From a virus (taxonomy: Duplodnaviria > Caudoviricetes): a stretch of 43,070 bases of DNA. Positions 1 through 43,070 of this stretch are shown here, in pieces. The stretch is from IMG/VR virus record IMGVR_UViG_3300017747_002824, positions 1-43,070 of that record. One strand, written 5' to 3'. A model generated the notes under the pieces. The model was not told the origin of the DNA and made no database searches. It saw only the letters and a program-made list of their open reading frames with translations. A program made the position numbers and the translations under genes. The number at the start of each line of letters is the position of its first letter. Position 1 is the stretch's first letter.

Positions 1-123
1 CCTGCTCCTCAATGACACGGTACGCCTCAACGGTGGCGTTCTTACTGATCTCCTGGTGCCGTACTCTCACGGGGAACCTCTCTCGGTTGGTGGTCTGGAT
101 CTTGGACGATCTGCTGGAAGATC
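1..123. repeat. 123-bp direct terminal repeat (copy 1); circular assembly overlap
   Basis: cctgctcctcaatg...ctgctggaagatc is identical to 42948-43070. Confidence 0.97.
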
Positions 124-1799
124 GCTTCCTTGCCCGCAGTAGAAGCATGGACCCTGTGCTCTTCTGAGTCAAGCGTCAGTACGTCGATAATCTGAACGTC
201 CTTTGTCTGCCCGTGCCGGAGCAAGCGTCCCTCCGCCTGGTTGTTGCTCACAAAGCGGTAGCTGCGGTTGAGGAACAGCATCGTGTGAGCACGGGTGAGG
301 GTGATCCCCTCGGACCCTGCCCCGAGGGTGCAGAGGATCACCGGCAGGTTGCCGGCTTGGAACTCTGTGATCCAACGGTGCCGTTCCTCAGGGCTGATAG
401 CCCCGGTAATCATGCCGACCTGATCCGTGCGGAACCGGGGCGTGCGGCCCCCGGTAAGTTCCCGTTGGCACAGTTCGATCAACTTGCGGGACTCCGAGAA
501 CACAACAAGCGGCTCACCGCCCATCTCATCCAGCACGTCGCAGAGGGCGTCGTACTTGCAAGACGGGAGTTGAAAGGCGGAAACCGTCCCGTCCTCCTCT
601 AGCACTGGCGTCGCCTGTGCAAGCTGCTGCAAACGGGTGTTCAAGACAAGCGGACCTACGGAGACAAGGAACCTGCCGTCCACGTTGGCAATGCTGTCCT
701 TCTCAATCTGTTTGTAGACCGAACGCTGCTTGCCTTCCATCTCCACGAAACGGTACTGCACGGGCAGCGCCTTGACCGTCAGATCCAAGGGACGACGGAT
801 GTAGCACGGATCAAAGATCCTGCGGAACTCCGCCTCCGTTGCAGGGTTCAGGCCGAGATCCTCCTTCCCGCCGTGGAAGTTCTCATGGATCAGGACGTAG
901 CGGTCGATGAACTTCGAGCGGGACGGGAAATCCTCAGGCCGGCAGAAGTTCAGCACCGACCACAGGTCTGCCGTGTGCCCCGTGACCGGCGTTGCGGTCA
1001 GCGCCCAGCGGTTCGTACATGCGGCAGCATGTGCGACAGCCTTCACGGCGAGGGTCTGCTTTGCCTTCGGGTTCTTGAGGGCGTGCGCCTCATCACAGAT
1101 CACGGTCTTGAACGGGATAGCGTTCAACTCTTTGTCCTGCTTCTCCTCCTCTGTACGGGCGAAGGACCCGTACGGGGCGAGGCGGGAATGCAACCGGACC
1201 TGCGACCAGGAGCAGACCAACACAGACGCTACACCGGAGGCGGTCAAGGCGATAGCGGAGGTTCGGTCTGTTTTGGTGCGACCCATGACCGCAACCCTGA
1301 CCCCGCACCACTTCTCAATCTCCTCCTTCCATGTGTATTTCATGCTGTTCGTACACACGATCAGGGCGGGGTAGGCGGTGCCGTAGCGGGCGGCGATGTT
1401 CAGGGCGGCAGCAGCCTCAACGGACTTGCCGTATCCCTTCTCATCCCCGATGAGAAACCCCTTCCGCATAGACGCAAGCAAGGACGCCGTGACCTGTGCG
1501 TCACGCAGCCCTTCCGTGCCTGACGGGCGGGCAATCCAATGCGCCGTGTCCTTGAGTTCCGCTACTGCTGCGTGCTCCGCAGCCTCCGCTTCTACCGCTG
1601 CAAGAGCGGCAGGCGTAGGCGTGAGGGAGTCCCCGAAGATACCCCGCAGGGCGTGAGCAACCGACAGGCGGGCAGGGCCACGCCACGTTTCCGAAGGCTT
1701 GTGAAAGCGCAGGCCGGGGACCTGCGCCGCCATGTCCCGGTAGCGGGGCGAACAAGACAGGGCGAACTGTCCGTCCTCTGTTACGTCAAGGGTGTGCAT
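42..1799 (-). CDS. SNF2-family (SF2) helicase
   Basis: Motifs GDEKGYGKS, DEAH, ALTATP, GSEGITLT, QAEGRLLRHGQ. ATG at 1799 overlaps the upstream TGA (TGATG). Confidence 0.9.
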   Translation of the reverse strand: MHTLDVTEDGQFALSCSPRYRDMAAQVPGLRFHKPSETWRGPARLSVAHALRGIFGDSLTPTPAALAAVEAEAAEHAAVAELKDTAHWIARPSGTEGLRDAQVTASLLASMRKGFLIGDEKGYGKSVEAAAALNIAARYGTAYPALIVCTNSMKYTWKEEIEKWCGVRVAVMGRTKTDRTSAIALTASGVASVLVCSWSQVRLHSRLAPYGSFARTEEEKQDKELNAIPFKTVICDEAHALKNPKAKQTLAVKAVAHAAACTNRWALTATPVTGHTADLWSVLNFCRPEDFPSRSKFIDRYVLIHENFHGGKEDLGLNPATEAEFRRIFDPCYIRRPLDLTVKALPVQYRFVEMEGKQRSVYKQIEKDSIANVDGRFLVSVGPLVLNTRLQQLAQATPVLEEDGTVSAFQLPSCKYDALCDVLDEMGGEPLVVFSESRKLIELCQRELTGGRTPRFRTDQVGMITGAISPEERHRWITEFQAGNLPVILCTLGAGSEGITLTRAHTMLFLNRSYRFVSNNQAEGRLLRHGQTKDVQIIDVLTLDSEEHRVHASTAGKEAIFQQIVQDPDHQPREVPRESTAPGDQ

Positions 1800-2128
1800 C
1801 AGATTGTAGACGGCGTGCAGGGGACAGGCACAAGCGGGAGCACATTGACCCAAGTAGCGCCATCGTACTCATGCACAGCGCCGACCTCTGTATCGGACCA
1901 TACATACACGGGGTGGCAGTCCTCCCCGCCGAACCCATCGTTGTAGTTGTAGTCCAGCAGGGGTCGTGCCTCGTCCCAAGGGAGCGGGACGTGCAAGAAT
2001 ACTTCATCCACCCACCGAGGAGGCTTCGGGTCATCATCGTCCCATGTGAACCACGGGTTGTCTCCAATGACAACAGTGTGGGGGGTCAAATCAAACGCCT
2101 GTTCAATGTCCTGTGCAAACGTGGTCAT
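1799..2128 (-). CDS. hypothetical protein (MTTFAQDIEQ...)
   Basis: ATGA coupling to the resolvase stop; GAAGGAG RBS; acidic 109-aa ORF. Confidence 0.75.
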   Translation of the reverse strand: MTTFAQDIEQAFDLTPHTVVIGDNPWFTWDDDDPKPPRWVDEVFLHVPLPWDEARPLLDYNYNDGFGGEDCHPVYVWSDTEVGAVHEYDGATWVNVLPLVPVPCTPSTI

Positions 2129-2568
2129 GCTTCGGTCTCCTTCGTAAGTTGCTCTAGGATTGGAGCGTAGCGGATACCCGCAAGGTAGGTCAACAGGTGC
2201 CTGCTCGCATCGTTCGAGTGCCCTCCCTTGATGGTGCTGTACCACCGAAGGGTCCGCAGCTTGGCGTCCGTAGCGAAACCCTTGGCTTGGGCAGGACTTT
2301 GGCGAACGAACTCCGCACCATCACGCAAGGCAATGAGACGGCAAGCGCCAATCAAGTCGGTCGTGTGACTGAACGCACCCGCATCTAACTTGTGGGTGTT
2401 GCTGCGAATCGTGAAACTCTCGCACACGATCACGTCAGGCTGCCAACCGGGGATCTCACGCACAACCTCATCGAACCCGGTCATCTGCCAGGAATGGAAG
2501 TAGTCGTCGGCCCCGCTATAGAACGCAAGGCCCGTCGTGCCGCCTGGGTCAACTGCAAGGACTCTCAT
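2125..2568 (-). CDS. RuvC-like Holliday junction resolvase
   Basis: N-terminal VLAVDPGGTTGLA, VIVCESF, C-terminal HSNDASRH. Confidence 0.85.
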   Translation of the reverse strand: MRVLAVDPGGTTGLAFYSGADDYFHSWQMTGFDEVVREIPGWQPDVIVCESFTIRSNTHKLDAGAFSHTTDLIGACRLIALRDGAEFVRQSPAQAKGFATDAKLRTLRWYSTIKGGHSNDASRHLLTYLAGIRYAPILEQLTKETEA

Positions 2569-4322
2569 TCGTGTGCCTCTCCGCCCCAACGGGGCAACGG
2601 TCCCTTCACAGAGCAGGTAAGCGGGACACGGAACCCCGTAAGATCCTCCATCGCATCCTTGGTCTGCTCAACCAGCGTAGCACCTTCCTCCCCCTGCGGG
2701 AGAGACAGCACCACTTCATCGTGGACAGGTATCAGGAGATAATCCCCGAGACCCGCACAGTCCATCGCAATCATCGCATCCTTCACCACGTCAGCACCGG
2801 ACCCCTGACAGATGAAGTTGACAAGGCTGTAAATCTTGTCCGGCTCACACACGGCACGGCGACCGCCTGACGTGGTGATCCACGCTTCACCGTCCACCGC
2901 AAGGCGCACCTTCGCAGCGTGGTCAACCTCACCCTTGAACACCGCAGCACCGGGGAACCGGCGATCGAACGCCTGCAAGAACTCCACGGCCTCCGCCTCC
3001 GACACGCCGGCAGTCTCCGCAATCTTGGCAGGACCCGCACCGTACACGTTCCCGAAGTTCACGCCCTTGGAGATGGTGCGCTGCTCCTTCGTAACCTCGG
3101 ACTCCGGTACCCCGTACACAAGCGCCGCCGTACTGCGGTGGAAGTCTTCCGTCTTAGCTGCGGAGATTAGGTTCTTGTCTCCGGTGTAGGAGGCAAAGAT
3201 CTTCATCTCCATGTTGTCGTAGTCAATGCTGTAGATCCGCTCATCATCCGCATTCGGGAGGAAGCAACGGCGCACGCTGTTGTCCCCCGACGGGAGCGTC
3301 TGCAACGCAGGGTTGCGGATTGACATGCGGCCCGTCTTCGCAGCAAGCGTGTTGATCTCAGGGTGGATGCGGTCGTTCGCATCCCTGTCCCGCAGGAATG
3401 TGTCAAGGTAGGTGGACTTCCACTTGGTGACACGGCGGTACCGGATCAACGGCGCTGCAACCGGAGCGTACCGGGTGCCCTCAAGCCCGGCGAGAACCGT
3501 CTTGTCCAGCCGGGGCAGCCCTGTCTCTGTGAACTCCTGCGGCTCCCACCCTGCCGCCTTGAGGGTCAGCGTGACCTGATGATCCGAACCGGGGTTCTCA
3601 ATGCCGAACGCTTGCAACTCCGTGCGGAGAGCGTCCGCTTCCTCCTGCCACTGACGGGCGAGGTGTTCCGTGTACGCAACGTCAAGCCGCATACCCCGCC
3701 GCTCTGCCCGGTAGCATACGGCAAGGGCTGCCATCTCCCGCTCGTAGGCTTGCGACGGGACAAGCGGGCGGAGAGCGTCGAACGCTAGAGCGGTCAGGCA
3801 AGTATCCAGAACGCCGTACCCCCAGTATTCCGGCAGCGTGTCCGGTACCGTGGCCCACGTCCAACCGTTTTCACGAAACCGCTGTGCTAGGAGTTCTGCC
3901 CCGACCGCCGCCGCCCTCCCGTACAAGCGGGTCCCCATCTCCTTCAACCCCGCAGGAAGATGCGGGTCCTTGAGTCGGGACAGGATCAGCGTATCCTCAA
4001 CCTGTGAGGCAGCGGGGATCGGCAGGCCGTCGTTCTCCAACTTGTGCAGGTCGTAAGAACTATTATGCAGGATGACGGGTTGTCCGCCGTCCCGCACGGC
4101 GGCAAGTCCCGCCTCTGCCACACCCCGCCAGTTGCGGATAGGCACCGCCCACCCGCCCTGCCCGTCCCCGAACTGCACAAGGCGGGTCGTGTCGAACCAC
4201 GACAAGCCCGTTGTCTCCGTGTCCACGGCGAGACAGGGACGGCGCTCACCGAGCCACCGCAGGAACTCCGAGGCGGAGTCCACAGAGTCAACCAAGTTCA
4301 GGGAGAGGCTAGGAAGGGTCAC
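2565..4322 (-). CDS. polA: family A DNA polymerase with 3'-5' exonuclease domain
   Basis: Exo I AVDTETTG, HNSSYD; TGRMS; motif A DYDNMEM; motif B RTISKGVNFGNVYG; motif C VHDE. GTGA coupling at 4322. Confidence 0.95.
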   Translation of the reverse strand: MTLPSLSLNLVDSVDSASEFLRWLGERRPCLAVDTETTGLSWFDTTRLVQFGDGQGGWAVPIRNWRGVAEAGLAAVRDGGQPVILHNSSYDLHKLENDGLPIPAASQVEDTLILSRLKDPHLPAGLKEMGTRLYGRAAAVGAELLAQRFRENGWTWATVPDTLPEYWGYGVLDTCLTALAFDALRPLVPSQAYEREMAALAVCYRAERRGMRLDVAYTEHLARQWQEEADALRTELQAFGIENPGSDHQVTLTLKAAGWEPQEFTETGLPRLDKTVLAGLEGTRYAPVAAPLIRYRRVTKWKSTYLDTFLRDRDANDRIHPEINTLAAKTGRMSIRNPALQTLPSGDNSVRRCFLPNADDERIYSIDYDNMEMKIFASYTGDKNLISAAKTEDFHRSTAALVYGVPESEVTKEQRTISKGVNFGNVYGAGPAKIAETAGVSEAEAVEFLQAFDRRFPGAAVFKGEVDHAAKVRLAVDGEAWITTSGGRRAVCEPDKIYSLVNFICQGSGADVVKDAMIAMDCAGLGDYLLIPVHDEVVLSLPQGEEGATLVEQTKDAMEDLTGFRVPLTCSVKGPLPRWGGEAHE

Positions 4323-4498
4323 GAACGTTGCTCCGCACCGGTCAAAACCAGCATGAACCCAGCGAACCCCGTGATAAACAGGGTGACAGAGGTTGCGGTC
4401 CACACTTCCTGCGACATTCCTGCAATCGCCCACCACCATGCCCACACAATGCAGCAAATAGCGGTGAGGACAAGAAGGATGATCCCTGTCCTAATCAT
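4319..4498 (-). CDS. small membrane protein (2 TM)
   Basis: Two hydrophobic stretches; ATGA coupled on both sides. Confidence 0.65.
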   Translation of the reverse strand: MIRTGIILLVLTAICCIVWAWWWAIAGMSQEVWTATSVTLFITGFAGFMLVLTGAEQRS

Positions 4499-4632
4499 CG
4501 TGAACCGTAGCAGTGTTCGATCCAAGCGTCAATCTCGTCGGACGTGGGTTCGTCGTCCTCGTAATCCTCCCGGTAATCAGGGCAGACACGGGCGCTGAGG
4601 CTGTGAAACTCCTGACAATCGGGGCACGGCAT
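4495..4632 (-). CDS. small acidic Cys-containing protein (MPCPDCQEFH..., 45 aa)
   Basis: Translated by hand; fills the gap and its stop overlaps the next ATG. Confidence 0.55.
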   Translation of the reverse strand: MPCPDCQEFHSLSARVCPDYREDYEDDEPTSDEIDAWIEHCYGSR

Positions 4633-4645
4633 GGAGCGGAGCGGT

Positions 4646-5353
4646 CTAGTTTCCACTGTTCAGAACCTTCTTTCGCAGGTCCGCAAGGGACCCGTCATTG
4701 GTAATGATCCGGTCGTACAAGGGGCCGGACTCCGGCAGTTCAGACTCGGAGATGTGGCCGTTTGCCGGCCCGTTACCGGGGCGAGTGACCCGCCACAACT
4801 CCCCGCCCTGCCCCTTGATCCACGAGGTCTCATTGAAGAACCGGCAGTCCGTCACCACAACACGGGGCGGGTAGCCTGCGGAGGCAAGACGGTTGGCTAG
4901 AGCGGTCACCCACACATCCTTGCCGATCTGATCCCGACATGCAACCCCGAGGTTCTGCAAGAACTCACGGGCGGCAGGGACCTGCTCCTTCACGGCGTCC
5001 CAATCCCCGTAGCGGAGGAAGAAGCGGGAGAGCGGGAGTGTAGCGCCGGGGATAAGCCCCGTGTACGGCTCTTGCAAGCGGGGGTTGATCTCCGCCGCAA
5101 CGTTCTTGAGAGCTTGAGCAAAGGACTCCTGCCGGAAACCCTGCTCATCCGCAAGGATCTGCCCTACAGAGTCCTTACCGCTGCGAGCGTACCCGCACAG
5201 CCCGATCAGGCGGGTAGCGGGGGCGAAGATTGACGGGTTCTCGTCAAGGTTTGCACGGATTTGCCCCGCAGCGTCTCGCATCTGCTGTCGGGCGGCGTCA
5301 AGGTGCCGCTGCTGTTCTGCAACGTGTTCTTCGTGCGTGGCAGTATCAGACAC
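4646..5353 (-). CDS. deoxynucleoside monophosphate kinase
   Basis: LIGLCGYARSGKD P-loop; REFLQNLG; VVVTDCRFFNE; HISE; NDGSL. Confidence 0.9.
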   Translation of the reverse strand: MSDTATHEEHVAEQQRHLDAARQQMRDAAGQIRANLDENPSIFAPATRLIGLCGYARSGKDSVGQILADEQGFRQESFAQALKNVAAEINPRLQEPYTGLIPGATLPLSRFFLRYGDWDAVKEQVPAAREFLQNLGVACRDQIGKDVWVTALANRLASAGYPPRVVVTDCRFFNETSWIKGQGGELWRVTRPGNGPANGHISESELPESGPLYDRIITNDGSLADLRKKVLNSGN

Positions 5354-5501
5354 GGATCTTCTCCTCGGAATAGGCGGACCACGCAGCAGCAAGGTCGGAC
5401 AATACGTCCCCCCCCTCTGCCCTGAGTCCGTGAACGGCGTACAAGTACCCTGCCGTAAAGGCTTCCCGGTCGCTGCGCTTCTTCTGTTCTTTGCGGTTCA
5501 T
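5346..5501 (-). CDS. hypothetical protein (MNRKEQKK...)
   Basis: Coupled small ORF in the operon. Confidence 0.6.
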   Translation of the reverse strand: MNRKEQKKRSDREAFTAGYLYAVHGLRAEGGDVLSDLAAAWSAYSEEKIRV

Positions 5502-5629
5502 CGGCGTACTTTCTGTTCGTGGAACTTGGCTTGCGCCTCGGTCTCGGAATGGAAGGCTGACGCTACAGAGAACGTGCAACCCTCGGCGGTACAGGAGGCG
5601 GAGTACCCGCCTCCTCGCTCCTGTTTCAC
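5498..5629 (-). CDS. hypothetical protein (43 aa, C-x4-C/His)
   Basis: Translated by hand; GTGA/ATGA coupling on both sides. Confidence 0.5.
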   Translation of the reverse strand: MKQERGGGYSASCTAEGCTFSVASAFHSETEAQAKFHEQKVRR

Positions 5630-5877
5630 GGGAGCGGTGTGTTGTGCTTTGCTTGCCATGCTTCCTCCGGTGTTTGCTTACGGATACGGGCTGTCATTCG
5701 TTCGGTCTCGTTCATGCCGCCCCAAATCCCGTGCTCATCCGTCCATCCTTCCCGAAGGCAAGACAGGGAGAGGGGACAGGTAAAGCAGAAGGCGGGGGCC
5801 GGCTGTTCAAGCAGGGGGTTGCCGTGCTCATCCTCAGGGTACAGCAGATGCACGACCCCGAGGCACGGGGCTATCAC
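5626..5877 (-). CDS. whiB: WhiB-family transcription factor
   Basis: C...CxxC-x5-C Fe-S ligands and the GIWGG..E.ER signature. Confidence 0.88.
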   Translation of the reverse strand: MIAPCLGVVHLLYPEDEHGNPLLEQPAPAFCFTCPLSLSCLREGWTDEHGIWGGMNETERMTARIRKQTPEEAWQAKHNTPLP

Positions 5878-6263
5878 TCCCCGCCCCTAGCGAGCAGACG
5901 ATCCACGGCGGCGAGGATGTCAACGATGTACGTCTTGCCGTTTGCCCGCATTGCCCGCAGTTCTGCTAGCACGTCCCCCTCAGGGGTAGGGCGGCGGTGA
6001 GCGTCGATCCAGTCGCACGATTCTTCGAGGCGGTCGGCCTTCGTGTATTCGACGGCACCGAACTTGCGGCGAATCCACTCGGCGTCTGCACGCAGCATCG
6101 CCGTGTCCGGTCGTTCGCTGTCCTGTACCGGGGAAGGGGTGACGTAGCCGCAGCCGGTAGCAGCAGCGTCTCGCCCGTCGTTCCAGTCCTCGGGTCCACA
6201 CGGCTCGGTGTCGGCGTGGGCGCACACCCATTCGCCGCTGTTGGTGCTCGGGTCATCGGTCAC
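5874..6263 (-). CDS. hypothetical protein (MTDDPSTN...)
   Basis: GTGA coupling; 129 aa. Confidence 0.65.
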   Translation of the reverse strand: MTDDPSTNSGEWVCAHADTEPCGPEDWNDGRDAAATGCGYVTPSPVQDSERPDTAMLRADAEWIRRKFGAVEYTKADRLEESCDWIDAHRRPTPEGDVLAELRAMRANGKTYIVDILAAVDRLLARGGE

Positions 6264-6727
6264 TGGGCACCCCCGCAGCGGGCCAGGTAGGTGACGACCA
6301 TTCGCAGTGCAGCGTCGGTCACGCCCTCGTCGGCAGCGTTGGATCTGGTGCTGACCGCTTCGACCAGCGCCTCCCATTCCGCTCGGGGCACGGGCACGCT
6401 GTCCACGGTCGGTGCCTGCGGGGTAGAACCGACCGGCTCGATCGTGTACTCCCACCACTCGTAGTATCCCGACCCGCCGTGGGTGACTCGCTCCCACTCC
6501 TCGTCGCTGACCTCGCCTTGGACGGCTACGACCTGGCGCTGCGATCGGTGGGTGAGGCGGGCAACGAAGATGTTGTCCACTTCCTCCATCCAGCCTTCGT
6601 CGCACCAGTCCTGAATGCAGGCATCGGCGTAGGCGACCGCCTCGGCTTCGGTGTCGAACTCGGTCGTGCAACCGTCACCGCCGTCAACGATCCACCGCTC
6701 GCCTCCTGGGTGTACGGGGGCAGTCAC
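6260..6727 (-). CDS. hypothetical protein (MTAPVHPGGERW...)
   Basis: GTGA coupling; acidic phage-like composition. Confidence 0.7.
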   Translation of the reverse strand: MTAPVHPGGERWIVDGGDGCTTEFDTEAEAVAYADACIQDWCDEGWMEEVDNIFVARLTHRSQRQVVAVQGEVSDEEWERVTHGGSGYYEWWEYTIEPVGSTPQAPTVDSVPVPRAEWEALVEAVSTRSNAADEGVTDAALRMVVTYLARCGGAQ

Positions 6728-6852
6728 CGGGCCACCTGCACGATCCACAGCAGCACCAAGACGAGCACCACTACGGACAGGGCGAACTCGGGCTTTCGAG
6801 AGGGCCGACAGATGTTGCAATCGCAGCCGGTCCGGTTCTGTTGGCCGCTCAC
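6724..6852 (-). CDS. small membrane protein (CxCxxC plus C-terminal TM)
   Basis: Translated by hand: MSGQQNRTGCDCNICRP...VVVLVLVLLWIV; coupled on both sides. Confidence 0.55.
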   Translation of the reverse strand: MSGQQNRTGCDCNICRPSRKPEFALSVVVLVLVLLWIVQVAR

Positions 6853-7529
6853 AGCGCACCGTCCGTCGCAAGCACTTCGACGGTGGCGGCGTGGAACTGG
6901 CCGTTGCGTCCGTCCACCGAGTACCAGGGACCGCCCATCGGCGTGTCTCCCGTTTGGAGGATGACCCCGCCGCTGGCGAGCGTGCGCCCCTTGGCGAGCC
7001 GTGTGTCGATCACGTCCGTCTTGGGTTGTGCAGGGAACTCCACCAACAGGACTTGGGTGGGGTAGCGGTAGTCGTACTCCTGGTGGGCGGGGCCACCGTT
7101 CGTGTTTCGCAGCACCGCTCCGGCTTCCCGCAGTTTGGCGGCGTCACGCCGGTAGCACGCCAACTCGCCGTCAGGCAGCCTGAACGTGGGGGCGGGCAGC
7201 GCCCGGAGCGGGTTGGCGGCAGTGGGGCGAACCTCGTAGATGCGATCGTGGAACGCTGCCGTGTGGTTGAGGCACAGCCAACGACCGTCGTAGTTCCGTT
7301 CCCACAGATCGCCGGGTAGGGTTCGCACCACGTCACCGGGGGCGTAGAACTTGCCGTCCGAACCGGCGATGACACCGGGTGGCAGGTCGTAGCGGGGCGG
7401 GTTGTTCATCTGCGAGATGAACGAGTCCCGCTCTGCGGTGGACGGAAAGGCATTTGTATAGACGGGGCGGGCGCACCCCTTGATGATTGCGGCGTGTGTG
7501 CCGCTAATCCCTGCTGTAAAGTCGGTCAT
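6849..7529 (-). CDS. hypothetical protein (MTDFTAGISG..., 226 aa)
   Basis: AAGGAG RBS; ATGA coupling. Confidence 0.75.
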   Translation of the reverse strand: MTDFTAGISGTHAAIIKGCARPVYTNAFPSTAERDSFISQMNNPPRYDLPPGVIAGSDGKFYAPGDVVRTLPGDLWERNYDGRWLCLNHTAAFHDRIYEVRPTAANPLRALPAPTFRLPDGELACYRRDAAKLREAGAVLRNTNGGPAHQEYDYRYPTQVLLVEFPAQPKTDVIDTRLAKGRTLASGGVILQTGDTPMGGPWYSVDGRNGQFHAATVEVLATDGAL

Positions 7530-7744
7530 CGGTCTTGCTCCTTGGTCGGGGTTAGCAGGATAGCTCCCCCGCTTTGCGGGGTCGCCGTGTACGTTGCGCC
7601 GGGAATGATGCCGGCGCTGCGGAGGGCAGCACGCCCGTCCTTGTGAACCGTAATCGTCAACGGTCGTGGTGTCAACGGCTTGTAGTGGTCCGGCGCTTCC
7701 CGGTACTTCCGTTGCTTGATCTTCTTGTAAAGGGTGCGGTTCAT
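7526..7744 (-). CDS. AbrB/MazE-like DNA-binding protein (putative)
   Basis: TITVHKDGRAALRSAGIIPG...GAILLTP resembles the swapped-hairpin pattern. Confidence 0.5.
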   Translation of the reverse strand: MNRTLYKKIKQRKYREAPDHYKPLTPRPLTITVHKDGRAALRSAGIIPGATYTATPQSGGAILLTPTKEQDR

Positions 7745-7890
7745 GCGAAACCCCCGTCATCCCGTGTCGGGTCCGGTTCTTCCTCGTCCCAAAGGCTGAG
7801 GAAGTCTGCGGGGTCCCGCTCGTATGCGGTGTCCTCGGGATCGTACAGAGGATCGTCGGGGTCTGGATGCGTGAACGTGGGCGGGGTCAC
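7741..7890 (-). CDS. small, highly acidic protein (49 aa)
   Basis: Translated by hand: MTPPTFTHPDPDDPLYDPEDTAYERD...; coupled on both sides. Confidence 0.55.
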   Translation of the reverse strand: MTPPTFTHPDPDDPLYDPEDTAYERDPADFLSLWDEEEPDPTRDDGGFA

Positions 7891-8135
7891 CAGCGCTCCG
7901 AACGTGCATCACGCTGTCCCGCTGCAAAGCCGTCGGACCATCCGGCAGCGTATTCGTCCCCAAGATCCTCTAGCGTGATCTCGTCTGCCGCTGGAATCTG
8001 CACCGCCTCGGCAATGTGCCGGAACAGGTCGGGGGTCGTGAGCGGGGGCGGGCCGGTTACGTCCGGCTCCGGGAACCGGAGCGTCGTGCGCCCTTCCCGG
8101 TACGCTTGATAAAGGTCGTCCGCTAGGTCTGACAT
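7887..8135 (-). CDS. hypothetical protein (MSDLADDLY...)
   Basis: GAGGAG RBS; first gene after the 8171-8199 promoter. Confidence 0.75.
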   Translation of the reverse strand: MSDLADDLYQAYREGRTTLRFPEPDVTGPPPLTTPDLFRHIAEAVQIPAADEITLEDLGDEYAAGWSDGFAAGQRDARSERW

Positions 8136-8170
8136 CGGGTCTCCTCGGAAAGATCGGTGTGGTGTGTGTG

Positions 8171-8199
8171 TTTCTACACGGGTTCGGGCGGGTTGTCAA
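8171..8199 (-). promoter_or_regulatory. sigma70-type early promoter TTGACA-N17-TAGAAA
   Basis: Perfect -35; same layout recurs at 9270-9299 and 9959-9987. Confidence 0.7.
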
Positions 8200-9092
8200 C
8201 CCTCCTGTTTGTCCGCTGCGGGCGGCTGCTCCTGTTCCGGCAGCGGGTGGGAGACCTTCGGGGGAAGGTAGCGGTGGGCGCTTAGGTCCGGTAGTTGGGC
8301 GGGCGGGTCGGTCTGCGGGGCGTGGATCTCGGAGACGTAAGAGGAGAGGTACAGGCCGGCAGGGCTGTCCTCGGGAGGCTGCGGGTAGGGAAGGGGCACG
8401 GCAAGATAGCGGTCTCGTGGGCGGGTGACGCTCGGGTGTGCGGGCGGTAGCCCGGACGGCAGGCGTCGGGGTGCGTGCGGGTAGAGATAGAGGAACGCGG
8501 TGGCGTCGTTCGGCAGTGGGTCCCGTTGCACCCTGCGGAGGTCGGAGGGTGGCTCCTCGTAGTACCGCTCTGGCAGGGGCGGGGTATCGGCGGGGTCGTC
8601 GGTCGGGATTCGGGCGTAGACCTTCCCCCGCCGCAGGGCAAACTCTGCCTCGGGGAACCTCTGCCGTAGCGGGTGGACCGTCGTGGCTCGGTTGGGAAGG
8701 ATGATCCACCTGCCTGTCGGCTGGTCCGCCTCGGCTTGGATGGTCTCCGTGTTCGTGGTCGGGGGGCGGTAGCGGTCGGATTCGGTCGGGACCCGTTCCG
8801 GTTGGAGCGTGGAGAGGAGCACGGGGTCGGGGCGGTACCAGGCGGGGACCTCTGCGGTGGGGAACGGCAGAAACCGGGTCGGGTGGGCGTACAGCGTGTC
8901 TGTTTGGTCGCTGTAGATCGCTTGGAGGCTCGCAGCTTTGGCGTACGGGCTGTCTAGGGCGTTGCGCCGTGCGTTGGCCGGGTTGCGGGGTGAGCGTTCG
9001 AGAACGTAGGACATGCCGGCTAGCGGCACCGGGGCGTGTGCAATTGTGGACAGGCGGACGCTACGCTCTTTGTTCCTGTTGCGGGTCTGCAT
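8196..9092 (-). CDS. proline-rich hypothetical protein (298 aa)
   Basis: Long ORF with a TGA-TACCCT extended -10 element 7 nt upstream of the ATG. Confidence 0.65.
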   Translation of the reverse strand: MQTRNRNKERSVRLSTIAHAPVPLAGMSYVLERSPRNPANARRNALDSPYAKAASLQAIYSDQTDTLYAHPTRFLPFPTAEVPAWYRPDPVLLSTLQPERVPTESDRYRPPTTNTETIQAEADQPTGRWIILPNRATTVHPLRQRFPEAEFALRRGKVYARIPTDDPADTPPLPERYYEEPPSDLRRVQRDPLPNDATAFLYLYPHAPRRLPSGLPPAHPSVTRPRDRYLAVPLPYPQPPEDSPAGLYLSSYVSEIHAPQTDPPAQLPDLSAHRYLPPKVSHPLPEQEQPPAADKQEG

Positions 9093-9109
9093 GTGCTAGA
9101 GGGTATCAG

Positions 9110-9265
9110 AAAGCAAGAGACCCCGCCGTGTTGGCGGGGTCTCTCTCGTCCCTCGTCAGGGTCGGGTTTCCTCGGTCGTGCCCTGAGGCGCAGTCGGCAG
9201 GAGGAGAGTCAGGGAGCCTCACGACTCGATACTCTCACCTGTCCGCACAGTATGTCGGCGGCATC
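9110..9265 (-). ncRNA. candidate structured small RNA
   Basis: Lies between a TTGACA promoter and a terminator, has no convincing ORF, and forms nested stems with a GUGA tetraloop. Confidence 0.4.
9116..9144 (-). terminator. intrinsic terminator
   Basis: 12-bp stem AGAGACCCCGCC/GGCGGGGTCTCT followed by TGCTTTCT on the minus strand. Confidence 0.75.
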
Positions 9266-9269
9266 TGCA

Positions 9270-9299
9270 TTTCTACAGGGTGCGGGGTAGGGCTGTCAA
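9270..9299 (-). promoter_or_regulatory. promoter TTGACA-N18-TAGAAA
   Basis: Near copy of the 8171-8199 promoter. Confidence 0.65.
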
Positions 9300-9319
9300 C
9301 CCCTTTGTTGGGTTTGTTC

Positions 9320-9352
9320 AGAAAACGGGAAAGACCGCCCGTTAGGGCGGTC
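9320..9352 (-). terminator. intrinsic terminator
   Basis: GACCGCCC-TAAC-GGGCGGTC then TTTCCCGTTTT on the minus strand. Confidence 0.7.
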
Positions 9353-9385
9353 CTGCCGTGTCCCTTCTTTCTGTTGTGCGGGGGG

Positions 9386-9571
9386 TTAGGGGTTCATCCA
9401 CCCGCAAGCGGTACAGGTGCCACGGCGGAGGGTTCCGGTTCGGCGCTTGCCGGTAACGCTTGCTATCGTGGCACACGGGTCGCTGTCTGCGTGCTGCGGG
9501 CAAAGCATCGTGGTTACACTCCCATCGTTGTGGTGGGCGCAAGCACAACCCCTGGCGGTCTCGGTTTGCAT
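9386..9571 (-). CDS. small Cys-rich (zinc-binding?) protein
   Basis: CAC...CPQH...CTACGW; GAAGGAA RBS. Confidence 0.6.
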   Translation of the reverse strand: MQTETARGCACAHHNDGSVTTMLCPQHADSDPCATIASVTGKRRTGTLRRGTCTACGWMNP

Positions 9572-9613
9572 GGTTCGGGGTTCCTTCCGGTTTGCGGGGT
9601 TGGGGGTTGGGGG

Positions 9614-9913
9614 TTAGCGGTTGAGGGCGTCCAACACGTCCGCAATCGTGCTGTTGCGTTCGATCAGTGCGTCGAAGGCTTCCGCCTTCGTCATGCCGAG
9701 GAAGTCCCCGCCGATCGGGGGGCGGCGATGGCCGGACCAACCGGGGGTCTCACGGTCTCGGAGGATCGTGTAGACACGGAAGGCGATTCCGTTGGACTTA
9801 GATCCGGTGGACATCTGGATCTCGTAGGCCGGATCGACAAGCCCGTTTTCGGTGCAGAGGGCAACGTAGCGCCGGAAGGCGGCTTCTACGTCGGCGGTCG
9901 TGGTGCGTTGCAT
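9614..9913 (-). CDS. hypothetical early protein
   Basis: TAAGGA RBS; downstream of the 9959-9987 promoter. Confidence 0.75.
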   Translation of the reverse strand: MQRTTTADVEAAFRRYVALCTENGLVDPAYEIQMSTGSKSNGIAFRVYTILRDRETPGWSGHRRPPIGGDFLGMTKAEAFDALIERNSTIADVLDALNR

Positions 9914-9958
9914 GGTCTCGGTCCTTAGGGGGTAGGGGTCGGCGTTCTTGTGTGTTGC

Positions 9959-9987
9959 ACGGTAAAGGGTCGGGGGCTGGCTGTCAA
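9959..9987 (-). promoter_or_regulatory. promoter TTGACA-N17-TACCGT
   Basis: Consensus -35 and TANNNT -10. Confidence 0.7.
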
Positions 9988-10029
9988 GGGGGAATGTTGT
10001 GGGGGCGGAAACAGGGGCCGGAAGAGGGG

Positions 10030-10041
10030 GAACGTGTGTTC
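10030..10041. promoter_or_regulatory. LexA/SOS-box-like site GAAC-GTGT-GTTC
   Basis: Matches the Gram-positive/actinobacterial GAAC-N4-GTTC core. Confidence 0.5.
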
Positions 10042-10113
10042 TGCCGGACTATACATATAAGCCAACGCTGCGTTGGAAGGGGTGTGGTGGGGCCGCTACG
10101 CTCGGTAGTCGAG

Positions 10114-10127
10114 CGAACAAGTGTTCG
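10114..10127. promoter_or_regulatory. LexA/SOS-box-like site CGAAC-AAGT-GTTCG
   Basis: Matches CGAAC-N4-GTTCG. Confidence 0.6.
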
Positions 10128-10140
10128 TGACGGGGGTCAC

Positions 10141-10214
10141 TCTCCTATACGTTCCGTAATACACTACCCGTTTGGTAGGGAATAGGAGAAAAGTAGACGG
10201 AAGCGTATAGGAGA
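10141..10214. repeat. imperfect inverted repeat in AT-rich non-coding region
   Basis: TCTCCTATACGTTCCGT (10141-10157) vs ACGGAAGCGTATAGGAGA (10197-10214). Confidence 0.7.
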
Positions 10215-10542
10215 AATAGGGTCTGACCTGGGGATCTAAGAGAAAAGAGTAGTAGTAAGTAGTAGTTTGTTGTTGTTGTAAGGGTCGTCTAGTTTTCGGG
10301 GATTTGGGGGTCCTGGGAAAACTGCCCTCTCAAAATCTAGCAAAAAACGTGTAAATCGTTTATGAGAATCATTCCCAAAATGGATGGCCGGGGGTTTAGG
10401 GTTAGATCGTGGTTTGCTCTGAGGCCGCACAGAATGCGTGCTAACGGCCTCCTGGGATGGGTCGGGTATTGGGGTCCGTTTGGCTTTCGGGGCGCTTAGA
10501 AGGGCGTAGGATGTTTACCGCCGGTAACTTGCACGGGGAATG

Positions 10543-10568
10543 AAAGAACCCCGCCTCTCGGCGGGGTC
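10543..10568 (-). terminator. intrinsic terminator
   Basis: ACCCCGCC-GAGA-GGCGGGGT then TCTTTC on the minus strand. Confidence 0.7.
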
Positions 10569-10601
10569 CTTGCGGGGTTTTGGGTTTGTGGGGGTTCGGG
10601 G

Positions 10602-10901
10602 TTAGCTGCACCTTTCGGCGGTTTGGATGGTGGGGTAGATCGGGGTGTCTTCTTGGAGGGAGAACCCGTAGCGGCGTCCTGAAGGCCCGTACCAAACCCC
10701 GTAAGGGGAAAGGGGAGGGTTAGCGCCTAGGTAGTTCGAGTCCCGGAGGAAGGACGCTGGCGGGTTCAGGGTGTTCGCCTTGCAGTACTGTCGCTCCCCG
10801 TAGGAGACCCGCAGAGGAGCAAGGATCATGAGAAGGGCGACGAACGCGGCTCCTGCAATGCACCGGAGGGTTTGCCGGCGCTGTGCTTGGGCGTGGGTCA
10901 C
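10602..10901 (-). CDS. membrane-anchored hypothetical protein
   Basis: GTGA coupling; TM segment IAGAAFVALLMILAP. Confidence 0.6.
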   Translation of the reverse strand: MTHAQAQRRQTLRCIAGAAFVALLMILAPLRVSYGERQYCKANTLNPPASFLRDSNYLGANPPLSPYGVWYGPSGRRYGFSLQEDTPIYPTIQTAERCS

Positions 10902-11038
10902 GTCATCACCTTTGCGATACACTCCTCGGCCCATGTGGTCGTGGGGCGCTCCTGGCGTCCCTTGTGGCGGCACTCGTGGAGGTGCAGCGGGTAGGTGAAC
11001 GTAAGCCCGCACTCCTCGCATGTGGTCTCGTCTGTCAT
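10898..11038 (-). CDS. small zinc-finger-like protein (CEECG...HLHEC)
   Basis: GAAAGG RBS; CxxC/His pattern. Confidence 0.55.
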   Translation of the reverse strand: MTDETTCEECGLTFTYPLHLHECRHKGRQERPTTTWAEECIAKVMT

Positions 11039-11070
11039 GGTCTGGCCTTTCGGGGTGGGGTGGTTGGTGG

Positions 11071-11187
11071 TCACTTGATGCGGTCCAGCTTGCGGGCAAG
11101 CTCGGCCTCGTTGTTGCAGTACCAACGCATACCAGGAAGGTCGATGACGTAGGTACCGTTAGGAAGGGAGGTGATGCGGTAGGTCAT
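11071..11187 (-). CDS. small hypothetical protein (MTYRITSLPNG..., 38 aa)
   Basis: Translated by hand; AGGAGGT RBS upstream; first gene of the left arm. Confidence 0.55.
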   Translation of the reverse strand: MTYRITSLPNGTYVIDLPGMRWYCNNEAELARKLDRIK

Positions 11188-11316
11188 GTGTCCAGTGTCT
11201 ACCTCCTGCGGCCCAGAGTCAAGGGGCAGCCCCTCCCTCTGCTGTGGCGTTCGTCACTCTGTAGCGTGAGTGTGTGTCTCATGTGTGAGATGACATGAAA
11301 CGTCACGTCGAGCGCA

Positions 11317-11360
11317 GGGGGAGGGGTACCGGTACACCCCGTTGCGGGTACCCCTCCCCC
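11317..11360. repeat. perfect 14-bp inverted repeat at the strand switch
   Basis: GGGGGAGGGGTACC-N16-GGTACCCCTCCCCC. Confidence 0.85.
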
Positions 11361-11426
11361 CACTAACTGTCCTCCCCCCATCACAGATTTCCCAGCCCTC
11401 CTATACATCTATGCTATACTCCTTCT

Positions 11427-11672
11427 ATGCCCGATCAACAGCCAATTACCGACCAAGCCACCTTCGGAGCGAACCTGCGCCGTCTACGGCTCTCACAGAA
11501 CCTCACCCAAGAGTTCCTGTCTCACAGGGCGGGAGTTCACTGGACCCTGCCGGGACAGGTCGAGCGGGGTGAGCGGAACCCTACCCTCAAGACGATCCTG
11601 TTGCTTGCAACAGGACTCAACCTCCCACCTGCTACACTCTTTACGACCCCGACCGAGGAGCAAGACCAGTGA
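11427..11672 (+). CDS. XRE-family HTH transcriptional regulator
   Basis: FGANLRRLRLSQNLTQEFLSHRAGVHWT...VERGERNPTL; leaderless, TGC-TATACT 6 nt upstream. Confidence 0.9.
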   Translation: MPDQQPITDQATFGANLRRLRLSQNLTQEFLSHRAGVHWTLPGQVERGERNPTLKTILLLATGLNLPPATLFTTPTEEQDQ

Positions 11673-11959
11673 CAACCATCCACCCCCTAGAAGACCGAGT
11701 ACTAGTAGTCCCAGATCCCGCAGACGACGTGACCAAGGGAGGAATCATCCTCCCCGACGCCGCTCAGGACAAGCCGCAGAAGGGAACCGTGGTAGCCGTA
11801 GGGGAGGGAACCACTACGATCTACGGCGTTGAGATCCTTCCAACGGTTGACGTAGGGGACAAGATCCTCTACTCCAAGTATGGCGGGACTGAGTTCACGG
11901 AGGGCGGAGAGACGTACCTGATCTTGAACTGCCGTGACGTGTTGGCGGTGGTCCGGTGA
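11669..11959 (+). CDS. groES: co-chaperonin GroES (Cpn10)
   Basis: HPLEDRVLV, mobile loop TKGGIILPD, KPQKGTVVAVGEG, SKYGGTE. Confidence 0.95.
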   Translation: MTTIHPLEDRVLVVPDPADDVTKGGIILPDAAQDKPQKGTVVAVGEGTTTIYGVEILPTVDVGDKILYSKYGGTEFTEGGETYLILNCRDVLAVVR

Positions 11960-12246
11960 ACGACCCCCTTTACGAAGCCTGCGATGCGTTCCTTTCCAAC
12001 CGGCACACGGTGCTGTGGTCCGACTTCGATCTGACCCGCCCCGACCGCAAGGAGAAGGCCGTCTTGTGGCTCCGAGACCAAATCCAAGGCGTTGCCGAGC
12101 ACTACGACGCTACGCAGACTCCGTTCTTTGCCGGGGGAAGACTTACCGGCCCGTACAGCACGGAGCAGGGGGGCGGCGGACAGCGACCGGATGGCAAGCG
12201 CCCGAGCGCCCTAGTTACGCACGGACAGCAGCCGGAACGGTGGTAA
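11956..12246 (+). CDS. hypothetical protein
   Basis: GTGA coupling with groES. Confidence 0.65.
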   Translation: MNDPLYEACDAFLSNRHTVLWSDFDLTRPDRKEKAVLWLRDQIQGVAEHYDATQTPFFAGGRLTGPYSTEQGGGGQRPDGKRPSALVTHGQQPERW

Positions 12247-12509
12247 ACGGAGAGGAGCGTTGGCGGTACAGGTTCCGCCAACAGCAGATGCATGGCTTTG
12301 ATGCCGTGGCGCTTGTTGCCACCCGGTACCGGGGAACAAAGGAGTCCGAGGTTCTGACGGAGGAGGGGTGGGAGCCGTTCGAGGAGAACGCCATCCTCCC
12401 GTTCTACAAGATTCCGAATGTTCAGGGACGGGATCTGTGGGAGGAGAAGCACGTCTTGTCCGTGCTTGACTCCTTCGAGACGCACATCCGGTCTCTGCTG
12501 CCGGGCTAA
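12240..12509 (+). CDS. hypothetical protein (MVNGEERWRYRF...)
   Basis: 3' part of the 11934-12509 ORF; GTG overlaps the previous stop. Confidence 0.6.
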   Translation: MVNGEERWRYRFRQQQMHGFDAVALVATRYRGTKESEVLTEEGWEPFEENAILPFYKIPNVQGRDLWEEKHVLSVLDSFETHIRSLLPG

Positions 12510-12526
12510 CGCTGTACGGCTTTCCA

Positions 12527-12641
12527 AGCAATAGGCCCTGAAACGGTCTTAATGCTTGCAAGTCCGCACAGTGCGGACAAGCCCGCCTTACGGCGGGAAG
12601 TCTGCGAACGCAGACACAACACGGTAAGACGCCGTACGGCG
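12527..12641 (+). ncRNA. candidate multi-hairpin RNA or operator array
   Basis: Five consecutive inverted repeats with short A-rich linkers ahead of a terminator. Confidence 0.35.
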
Positions 12642-12649
12642 ACAGGGGG

Positions 12650-12679
12650 GGCGGGGCGCAAGCCCCGCCTTCTGCTTTC
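12650..12679 (+). terminator. intrinsic terminator
   Basis: GGCGGGGC-GCAA-GCCCCGCC then TTCTGCTTT. Confidence 0.7.
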
Positions 12680-12697
12680 CCGTGCTAGACTAACGGC

Positions 12698-12967
12698 ATG
12701 ATTCTTGCCACGTCCTTCACGCTGTCCGGCACGCCGACGCTCATTGCCAACGGCACGGGCGGTCCGCATGAACTGTACCTCCGCTGTACCGCAGGGACCG
12801 ACGTGGTGATCGGCGGGTCCGCTGCCGACTGCCTGTATCCGGTGAAGACCACGGACACCGAAGGCACCGAGGTCTGTATTGAGACCAACGGCGAGGAGAT
12901 TTGGGCGGACGGCACCGGAACCCTGATTGCCCTTGAGTTCGGCCTGAGCGCCACGCCGGACGTGTAG
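12698..12967 (+). CDS. hypothetical protein (possibly virion-associated)
   Basis: Leaderless, TGC-TAGACT 6 nt upstream; Thr/Gly-rich. Confidence 0.7.
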   Translation: MILATSFTLSGTPTLIANGTGGPHELYLRCTAGTDVVIGGSAADCLYPVKTTDTEGTEVCIETNGEEIWADGTGTLIALEFGLSATPDV

Positions 12968-13023
12968 TAGACTGCTTCCCGTAGCGGCAACCGCCGTGAG
13001 AACCTACAGAAAGCAGTAGTACC

Positions 13024-13377
13024 GTGGCCCGTCTTACCCCTACCGTCAACTCCACCGTCTCCTCTAGCGTCAAGGGTGACCGCCGTGAGAAGGTCGTCAA
13101 GCTGACGATCGCCGGCACCTACGGCAGCGCCACTGCTGCGGACGGCGGTGCGCTCGTCACCCCCGCTCTTGTAGGTCTCACCTCCATCGACTACCTTGTG
13201 ATCCATCCGTCCTTCACGGCGGACACGATCGAAGAGCAGGCCGTCAGCATCGGCCCGTCAACCAGCACCACCGCAGGTTGGGTCATTGCCCTCACGAACA
13301 AGGACGATGATCTTGAGACTGCGGACGCCACCGCCGTTACGGGCGTAGCCTTCTACGCCACCGTGGTAGGCTTCTAG
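13024..13377 (+). CDS. putative head decoration/minor structural protein
   Basis: Thr/Ala-rich beta-type 117-aa ORF followed by a terminator. Confidence 0.55.
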   Translation: MARLTPTVNSTVSSSVKGDRREKVVKLTIAGTYGSATAADGGALVTPALVGLTSIDYLVIHPSFTADTIEEQAVSIGPSTSTTAGWVIALTNKDDDLETADATAVTGVAFYATVVGF

Positions 13378-13436
13378 GACAGGGGCGTACACCGGCCAAG
13401 AGCCTACGGGCGTAGAAGGACCGGGATAGTCCCGAC

Positions 13437-13467
13437 AGAACCCCCTGCCTTGCGGCAGGGGGTTCTT
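13437..13467. terminator. intrinsic terminator between convergent genes
   Basis: AGAACCCCCTGCC-TTGC-GGCAGGGGGTTCT, 13-bp stem. Confidence 0.75.
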
Positions 13468-13553
13468 ACGTTACCGTCCCGACGCCCCGCACGTTACCGT
13501 TCCGCCTATGACGGGTGCAGGGAAGTGCAGGACGTGCGAAAAACCACACGGTG

Positions 13554-14069
13554 TCAAGTGTTTTCCTCAGATTCAACGTCTAACACCGGCTCCAACGCCC
13601 CTGTTGCAAGCTCAAGTTTGCGCTGTTCGAGCGTAGCGGCGAGTTCCATGATCCGTTCAGCGGCGGGACCCATCTCCATCTCCACTTCAAGGCGGTCAGC
13701 GGACGGCTTCCACCTATCCCGCAGGTGAGCGGCCTCCTTTACTACCAGTTTCACCGCCCAAGGCTGTCCTTCTTCTAGCGCCTCATACAGTTTGTCCTCT
13801 GCAAGCTGCCATTTCTTGACTTCAGCAGTCTCAACGGCGTTGCGGAACCCCAAATCCGAGTCCAGTGCGGCGGAAACGGTGCTCCAAGAGACATCTACCT
13901 TCTCTGCGGCCCGTGAACGGCTGTTTCCGGCCCCGATGTGGTAGACGAACTGCGCCCGCATAGCCGGTGTGAAGCCGGGAGCGACGACAAGGCGCACATC
14001 CGGCGCTACGCCGGCAGCAACGAGTGCTTCTGCGGACTTCTTCCGGTCTTCTCCGGTTGCAACGGTCAT
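13554..14069 (-). CDS. terminase small subunit-like HTH protein
   Basis: HTH (NSRSRAAEKVDVSWSTV) then DLGFRNAVETAE...AEDKLYEA...WAVK, typical of TerS-like proteins. Confidence 0.65.
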   Translation of the reverse strand: MTVATGEDRKKSAEALVAAGVAPDVRLVVAPGFTPAMRAQFVYHIGAGNSRSRAAEKVDVSWSTVSAALDSDLGFRNAVETAEVKKWQLAEDKLYEALEEGQPWAVKLVVKEAAHLRDRWKPSADRLEVEMEMGPAAERIMELAATLEQRKLELATGALEPVLDVESEENT

Positions 14070-14121
14070 ACGACGAGTCTAACAGGCGGGGCGGCGGGGT
14101 CCCGCCTGCTAGAATGACGGG
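14070..14121. promoter_or_regulatory. back-to-back extended -10 leaderless promoters
   Basis: CCCGCCTGTTAGACT-N6-ATG (minus) and CCCGCCTGCTAGAAT-N6-GTG (plus). Confidence 0.7.
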
Positions 14122-14493
14122 GTGCCGACGACAAACATCGAAATCCTACCTGCTGATGTCAACCTGTACGGAGTGCAGGGGGATTTTTGGGAGTTCACCG
14201 TCCGTGTGCCGTCCGATGTGGACGGCGAATACGTTGACTTTGCGGGCTACACGTTCCTTTCGCAGATCCGTGCGAACGCCCTGTCCGACACCATCCTTGC
14301 GACGCTGACCGTCACGGCTACGGGCGCTACGCCGTCCACCTACGGGATCATCGTCTCCCTGTCGGCCACGATCACGGCCACGCTGCCGCAGCAGGCGGTG
14401 TGGGACCTGAAGGTCATCAACGGGGACGGCGAACCCCGCACCTACTTCTCAGGGAACGTTGAGGTCACCTACGACGTGAGCCGCACCCCGTGA
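14122..14493 (+). CDS. putative tail-fibre-associated/adaptor protein
   Basis: QGDFWEFTV...DFAGYTFLSQIR...WDLKV pattern seen in phage tail-associated beta-sandwich proteins; coupled to the fibre gene. Confidence 0.6.
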   Translation: MPTTNIEILPADVNLYGVQGDFWEFTVRVPSDVDGEYVDFAGYTFLSQIRANALSDTILATLTVTATGATPSTYGIIVSLSATITATLPQQAVWDLKVINGDGEPRTYFSGNVEVTYDVSRTP

Positions 14494-16586
14494 GCGATCT
14501 GCCGATTGTTGCCGAGGTCACCCCGCTCCCTGATGTGGTGGTTGATGTCACCCCGCTTCCTGCTATTGAGGCGGAGGTTGGTGCGCTGTACGGTCCAAGG
14601 ACCCCGACCACGCCGGAAGACGCCACGGTCTACGAGTACGCCCCTACTGCGTGGGCTATCGACGTAACCAACATTACGGAGGGCCGCACCTACATTGCGT
14701 CAGACGGCATTGCTGCCGACGGCACGACGTTCATGGCGGTCATTGCCACGCCGGGGACTGCGGCGGGTTCGTTCCGTGTTGTGGTCCGTCCGCAAACCGA
14801 GACGATCGCCCTTACGGGCGGGTTTCTCATCATCACGTCCGCAGGCAACGTTGCTTATGAACTTGTCGGGGACCCCCTTCCGACCACGCTCACGGACGGT
14901 GCCGTGTTCGAGTGCTACAACGGCGGGGACGGTTGGACGGTCACGTCGTCGCCTCTTGACTTCGCTTCCACGGGTGTTGGCACGGAACTGGCGGATAATC
15001 TGGACTACACGCAGTTCTCGTTCTCTACCGGCGTGTCCAACCTGCGGTCGCACATGTACGTCGGGGTGGCGCATGACGGTGCGGGCGTCACGGACTACAT
15101 CGACCAAACCCGTGTAGGCGATGACGCCGGCTACTACATGGCAGCGGACAATGCGGAGCCGGTGCTTCCTGCAGGCACGTTCCCGACAGGCGGGCCGGCG
15201 ATGATTGCCCTCCGCAATCAGGCGTCTGCTGACGGCGAAGGGGTGACGGGCTTCTACCACGCCCGTCGTATGCCCGCCAGCCTCACGTTCACGATCTCCA
15301 CGCCACTCGGGAACATCACGGTCACCCCCGCCAACTACGCATCCCCGCAGCCCGTTGAGGGGGACGTTTGCTTGGTCAACGGCCTCACCGTGGATGGGCA
15401 GTGGCAGGACTCGAACATCCAAGAAGGTGAGGATGTTGCGGTTGGCGACACGCTGACGTGGCGCACCACCGGCACCGGGATGTTTACGGACTTCGTTGAC
15501 ATCTCTCCGGGCGGTGCGGTCACGGCGGCGGACGTTTCCTACGACGGCACGACCTCAGGTTCCCCAGCCACGAACGTCCAAGACGCGGTGGACTCGGCGT
15601 TCCAAGGGGTCGCACTCCTGGGGACGCCGCCCGTCGATGCGCTGACCCCCACTACCGGCTCTGTTGACCTCGATCTTGATGCCGTGAACGGCTTTCTCCT
15701 GACCCACGCCTTGTCGGGCAACGTCACCTACACGTCCAGCAACCGGGCGGCAGGCAAGTCGGCCACGGTCAAGGTGTTGTGCGATGCCACGCCCCGCACG
15801 TTCACGTTCCCGTCGTGGGAGTTCATGGGCACCGCCCCCACCGGGATCGCTGCGAGCACCACGGGCACGCTGACGGTCACTTGGTACGGCACCGCCGACA
15901 CCGACGCTGTGGCGGTGTGGGAAGTCGAAGGAAGCGGCGGGTCCGGTGATGTCGCCGGCCCCGCTAGCGCAACGGCGGACAGCCTCGCCCGCTTCGACGG
16001 GACGACCGGCAAGCTGCTCAAGGACGGGGCCGTCATCGGGACAGATGTGCAGGCGTACGACGCTGACCTTGCCACGATTGCCGGACTCACGGCCACGTCC
16101 GACAACTTCATCCAGTCAAAGTCCTCCGCTTGGGCGTCACGCACCCCAGCACAGGTTGCTGCTGATCTGATCCCGCAGCTCTACGGGTCATTCACGCTGC
16201 CCGTTCTTGGTGGCGCATCCGCCTCCGCAGGCACATGGACGGCGCAAACCACGGGCAACATGACGTGCCTCGGTTCTGCCGGTGCGATCAACGACTACCG
16301 GGAATGGGCGTACGTCCCGGCAGGCGGCACCTACACGATCACCCTGATGCACATGGCCGGTGCCGCACTCGGTCAGTACCAACTGTCGATCAACGGGTCC
16401 ACCACGTCCTTGTCACTGATCGAAGGGTATGCGGCATCGAACACGGCCACACAGTCCACAATCGCCACCGGCTATGTCCTCGCCGCAGGCTTGCACACGA
16501 TCCGTATTTCGGTGCCGTCGAAGAACGCAGCCTCGTCCAACTATGTGATGCGTATGGCCTCTATTGACTTCGTGCGGACCGCCTAG
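14490..16586 (+). CDS. tail fibre/spike (receptor-binding) protein
   Basis: 698 aa, Thr/Gly/Ala-rich and modular; GDVAGPASATADSLARFDGTTGKLLK fibre motif; C-terminal jelly-roll-like domain. Confidence 0.7.
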   Translation: MSDLPIVAEVTPLPDVVVDVTPLPAIEAEVGALYGPRTPTTPEDATVYEYAPTAWAIDVTNITEGRTYIASDGIAADGTTFMAVIATPGTAAGSFRVVVRPQTETIALTGGFLIITSAGNVAYELVGDPLPTTLTDGAVFECYNGGDGWTVTSSPLDFASTGVGTELADNLDYTQFSFSTGVSNLRSHMYVGVAHDGAGVTDYIDQTRVGDDAGYYMAADNAEPVLPAGTFPTGGPAMIALRNQASADGEGVTGFYHARRMPASLTFTISTPLGNITVTPANYASPQPVEGDVCLVNGLTVDGQWQDSNIQEGEDVAVGDTLTWRTTGTGMFTDFVDISPGGAVTAADVSYDGTTSGSPATNVQDAVDSAFQGVALLGTPPVDALTPTTGSVDLDLDAVNGFLLTHALSGNVTYTSSNRAAGKSATVKVLCDATPRTFTFPSWEFMGTAPTGIAASTTGTLTVTWYGTADTDAVAVWEVEGSGGSGDVAGPASATADSLARFDGTTGKLLKDGAVIGTDVQAYDADLATIAGLTATSDNFIQSKSSAWASRTPAQVAADLIPQLYGSFTLPVLGGASASAGTWTAQTTGNMTCLGSAGAINDYREWAYVPAGGTYTITLMHMAGAALGQYQLSINGSTTSLSLIEGYAASNTATQSTIATGYVLAAGLHTIRISVPSKNAASSNYVMRMASIDFVRTA

Positions 16587-18295
16587 TGCTGAATGCGGAG
16601 ACCCTTGCGGTAGCGACGCCTGCCGAACTCAAGCTGCTTGAGAAGTCCCTTGTGCGGGAGCAGGCCCTTCTCTCGCCGCTTGACTTTGCCGTGTACGTCT
16701 CTGACGGGCGGGTGCGGCGGTTCAAGCATACGGAGTTGCTGTCCCGCTATGCAAAGGCGCTCGTTGAGCACGCCCTGTATGACACGGGAATCGGGACCCC
16801 TGCCGTGTGGACGCCTGACCCTGAGGACCCTGAGGACGGGCAGTGGCGGCACCCTGAGACGGGGGAAGAAGCACACAACATCGTCGTGATTAGCGCCCCG
16901 CCGCAGCACGGTAAGTCCCTTGCCCTGACGGAGACGGTGCCTGCTTGGTACCTTGAGCAGTTCCCTGACCGGCGTGTGATTGCTACGGGGTACGAGGCGG
17001 ACTTCGCCAAGAACTTCGGGCGTGCCAACCGTGACAAGATTGAGGCGTGTCCCGAGTTCGGGATCTCCGTGTCCAAGGAGAGCCGTGCGGCGGACAACTG
17101 GAACATCGACGGCCACGACGGCGGCATGATGACCGCAGGCGCAGGCGGTCCGATTACGGGCCGTCGTGGCGATCTCATCATCATTGACGACCCCGTGAAG
17201 AACTCTGAGGACGCCCTCAGTGAAGCGGCACGCCGCAAGAACAAGCAGTGGTGGCAGTCCACCATCAAGTCTCGTGTGCGGACGGACACGTTGGTCATCA
17301 TCATCCAAACCCGTTGGCATGAAGATGATCTTGCGGGGCACGTTGAGGTGACGGAACGCTGCTTCAAGCTTAACCTGCCGGCGCTTGCCTTTGAGACAGA
17401 GGGACCGGACGGCGTTTCCGTTGACCCTGACTCGGGGGTCCCTGACCCGCTCGGGCGCAAGCCGGGGCAGGCGCTGTGTTCTGCCCTGCAAACCCGGTCA
17501 ATGTTGCTGAGCAAGCAGGAGACGGGCGACGGCGGGGATGAGCCGGGCGGCATGTTGTGGTTCTCGGCGCTGTACCAAGGCAAGCCGAACATCGAAGGCG
17601 GCGGGCAACTCCGCAAGCCGTTCGGCTACTTCACGTCCGAGACCAACTTCTCCGGCAAGCCGTTCTTCCGTACCGTTCACGCAGACGGGACCAAGCGGGA
17701 ATCCTACCGTGAGGCGTGCATCTACTTCATCACCGCTGACCTTGCGGTTTCCTCCAAGACGACCGCCGACTATACGGTGTTCACCCTGTTTGCGTGGACC
17801 CCGCACAATGAACTGCTCGTGGTTGACGTGTTCCGTGAGCGGGTGGAAAGCACTGAGCATGTAGCAAAGGCCGCAGAGTTCTGGAAGAAGTCCCGTACTG
17901 CCACGTCAGGGGCCGGAATCCGGTTCTTCGGAGTGGAGAACAAGACCTACGGGCTGTCACTCATCCAAGCTCTCAAGAAGGACAACAAGATCCCCGTCAA
18001 GAAGCTAGAGGCGGACGCTGACAAGATTGCCCGTGCCAACCCGGTCGGCATGATGATCAAGCAGGACGAGTTCTTCCTCCCCGCAGGGCACAATCTCCTC
18101 CCCGACATTGAGAAGGAGATGATGGGCTTCCCGAACGGCACGCACGATGACATCGTGGACACCTTCGGCTACGGTGCCCGAGAGAGCCGTCTGCTTCCCC
18201 GCAGGAAGTCCGAGGATGCCCTCTCCGAGCCGGAGAAGGCCCGCCGCTCCAAGCGCAAGAAGACTAGGTATCATCCAATAGTAGGACGCCTCTAG
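16586..18295 (+). CDS. terL: terminase large subunit
   Basis: Walker A APPQHGKS; ITGRRGDLIIIDDP; QTRWHEDDL; nuclease ADLAVS...DYT; FPNGTHDDIVD. Confidence 0.95.
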   Translation: MLNAETLAVATPAELKLLEKSLVREQALLSPLDFAVYVSDGRVRRFKHTELLSRYAKALVEHALYDTGIGTPAVWTPDPEDPEDGQWRHPETGEEAHNIVVISAPPQHGKSLALTETVPAWYLEQFPDRRVIATGYEADFAKNFGRANRDKIEACPEFGISVSKESRAADNWNIDGHDGGMMTAGAGGPITGRRGDLIIIDDPVKNSEDALSEAARRKNKQWWQSTIKSRVRTDTLVIIIQTRWHEDDLAGHVEVTERCFKLNLPALAFETEGPDGVSVDPDSGVPDPLGRKPGQALCSALQTRSMLLSKQETGDGGDEPGGMLWFSALYQGKPNIEGGGQLRKPFGYFTSETNFSGKPFFRTVHADGTKRESYREACIYFITADLAVSSKTTADYTVFTLFAWTPHNELLVVDVFRERVESTEHVAKAAEFWKKSRTATSGAGIRFFGVENKTYGLSLIQALKKDNKIPVKKLEADADKIARANPVGMMIKQDEFFLPAGHNLLPDIEKEMMGFPNGTHDDIVDTFGYGARESRLLPRRKSEDALSEPEKARRSKRKKTRYHPIVGRL

Positions 18296-18651
18296 AAGCA
18301 GCGGTACTTTCCGCCAGCCCACGGGGACCATCCGGCGACACTGTAGAGGTAGGCGGCGTACTTGCCATTGAGCATGGGGTCCAAAGCACGGGACTCAAAG
18401 GGAGCACCGTACATCCGCTCGAACTGCGCCTTGTGCGCCTTGCGGTTGATCTGGAAAAGCCCGTAGTCCTTGGTGGCGGAGATAGCCCGAGCGTTCCCGC
18501 CCGATTCCCGCTTTGCGATGCAGGTAGCGACCGACCGCTGTGCGGGCTTGAACTGAGCAACGCCGATTTGCAGGGCAGTGCAGGACGGCAGCACAAGGAC
18601 CGCAAAGGCGGCGAGAAGTAGAGAGGCCAACAGGGTCTTGTAGGAACGCAT
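18292..18651 (-). CDS. secreted/lipoprotein lysozyme-like (SLT) transglycosylase
   Basis: Signal peptide ending LPSC; IAKRESGGN catalytic Glu; DYGLFQIN; GWSPW. Confidence 0.8.
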   Translation of the reverse strand: MRSYKTLLASLLLAAFAVLVLPSCTALQIGVAQFKPAQRSVATCIAKRESGGNARAISATKDYGLFQINRKAHKAQFERMYGAPFESRALDPMLNGKYAAYLYSVAGWSPWAGGKYRCF

Positions 18652-18751
18652 CAGACCATCCTAGCAGATATGACGGTTTCATTACAGACCGGGGCGTCCG
18701 GCAATACGTCCGGTTCCGGACCTATTCCCTGACACCTGCTAGACTGCGGTA

Positions 18752-19180
18752 ATGAATCTGACCCCCGGCTTTTCTCAGAACGCCCGAGTGCCCTACTGCT
18801 CTTTCTGCGGCGGGATGCCCGGCAAGACCAACCCGCTTGACCCTACCAGTGCAGACCTTCCGGTCGTGACCACAGACCTTGACATCTCCTTCGAGGGGAT
18901 CGTGGAGTTCTGTCAGGGCTGCGCTGCGGAAGCCGGCGCTCTAGCGGGAATGATTCCCGAAACCACGGCGCAGGAACTCCGGTCTGAGGCGGCGCATCTC
19001 CGCTCCGACAACCTGTCCCTCACGGCAGAACGGGACTCCGCCCGCAAGGCTCTTGACGCCCTGCACGCTGAACTAGCGTCCCGTGACAGCACCCCCGTTA
19101 CTTACACGGTTGACACTCCCGCCCCTGCCCCCGCCAAGCCCGCCGCCCGCAAGGGACGCTCTAGTGCTGCTGCTGCTTAG
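18752..19180 (+). CDS. zinc-binding coiled-coil hypothetical protein
   Basis: CSFC...CQGC plus heptad region; leaderless, TGC-TAGACT promoter. Confidence 0.7.
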   Translation: MNLTPGFSQNARVPYCSFCGGMPGKTNPLDPTSADLPVVTTDLDISFEGIVEFCQGCAAEAGALAGMIPETTAQELRSEAAHLRSDNLSLTAERDSARKALDALHAELASRDSTPVTYTVDTPAPAPAKPAARKGRSSAAAA

Positions 19181-19355
19181 TCTTGCGTTCCTTACCGTTC
19201 TCGTCCTGCAAGAGCAGAGGCATCGCAAGGAGCGTGACCGCCTTGTCCGTCTCGCTGCTGCAAACACGCCTGCTGAACGCATCGCCGCACTACTTCCTGA
19301 GAAGCGGAAGCCCGCTCCCCGTGAAGAACGCCCGACAAAGCCGCTAGGAATCTGA
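19164..19355 (+). CDS. small membrane-anchored protein preceding portal
   Basis: AAGGGA RBS; N-terminal hydrophobic helix. Confidence 0.6.
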   Translation: MLLLLSLAFLTVLVLQEQRHRKERDRLVRLAAANTPAERIAALLPEKRKPAPREERPTKPLGI

Positions 19356-19356
19356 C

Positions 19357-21390
19357 ATGCAAGAAGTGAGCAAAGAGGCGGCAGCGGTGCAGTCCGCAGG
19401 CGGCGACGGAATCCCGTCCGCCAACAAGAACGACGGCTTCACGGCAGGCACCGTTGTTGCCCGCTATGAGCAGGCGGCAAAGAGCATCAAGGCGGAAGTG
19501 CAGGACTACTGGCTCAACGTGGCCTTCAAGTCCAACCATCAGTGGGTCTACTGGAACCGGGCAACGAATCGCCTGGACTCCTACGCAGGAGATCCCGAGC
19601 GGGTACAGGCCACGGTCAACCGGATTTGGCCCGGCTCCCGCACGATCATTTCCAAGCTGACGCAGCGGGAACTAGCGTTCGACGTGCTGCCCACGGCACC
19701 AGACGACGCCACGATGCGGGGTGCCTCCACCTCCGAGGCGATTCTTCATGACGTTCACATCCGGCATAGTTGGGAAGGGCTGCGGGTCAAGAACTCGTGG
19801 TCAACGTGGCTCGGCGGCACTGCCGCTATCGCCGTGGATTGGGACCCGAAGGCGGGCAACCGTATCGACCAAGATACGTTCACGGGCGACACCATCGAAA
19901 CCCCGCTGTCCATCGCAGAGTTCGTGGTGGAAGCAGGGTCCCGTGAACCTACCCGTTCCCGTTATTGGATCAAGGCGCAGGCGCTCCCGCCCGCACAGGT
20001 GCAGGCAACCTACGGCCTTGCGGAAGCGCCCCCTGCGGACGCTACGGCAGGACTCACGCCCTTGCAGGCGTCGCTCATGGTCGGGCAAGAGAACGGCAAT
20101 CAGCGCCCCGAACTAACCCGTGTTCTGACCTACTACGAACGTCCCAACGGCTCGTGCGCCGAAGGCCGTGTTGCGGTGGTCATCAACAACAAGTTCGTGG
20201 ACGGCGTGAAGAAGTGGCCGTTCCCGTTCAAGGACCGCCTCAACTTTGCCGTGACCTATGAGACGGAGCGGGACAACGTGTGGGCGGGTGAGACCGTTGT
20301 GACGGTGAGCCGTCCGATTCAGGTTCTCTACAACCTCGCTCAGTCCAACATTGCTGAGCATATGAAGAACGCCGGCAACGCACGGCTCGCCGTTCCGCAG
20401 TCCTCCATGGACATGATGGAATCGTTCTCTGACCTGCCCGGGGAGATGGTCCCGTTCCCTGACGGTGAACAACTCCCGTCGTGGATCTCCCCCGCACAGA
20501 TGCCGCAGTGGTGGTCTGATTGGCCTTCCAAGTTGGAAGAAGTCATGGACGACCTGCTCGGTGTTCACGATGTAAGTCGTGGTTCGGCCCCGACCAACAT
20601 TGAGAGCGGCTACGGGCTGTCCATCCTTGCCGAGCATGACAGCACTCCCGTAGGCCGCATGGTCAAGTCTCAGGCTACGGCGTGGGGCGAAGTGGCGACG
20701 ATGGTGCTGGAACTCTACGCCTCTATGGTGAAGGAAACCCGCACCGCTCTGATTAGGTCCCCCGGTGACGTGCCGGAAGCGGTGCCGTGGACGGGCGAGC
20801 AACTGCAAGGGCAGACCCAAGCCATCGTCCCTGAGGATGCCATCCTCCCCCGGAGCCGAGCGGCTATGCAGGCTATGGCGGAGAAGATGGTTCAGATGGG
20901 TCTCGTCACCGATCTTGAAACCTTCACCGCCCTGGTAGAACTGCCGGGTCAGAAGGACATCATTGAGCGTGCCCGTCCCGATGTGGCGAAGGCACGCCGT
21001 GAGAACAGCCTCATGGCTCCCGGGAACGTGATGATTCCCGCCGACTTTGACGATCACGCCATCCACATTGCCGAGCACAACGTGTTCCGCAAGTCTGAGC
21101 GGTATGACCGCATGTCCCCGCAGTTGCGGAACGTCATTGACACGCACATTGCCGCCCATGAAACCGAGGCTGCGGAACTCGCAGGCAAGGCCCGTCAGGC
21201 GTCCGCCATCGACCCGCTTGCTGCAACCGCCCCACGGGGCGACAGCCGCCCGGTCCTGACGGCGGACCAACTCCCGCCTGAGGCGCTCAGCCTCATGGCT
21301 CCCGGAGCGGACGACCCCTTCCTTGACCCCGAACAAGCGGGCGCTGAGGATGAACTAGCGATGCTAGCGGAACAAGCTGCTAGTATCTAG
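19357..21390 (+). CDS. portal protein
   Basis: 677 aa between TerL and scaffold; NRIWP...ISKL, GVHDVSRG, SGYGL features of P22-like portals. Confidence 0.85.
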   Translation: MQEVSKEAAAVQSAGGDGIPSANKNDGFTAGTVVARYEQAAKSIKAEVQDYWLNVAFKSNHQWVYWNRATNRLDSYAGDPERVQATVNRIWPGSRTIISKLTQRELAFDVLPTAPDDATMRGASTSEAILHDVHIRHSWEGLRVKNSWSTWLGGTAAIAVDWDPKAGNRIDQDTFTGDTIETPLSIAEFVVEAGSREPTRSRYWIKAQALPPAQVQATYGLAEAPPADATAGLTPLQASLMVGQENGNQRPELTRVLTYYERPNGSCAEGRVAVVINNKFVDGVKKWPFPFKDRLNFAVTYETERDNVWAGETVVTVSRPIQVLYNLAQSNIAEHMKNAGNARLAVPQSSMDMMESFSDLPGEMVPFPDGEQLPSWISPAQMPQWWSDWPSKLEEVMDDLLGVHDVSRGSAPTNIESGYGLSILAEHDSTPVGRMVKSQATAWGEVATMVLELYASMVKETRTALIRSPGDVPEAVPWTGEQLQGQTQAIVPEDAILPRSRAAMQAMAEKMVQMGLVTDLETFTALVELPGQKDIIERARPDVAKARRENSLMAPGNVMIPADFDDHAIHIAEHNVFRKSERYDRMSPQLRNVIDTHIAAHETEAAELAGKARQASAIDPLAATAPRGDSRPVLTADQLPPEALSLMAPGADDPFLDPEQAGAEDELAMLAEQAASI

Positions 21391-21420
21391 TCACGACCAT
21401 AGAAAGAGAGGACAGTCCAG

Positions 21421-22194
21421 ATGACTGACCTGCCTGTTGAAACCCCGTCCGCACCCGTGGACGTTCCCGTCAACCCCCTGCTTGCAGAGGACCCGCCTGC
21501 TCAGGAAACCCCCGTTTCCGCTGACAGCGGAACTCCTGAGATTCCGGTTGAACCCGTTGCAGAACCGGGCGTTGACCCGGAGACGTTCGACCGTTCGTAT
21601 GTGGAGGAACTCCGCAAGGAATCCGCCAAGTACCGGACCAAGGCCAAGCCGTATGAGGAGGCGTTCGCAGAGTACGACGATGAGAGCCGTGAGGTTCTGC
21701 TGTCGCTTGCCCGTGAACTGATCGCTGATCCCGAAGCCGGGGCACGCCGGATGGTGGAGATTTCCAAGAACATCCTTGACGACAAGTTCGAGGATGTGCT
21801 CAAGGACCCGTCTCCTCGCCCGCTGACGGCGCAGGATGTGGACCGGATGTTCTCGGAACGGGAATCCAAGGCACAGCAGGAGGCTGCGGTGCGGGCGGTT
21901 GAGCAGGAAGCGGACGCCCTCGGCTACCCTGACGGCACCGCTGACCGTGCCCTGCTGTTCTCCATTGCCAACACGGAAACCCTCGGGGATCTGAAGGCTG
22001 CTCACGAGAAGATCCAAGCCCGCAATCAGGCTGTGATTGACGCCTACCTTGAGGAGAAGCGGGCGGCAGGCGACGCCTTCCCCACGCCGACCTCCGCAGG
22101 TGTCGGAGCGGGCGCTGACGGCGGGCCTCCGAAGGACTTTGCCGAGGCCAAGAAGGGGCTGCTTGCCTTCCTCAGCAGTCAGCCCGGTCAGTAA
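21421..22194 (+). CDS. capsid scaffolding protein
   Basis: Acidic Pro-rich N-terminus; YVEELRKESAKYRT scaffold motif; upstream of the capsid gene. Confidence 0.8.
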   Translation: MTDLPVETPSAPVDVPVNPLLAEDPPAQETPVSADSGTPEIPVEPVAEPGVDPETFDRSYVEELRKESAKYRTKAKPYEEAFAEYDDESREVLLSLARELIADPEAGARRMVEISKNILDDKFEDVLKDPSPRPLTAQDVDRMFSERESKAQQEAAVRAVEQEADALGYPDGTADRALLFSIANTETLGDLKAAHEKIQARNQAVIDAYLEEKRAAGDAFPTPTSAGVGAGADGGPPKDFAEAKKGLLAFLSSQPGQ

Positions 22195-22249
22195 CCTGCT
22201 ATACTGACAGGGTGTTCACGCACCGTCCGTAATAGCGGACTCCACGGAC

Positions 22250-22281
22250 AGACCCCCGCTTCGGCGGGGGTCTTTTCGTTT
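22250..22281 (+). terminator. intrinsic terminator
   Basis: AGACCCCCGC-TTCG-GCGGGGGTCT then TTTCGTTT. Confidence 0.85.
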
Positions 22282-22297
22282 GTGATAGTATGCAGGA

Positions 22298-22750
22298 GTG
22301 AACACAAAGGCATGTAATGTATGTGGCGTCACGAAGCCTCTGGAAGACTTCTACCGCCATAACACCCGTAAGAATCGTCCGTACTACGCAACCTGCAAGC
22401 CGTGCCAAATTGCACGGACAAGGGTTCGTTCGGACGAGAACCCCAAGAGTAAGGCGGTGTCTGGCTGGAAACAGCGAAACATCAACTGCACTTGGGAACA
22501 GTTCGAGCAGATGATGGCAGAGCAGGACTCTGTTTGCAAAATCTGTCAAAAGCCATGCGGCTCTGGAAGGCGTCTGGCGGTCGATCACAACCACACCACT
22601 GGCGAGGTTCGTGGGTTGCTCTGCACCTCATGTAACCAACTCGTCGGTAAATTGGAGAACGGGACAGTCCCGTTCCACCGCCTCACATCCTACCTAGAGA
22701 AAGAGATCCAATCATGGCTCAGTCACTCACCAACGCCGACGCGGCGCTGA
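22298..22750 (+). CDS. endonuclease VII-like (putative homing) endonuclease
   Basis: QDSVCKICQ...LAVDHNHTTGEVRGLLCTSCN; N-terminal CxxC...CxxC; lower GC than flanks. Confidence 0.85.
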   Translation: MNTKACNVCGVTKPLEDFYRHNTRKNRPYYATCKPCQIARTRVRSDENPKSKAVSGWKQRNINCTWEQFEQMMAEQDSVCKICQKPCGSGRRLAVDHNHTTGEVRGLLCTSCNQLVGKLENGTVPFHRLTSYLEKEIQSWLSHSPTPTRR

Positions 22751-23934
22751 AAGAGTACTACTTGCCGCCCCTTCGGGAGCAGCTCAACAACGCCAACGTT
22801 CTTGACGCCATCGTGTCGAAGAACTCCGAAGACTTCGAGGGTCGCCGTGCGGTCCTGAGTCTCCACGTCACCCGCAACTCCGGTGTCGGCTCCCGAGCCG
22901 AGAATGGCACCCTCCCGACCGCAGGTCAGCAGGGCTACGCCGAAGAGCGCATCCCGGTCTACTTCCACTACGGTCGGATTCAGCTTTCCGCCCCCGTGAT
23001 GAAGGCCATGAAGTCGGACAAGGGTTCGTTCGTTCGGGCCGTTGAGTCCGAGATGAGCGGCCTCAAGCGTGACGTTGCACGGAACTACAACCGTCAGCGT
23101 TTCGGTACCTCCAACGGTGTTGTCGCTACCTGTGGCACCACCTCCTCATCCACCACGGTCACCCTCCTCAACGCCACCAGCACGCAGATGCGGCAGCTTG
23201 AGGTCGGCCTTGTGGTTGACATTGGTACCGTCGCTTCGCCCACCTCGGTTGCCTCGGCCCGCACCATCACGGCCACCAGCACCGCCAACGGCACCATCAC
23301 CATCTCGGGAGCGGCTGTCAGCACCACCTCTGGTGCGGCCTTCGTGTTCATCTCGGGTTCGGGCGGCGACACGGCGAACGGCACGCAGAAGGAAATCACG
23401 GGTCTTCAGACCATCGTGGATTCTGCCGGCACCCTGTTCAACGTGAACCCCTCCACCTACCCGTCGTGGTCCTCGTATGAGAGCAGCAACAGCGGCACCC
23501 TTCGGGCACCGTCGGACACGCTGTTCGAGGAAGCACTTGACAACGTGAACATCAACTCCGGTGAGGATGTTGACGTGATCGTCACCACGAACGGCATCAG
23601 CCGCTCGTACGCCAACTCGCTCAAGAGCCAGAAGCGCTTTACCAACACCATTGATCTCAAGGGTGGCTTCAAGGCGCTTGAGGTTTCCAGCGGCCGCAAC
23701 GCCGTTGGCCTGGTTTGGGATCGTGACTGCCCCACGCAGCACGCTTTCTTCCTGAACACCAAGCACCTCACCGATTACGTTGAGACGGATTGGGAGTGGG
23801 CCGACGATGACGGCTCGATCCTGGGCCGTGTTGCCGACACCGACGCTTACGAGGCTCGTCTTCGCAAGTTCTCGGAGCAGGGAACCAGCCGACGCAACGC
23901 CCACGGCAAGATCGTGGACCTCAGCGGCGACTGA
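22714..23934 (+). CDS. major capsid protein
   Basis: 406 aa after scaffold; LKEYY, ITGLQTIV, RNAHGKI; strongly biased codons; followed by a terminator. Confidence 0.88.
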   Translation: MAQSLTNADAALKEYYLPPLREQLNNANVLDAIVSKNSEDFEGRRAVLSLHVTRNSGVGSRAENGTLPTAGQQGYAEERIPVYFHYGRIQLSAPVMKAMKSDKGSFVRAVESEMSGLKRDVARNYNRQRFGTSNGVVATCGTTSSSTTVTLLNATSTQMRQLEVGLVVDIGTVASPTSVASARTITATSTANGTITISGAAVSTTSGAAFVFISGSGGDTANGTQKEITGLQTIVDSAGTLFNVNPSTYPSWSSYESSNSGTLRAPSDTLFEEALDNVNINSGEDVDVIVTTNGISRSYANSLKSQKRFTNTIDLKGGFKALEVSSGRNAVGLVWDRDCPTQHAFFLNTKHLTDYVETDWEWADDDGSILGRVADTDAYEARLRKFSEQGTSRRNAHGKIVDLSGD

Positions 23935-23955
23935 GCGTAACCCCTAGCGGGTTAG

Positions 23956-23986
23956 AAGGGCGGGGTCGGAAACGGCCCCGCCCTTT
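23956..23986 (+). terminator. intrinsic terminator after the capsid gene
   Basis: AAGGGCGGGGTCG-GAAA-CGGCCCCGCCCTTT. Confidence 0.8.
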
Positions 23987-24007
23987 GCGTTGTGCTACGC
24001 TTCTTCC

Positions 24008-24247
24008 ATGCGAGACCAAGCAAGGGTAGAGATTTACTGCACCGCCCCACGTCAGGCAGGTTGGTGGTACGCCAAGCAACCTGTAGACAGGGGACTGCTC
24101 AACACGGTTCGGAACCCGCTAGACCTCCTGTTGCATGAAGCGTGCGTGGCGCAGATCATGATGCTTGAGTTGGCGGAGCGTTCGGGAGAGCCTGTTCCTG
24201 ACCCGAGTGAACTGCAATGGATGGTGGTGGTTCCTGCATCCTTCTAG
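24008..24247 (+). CDS. hypothetical protein (MRDQARVEIY...)
   Basis: TGC-TACGCT 6 nt upstream of ATG 24008. Confidence 0.55.
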   Translation: MRDQARVEIYCTAPRQAGWWYAKQPVDRGLLNTVRNPLDLLLHEACVAQIMMLELAERSGEPVPDPSELQWMVVVPASF

Positions 24248-24275
24248 TGTTCTACGGCCTGCTAGACTAGGCTGC

Positions 24276-24689
24276 ATGTCTTTGACTCACCCGCAGACCG
24301 TCAACGGGAAAACCCTGTGGATGGATTCAGGCGTATCTGATCTGATCCACAAGCTGAACTACGGAGACCACGTTCTCGGGTGGGAAGGGGACCCCGCTCT
24401 CGCCCTGTTCATGGACAAGGACCCTGTGCAGGGGGATCGTTGGGTTCTCGTCCGTCTAGAGGATGACGGAGAGTACCGGGACGTGTGCCGTTCCCGCCCC
24501 GGTCTGCCCTTGGATGAGCGCCTGCTCATCCGTCTCATGGAACACGACTCCCGCAGGGGATTCGAGGCTGCGTCCGTCATTGAGGAAGCCTACGACCCGT
24601 TCTCCGCCACCACCGCCGCCGACGAGGCTGCGATGGAAGGGCTTGAACGGGCATACCACGGTCTCGCAAAGGATATAGGTCACGTCTGA
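24276..24689 (+). CDS. hypothetical protein (MSLTHPQTV...)
   Basis: TGC-TAGACT 7 nt upstream of ATG 24276; TGATG coupling to the adaptor gene. Confidence 0.75.
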   Translation: MSLTHPQTVNGKTLWMDSGVSDLIHKLNYGDHVLGWEGDPALALFMDKDPVQGDRWVLVRLEDDGEYRDVCRSRPGLPLDERLLIRLMEHDSRRGFEAASVIEEAYDPFSATTAADEAAMEGLERAYHGLAKDIGHV

Positions 24690-25333
24690 TGTCCATTACC
24701 GCAGGTGATCTCTACGCCTCCGCCCGTGCCCGCACGGGACTCAACTTTGCGGACGGGAGGCTTGACGACAACAACATCGTCGGCGTCAACACCGCAATCA
24801 ACGCCGGCCTGACGGACTTGGTGGCAGCCCACGATTGGGATTGGCTCTATGACGAGGGCATCATCGGCATCGTCCCGTCCGTGGAATCGTACCGCACCCC
24901 GACCAACTTCATGCGGGCACTGTGGCTTGCCAACGACAACAACGAGGAACTGAGCCTACGGCAGCGACGGGACGCCATCCGGTTCTCGTCCGGTACCGGC
25001 ACTCCCCGCTACTTCTCCATCCTCAACGGGCAAATCTACCTGTCCCCGACCCCCTCGCAGGCTGCCACATACCGGATTGGCTATTACGTCCAGTTCGAGC
25101 GGATCGACGCCCTAACGGTTGCAGCCCTTGACGACATTGACCTTGACATCCCCGACATGTTCGTCAGCCTTGCGACCCTCTACATCGCAAAGAACATTGC
25201 CATGATGTTCAAGGACTACGATGCCTACCGCCTGCTCACGGAGGAGATCCGTGCCGAGATGAAGCGGGTAGCCGACAACACCCGCCGCAGCCTCGGCCCC
25301 GTAGCCCCGCAAACCCGCCACGACGGGTACTAG
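24689..25333 (+). CDS. head-tail adaptor (tail tubular A-like)
   Basis: INAG...HDWDWL, GTPRYF, IYLSPTP pattern of podoviral adaptors. Confidence 0.75.
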   Translation: MSITAGDLYASARARTGLNFADGRLDDNNIVGVNTAINAGLTDLVAAHDWDWLYDEGIIGIVPSVESYRTPTNFMRALWLANDNNEELSLRQRRDAIRFSSGTGTPRYFSILNGQIYLSPTPSQAATYRIGYYVQFERIDALTVAALDDIDLDIPDMFVSLATLYIAKNIAMMFKDYDAYRLLTEEIRAEMKRVADNTRRSLGPVAPQTRHDGY

Positions 25334-25335
25334 AC

Positions 25336-26877
25336 ATGCCGGTTACAAAGACGATCGTATACGACGATTGGAGCAAGGGCGAGTTCGGGACCATGAACCC
25401 GGCCAAAGCCCCGAACGGGTCGTGGACGGGCACCAACGTCGTTGCCTACCGCAACAACCGCATCGGCCCCCGCCCCGGCCTCAAGGAAGTCACGCCGTCA
25501 ACAAGTCCGTCCAAGAACGGACCACTTCTCGGACTCGGGTTCAGCCCGGTGGCGCAGGACAACAACAAGCCGATCTTCTTCATCCTTGAAGACCGGGTGT
25601 ACGGCTTTGACCCGCAGGTTGCGGGGTCCCTGCAATCCGCCACGCCCGACCTGACGACCGCACCCACGGACACCGACTCTCAGGTCGTGCTGTCCAAGGA
25701 GTCCTGCCGCCTCATCGGGGATGAGGTCTACTTCACGATTGACAACGACTCGGCGTACCGCCTCAACCTGCGTACCGCCCTTGTAGGGGATCAGCCCGTG
25801 CTGACCCTCATCACAGACTCTGACCCCGAAGGTGCAGGCACCGACATTGAACTGCACCGTGACCGCATGTTCGTCTGCAACGGCGGGGTGCGGGTGTTCT
25901 ACTCGGACGCTGCGGACTTCGAGACGTGGGCTGCGGGTTCGTTCTTCGACGTAGGCGCTGCCTACCGGATCATCTCCATGCTGTCATTTCGTGACGCCTT
26001 GGTGTTCTTCACGCAGTCCGGCGTGTGGGCGATGACCGGCTCTAGCCCCGCAGACGGCACGTTCCGGCGTGTAGCGGAGTCCCTGTCCCCGCTGGACAAG
26101 GGCGCGATCATCACCAACGATTCCATCATCTACATCCCCGCCTCTCGCAACGCCCCCGTGGTGTTCAACGGTTCCTTCGGGGATGAGGAGTCCCTGCTCC
26201 ACCTTGATACTTGGAAGACCACAAGCAGCGCCGCTTACGGCGTGCAGTCCTACGGGAACCGGGACGTGCTGTTCCTGTCCGGCACGGACGGGGACCTGCT
26301 GTGGCGCAAGGAGGGCGCTTGGACGGTGCATGACCTTGAGGTGACGGCAGGGCCGTGGATCACCCGGTACTTTGATGACAACGTGCTCATCGCCTATGAG
26401 GGCACGTCCCTCATTGACCCGAAGTTCTACATGCTTGCCATGAACCTTGACCGCCCCGCTTTCACGTCTGACACTTGGGCGCAGCCGGGCGATGACAGCA
26501 CCACGCCGCTCTCGGCCTCCTTCACGCTGCCTGACTACCAGGCCCCCGAAGGCAAGGAAGTGCGGGTCCGGTCGGTCACCGTGGATTACGTCAAGTACGC
26601 CACGGGCAGCGCCACGGCCAACAACATCGACCTGTCCGTCACCACCATGTTCCGTGAGAACCTGCCCGGTACGGCGGTGAGTGCCGAATCTCCCCGCACG
26701 ATCTTCAACGAGGCGGGCACGTCAGCGACCACGGACGGTACCACGGCCCGTGCGATCGCCCGAGGGTTTGCAGGCGGGTTCGGTGGGTCCTACCGTCTTG
26801 CCTTCTCTAGCCTGCGGGGTGTGGCGATCGACCGTGTGATCGTGGAGATTGAAGAGCAGGACGCCCCCGTTGTCTGA
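25336..26877 (+). CDS. tail nozzle/stabilisation protein (P22 gp10 / tubular B-like)
   Basis: Follows the adaptor; RIGPRPG, HRDRMF, VFYSD beta-propeller-like features. Confidence 0.7.
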   Translation: MPVTKTIVYDDWSKGEFGTMNPAKAPNGSWTGTNVVAYRNNRIGPRPGLKEVTPSTSPSKNGPLLGLGFSPVAQDNNKPIFFILEDRVYGFDPQVAGSLQSATPDLTTAPTDTDSQVVLSKESCRLIGDEVYFTIDNDSAYRLNLRTALVGDQPVLTLITDSDPEGAGTDIELHRDRMFVCNGGVRVFYSDAADFETWAAGSFFDVGAAYRIISMLSFRDALVFFTQSGVWAMTGSSPADGTFRRVAESLSPLDKGAIITNDSIIYIPASRNAPVVFNGSFGDEESLLHLDTWKTTSSAAYGVQSYGNRDVLFLSGTDGDLLWRKEGAWTVHDLEVTAGPWITRYFDDNVLIAYEGTSLIDPKFYMLAMNLDRPAFTSDTWAQPGDDSTTPLSASFTLPDYQAPEGKEVRVRSVTVDYVKYATGSATANNIDLSVTTMFRENLPGTAVSAESPRTIFNEAGTSATTDGTTARAIARGFAGGFGGSYRLAFSSLRGVAIDRVIVEIEEQDAPVV

Positions 26878-27391
26878 GTTCCGCACCCCGCACGCCTTCG
26901 AGAATGTGGCTCAGGCGATCCAAGACGCTGTGGATCCCGAGAAGCCGCAGACGATGGGCGCTGCCATCAACCTTGTGAATGAGAACGCCCGTGCTGTTGA
27001 GGATGCAATCAACGGGATAGGTACCAGCAGTAGCGGGACTTCTTTCGGAACTGAGGTGACAGCGACCGAGGGGGGCTCACCCCCGTTCACGGAAATACTA
27101 GATGGGGGTGTCTGGCTAGTTGACGCTGTTGTCACTGGAACATGGATCGGGGCCGCAGGCACGTTTTCGGCGCAGATCAAGGACATTGGTGGCGGGGTGT
27201 ATTCTAGTCTTCTTGTGCAGGATGGTGCCGTGGACCCGGTTCTCTTTATACCGTCGTACCGCTATCGTTCCCTCGGTACTTCTGATAACAGGTTGGGTGT
27301 GGATGCTCTGTACCTGAGTGGTGTCCCAGCCAATGCAACCCCTGGCTGGGCCATCACGGCCACATACCTCGGCCCTATTGCGTCCCCCTAG
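26870..27391 (+). CDS. putative tail tip/fibre-like protein
   Basis: Overlaps the nozzle stop; start uncertain (26849 or 26870); lower-GC 3' half. Confidence 0.55.
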   Translation: MSEFRTPHAFENVAQAIQDAVDPEKPQTMGAAINLVNENARAVEDAINGIGTSSSGTSFGTEVTATEGGSPPFTEILDGGVWLVDAVVTGTWIGAAGTFSAQIKDIGGGVYSSLLVQDGAVDPVLFIPSYRYRSLGTSDNRLGVDALYLSGVPANATPGWAITATYLGPIASP

Positions 27392-27410
27392 CGTCTGCTA
27401 GACTGTTCCC

Positions 27411-27965
27411 GTGCCGTCAAACGTCTTTTCAGCGCCCGCTAACGGGGGAACCCGTATGTCAGGGCAAGGCTTGCAGCGGCGGCAGTCAAGTTCAGCGACC
27501 GGGCCTGGTCTCCCCCCTGCTGCTTCTGCCGCCGCTGCCGCTCAACAGCCTGCCGCCTCGGCGTCTGCTGACCCCGCCTACCTCGCCTACCTGCGGGGTG
27601 CAGGCGTAGAGGAGTCGGCTCTCAACAACGTCCTCGGCACCCGTGTTTCCTCGCTTGTGCGGCAGCTTGGACGGGAACTTCCCGCCTACGCTGACAAGCG
27701 GGAACGGGCTGTGGAAGGTGCCGGGAACGCTGCGGAGAGCCGGGGGTTCTTTAGAAGCGGGCAGCGCATGACCGATCAGTTCCGTGCCGGGTATGACGTG
27801 GACCGGGAACGCAACAACTTCGAGGCCGGGATTCGGGATCAGATTGCGGAACTGTACGGGGTGAACGCCCTTGACATTGCCCGCATCCGGCAAGGTCTCA
27901 CCGAAGAAGGAATCAACGGAGCGCAGCAAGTGACCCTCAACAACGCAGCAGGCGGGATCTACTAA
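27411..27965 (+). CDS. putative internal virion protein
   Basis: Ala/Gly/Gln-rich; leaderless, TGC-TAGACT promoter. Confidence 0.6.
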   Translation: MPSNVFSAPANGGTRMSGQGLQRRQSSSATGPGLPPAASAAAAAQQPAASASADPAYLAYLRGAGVEESALNNVLGTRVSSLVRQLGRELPAYADKRERAVEGAGNAAESRGFFRSGQRMTDQFRAGYDVDRERNNFEAGIRDQIAELYGVNALDIARIRQGLTEEGINGAQQVTLNNAAGGIY

Positions 27966-28987
27966 TGCCGTCAACCGGGAACACCGCAGGAGAAGTAGAT
28001 CAGCAGAAGATGGCGCTCCTCACCGCCATCGCACAGCAGGGGTCGCAGGGGCAGGTGGCGTTCCAAGCGGAAGCCGCCCGCCGTACCGCCGCACAGCAAG
28101 CCGCCGTCGCCTCCGTTGCGGGGCAGTCCAAGATGTCTGGCTCCGCAGGCAATGCCCCGAAGGCGTTCACGCAGGAACTGCAAGGCAAGACCGCCGCACA
28201 AGGTGACGTGTACGCCCAAGACGCCGCTATGTCACAGGGGGCGTTCAACAACAGCATTGCTCAGACCTCCGCCTCCACCGCTGCGTACATGGATCAGGCC
28301 CGTGCCGCTGTTCCTGTGGTGCAGGCTCAGACCGCAGGACTCGTCGCTCAGATCCGTGCCGAGCAGGAAGCCGCCGCTGCGGACCGTGCCTACGAACTTG
28401 AGCAGCGACGTATTGAGGCCGAGCAATCCGCTCTGGACCGTGAGGAAGCCGAGAAGGAACGTGACCTACGCCAGTGGGAGCGGGAGCAGGAACTTCTTGA
28501 CAAGGCTGCGGAAAAGGATCTTGAGAAGGACGATGAGCGCCTGACAAGCCTGCTCAACCGTGCCGACACATCCGCACACCCAGCCGTCACCGCCGCCTTG
28601 GCGCAGATCGACAAGAACGGGATGACGTTCGAGGAAGCCGTCAAGGCTGCGAACGTCTACATCGACCGGCAGATCGACCCCGACACCGGTACCATTGAAG
28701 GGTTCAAGGGCAAGGACCGCCTTGACATGTTCCGATACGTCTACGAGTACTACACGGGAGAGAAGGCACCGACCGACGCCAACAAACTCGGAGACGCTAT
28801 TGGCAAAGCAGGCGGCGACCCGAACAAGGTCCCCGGCTACGTCCCCGAGAAGGACCGCAAGCGGGTTTCCGCCCGTACCCGACGCAATCCCGGCAGGACG
28901 CCCGTTACGGCGGACGACATTGCTAAGACCCGCAGGGGGCTGACAAGCATCTCCGACTACCTCGGCGGCGACCTCGGGGGCGACTGA
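27965..28987 (+). CDS. putative internal virion (ejection) protein
   Basis: Ala/Gln-rich coiled coil; TAATG coupling. Confidence 0.6.
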   Translation: MPSTGNTAGEVDQQKMALLTAIAQQGSQGQVAFQAEAARRTAAQQAAVASVAGQSKMSGSAGNAPKAFTQELQGKTAAQGDVYAQDAAMSQGAFNNSIAQTSASTAAYMDQARAAVPVVQAQTAGLVAQIRAEQEAAAADRAYELEQRRIEAEQSALDREEAEKERDLRQWEREQELLDKAAEKDLEKDDERLTSLLNRADTSAHPAVTAALAQIDKNGMTFEEAVKAANVYIDRQIDPDTGTIEGFKGKDRLDMFRYVYEYYTGEKAPTDANKLGDAIGKAGGDPNKVPGYVPEKDRKRVSARTRRNPGRTPVTADDIAKTRRGLTSISDYLGGDLGGD

Positions 28988-31900
28988 TGCTGCGCCGTTC
29001 ACGGGGCGGCTCCCGTGGTGGCGGGTCCGGGTTCACTCCCTTTGCTCCTGCCCGTAGTAGTTCAAGCGGCTTCGTCCCTAGCGGGGACGTAGAGGCCGAC
29101 CTCGCACGTCTCCAAACGCAGAAGTTGGTCAACGCTGTCAAGCGTGGAGAGATCCCCGGTGGTAGCCCCGAGAAGGAAGCAGAGCAGGAGGCTGACGCCC
29201 TCATCAAGCGCCTGCTCCTGTCGCCGGATGAGAAGGCGCAGCAGGAAGGTATCCGCCTGCAAGCCGCCCTCGGGGTAGGCGGAGCAGCCGCAGCGCTGCA
29301 AGCCGACCAGGCAAACAGCATCACCGCCAAGGCGCTCAAGGCGGGCGCACCCGTCATCGAGTTCATCAGCCGCCCGTCCAACATGACGCAGGAGGCAATC
29401 CAAGCGGGCGTGCAGGCCACGGGCGCTGACAAGTTGTTCTCCGGTGAGTGGCGTCTCAACGAGGACGAGAAGGCCACCGAACTGAGCAGCACCCGCCAAG
29501 CCAACGAGGCAGGCGCTGAGGAGAAGAAGGACCTTTCCCCCGAAGCCGCCGCTTTGCTCGGGGAGGGCAGCGCCGGTTCGGGCGGGTTCCGTGACGTGAT
29601 CCGTGCCGCAAAGGGTGAAGCACGGTGGGACCCTACCTCGCTCACCTACACCAAGAACCTGTCCTATCAGAACGCCCTCGGGTCCGATGACAGTTTCAAC
29701 ACGGGTGCGCTCGGGAAAGTCACCGATGTTGCCAACTTCACCGGCACCGCCGCCGTAGACCCCCTCAACTTCATCAGCGGCGGATCTGCCGGCGCTGTCC
29801 GCAAGACCGCCGCAGAAGGCGCTGAAACGTTGCTGCGGACGGGTGCGAAGGAACTCACCCCCGCCCTCGCCCGTGAACTCGGGCAAGAAACCGTAGAAGG
29901 ACTGAGCAAGGAAGCAGTCCAGCAGGCAATCCAGAAGGTCGGCATCCGTAAGGGACTCACACCTACGCAGCTTGACGACGTGACCCGTGGCCTACAGCCT
30001 TCGGCTGATGTGGCCCTCAAGGGTGACCGCCTTCCTCGCAGGGCAGTCCGTGCCCTGACCGGTAAGGGGACTCGCACCGGAGAGGAGCGGGTTGCCGAAG
30101 ACATCGTGACGCAGGCGCTCAAGTTCGACCGGGGCGGTGCCCGCATTGCGGGGCGTTCCCTCACGCCTGAGGCCGTCCGTGCCCCTGTGCGGGCCGCTGT
30201 GCGGGGTGAGCGCCGGGAGATCGGTGACACGCTTGCCCGTCAGGCACTCAACGAGGGGCAGCAACGGCTCGTCCTCAAGGCCGAGGAGAAGGCTGCTAAG
30301 AAACTTGCCAAGGCCGATGAATTCATTGCTGAGGCCGACCGTGTTGCCGTAGAAGGCAACCCCGAAGATGCTGTCAAGTTGTTCTCCAAGGCGAAGGGGG
30401 AGCAGACTAAGGCGGCGAAGGATCTTGCAAAGGCCGCAGAACTCGCCGGGGAAACCGACGTGCAGGCGCTCATGGACGCCGGGGCCGGGAACATCCTCAC
30501 CCCCACCGCTCTCGTCACGGAACGGCGCATCCTGCCCCGTACGACCGGGAAGATTCAGAAGGGTGCGGCAGGCATGTTCCGCACTCGCTCTGAGGTGCGG
30601 GCGTCCAAATCTCTGCCCGTAGGCACCGACAAGATCGTGGAAACCGCCAAGACGCAGGGTCAGGGTGCCGCAGGGCAGGCACGCCGCCAAGCCGAGCGGG
30701 TGCTAAACGCTGCCGTCCGAGACACCGACGCAATCACCCCCGAACTGATCGAAGGGACTAGGCGGGCGCTGGACGTCGGCGGCGACATTGACGAATACAT
30801 CAAGACGCTGCCTGCGGAGCAGATCCCCTACGCACAGGGCATGAAGGAACTGCGGAACAGCACTTACGACACACAGGTTGCTAAGCGTCTCGCTGACCCG
30901 TCCAAGCTGCGGGTCCGTGAGGACTACATGCCCCGCTACGTCACCAAGGAAGCAGCGGAGGCGCTAGAGAAGGCTGTCCGTCTGTACCCCGAAGACGTGA
31001 CGTTCTCGTCGTTCAGCACTGCACGGCAGCAGGCGGGGCAGGGTGGCCGTCTTCTCCGCAGGAAGTTCATGAAGGACTCCACGCTTGAGGAAGTGGATGC
31101 CGTCGTCTCGCAGAAGCTGATCGACGCCGGCCTGCTACCGGAAGGCTCGCACGCCCTAGAACTCGACCCAGCCGTCATCCTCCCCCGCCGTTTCAACGAC
31201 ATGCTGCCCGCCCTGCAACTCAAGGAGCAGGTCACCCGCATGGAAGACTCCGTGCGTGGCACGATGGGCGAGAAGTTGGTCAAGATCGTGCATCCCGGCG
31301 AGAAGGATCTGCCGAACCTTGCGCGCCGAGGGTTCAAGAAGATCCCGCTCGGAGAAGACGCCAACCTCGGGGCGATCTACGCACACCCCGACCTCGCCCC
31401 CGAGATCACCGACTACGTTCGGATGACGACCAACCCTGACGCTGTTGGCGAGTTCGGCAAGTTCATGGACGGGTGGAACCGCCTGTGGAAGTCCTACGCC
31501 ACCGTCCCGCTCCTGACCGGCACCGGGTTCCACGTCAAGAACAGCATCGGTAACACATTCAACAACTACCTCGCAGGCGTCAACACCGCCGCCTACAAGG
31601 AAGCGCTGGAACTGCAAGCAAACATCTGGAAAGCCAAGAGGCTGCACCCTGACCTGTCGGTGCCGGACGCCCTGCGGGCAATGAAGGTGCCGGACGACAG
31701 CGTGCGGAAGGCAGAACTCGCACTAGAGAACTCCGTGCTTGAGGAAGGCTTCTTCAACACCGACCTGTCGCAGCACGCCGAACTTGCCACGCAAGGCAAG
31801 CGGTCCAAGGGGCAGCGGGCACTCGCCAAGATTGACATTCGCAACCCGAACGAGATGTTCGGCGTTCCTACAGGGCGCAAGGTTGGAGAGCACATTGAGG

Positions 31901-32754
31901 ACAACGCCCGCCTCGCACACTTCATCTCCAAGCTGGACGAAACTGGGAGCGCCGTGGACGCTGCCACGTCCGTCCGCAAGTACCTGTTCGACTACGGGGA
32001 CCTGACCCCGTTCGAGCGCAAGGTGATGAAGCGGGCGCACGCCTTCTACACCTTCACCCGCAAGAACACGCCGTTGCAGTTCGCTGAACTTGCACGCAAC
32101 CCGTCCAAGTTCACTCGTGCCAACCTTGCCAAGAACATGATCCTCGGCAACGGGGAGGAAGACGGCAACGCACCTGACTTCATGTCGGAGATCGGGACCC
32201 CGCTCGGGAAGTCGCAATCCTCGTTCCTGTCCGGCACCGGTAACCCGGTGGTCGGCAACATCGAAACCCCGTTCGACGCCGCCATGAAGACTGCCGACCC
32301 CCTGCTGTTCCTTGCCGGAAAACGCAGCGGGCAGGAAGCAATGCAGGGCGTGGCAGGGAACTTCTCAGGCGGTCCCGCAGAAGTCGCCAAGATCATCGGA
32401 GACTACGCCTCCGGCAGCAGCAGCTTCACAGGTGCCGACCTCAAGTCTCAGGACGGAAACTACAAGATCAACCCGCTTGTGCGGCTGTCCACCGCTGTCG
32501 CTCCGAACATCAGCAAGGGGCTGCGGCTGCTCGGCTCTGACTCCGCAGGACCGCCCGGGGACTCTGCCCGCCTGCGGGTCATCAAGGCGCTCACGGGTAT
32601 TCAGGCAAAGGAACTGACCCCGGAGATGCGGGAGATCGCCGCATCACAGAAGGTCAGGACGGTACAGGACGTGATCGACGCCTTGAAGAAGGCAGGCGTG
32701 GCCGTACCCACTGAGAGCGAGTTGGAGCAACTCGGTCTGCTTGAGGAAGACTGA
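28987..32754 (+). CDS. large internal virion/DNA ejection protein (1255 aa)
   Basis: Last and largest structural gene; helical; GFHVKN, EDNARLA, LFDYGDLT, FYTFTRKN resemble podoviral large core proteins. Confidence 0.7.
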   Translation: MLRRSRGGSRGGGSGFTPFAPARSSSSGFVPSGDVEADLARLQTQKLVNAVKRGEIPGGSPEKEAEQEADALIKRLLLSPDEKAQQEGIRLQAALGVGGAAAALQADQANSITAKALKAGAPVIEFISRPSNMTQEAIQAGVQATGADKLFSGEWRLNEDEKATELSSTRQANEAGAEEKKDLSPEAAALLGEGSAGSGGFRDVIRAAKGEARWDPTSLTYTKNLSYQNALGSDDSFNTGALGKVTDVANFTGTAAVDPLNFISGGSAGAVRKTAAEGAETLLRTGAKELTPALARELGQETVEGLSKEAVQQAIQKVGIRKGLTPTQLDDVTRGLQPSADVALKGDRLPRRAVRALTGKGTRTGEERVAEDIVTQALKFDRGGARIAGRSLTPEAVRAPVRAAVRGERREIGDTLARQALNEGQQRLVLKAEEKAAKKLAKADEFIAEADRVAVEGNPEDAVKLFSKAKGEQTKAAKDLAKAAELAGETDVQALMDAGAGNILTPTALVTERRILPRTTGKIQKGAAGMFRTRSEVRASKSLPVGTDKIVETAKTQGQGAAGQARRQAERVLNAAVRDTDAITPELIEGTRRALDVGGDIDEYIKTLPAEQIPYAQGMKELRNSTYDTQVAKRLADPSKLRVREDYMPRYVTKEAAEALEKAVRLYPEDVTFSSFSTARQQAGQGGRLLRRKFMKDSTLEEVDAVVSQKLIDAGLLPEGSHALELDPAVILPRRFNDMLPALQLKEQVTRMEDSVRGTMGEKLVKIVHPGEKDLPNLARRGFKKIPLGEDANLGAIYAHPDLAPEITDYVRMTTNPDAVGEFGKFMDGWNRLWKSYATVPLLTGTGFHVKNSIGNTFNNYLAGVNTAAYKEALELQANIWKAKRLHPDLSVPDALRAMKVPDDSVRKAELALENSVLEEGFFNTDLSQHAELATQGKRSKGQRALAKIDIRNPNEMFGVPTGRKVGEHIEDNARLAHFISKLDETGSAVDAATSVRKYLFDYGDLTPFERKVMKRAHAFYTFTRKNTPLQFAELARNPSKFTRANLAKNMILGNGEEDGNAPDFMSEIGTPLGKSQSSFLSGTGNPVVGNIETPFDAAMKTADPLLFLAGKRSGQEAMQGVAGNFSGGPAEVAKIIGDYASGSSSFTGADLKSQDGNYKINPLVRLSTAVAPNISKGLRLLGSDSAGPPGDSARLRVIKALTGIQAKELTPEMREIAASQKVRTVQDVIDALKKAGVAVPTESELEQLGLLEED

Positions 32755-33067
32755 GCGCAAGCGGCACTGCCGCCAACGCCTCATAGACCGGAATGCCGAG
32801 GGTGCCGGCGTGCGCCACCTCAAGGTCAGCGCCGGGAGACTCACCCGTCAGACGCAGCAGGGCGTGACAGTGGCGGAGCAGATCAAAGTCATACGCCATC
32901 CAATCGTCGTACTCAACGGGAGACACTATCTGATGAATGACGGACCACTGCGGCAGGAACGGAATCCAACCGAGATCCCGCAGGGGCTGAAAGACCTCCG
33001 CCGCCTGCGCCACGCACCCAAACGGGTCCCGGCTGATCGGACCTGCAACGTAGATGAGCGGCTTCAT
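32654..33067 (-). CDS. NDT-fold (DUF4406/DUF1937-like) protein
   Basis: IYVAGPIS...D..LL..C.ALLRL.GESPGA..E...A...GIPV. Confidence 0.75.
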   Translation of the reverse strand: MKPLIYVAGPISRDPFGCVAQAAEVFQPLRDLGWIPFLPQWSVIHQIVSPVEYDDWMAYDFDLLRHCHALLRLTGESPGADLEVAHAGTLGIPVYEALAAVPLALSLPQADRVAPTRSQWVRPRLPSSRRRSRPVPS

Positions 33068-33237
33068 GCAACAACCACGAACGGATAAAGGTAGTCGTCG
33101 TCGCAAGGGTCTAGGGCGTACGCAGTGCCAGCACGCACACCTACAATATCTAGCCGCCCGTCCCACTGGTCCTCCCGAGTCACGGTCCAATCCTGCGGCA
33201 TCTCTTGCAACTTCTCAATCAACTCTGCAACGGTCAT
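33064..33237 (-). CDS. small hypothetical protein (MTVAELIEKLQEMPQD...)
   Basis: Translated by hand; common phage N-terminus; ATGA coupling on both sides. Confidence 0.65.
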   Translation of the reverse strand: MTVAELIEKLQEMPQDWTVTREDQWDGRLDIVGVRAGTAYALDPCDDDYLYPFVVVA

Positions 33238-34043
33238 TGCCAAAGGGTCCCTTCTTGGTCGGGGTACTTCTCATTCAGAAACTCACGGAGCGGGACGCCC
33301 TCATACTTCTGACACAAGTAGTCCATTGAGACCTCCATGATGTCAAACGCCCCATCCTTCACCTCATGGAAGACAAGCAGCCCACGCCAATGAGCGTTGC
33401 CCTGCACGCCCTTGTAGTCCTCATCATGCAGGTAGAAGGCACCCGCAATCACGCCCCGCTGCGCCCGCCCACGGACGAAACGAATGCAGGACTCATAGGT
33501 CTGTTGGTGCCCCTGAACGTAGGTGTGCCCGAGCGTCTTGAGCCGGGTCAGAGCTTGTCCCCCGTAGGGCTTTCCGGTCATCGGGTTCGGCCAGAAGTGG
33601 CAGTACGACACACCGTCCACATCCAACGGGGTCAGGAACGGAACCGTGATCCAATCCCGTGTGTCCAGATCATTGCCGACAAGGCCGATGAACTCGGGGT
33701 GTTCCTCAAGGAACCTGCGGATACGGTCCTCATGGTTCCCACCAAGCAGGTACTTGACGGGGGAGTACGGGGTCTTCCGCTTGCGGTTGGCGTCCACGGT
33801 CGGCTCGTCAATCAGACGCAGCCCCGTGTTGCCCGCCTGTACGTCCGCAGCGTAGCGCCGCCCCTCGAACTGAAACTTGCCCCGGTCCCACGACGACAGA
33901 GACTCCATGTCAAAGTGGTCACCGAGATGGACGATTACGTCAGGCTTTCGGTCCAGGATGTACCTGCCTGCCCACCGCAGGTGGTCCATCGGCACTCCTG
34001 GCTTGACCTGCGTGTCTGGAATCACAAGATGCGAACGAGTCAT
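33234..34043 (-). CDS. calcineurin-like metallophosphoesterase
   Basis: IPDTQ, HLGDHFD, GNHE, YCH, GHQQ motifs. Confidence 0.88.
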   Translation of the reverse strand: MTRSHLVIPDTQVKPGVPMDHLRWAGRYILDRKPDVIVHLGDHFDMESLSSWDRGKFQFEGRRYAADVQAGNTGLRLIDEPTVDANRKRKTPYSPVKYLLGGNHEDRIRRFLEEHPEFIGLVGNDLDTRDWITVPFLTPLDVDGVSYCHFWPNPMTGKPYGGQALTRLKTLGHTYVQGHQQTYESCIRFVRGRAQRGVIAGAFYLHDEDYKGVQGNAHWRGLLVFHEVKDGAFDIMEVSMDYLCQKYEGVPLREFLNEKYPDQEGTLWQ

Positions 34044-34495
34044 ACCAACCACCCCCAAGTTCTTCCAGCCTTCACGTCATGGATTGTTGCAGGGGACACG
34101 CCGTATAGCCTCGCAAGGGTGGGGATTGGTTCTGTGCTTTCCCTGATCCAACGGACGTACTGCTCATTCAGCTTGGCAGCAGCGCATCGCTCACCACGAT
34201 TGGACGTGCCGTCCGCCACCTTGTCCATCTGATTCTCTGCACGGGTAGCCCAACGCAGGTGGCGAGGATTGAAGCAGGCGGGCGTGTGGCAGGAGTGCGC
34301 CGCCTCAGCTTCGGCAGGAGGAGTGCCGTACGACAACTCGCAGGACAGCCGGTGCGTGTACCGCTTCTTGCGATTGATCCTGATTTCCCCGTACCCGACT
34401 CCGTTGTGGGAGTAGGGCCACAAGATACACTCATCTGTCTCCTGCTCTCGCAATGACAGGAACTCATCGAAGGCTTTGCCGTATGGTGCTCGCAA
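34040..34495 (-). CDS. HNH endonuclease
   Basis: CILW...GYG...THR...HSCHTPACFNPRHL..ATRAEN..D plus C-terminal HTH; own TGC-TACACT promoter and AAAGGAG RBS. Confidence 0.88.
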   Translation of the reverse strand: MRAPYGKAFDEFLSLREQETDECILWPYSHNGVGYGEIRINRKKRYTHRLSCELSYGTPPAEAEAAHSCHTPACFNPRHLRWATRAENQMDKVADGTSNRGERCAAAKLNEQYVRWIRESTEPIPTLARLYGVSPATIHDVKAGRTWGWLV

Positions 34496-34540
34496 GGTGG
34501 TCTCCTTTGTCGCTGTGTTCAGTGTAGCAGGTTCAGTGGT

Positions 34541-34816
34541 TCAGTACGGGATGCCTGCGGCCTCTAGCGCTGCACGGGCCTTAGCGTGCTCGGACTCGCA
34601 GTGGGTCACGAGAACCGTGAGATGTTCGATCTTCGCATCCTGCTCATCAAGCCGCTGCCGGTACTCACCGTTCAAAGCAATCGCTCCGTTCACAATGGAC
34701 GACATAGCATCGTCGCTGGACTTCCGGGCAGTCAGCCACAAACCGCCACCCCCGGTGAGGGCGGCAGCAACGGCACCAATGATGGTCAGGGTCGTAGCAC
34801 TCTGATCGCTAGGCAT
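34541..34816 (-). CDS. membrane-anchored coiled-coil lysis-cassette protein
   Basis: N-terminal TM plus coiled coil; downstream of the endolysin. Confidence 0.6.
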   Translation of the reverse strand: MPSDQSATTLTIIGAVAAALTGGGGLWLTARKSSDDAMSSIVNGAIALNGEYRQRLDEQDAKIEHLTVLVTHCESEHAKARAALEAAGIPY

Positions 34817-35105
34817 GGATTTGATCTCGCACCTTCCTCAAGATGTGCGACGAGTGCATCGCAGGCCACGCCCAAACAAAGAACCACACAGGGACCGACA
34901 CGCCCCGCATCACATACGACCAATCAGCGATAGCAAAGATCCCGGTCAACAGGACCCCGTAGGCTACAACGTAGATTGCCGCAAAGAACGCCACCGTGAA
35001 CCGCACCCACCGCCACTCAGCCCAACCGAACACACCGGACCACACGTTCGCCAAACAGGCAAACGCAGCTCCGGCCATGTTGAGGAGAATGACGGGGGTA
35101 CTCAC
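34809..35105 (-). CDS. 3-TM membrane protein (holin candidate)
   Basis: Three hydrophobic segments and a basic C-terminus; adjacent to the endolysin. Confidence 0.6.
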   Translation of the reverse strand: MSTPVILLNMAGAAFACLANVWSGVFGWAEWRWVRFTVAFFAAIYVVAYGVLLTGIFAIADWSYVMRGVSVPVWFFVWAWPAMHSSHILRKVRDQIHA

Positions 35106-35731
35106 GGCTTAGCGGGACGCTTCCCGGAAGTCAGGTCTTCGACGCCCTTCTGCGTCTCAAGGATGACCTGACGGACAGCCTTGCCCTTGGTCAGATAGTC
35201 CTTCTTGAGAGCACGCAGGATCTCTAGCGCCTCTTCCTGCTCTTCTTCCGTAAGGGCTGACATGAATCCTTCTTCCGTAGGAGGGGCCGGGGGCGGGTAG
35301 ATGCCCCACGGTGCAATTGAGTCGTAGTGGGTCTGCTCAAGAGACACTGACAGGTGGCAGTGCTTCTTGTGGGCGTTGACGCCCGTGTAAGGTCTCCACG
35401 CCCAACCCTGCTTCTCTGAGGCGATCCGTCCCTCATAGATGATGTAACGGATACGGGGATCGCCCGCAACCGCTAGGGCGTGGAGGTGGTCAACGACGGG
35501 AGCAAGGTCTGCGCCTGTGTCGGCGGTGTTCCCGTCAAGATCCTCGTCAATGTCGTAGGCACGGACAACTCCGATACCGTTCTCGTCAATGACGAAAGGG
35601 TTGTGGTCTGACGTGCGGGAAGCGTGAGCAGCGTCCCCGATGGTCCCGTCGCTAGTGCGGTCCCGTGCAGGGTACGCCTTGTTCAGTTCACCACGAAGAA
35701 CCTGCAAGCTGTCCGCAACACGCCAAGCCAC
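35102..35731 (-). CDS. endolysin (actinophage zinc-peptidase-type)
   Basis: SDGTIGDAAH, SDHNP, VRAYDID, RYIIY, YTG.N.H.KH.H.S, typical of actinophage lysin peptidase domains. Confidence 0.8.
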   Translation of the reverse strand: MAWRVADSLQVLRGELNKAYPARDRTSDGTIGDAAHASRTSDHNPFVIDENGIGVVRAYDIDEDLDGNTADTGADLAPVVDHLHALAVAGDPRIRYIIYEGRIASEKQGWAWRPYTGVNAHKKHCHLSVSLEQTHYDSIAPWGIYPPPAPPTEEGFMSALTEEEQEEALEILRALKKDYLTKGKAVRQVILETQKGVEDLTSGKRPAKP

Positions 35732-35735
35732 AACT

Positions 35736-35894
35736 TCAGTCCTTCACAAACCACTGGACAACCGCCGTAAGGATGACGGTGATAGCGACCGCCACCTCCG
35801 CAGGTTCCGAAGCCGGCGTGAGCCAGACAACGACAGTGGACAGAGCGCCAGCGAGGGCACCCGCAGCAACCTTGTTCGTCGGGGCAATAGACAT
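35736..35894 (-). CDS. 2-TM holin-like protein
   Basis: PTNKVAAGALAGA...EVAVAITVIL; leaderless, TGA-TAGACT promoter. Confidence 0.65.
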   Translation of the reverse strand: MSIAPTNKVAAGALAGALSTVVVWLTPASEPAEVAVAITVILTAVVQWFVKD

Positions 35895-35907
35895 GTGGAC
35901 AAGTCTA

Positions 35908-38376
35908 TCACGTCTCGTCAGCAGGAGATTCGAGCAGGTGCTTGCGGATCGCAAGGCAGGACACAGCCCTACCGCCCCGTGCAACGAAGGCGTGCGTAGC
36001 ATCCTCCGCCTGATAGCGGTCCCGCAGGTAGCGGGTCACCGCAGCCTGACGGCCCGGTAGACGGAACGCACCCTGCTTCTCAATGTGCGTGACAAACGAC
36101 GTGACACGGACATACACGTTCTCCGTATCCGACGCCACGAACATGAAACAATCCGGCTCATCCAACGCCCACAGGAGGGCATCCTTGATCGGGTTGTGGG
36201 CCGCAGCCTCCATGCCCGCCGCAGCAACCCACGACAAATCAGGAGTACCGAGAGCCTTACCCCCGTTTTCTTGCACAAACCGGTCCAACAGGGCAAAGCC
36301 CCACGCCACCGTGCCGAGGTTGTCCCGCTGACGGGTCGGAGCGCCTGCGGGGCCGACCGGATCGGGGGTCAGGTAGATGTTGCCCGCCGCAAGCTGCGCT
36401 GCACACCACTGCAAGTACGCAAGGGGAAGTCCGGTGTCTCCCCAACCCCGCACAGCGGAGAGGATCTTTGGGTCCTTGCCGTCCGCAGGCAAAGGCAGGT
36501 TCACCATGCGCTCCGTGTGCGAGGTCTCCGTGAACATGTCCTCACCGGACACGATGATCGGGGCGTGCGTAGGCATGGCGCTGATCTCCGACCAACGCTC
36601 CCCCATGCCGCCCTTCGCACTGATCTGGTTGGTGTACGCATCCCGCAGGAGTTGCTCAAGAGCGATCTGCGTGTCCTTGCGGGCACCGGGACGGTACTCA
36701 TCGAACCACACCGGAAAGGCGTTCGTGCAAGCAAGGAACGACGCAAGAGCGTGCTTGGTGGTACTTGTCAGGTTGGTGGAAATGTCCGCACCGGAGAAGG
36801 CAGAGAGCACCGTCTGCAACAGGGTGGTCTTACCGGCACCGGAGGACCCCGTAACCGCAAGGGTCGGGAACGACGGGAGCAAGGCACGGAACGGGGCAGC
36901 GGCAAGCCAACCGAGGATCGGGTCCATCACATCCTGACGGTGCAGACCCCGCAACTTCGTGATCTGCAACACCGTCCACGGCTCATCCGTGAGGGTAAGG
37001 CGGGACTCAAGATGCACGTCATAGGACGGCGGAGAGTAGACAAGGTTGGACTCCCCCGCCCGACCACCCGGCCACACGAACGCCGTGTCATGCAGCCCCG
37101 CCGTGTCCACCATCCTGCCCTCAGGAAGCAGCGTGCCCTCCGCCTGCAACATGGCAAGCAACGCCTGCCCGTCACGGTCAGAACCGAGCCACGCTGCCCC
37201 GTGCCGTGAACTCCACGACACGATGCGTGCCTTGGACGACAGGTCAGCAGAGGTGAGGACCACCTCCTTCCCCGTAGGAACAAGGATGCCACGGTACGCC
37301 GTCGTACCCTCAGGAGAAACCAGTTCATACTGTGCCTCCAGCCGCCAGTTGGACAGCATGACGTTTGTATCCTTACCGGGACGAACGTAGATGTCCCCTT
37401 GCACCTTGATCGTGTCCGGTGCCGGCTTGATCGAACGAGTGCGGCGGAACAGCGCCGGAAGGTCATGCACGGAGCGAAGATCCTGCCCCTCAGGGACAGG
37501 CAGGAACGCCACCACACAACCCGCAGCGAGCAACGCTGCGGACCACCTGCGGGTAGCGTCCTGACCCGCCTTGTCCCCGTCAAAGCCGAGCAGAACCGTA
37601 CGGCCCTCAAGCCCCTGCACGAACGGGGGCGTCCCCGCACCGGGGAGTCCTAGAACAACGTATCCCGCAGCACAGGCCGCATCTTCCGCCGCCCAACAGT
37701 CCGACTCCCCTTCACAAAGCAGGACAGGCAAGGCAGGATCACGGTCCCGCCACTCCCCGTACAGCACGCCTCTAAGGGACGAACCGGGGGCAGCGAGGGC
37801 AACGGTGTCAGCGGTACGGTGCTTGTACGCAACGAGTTCTCCTTGACGGTTGTAGTACGGGATGATGATTTCCGGCCCACGGGAGCCAACGAGCCACTCC
37901 CCTTGCAGGTGCTCAGGGTCAACGTGCAGCCCCTTCTCCGAACAGAACGCCCAAAGGGCATCCTGCTCTGCGACCGCCGCAGCCGCCACCACACGGGACT
38001 CCACAACGGGGTCCCACCGGGCACCGCCGCCGTAAGAGGCGGTGACGGGGGGCTCCCATCCAGCAGGCATACGGGCGTAGGTAGCCTGCGCCTCCGCCAT
38101 AGCCGCAGCGAAGGAACACTCCTCCAACTCTTGCAGCAGGTCGATCACATCCCCGCCCTTCCCGCAGGGGGGGCAGTTCCACCGCCAACCGAGGGATTCT
38201 TCCAACCATGTATCAAAGGACGGGTCCGTGTCAGCGTGCAGGGGGCAGCGACAAGCCAACCCCTTGCCACGGGCAACCAAGTCCACCCCCCGATCCGCCA
38301 ACACGAACGGGATCGGCAGGTTCACCTTGAAGAACGAGGGCGTTCCCTGCTCTGCTGCATTCAGAAGTTCTTGCAC
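35908..38376 (-). CDS. DNA primase-helicase (CHC2 zinc finger, TOPRIM, P-loop ATPase)
   Basis: CPLHADTDPS...CPPC; CEGESD; FDGDKAG; GSSGAGKT; WFDE. Confidence 0.9.
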   Translation of the reverse strand: MQELLNAAEQGTPSFFKVNLPIPFVLADRGVDLVARGKGLACRCPLHADTDPSFDTWLEESLGWRWNCPPCGKGGDVIDLLQELEECSFAAAMAEAQATYARMPAGWEPPVTASYGGGARWDPVVESRVVAAAAVAEQDALWAFCSEKGLHVDPEHLQGEWLVGSRGPEIIIPYYNRQGELVAYKHRTADTVALAAPGSSLRGVLYGEWRDRDPALPVLLCEGESDCWAAEDAACAAGYVVLGLPGAGTPPFVQGLEGRTVLLGFDGDKAGQDATRRWSAALLAAGCVVAFLPVPEGQDLRSVHDLPALFRRTRSIKPAPDTIKVQGDIYVRPGKDTNVMLSNWRLEAQYELVSPEGTTAYRGILVPTGKEVVLTSADLSSKARIVSWSSRHGAAWLGSDRDGQALLAMLQAEGTLLPEGRMVDTAGLHDTAFVWPGGRAGESNLVYSPPSYDVHLESRLTLTDEPWTVLQITKLRGLHRQDVMDPILGWLAAAPFRALLPSFPTLAVTGSSGAGKTTLLQTVLSAFSGADISTNLTSTTKHALASFLACTNAFPVWFDEYRPGARKDTQIALEQLLRDAYTNQISAKGGMGERWSEISAMPTHAPIIVSGEDMFTETSHTERMVNLPLPADGKDPKILSAVRGWGDTGLPLAYLQWCAAQLAAGNIYLTPDPVGPAGAPTRQRDNLGTVAWGFALLDRFVQENGGKALGTPDLSWVAAAGMEAAAHNPIKDALLWALDEPDCFMFVASDTENVYVRVTSFVTHIEKQGAFRLPGRQAAVTRYLRDRYQAEDATHAFVARGGRAVSCLAIRKHLLESPADET

Positions 38377-38397
38377 GGGTCTCCTTGTAGACGGGGA

Positions 38398-38421
38398 GAG
38401 GGGCGGGTTTCCCCGCCCCTC
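38398..38421 (-). terminator. GC-rich hairpin between SSB and primase (attenuator/terminator-like)
   Basis: GAGGGGCGGG-GAAA-CCCGCCCCTC; no clear U-tract. Confidence 0.5.
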
Positions 38422-38444
38422 CCGGTTTCTCCTTTCCTTAGCCG

Positions 38445-38957
38445 CTAGAAGGGAGGAGGGGTGCCTCCCGCAGCGGGCGGGGCGGTCTGTGCCGGGGCGG
38501 CGGGGGCGGGGGCAGACTCAAGGCGCTTGAGCTTCTTCATGTCGATGTTGGTGTAGCCTCCGCTCTCACGGGACTTCACCTCGGCGGAAACAATGGTGCC
38601 GACAACGGCATCCTGCACATCCTCCGAGATGGTCGGGGAATCCGTGTCCCACTGAGCCACCACGTCAGCGTCAGCGCCGAGGGTAGCAAGCTCACGGAAC
38701 GACATGGCAAGGCCCATCGTGTTCGGCTGACCGTCGTTCTTCACAGCGACCAGGTTGATGTTCGTCCAGAACTTCTTGCCCTGATCCGGCCCGTCAAGAA
38801 CCTCCCACTGAATCCCGAACTTCGGGTCGCCCTTCTGGGTCTTCGAGCCGTTCGCTCCCGCAACACGGAACGTGCCCGGTCCATCGGGCGGGGAGTAACT
38901 GCTGATCCCCGCTTCTTCGGCCTGCTTGAGCAGGTCTGCCATAGAGGTTGATGCCAT
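38445..38957 (-). CDS. single-stranded DNA-binding protein (DUF669-like)
   Basis: Internal AGGAGA RBS and ATG; WEVLDGPDQGKKFW; Pro/Ala tail ending PPF; next to primase and the AAA_24/exonuclease module. Confidence 0.75.
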   Translation of the reverse strand: MASTSMADLLKQAEEAGISSYSPPDGPGTFRVAGANGSKTQKGDPKFGIQWEVLDGPDQGKKFWTNINLVAVKNDGQPNTMGLAMSFRELATLGADADVVAQWDTDSPTISEDVQDAVVGTIVSAEVKSRESGGYTNIDMKKLKRLESAPAPAAPAQTAPPAAGGTPPPF

Positions 38958-39653
38958 CTGTTTCTTCTCCTGATTTCGTGGGAATGAGATTTCCGGCATC
39001 TCGAAAGGGAAGCCGGGGAACATATTGGAGCTGGTCTTGTGGGGGTGGGTCGCTCCGTACTCCAACCACCCTAGCACCTTCGGCAGATTGATGTCTGGCC
39101 CATAGGTGAGAAATGTGCCATCTACACTATGACAGCCCCATGATCGGGCTATCTCGTATCTCTTGAAGGAGTTGACCCGGCCCATGTGGACCCAGCGCCC
39201 CTCCTTGACAGCCCTCCTTGTGATTTCCTTAGCCACCGACCCGAGTTTCCACTCGGTCGTCCCGCCAATGAACAAGACCGGAGCCTCATTCGGTGGCGGA
39301 ATGTTCCAAGGAGTTGACCCAACCTGCAAGACGAAGGCGGGGGTGAACCCGTGGAGGGCGATGAGGGGGCCGTAGCGGCGGTACCTCTTGAGTGTTGCCT
39401 TGTGGCACTCACCGCCCTCCGGATCGTATTCGTCAGGTGCTACGACAAACCGTGTGGTCCGAGGGAGGTTCTGAATCCAACGGTACCAGTGGTCATGCTG
39501 CCAGTTCTTCGAGAAGCAGCCGTTGTCGGCCATCACGTCCCACTCCTCGGGGAACACCACGTTCCCTTGTTTGGGGGTCGTGATGCACCCGAGCAGCAGG
39601 GCCGACATTGCGTCGTTGATCTTCCCTGTGCTGGGGTTGCCGTAGTAGATCAT
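38445..39653 (-). CDS. TGT/DpdA-like transglycosylase, open in frame into the SSB (402-aa fusion ORF)
   Basis: ADNGCF, FVVAPD, LFIGG.TEWK, VHMGRVN, SVDGT motifs of TGT-barrel-like phage proteins; no stop before the SSB ATG. Confidence 0.65.
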   Translation of the reverse strand: MIYYGNPSTGKINDAMSALLLGCITTPKQGNVVFPEEWDVMADNGCFSKNWQHDHWYRWIQNLPRTTRFVVAPDEYDPEGGECHKATLKRYRRYGPLIALHGFTPAFVLQVGSTPWNIPPPNEAPVLFIGGTTEWKLGSVAKEITRRAVKEGRWVHMGRVNSFKRYEIARSWGCHSVDGTFLTYGPDINLPKVLGWLEYGATHPHKTSSNMFPGFPFEMPEISFPRNQEKKQMASTSMADLLKQAEEAGISSYSPPDGPGTFRVAGANGSKTQKGDPKFGIQWEVLDGPDQGKKFWTNINLVAVKNDGQPNTMGLAMSFRELATLGADADVVAQWDTDSPTISEDVQDAVVGTIVSAEVKSRESGGYTNIDMKKLKRLESAPAPAAPAQTAPPAAGGTPPPF

Positions 39654-39824
39654 CTACACTCCGGCTGCTTCTCGGTACTTCCGATATGCCTCCCGCTTGG
39701 ACCGCCCGTAGACGCGGACAGTCTCCGTGTGTCCGGGGAACAGTGCCGGGTACGGACAGTTCACCCATCTGCACACCCAAGCACGATCTGATCTGCGAGG
39801 AGCGGTGGTGCGAAGTAGTTGCAT
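39654..39824 (-). CDS. small basic hypothetical protein (56 aa)
   Basis: Translated by hand: MQLLRTTAPRR...; TGATG and TAGATG coupling. Confidence 0.55.
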   Translation of the reverse strand: MQLLRTTAPRRSDRAWVCRWVNCPYPALFPGHTETVRVYGRSKREAYRKYREAAGV

Positions 39825-40333
39825 CAGACGCTCCGGGTCGTGCGTCGTGACCGTGCCCAGTAGACGATAGGCAGAGCGGGGAGGATCATCAGCGCCTTGC
39901 CGATTAGCTGCCCCGCCACAGCGTCAGCCGTGAGGGATGCCACACCGAAAGCGATTCCGAGGAATAGCACAGTGTCGATGACTGCACCGACGATGTTGCT
40001 CAGCACCACACCGAAAGTCCACGACCGCTTGCGAAGGGACTCGTAGATGGTGAGGTCTGCAAGTTCACTGAACAGGAAGGCAACTCCTGATGCCACTGCC
40101 AGAGCAGGGGCAATGAAGTAGGACAGGCCCGCTCCAACGAGGATGGCCCCGACCACGACCCACCGACTCGTCACTTCGGAGAGTGCGTCACGCACCCCGA
40201 GGACAAGGCCCGCTGCAAGCGTCCCCGCCGTGGCGGAGATGCCGAACACGGTGACGAACCCCCACCGGACGGTCATGGCGTTGGCAAGCCAGATCAGTCC
40301 GATGTACCCGAGAATCAGTAGTGCCTTCTTCAT
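39824..40333 (-). CDS. VUT/YhhQ-family queuosine-precursor transporter
   Basis: LAN...AGT...RD...ASGVAFLFSELAD..IY..LR...SNIVGAVIDTVLFL.IAF. Confidence 0.85.
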   Translation of the reverse strand: MKKALLILGYIGLIWLANAMTVRWGFVTVFGISATAGTLAAGLVLGVRDALSEVTSRWVVVGAILVGAGLSYFIAPALAVASGVAFLFSELADLTIYESLRKRSWTFGVVLSNIVGAVIDTVLFLGIAFGVASLTADAVAGQLIGKALMILPALPIVYWARSRRTTRSV

Positions 40334-40710
40334 GCTTGGTCTCCTTGCAGTACGGTATCAAGTGTGTTGTGAATCTCATCTGAGTGGTAGCGAAGCCACG
40401 GAGAGATCCTTGTTCCCTCAGGGATAACGAGAATCACCTTCTTGCCGATGTCGTGGGCGAAGAAGATTTCCATAGCCGTGCCCCAAGAGACCTGCCAGCA
40501 GTTCGCCAAGAACACGTCGCAGGCGTAGATGTCTGCAATGTCTCCCTCAACGATCTCGTTGACAGACTCATCCTCACGCCCCCTGTAGTCCCGACGCATC
40601 GGGTCAAGGAACTCAAGGTGTGGGCGGTCGGCCATGAAGGCATCTCGCCACCCGCTAGCTCCTTCATCGGAGCAGCCGTTGATTGGTCCTGCAAGGTACA
40701 CGGTGGTCAT
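40330..40710 (-). CDS. nucleoside 2-deoxyribosyltransferase-like protein
   Basis: VYLAGPI...WR...DP...D...I..CD...SWGTAME. Confidence 0.85.
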   Translation of the reverse strand: MTTVYLAGPINGCSDEGASGWRDAFMADRPHLEFLDPMRRDYRGREDESVNEIVEGDIADIYACDVFLANCWQVSWGTAMEIFFAHDIGKKVILVIPEGTRISPWLRYHSDEIHNTLDTVLQGDQA

Positions 40711-40805
40711 TGTGCTTCGTTCTCCCTTGCTTCCTGTCGGGCAGTTGCCCGTGCTTCTTCTTGGTCGTAGTCGGTTGGATCGTAAACGCCGTACTCGTCA
40801 AGCAT
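40707..40805 (-). CDS. very small acidic protein (32 aa)
   Basis: Translated by hand: MLDEYGVYDPTDYDQEE...; AGGAGA RBS; coupled. Confidence 0.45.
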   Translation of the reverse strand: MLDEYGVYDPTDYDQEEARATARQEARENEAQ

Positions 40806-41577
40806 CGGGGGTCTCCTGTTCCTGTTCCGCCTCTGCGGGGTTGAGAACCCGCAGCATAGCAGAGATGTCGGGGTACAGGATCTCATCCCCGTAGTGGTGG
40901 GACAGGACGTGCGTGTTGTCCTTCGCCGTCACCCCGTCACGGTAGCCGTCAATGATGAGGAACCGCTCACGGTCACCCGTGGACTTGTTGATCCGCTTCC
41001 CGAGGTAGCCCATCACATCGAAGTGATAGCCGATCCGATCCGCAAGCTGCCCTTGCAGGAGGGCGGCTTCACTGCCGTCTTTGTCCCTCGTCCCGCAGGC
41101 CACCACGACAGCCCACAGTGGGTTGGACGGATGCTTGCGGAGGTCACGGAAGTTGCGGACCACCTTCTCCAACTCACGCAGCGCCTCGCCCCAATCCTGC
41201 AACTTCATCTGCCCGGTACCGGCGATCCGGTCGATCAGACGTTGCTGCGTCTCGGTGATTGAGTCGATGCCCACGGAGCGGAACGGGTGATTGCCGGAGG
41301 CAAGCCACTTGTATGCCTGCTCCACGACGATGAAGTTCTGCACGTCCACGACCGTCACCGCATCCGGCTCTGCGCTCTCCGCAGGCGGAGGATTGCGGGG
41401 GTCCCAATGCACGATGTGCTGTGCAGTAAGACCCTGCGGGTCTTTCTGCAAATCCGCAAGGTACTCGGACCGGCCCTCCGCATCAAGGATCAGCAGAGGC
41501 TTCGGGGCGCTGTTAATCAGCCAGCTTTTGCCCGCACCGGGGTCCCCCTGGATGAACGCTGTAAGTCTGCGGCTCAC
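40798..41577 (-). CDS. AAA_24/Sak4-like ATPase (recombinase)
   Basis: GDPGAGKS, LILDAEG, GIDSITE, QDWG; next to the exonuclease. Confidence 0.85.
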   Translation of the reverse strand: MSRRLTAFIQGDPGAGKSWLINSAPKPLLILDAEGRSEYLADLQKDPQGLTAQHIVHWDPRNPPPAESAEPDAVTVVDVQNFIVVEQAYKWLASGNHPFRSVGIDSITETQQRLIDRIAGTGQMKLQDWGEALRELEKVVRNFRDLRKHPSNPLWAVVVACGTRDKDGSEAALLQGQLADRIGYHFDVMGYLGKRINKSTGDRERFLIIDGYRDGVTAKDNTHVLSHHYGDEILYPDISAMLRVLNPAEAEQEQETPDA

Positions 41578-41756
41578 AGCCCCGCCGCCTTCTTCAACGC
41601 CTTGCGGAGTTGCTTGACCTGCGGGACCGAGAGAGACAGCAATGCGAGGCGGTCCGTAGGATCTCCGTCCTTGAACACGGCAATGTGGGCACCGCCGTCT
41701 CGGCACGCCCGTCCGTGAACCTCTAGTCCTTCTTCGTAGTCGGTTTCAATCTTCAC
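41574..41756 (-). CDS. hypothetical protein (MKIETDYEE...)
   Basis: GAAGGAG RBS; coupled. Confidence 0.6.
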   Translation of the reverse strand: MKIETDYEEGLEVHGRACRDGGAHIAVFKDGDPTDRLALLSLSVPQVKQLRKALKKAAGL

Positions 41757-42648
41757 CTTTGGTCTCCTTCTTCTCTCGTTGGATGTAGAGTGCTTGCCGC
41801 ACGCCCGCAAGGTCGGAACCGTCGTCGTGCATCTGGCAGATCGGGAGGAACTGACAGCGCCAAGAGCAGTCCTTCGTCGGGTGCGGTGGGGCAACGCTCT
41901 GGTGCGCTGCGGGGTCCCGCTCTAGTGCTTGGTACCCTAGCACAATCTCCGACAGGAGGGCGGCAAGTTGCGTGCGGTGGTTCTCAAGCTGCGTAGCGGA
42001 CGGCGTGATCGACTCCCGACCGTAGAACGGGGGCGTAGCACGGGCCGAACGCAGCACCCTACGGAGCATGTTGTGCCGGCACTCCGCAACGGGAAGTCCG
42101 AGAACGTCCTGCACCCCGAGGGTGTAGGTGAGGAGCTGGCTTTCAATGGCGAAGGATGAATCCTTCGACAGCGAGTCAACCGTCTTCGTGTCCTCAATGA
42201 TGATCCGGTCAAAGTCCGTGTCCCGCACGATGCGGTCAACGTGCATCTGCAAGAACACACGGTCCCCGTGCATCTCCCCGAACGGCAGGTCAATCTCCTT
42301 CTCCGTGACCAGGGTTTCCTCCCCCTGATCCAGGCCTTCCTCCTCAAGCCACTCCCCGTACCCGTCCAGCATCACCTGTGCAAGACGGTGGTAGTTGTCC
42401 CACTCCTTCTGAAACATCTCCGAGGAGGGGACGGGAACCCCGGCGTGAAACAGGCCTGGCTTGACGGTCGTGCCGTTGTAGTAGTGCTCAAGATCGGCGT
42501 GGACGTAGGTGCCCACGTTCGCCTTCGAGGGCTTGACCTCACCGGAGAACTCGGGCTTGGTCAGCCCAAGGAAATATCCGTTGAGCCAGGACCGCTTGCA
42601 GTCCTGCCAGTTCCTTACTTCCGAGAAACGGATGTAACGGTCTACCAT
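41746..42648 (-). CDS. Cas4-like PD-(D/E)XK exonuclease
   Basis: S...WQDC, GTYVH, VDRI...EDTKT, QLLTY, C-terminal CSWRCQFLPIC. Confidence 0.88.
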   Translation of the reverse strand: MVDRYIRFSEVRNWQDCKRSWLNGYFLGLTKPEFSGEVKPSKANVGTYVHADLEHYYNGTTVKPGLFHAGVPVPSSEMFQKEWDNYHRLAQVMLDGYGEWLEEEGLDQGEETLVTEKEIDLPFGEMHGDRVFLQMHVDRIVRDTDFDRIIIEDTKTVDSLSKDSSFAIESQLLTYTLGVQDVLGLPVAECRHNMLRRVLRSARATPPFYGRESITPSATQLENHRTQLAALLSEIVLGYQALERDPAAHQSVAPPHPTKDCSWRCQFLPICQMHDDGSDLAGVRQALYIQREKKETKGED

Positions 42649-42791
42649 TGCGGGTCCTCATCTTCTTCGGGGTACTCATCATCTTCGCACAGATCCTTGC
42701 AGAAGAACTCTCCGTGGCCTGTGTTCGGGTCTTCCAACCACAACAGCCGTTCCTTGCCACAATCGGTGCAGTGCGTGCGGGGGTCAGACAC
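42642..42791 (-). CDS. small zinc-ribbon acidic protein (49 aa)
   Basis: Translated by hand: CTDC...CKDLC plus acidic tail; GGAGGAG RBS. Confidence 0.55.
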   Translation of the reverse strand: MSDPRTHCTDCGKERLLWLEDPNTGHGEFFCKDLCEDDEYPEEDEDPQW

Positions 42792-43017
42792 GGGACTCCT
42801 CCACGGCAACGAGCGACAGCAGATCCACGGCGAAATCCCGCAGCTCCTTGGCGCTCTGGAACACGACGGTCACGGACGGCTCATTCGGGCCACCCTTGCC
42901 ACGGCCCGCATAGGACCGCAGGTAGTAGAGGTTCGCGTCCCCGCCTCCCTGCTCCTCAATGACACGGTACGCCTCAACGGTGGCGTTCTTACTGATCTCC
43001 TGGTGCCGTACTCTCAC
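42784..43017 (-). CDS. hypothetical protein
   Basis: Overlaps the helicase 3' end across the circular junction. Confidence 0.6.
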   Translation of the reverse strand: MRVRHQEISKNATVEAYRVIEEQGGGDANLYYLRSYAGRGKGGPNEPSVTVVFQSAKELRDFAVDLLSLVAVEESRV

Positions 43018-43070
43018 GGGGAACCTCTCTCGGTTGGTGGTCTGGATCTTGGACGATCTGCTGGAAGATC
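42948..43070. repeat. 123-bp direct terminal repeat (copy 2)
   Basis: Identical to 1-123. Confidence 0.97.

Follow-up and report, generated by a model that had tools for sequence, protein, structure and literature searches.

Does a single gene of this phage join a base-exchanging enzyme of the TGT/DpdA type to the phage SSB, and does the SSB then bring the enzyme to DNA? The question bears on how phage DpdA finds phage DNA, spares the host chromosome and reaches high occupancy. The window, that is, the whole stretch of 43,070 nucleotides analysed here, is a complete phage genome with direct terminal repeats, and its family A polymerase (PolA), SNF2-type helicase, primase and WhiB together indicate an actinobacterial host. 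The parts of the gene in question are as follows.

38445..39653, minus strand: fusion ORF of 402 aa, a small TGT/DpdA-like transglycosylase, a 30-aa linker and a DUF669 SSB (P0136 and P0137 are alike)
39048..39653, minus strand: transglycosylase domain, residues 1-202, phrog_15826, TIM barrel, without the Zn subdomain motif
38958..39047, minus strand: linker, residues 203-232, in place of the usual tail of the phrog_15826 family
38966..38971, minus strand: AGGAGA ribosome-binding site, 8 nt upstream of the SSB ATG
38445..38957, minus strand: SSB of 170 aa, DUF669-like OB fold, Pro-rich tail ending PPPF

The ORF translation gives a single open frame of 402 codons that runs from 39653 to 38445, and the ADNGCF, APD, FIGG, HMGRVN and SVDGT motifs all lie within it. 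The preliminary description had read one frame from a TGT-like domain through a linker into an SSB, and this frame is real in three sequence variants. The other two, P0136 (404 aa) and P0137 (406 aa), have the same open junction and show five differences from the window in residues 1-232, of which one is the start codon (GTG-type in both) and one lies in the linker, so that the linker holds one amino-acid change among the three variants. Each variant sits on a different SSB allele, and the alleles of P0136 and P0137 are each nearest to a different unfused protein. The SSB core of P0137 is identical to that of the unfused P0135, and that of P0136 is one residue from P0140 and seven from the window's.

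The contig comparisons took in 7 distinct runs out of the 24 listed. Run X1 gave one contig (depth 59.9) that covers 37500-40974 with zero differences or gaps, and this run is possibly the window's own source and then not independent. Run X2 gave a 198-nt contig (depth 3), gap-free over 38962-39159 with nine differences. The six that are listed are all synonymous and all within the enzyme part, and the three unlisted ones could include a stop in the last linker codons. That a stop was lost or the frame shifted through an error of sequencing or assembly is extremely improbable, as the three distinct variants share the open junction and the contigs of X1 and X2 are gap-free across it; an indel or lost stop at this place had been a concern of the first reading, and assembly error was rejected as the source of the fusion on these grounds.

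The 90% cluster of the window protein has 16 members. Of the 15 listed, 3 are fusions (402, 404 and 406 aa) and 12 are SSB-only, the latter including one 92-aa fragment, and SSB-only calls from short contigs are no proof of an unfused gene. The fusion is thus present in 3 of 15 listed cluster members, and most close relatives lack the enzyme altogether. None of the phrog_15826 family members examined outside this group is SSB-fused, and no SSB match was found among the other stored proteins of the family. Searches for longer forms returned six proteins of at least 355 aa with the N-terminal half as query, none SSB-fused, and none with the SSB as query. The three known fusions escaped both searches as well, their cluster having an SSB of 177 aa as its representative, and these blanks are therefore weak. 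A degenerate linker pattern had no match in viral contigs, and a metagenome scan, from which near-identical records may have been missing, gave only the window's own record as a close match. We had also considered Roseobacter phage CRP-701 as a second fusion, on account of the annotation 'ssDNA-binding protein' of its match. That match, however, is a stand-alone ORF of 199 aa next to a VUT gene, and the candidate was rejected. As judged from these comparisons, the fusion is recent, local and confined to one group of close relatives.

The N-terminal half falls in phrog_15826 (E 9.5e-51) and is 40-44% identical, over the whole domain, to phage genes labelled 'DpdA-like tRNA-guanine transglycosylase'. 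Within length limits of 111-354 aa, a search found 1732 homologues about as long as this half; the 120 of them listed span 190-248 aa, and the family of ~205-aa transglycosylases has 2728 representatives at E 0.001 or better. The AlphaFold2 model of this half (pLDDT 95, pTM 0.91) is a (beta/alpha)8 TIM barrel, and its best Foldseek match was DpdA 7ui4 (E 1.7e-4). VIA-align gave Z 14.7 for TGT 3unt (rmsd 2.8, 195 aligned), 14.4 for Cap10 and 13.9 for DpdA 7ui4, which is a tie, with unrelated TIM barrels within 1 Z unit. In the viral-library fold search, 10 of 50 rows were named queuine tRNA-ribosyltransferases or transglycosylases, and a phiST protein was a weak match at rank 30.

A profile of 82 diverse members matched Rosebush DpdA (probability 69.7, E 4.2e-5). 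With a shallow profile the match to Rosebush DpdA was not significant, neither profile matched E. coli TGT significantly, and a sequence search found no TGT among solved structures. In the profile alignment, D43, D74 and the GG are in register with Rosebush DpdA, and Gln110 lies opposite the His of DpdA1. D43, D74, Q110, G131, H156 and D178 are invariant in 82 of the 82 diverse members, and D178, which lies outside the Rosebush alignment, would be the nucleophile by motif order. tRNA TGTs carry a CxCxxC Zn motif; this motif was found in none of the 82 members. Three active-site Asp residues are invariant in the DpdA of S. Montevideo, namely Asp95, Asp130 and Asp256 (PMC10164549), and the base-pocket His of DpdA1 is His196 in the 9g enzyme (PMC6884629). 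The TGT/DpdA-type fold first proposed for this half is borne out by the model, Foldseek, VIA-align and the diverse profile, and by sequence and model the N-terminal half is a minimal barrel of this type. In the literature, we found no activity measurement or biochemical test of the phrog_15826 family.

Neighbouring genes and fusion partners were also examined. Of 80 viral loci, 68 have a YhhQ-like gene no more than 4 kb away, and in 51 it is directly upstream; of 80 genome loci, 30 have one within 3 kb. In the window it lies 171 bases upstream of the fusion. Nine of the 26 long members scanned carry a second Pfam domain above or near the cut-off (two DNA methylases, QueC, two QueF, HNH, Mom, HTH and a peptidase). 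C-terminal fusion, to partners of many unrelated kinds, is thus common in the family, and a PAPS-reductase-like domain is also among its partners. The YhhQ neighbour and the QueC and QueF fusions tie the family to 7-deazaguanine precursors.

Because Gln110 takes the place of the DpdA1 His, the enzyme is predicted to work like a DpdA without being a DpdA1, and DNA is a substrate that we infer. The substrate of the barrel might instead be tRNA or some other RNA, or the barrel might bind a deazaguanine or transfer it, as Cap10 does in CBASS (bioRxiv 2025.04.06.647259), its link to the SSB then being unrelated to DNA marking. The invariant Gln where validated DpdA1 has His and the tied scores of TGT, Cap10 and DpdA would fit this, as would phage Orion, which has DpdA only and carries no detectable modification (PMC6884629). 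We hold it to be improbable, since DpdA2 also lacks the His yet modifies DNA (PMC6884629), the Zn motif is missing throughout the 82 members, no profile matched E. coli TGT, and the clamp-motif-like tails described below, with the DNA methylase and Mom fusions, point to DNA.

For the C-terminal half, PF05037 (DUF669) scored 14.4 bits, below its cut-off of 21 (E 0.043), and the PHROG SSB families gave weak matches. Atlas scored this half 0.94 (203 of 256 features) in a cluster that is 74% DUF669. Residues 251-383 of the low-confidence full-length model match OB folds, with Z 8.6 for PrgE (rmsd 3.4, 104 aligned) and Z 5-6 for RPA, Rim1 and SSBs; the mean pLDDT of that model is 38.7, and it is uninformative on domain contacts. 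The Atlas score and the OB-fold matches bear out a DUF669-type SSB. The DUF669 protein Gp63 is described as an oligomeric ssDNA binder that works with an AAA protein in the repair of CRISPR-cut phage DNA, and this 'Healer' system is also termed replication-associated (PMC13687109).

The fusion could accordingly serve recombination or repair and not forks, the enzyme marking DNA under repair after restriction or CRISPR cuts. The C-terminal half is DUF669, whose usual neighbour is AAA_24/Sak4, and in the 'Healer' study a pair of this kind was shown to bind ssDNA in oligomeric form and to repair CRISPR-cut phage DNA. We find this quite improbable, given that the same study calls the system replication-associated, that the SSB gene adjoins the primase gene in the window, and that repair sites alone would presumably mark little of the genome. 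Modification at the replication fork, as first suggested, is nevertheless one of two possible sites, for the DUF669-Sak4 pair is also a recombination/repair module.

The setting of the fusion in the genome is given by the following features.

38948..40746, no strand: ~1.8-kb cassette missing in close relatives; joints 38948 to 40720-40746 and 38942 to 40838
39654..39824, minus strand: 56-aa ORF of no known family, its TAG directly before the fusion ATG
39824..40333, minus strand: YhhQ/Vut_1-like queuosine-precursor transporter, 169 aa (PF02592 E 8e-12; TIGR00697 46.5 bits vs cut-off 50.95)
40330..40710, minus strand: nucleoside 2-deoxyribosyltransferase-like gene, 126 aa, first of the cassette (PF05014 E 6e-10)
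40798..41577, minus strand: Sak4-like AAA_24 annealing ATPase, the usual SSB partner (start set by comparison with L008)

The cassette thus holds the deoxyribosyltransferase-like gene, the YhhQ-like gene, the small ORF and the transglycosylase, and lies between Sak4 and the SSB. The 1.8 kb between these two is missing in L008-L012, and in L009-L012 the Sak4/AAA gene directly adjoins the SSB gene, which the cassette separates from it in the window. Contigs from runs X2, X3 and X4 pass straight from the SSB start region to 40720-40838, and those of X6, X7 and X8 diverge from the window just upstream of the SSB start. The interval between Sak4 and the SSB varies freely among relatives. From these comparisons, the fusion is taken to have arisen by cassette insertion. 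No deoxyribosyltransferase-like gene was found beside the phrog_15826 family in 80 viral loci, and an unfused SSB lies near the family enzyme in one of these viral loci and in none of 80 genome loci. The complete window genome has no match to QueC, QueD or FolE, and the base would therefore come by salvage.

The SSB has its own AGGAGA site and its ATG at 38957, 8 nt apart, just as had been claimed, and the C-terminal half from there is 170 aa. This internal start is not a sign of design. In all the cassette-less relatives, an AGGAGA- or AGGAAG-type site directly precedes this ATG. What looks like an internal start is therefore the normal start of the SSB gene, which stayed where it was when the cassette entered. 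The fusion start has only GGAG upstream and directly follows the TAG of the 56-aa ORF, and translational coupling of the two is possible from this arrangement. As this ribosome-binding site is weaker than that of the SSB, a minor fusion product is plausible; from one locus, the phage likely makes abundant free SSB from the old start and a minor 402-aa fusion. No stable RNA structure (z +1.08), promoter or minus-strand terminator was found in the linker.

The open junction is not far beyond chance. Stop-free sequences make up 33% of shuffles of the 90-nt linker, and with 1/3 for the frame the chance is ~0.11. Third positions of the linker are GC-rich in the fusion frame (22/30 vs 25/60, p 0.004), which suggests a coding history that may predate the fusion. 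This GC richness may be an inheritance from a donor gene.

The linker stands where the stand-alone members carry a short tail. These proteins end 10-15 residues past the last helix, often with QLSLF, QPSLF, QPALF, QPMLW or PMLWE. The clamp consensus is Q-L-x-L-F, usually C-terminal, as in IS transposases (PMC4549789), and the clamp motif of mycobacterial ImuB is QLPLWG (PMC10421592). From 354 sequences we obtained 341 tails, 327 of them distinct, and kept the 292 of at most 60 aa, leaving out 35 longer ones. The pattern Q..[LM][FW] occurs in 49 of these 292 (shuffles 4.0 +/- 2.0, maximum 12), [QP].{1,2}[LM][FW] in 130 (shuffles 17 +/- 4) and any LF/LW in 141 (shuffles 82 +/- 7), patterns that were chosen after inspecting the tails. 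The LF/LW falls at one fixed position in 87 of 142. In 80 genome loci fetched later, which gave 62 distinct short closed tails, the first two patterns were found in 13 and 27 against 0.7 and 4.0 expected from shuffles; among these tails are a few that duplicate viral ones and many from related Streptomyces copies. The commonest tail in the nearest relatives is PML[WF], which has no Gln. In sequence, then, the tails of the stand-alone relatives resemble the beta-clamp-binding motif above chance. These tails were absent from the earlier reading of this locus, and they are the best argument for the tethering idea.

A complex prediction of the P0014 tail (residues 174-208) with the clamp of Streptomyces coelicolor, a stand-in host, scored 0.54 against 0.01 for the best control, with a partner pLDDT of 43-46 and runs that share at least 50% of contacts. 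Of 157 solved pairs, 116 attained the mark used, as did 2 of 215 mismatched ones, but scores of 0.60 or less account for just 18 of the 157 and for both mismatches, and the P0014 score may reflect likeness to solved clamp-peptide complexes. This prediction hints weakly that the stand-alone relatives dock on the clamp through their C-terminal tails. The window protein has PHKT at the family's PxL[FW] position and a Gln-less SSNMF five residues later, and neither Q..[LM][FW] nor a hexamer clamp motif occurs in the 402-aa fusion.

Neither a 5-mer nor a 6-mer clamp motif occurs in the window PolA, and the window gave no match to a phage-encoded clamp. PolA was searched for in 48 longer records out of the 80 viral loci and found in three; neither PolB nor Pol III alpha was found in these 48. 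The enzyme tail has LF/LW in 0 of the 3 records with PolA vs 25 of the 45 without. This gives p 0.10 for all 48, 0.03 for those at least 90% complete and 0.20 if QQLTW of L058 counts, with kinship ignored and with L035 and L094 added to the count by hand. The sequences thus associate PolA weakly with a missing LF/LW. In L022, a 95%-complete PolA phage, an unfused, motif-less enzyme lies 1.4 kb from the phage's own SSB gene, and L035, another PolA phage, also has an unfused enzyme with no tail motif, so neither tether seems to be required.

We favour, with a rough probability of 0.45, the reading that the SSB replaces the clamp as the enzyme's tether to replicating or recombining DNA, and that the locus supplies free SSB together with a minor guanine-exchanging fusion. 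The YhhQ-like protein would import preQ0 or preQ1, and the barrel would exchange guanine for the imported 7-deazaguanine in phage DNA by DpdA-type double displacement, giving resistance to restriction. The stand-alone relatives, without the Zn subdomain motif of TGT and bacterial DpdA, would often reach DNA through a tail for the host beta clamp. The window phage, which presumably replicates with its own motif-free PolA, would have had this tail replaced by the SSB. The SSB would then carry the enzyme to SSB-coated phage ssDNA at forks and at Sak4 recombination intermediates, where guanines are unpaired. The kept junction on three SSB alleles, the intact invariant residues and the synonymous X2 differences (6 of 6 listed) are consistent with such a tether.

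The cassette may instead have entered without the stop of the enzyme and in frame by chance. The enzyme would then work alone with an irrelevant SSB tag, the SSB would have been saved by its own strong start, and the fusion would spread because the cassette is useful. This is a real possibility, almost as likely as the SSB tether. The chance of such a junction (~0.11), its restriction to a single lineage, the freely variable Sak4-SSB interval and the fusions of the family to DNA methylases, QueC, QueF, HNH, Mom and PAPS-reductase-like domains all agree with it, as do the unfused, motif-less members in the PolA phages L022 and L035. About half of the stand-alone members also lack LF/LW (141 of 292 have it), and one linker change among three variants is too few for showing selection. 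The coding-like third positions of the linker in the fusion frame argue against chance entry, as do the junction kept on three different SSB alleles and the loss of exactly the part that bears the tail motif. If the fusion is merely tolerated, it is a clear case of gene fusion by cassette insertion, of modest interest.

A wider form of the tether reading is doubtful. It would make the minimal phage transglycosylases passengers of the replisome that need a tether. This lineage would have swapped a clamp motif, useless at a PolA fork, for its own SSB, with the nested start setting the ratio of enzyme to SSB and 7-deazaguanine being written into ssDNA during replication. If true, such writing would contradict the prevailing picture, in which DpdA acts after replication and on duplex DNA. 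The parts available of one preprint call DpdA modification post-replicative and make no mention of 'clamp' (bioRxiv 2023.04.13.536721), and ssDNA has been raised as a possible requirement along with the DpdA catalytic scheme (PMC10164549). The enzyme-SSB fusion and the relatives with clamp-motif-like tails form a matched pair for tethering and ssDNA preference.

The fusion is real and apparently undescribed, in agreement with the first reading, which knew of no description of this architecture. No literature report was found that brings together DpdA, SSB, fusion and transglycosylase, most subscription papers lying outside the reach of the search. The phrase 'clamp-binding motif' was not found among the papers listed, and no earlier case of a phage DNA-modifying enzyme bound to the clamp was found either, Mu Mom having been the candidate. 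Named phrog_15826 carriers were not found in the supplements of PMC6884629 and PMC10516641, where accession-only listings could hide them.

Among known systems, phage DpdA1 (Enterobacteria phage 9g, CAjan, Mycobacterium phage Rosebush gp2) has the same TIM-barrel motif order, a YhhQ neighbour and a predicted exchange of G for 7-deazaguanine, and phage Rosebush carries dPreQ0 (PMC6884629). The window enzyme differs in its length (~205 aa vs 385 aa in Rosebush gp2), in having Gln for His, in the lack of precursor-synthesis genes and in the C-terminal SSB fusion. Its N-terminal half belongs directly to the phrog_15826 proteins labelled 'DpdA-like tRNA-guanine transglycosylase' in SEA-PHAGES (Sonali gp81, GreaseLightnin gp55, ReqiPine5 gp03), which stand alone at ~200-215 aa, often with a QxxLF-like tail, and are not SSB-fused. 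The finding thus points to a large family of ~205-aa transglycosylases. Bacterial DpdA (S. Montevideo, 7ui4) and tRNA TGTs (3unt, 1iq8) align with the window barrel over 195-198 residues (Z 13.4-14.7, rmsd 2.8-3.1), whereas the window barrel has no Zn-site motif and no large insertions, and no DpdB ATPase was seen.

Clients of the beta clamp, such as IS transposases (PMC4549789), ImuB (PMC10421592) and the C protein of phage Mu (PMC12867686), have a C-terminal QLxLF-type motif; the tails of the stand-alone relatives are alike in sequence, whereas the fusion lacks the motif at that position. 'Healer' Gp63-Gp64 (PMC13687109) and the Sak4-SSB pair of HK620 (PMC5928155) share with the window a DUF669-like OB fold, a Pro-rich tail and an AAA_24/Sak4 partner. 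In the window, unlike in these, the pair is split by the cassette and the enzyme is fused to the N-terminus of the SSB.

Our analysis of the sequences indicated that the interval between Sak4 and SSB is a variable insertion site, on comparison of the window (38948-40800) with the related loci L008-L012, which lack its cassette, and with contigs from the sequencing runs X3, X4, X6, X7, and X8. SSB directly adjoins Sak4 in L009-L012, and two small ORFs lie between them in L008. The leader before SSB varies among the five runs. In a 128-kb PolA phage (L022:1868-4630), SSB, Sak4, YhhQ, and the transglycosylase were all found within 3 kb; there, the transglycosylase and SSB are unfused, and the genes lie on opposite strands.

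The stand-alone phrog_15826 transglycosylases (family-wide: database proteins P0004-P0290, loci L021-L182) have Gln at the position of the DpdA1 base-pocket His, and the Zn motif is absent from them. They may represent a so far unnamed subfamily of DpdA. Their C-termini often carry a QxxL[FW]/PxL[FW] tail resembling a beta-clamp-binding motif. Gene 6 of Roseobacter phage CRP-701 (L005:3896-4495) is also a stand-alone member of this family, and its annotation as 'ssDNA-binding protein' looks misplaced.

Among other database proteins (P0124, P0210, P0237, P0127, P0275, P0260, P0128, and P0148), the fusion partners of the phrog_15826 domain are DNA methylases, QueC, QueF, HNH, Mom, and a PAPS-reductase-like domain. 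Six further members (L104, L105, L158, L161, L164, and L166), from Kitasatospora, Longispora, and an actinomycete MAG, carry C-terminal extensions of 150-580 residues.

The 43-kb genome of the window also encodes:

4646-5392, dNMP kinase
32654-33190, nucleoside 2-deoxyribosyltransferase-like gene, first of two
33234-34058, metallophosphoesterase
35908-38376, primase-helicase (822 aa)
40330-40710, nucleoside 2-deoxyribosyltransferase-like gene, second of two

A single motif match, QDALW, was found at residue 138 of the primase-helicase, between its zinc finger and Toprim domains.
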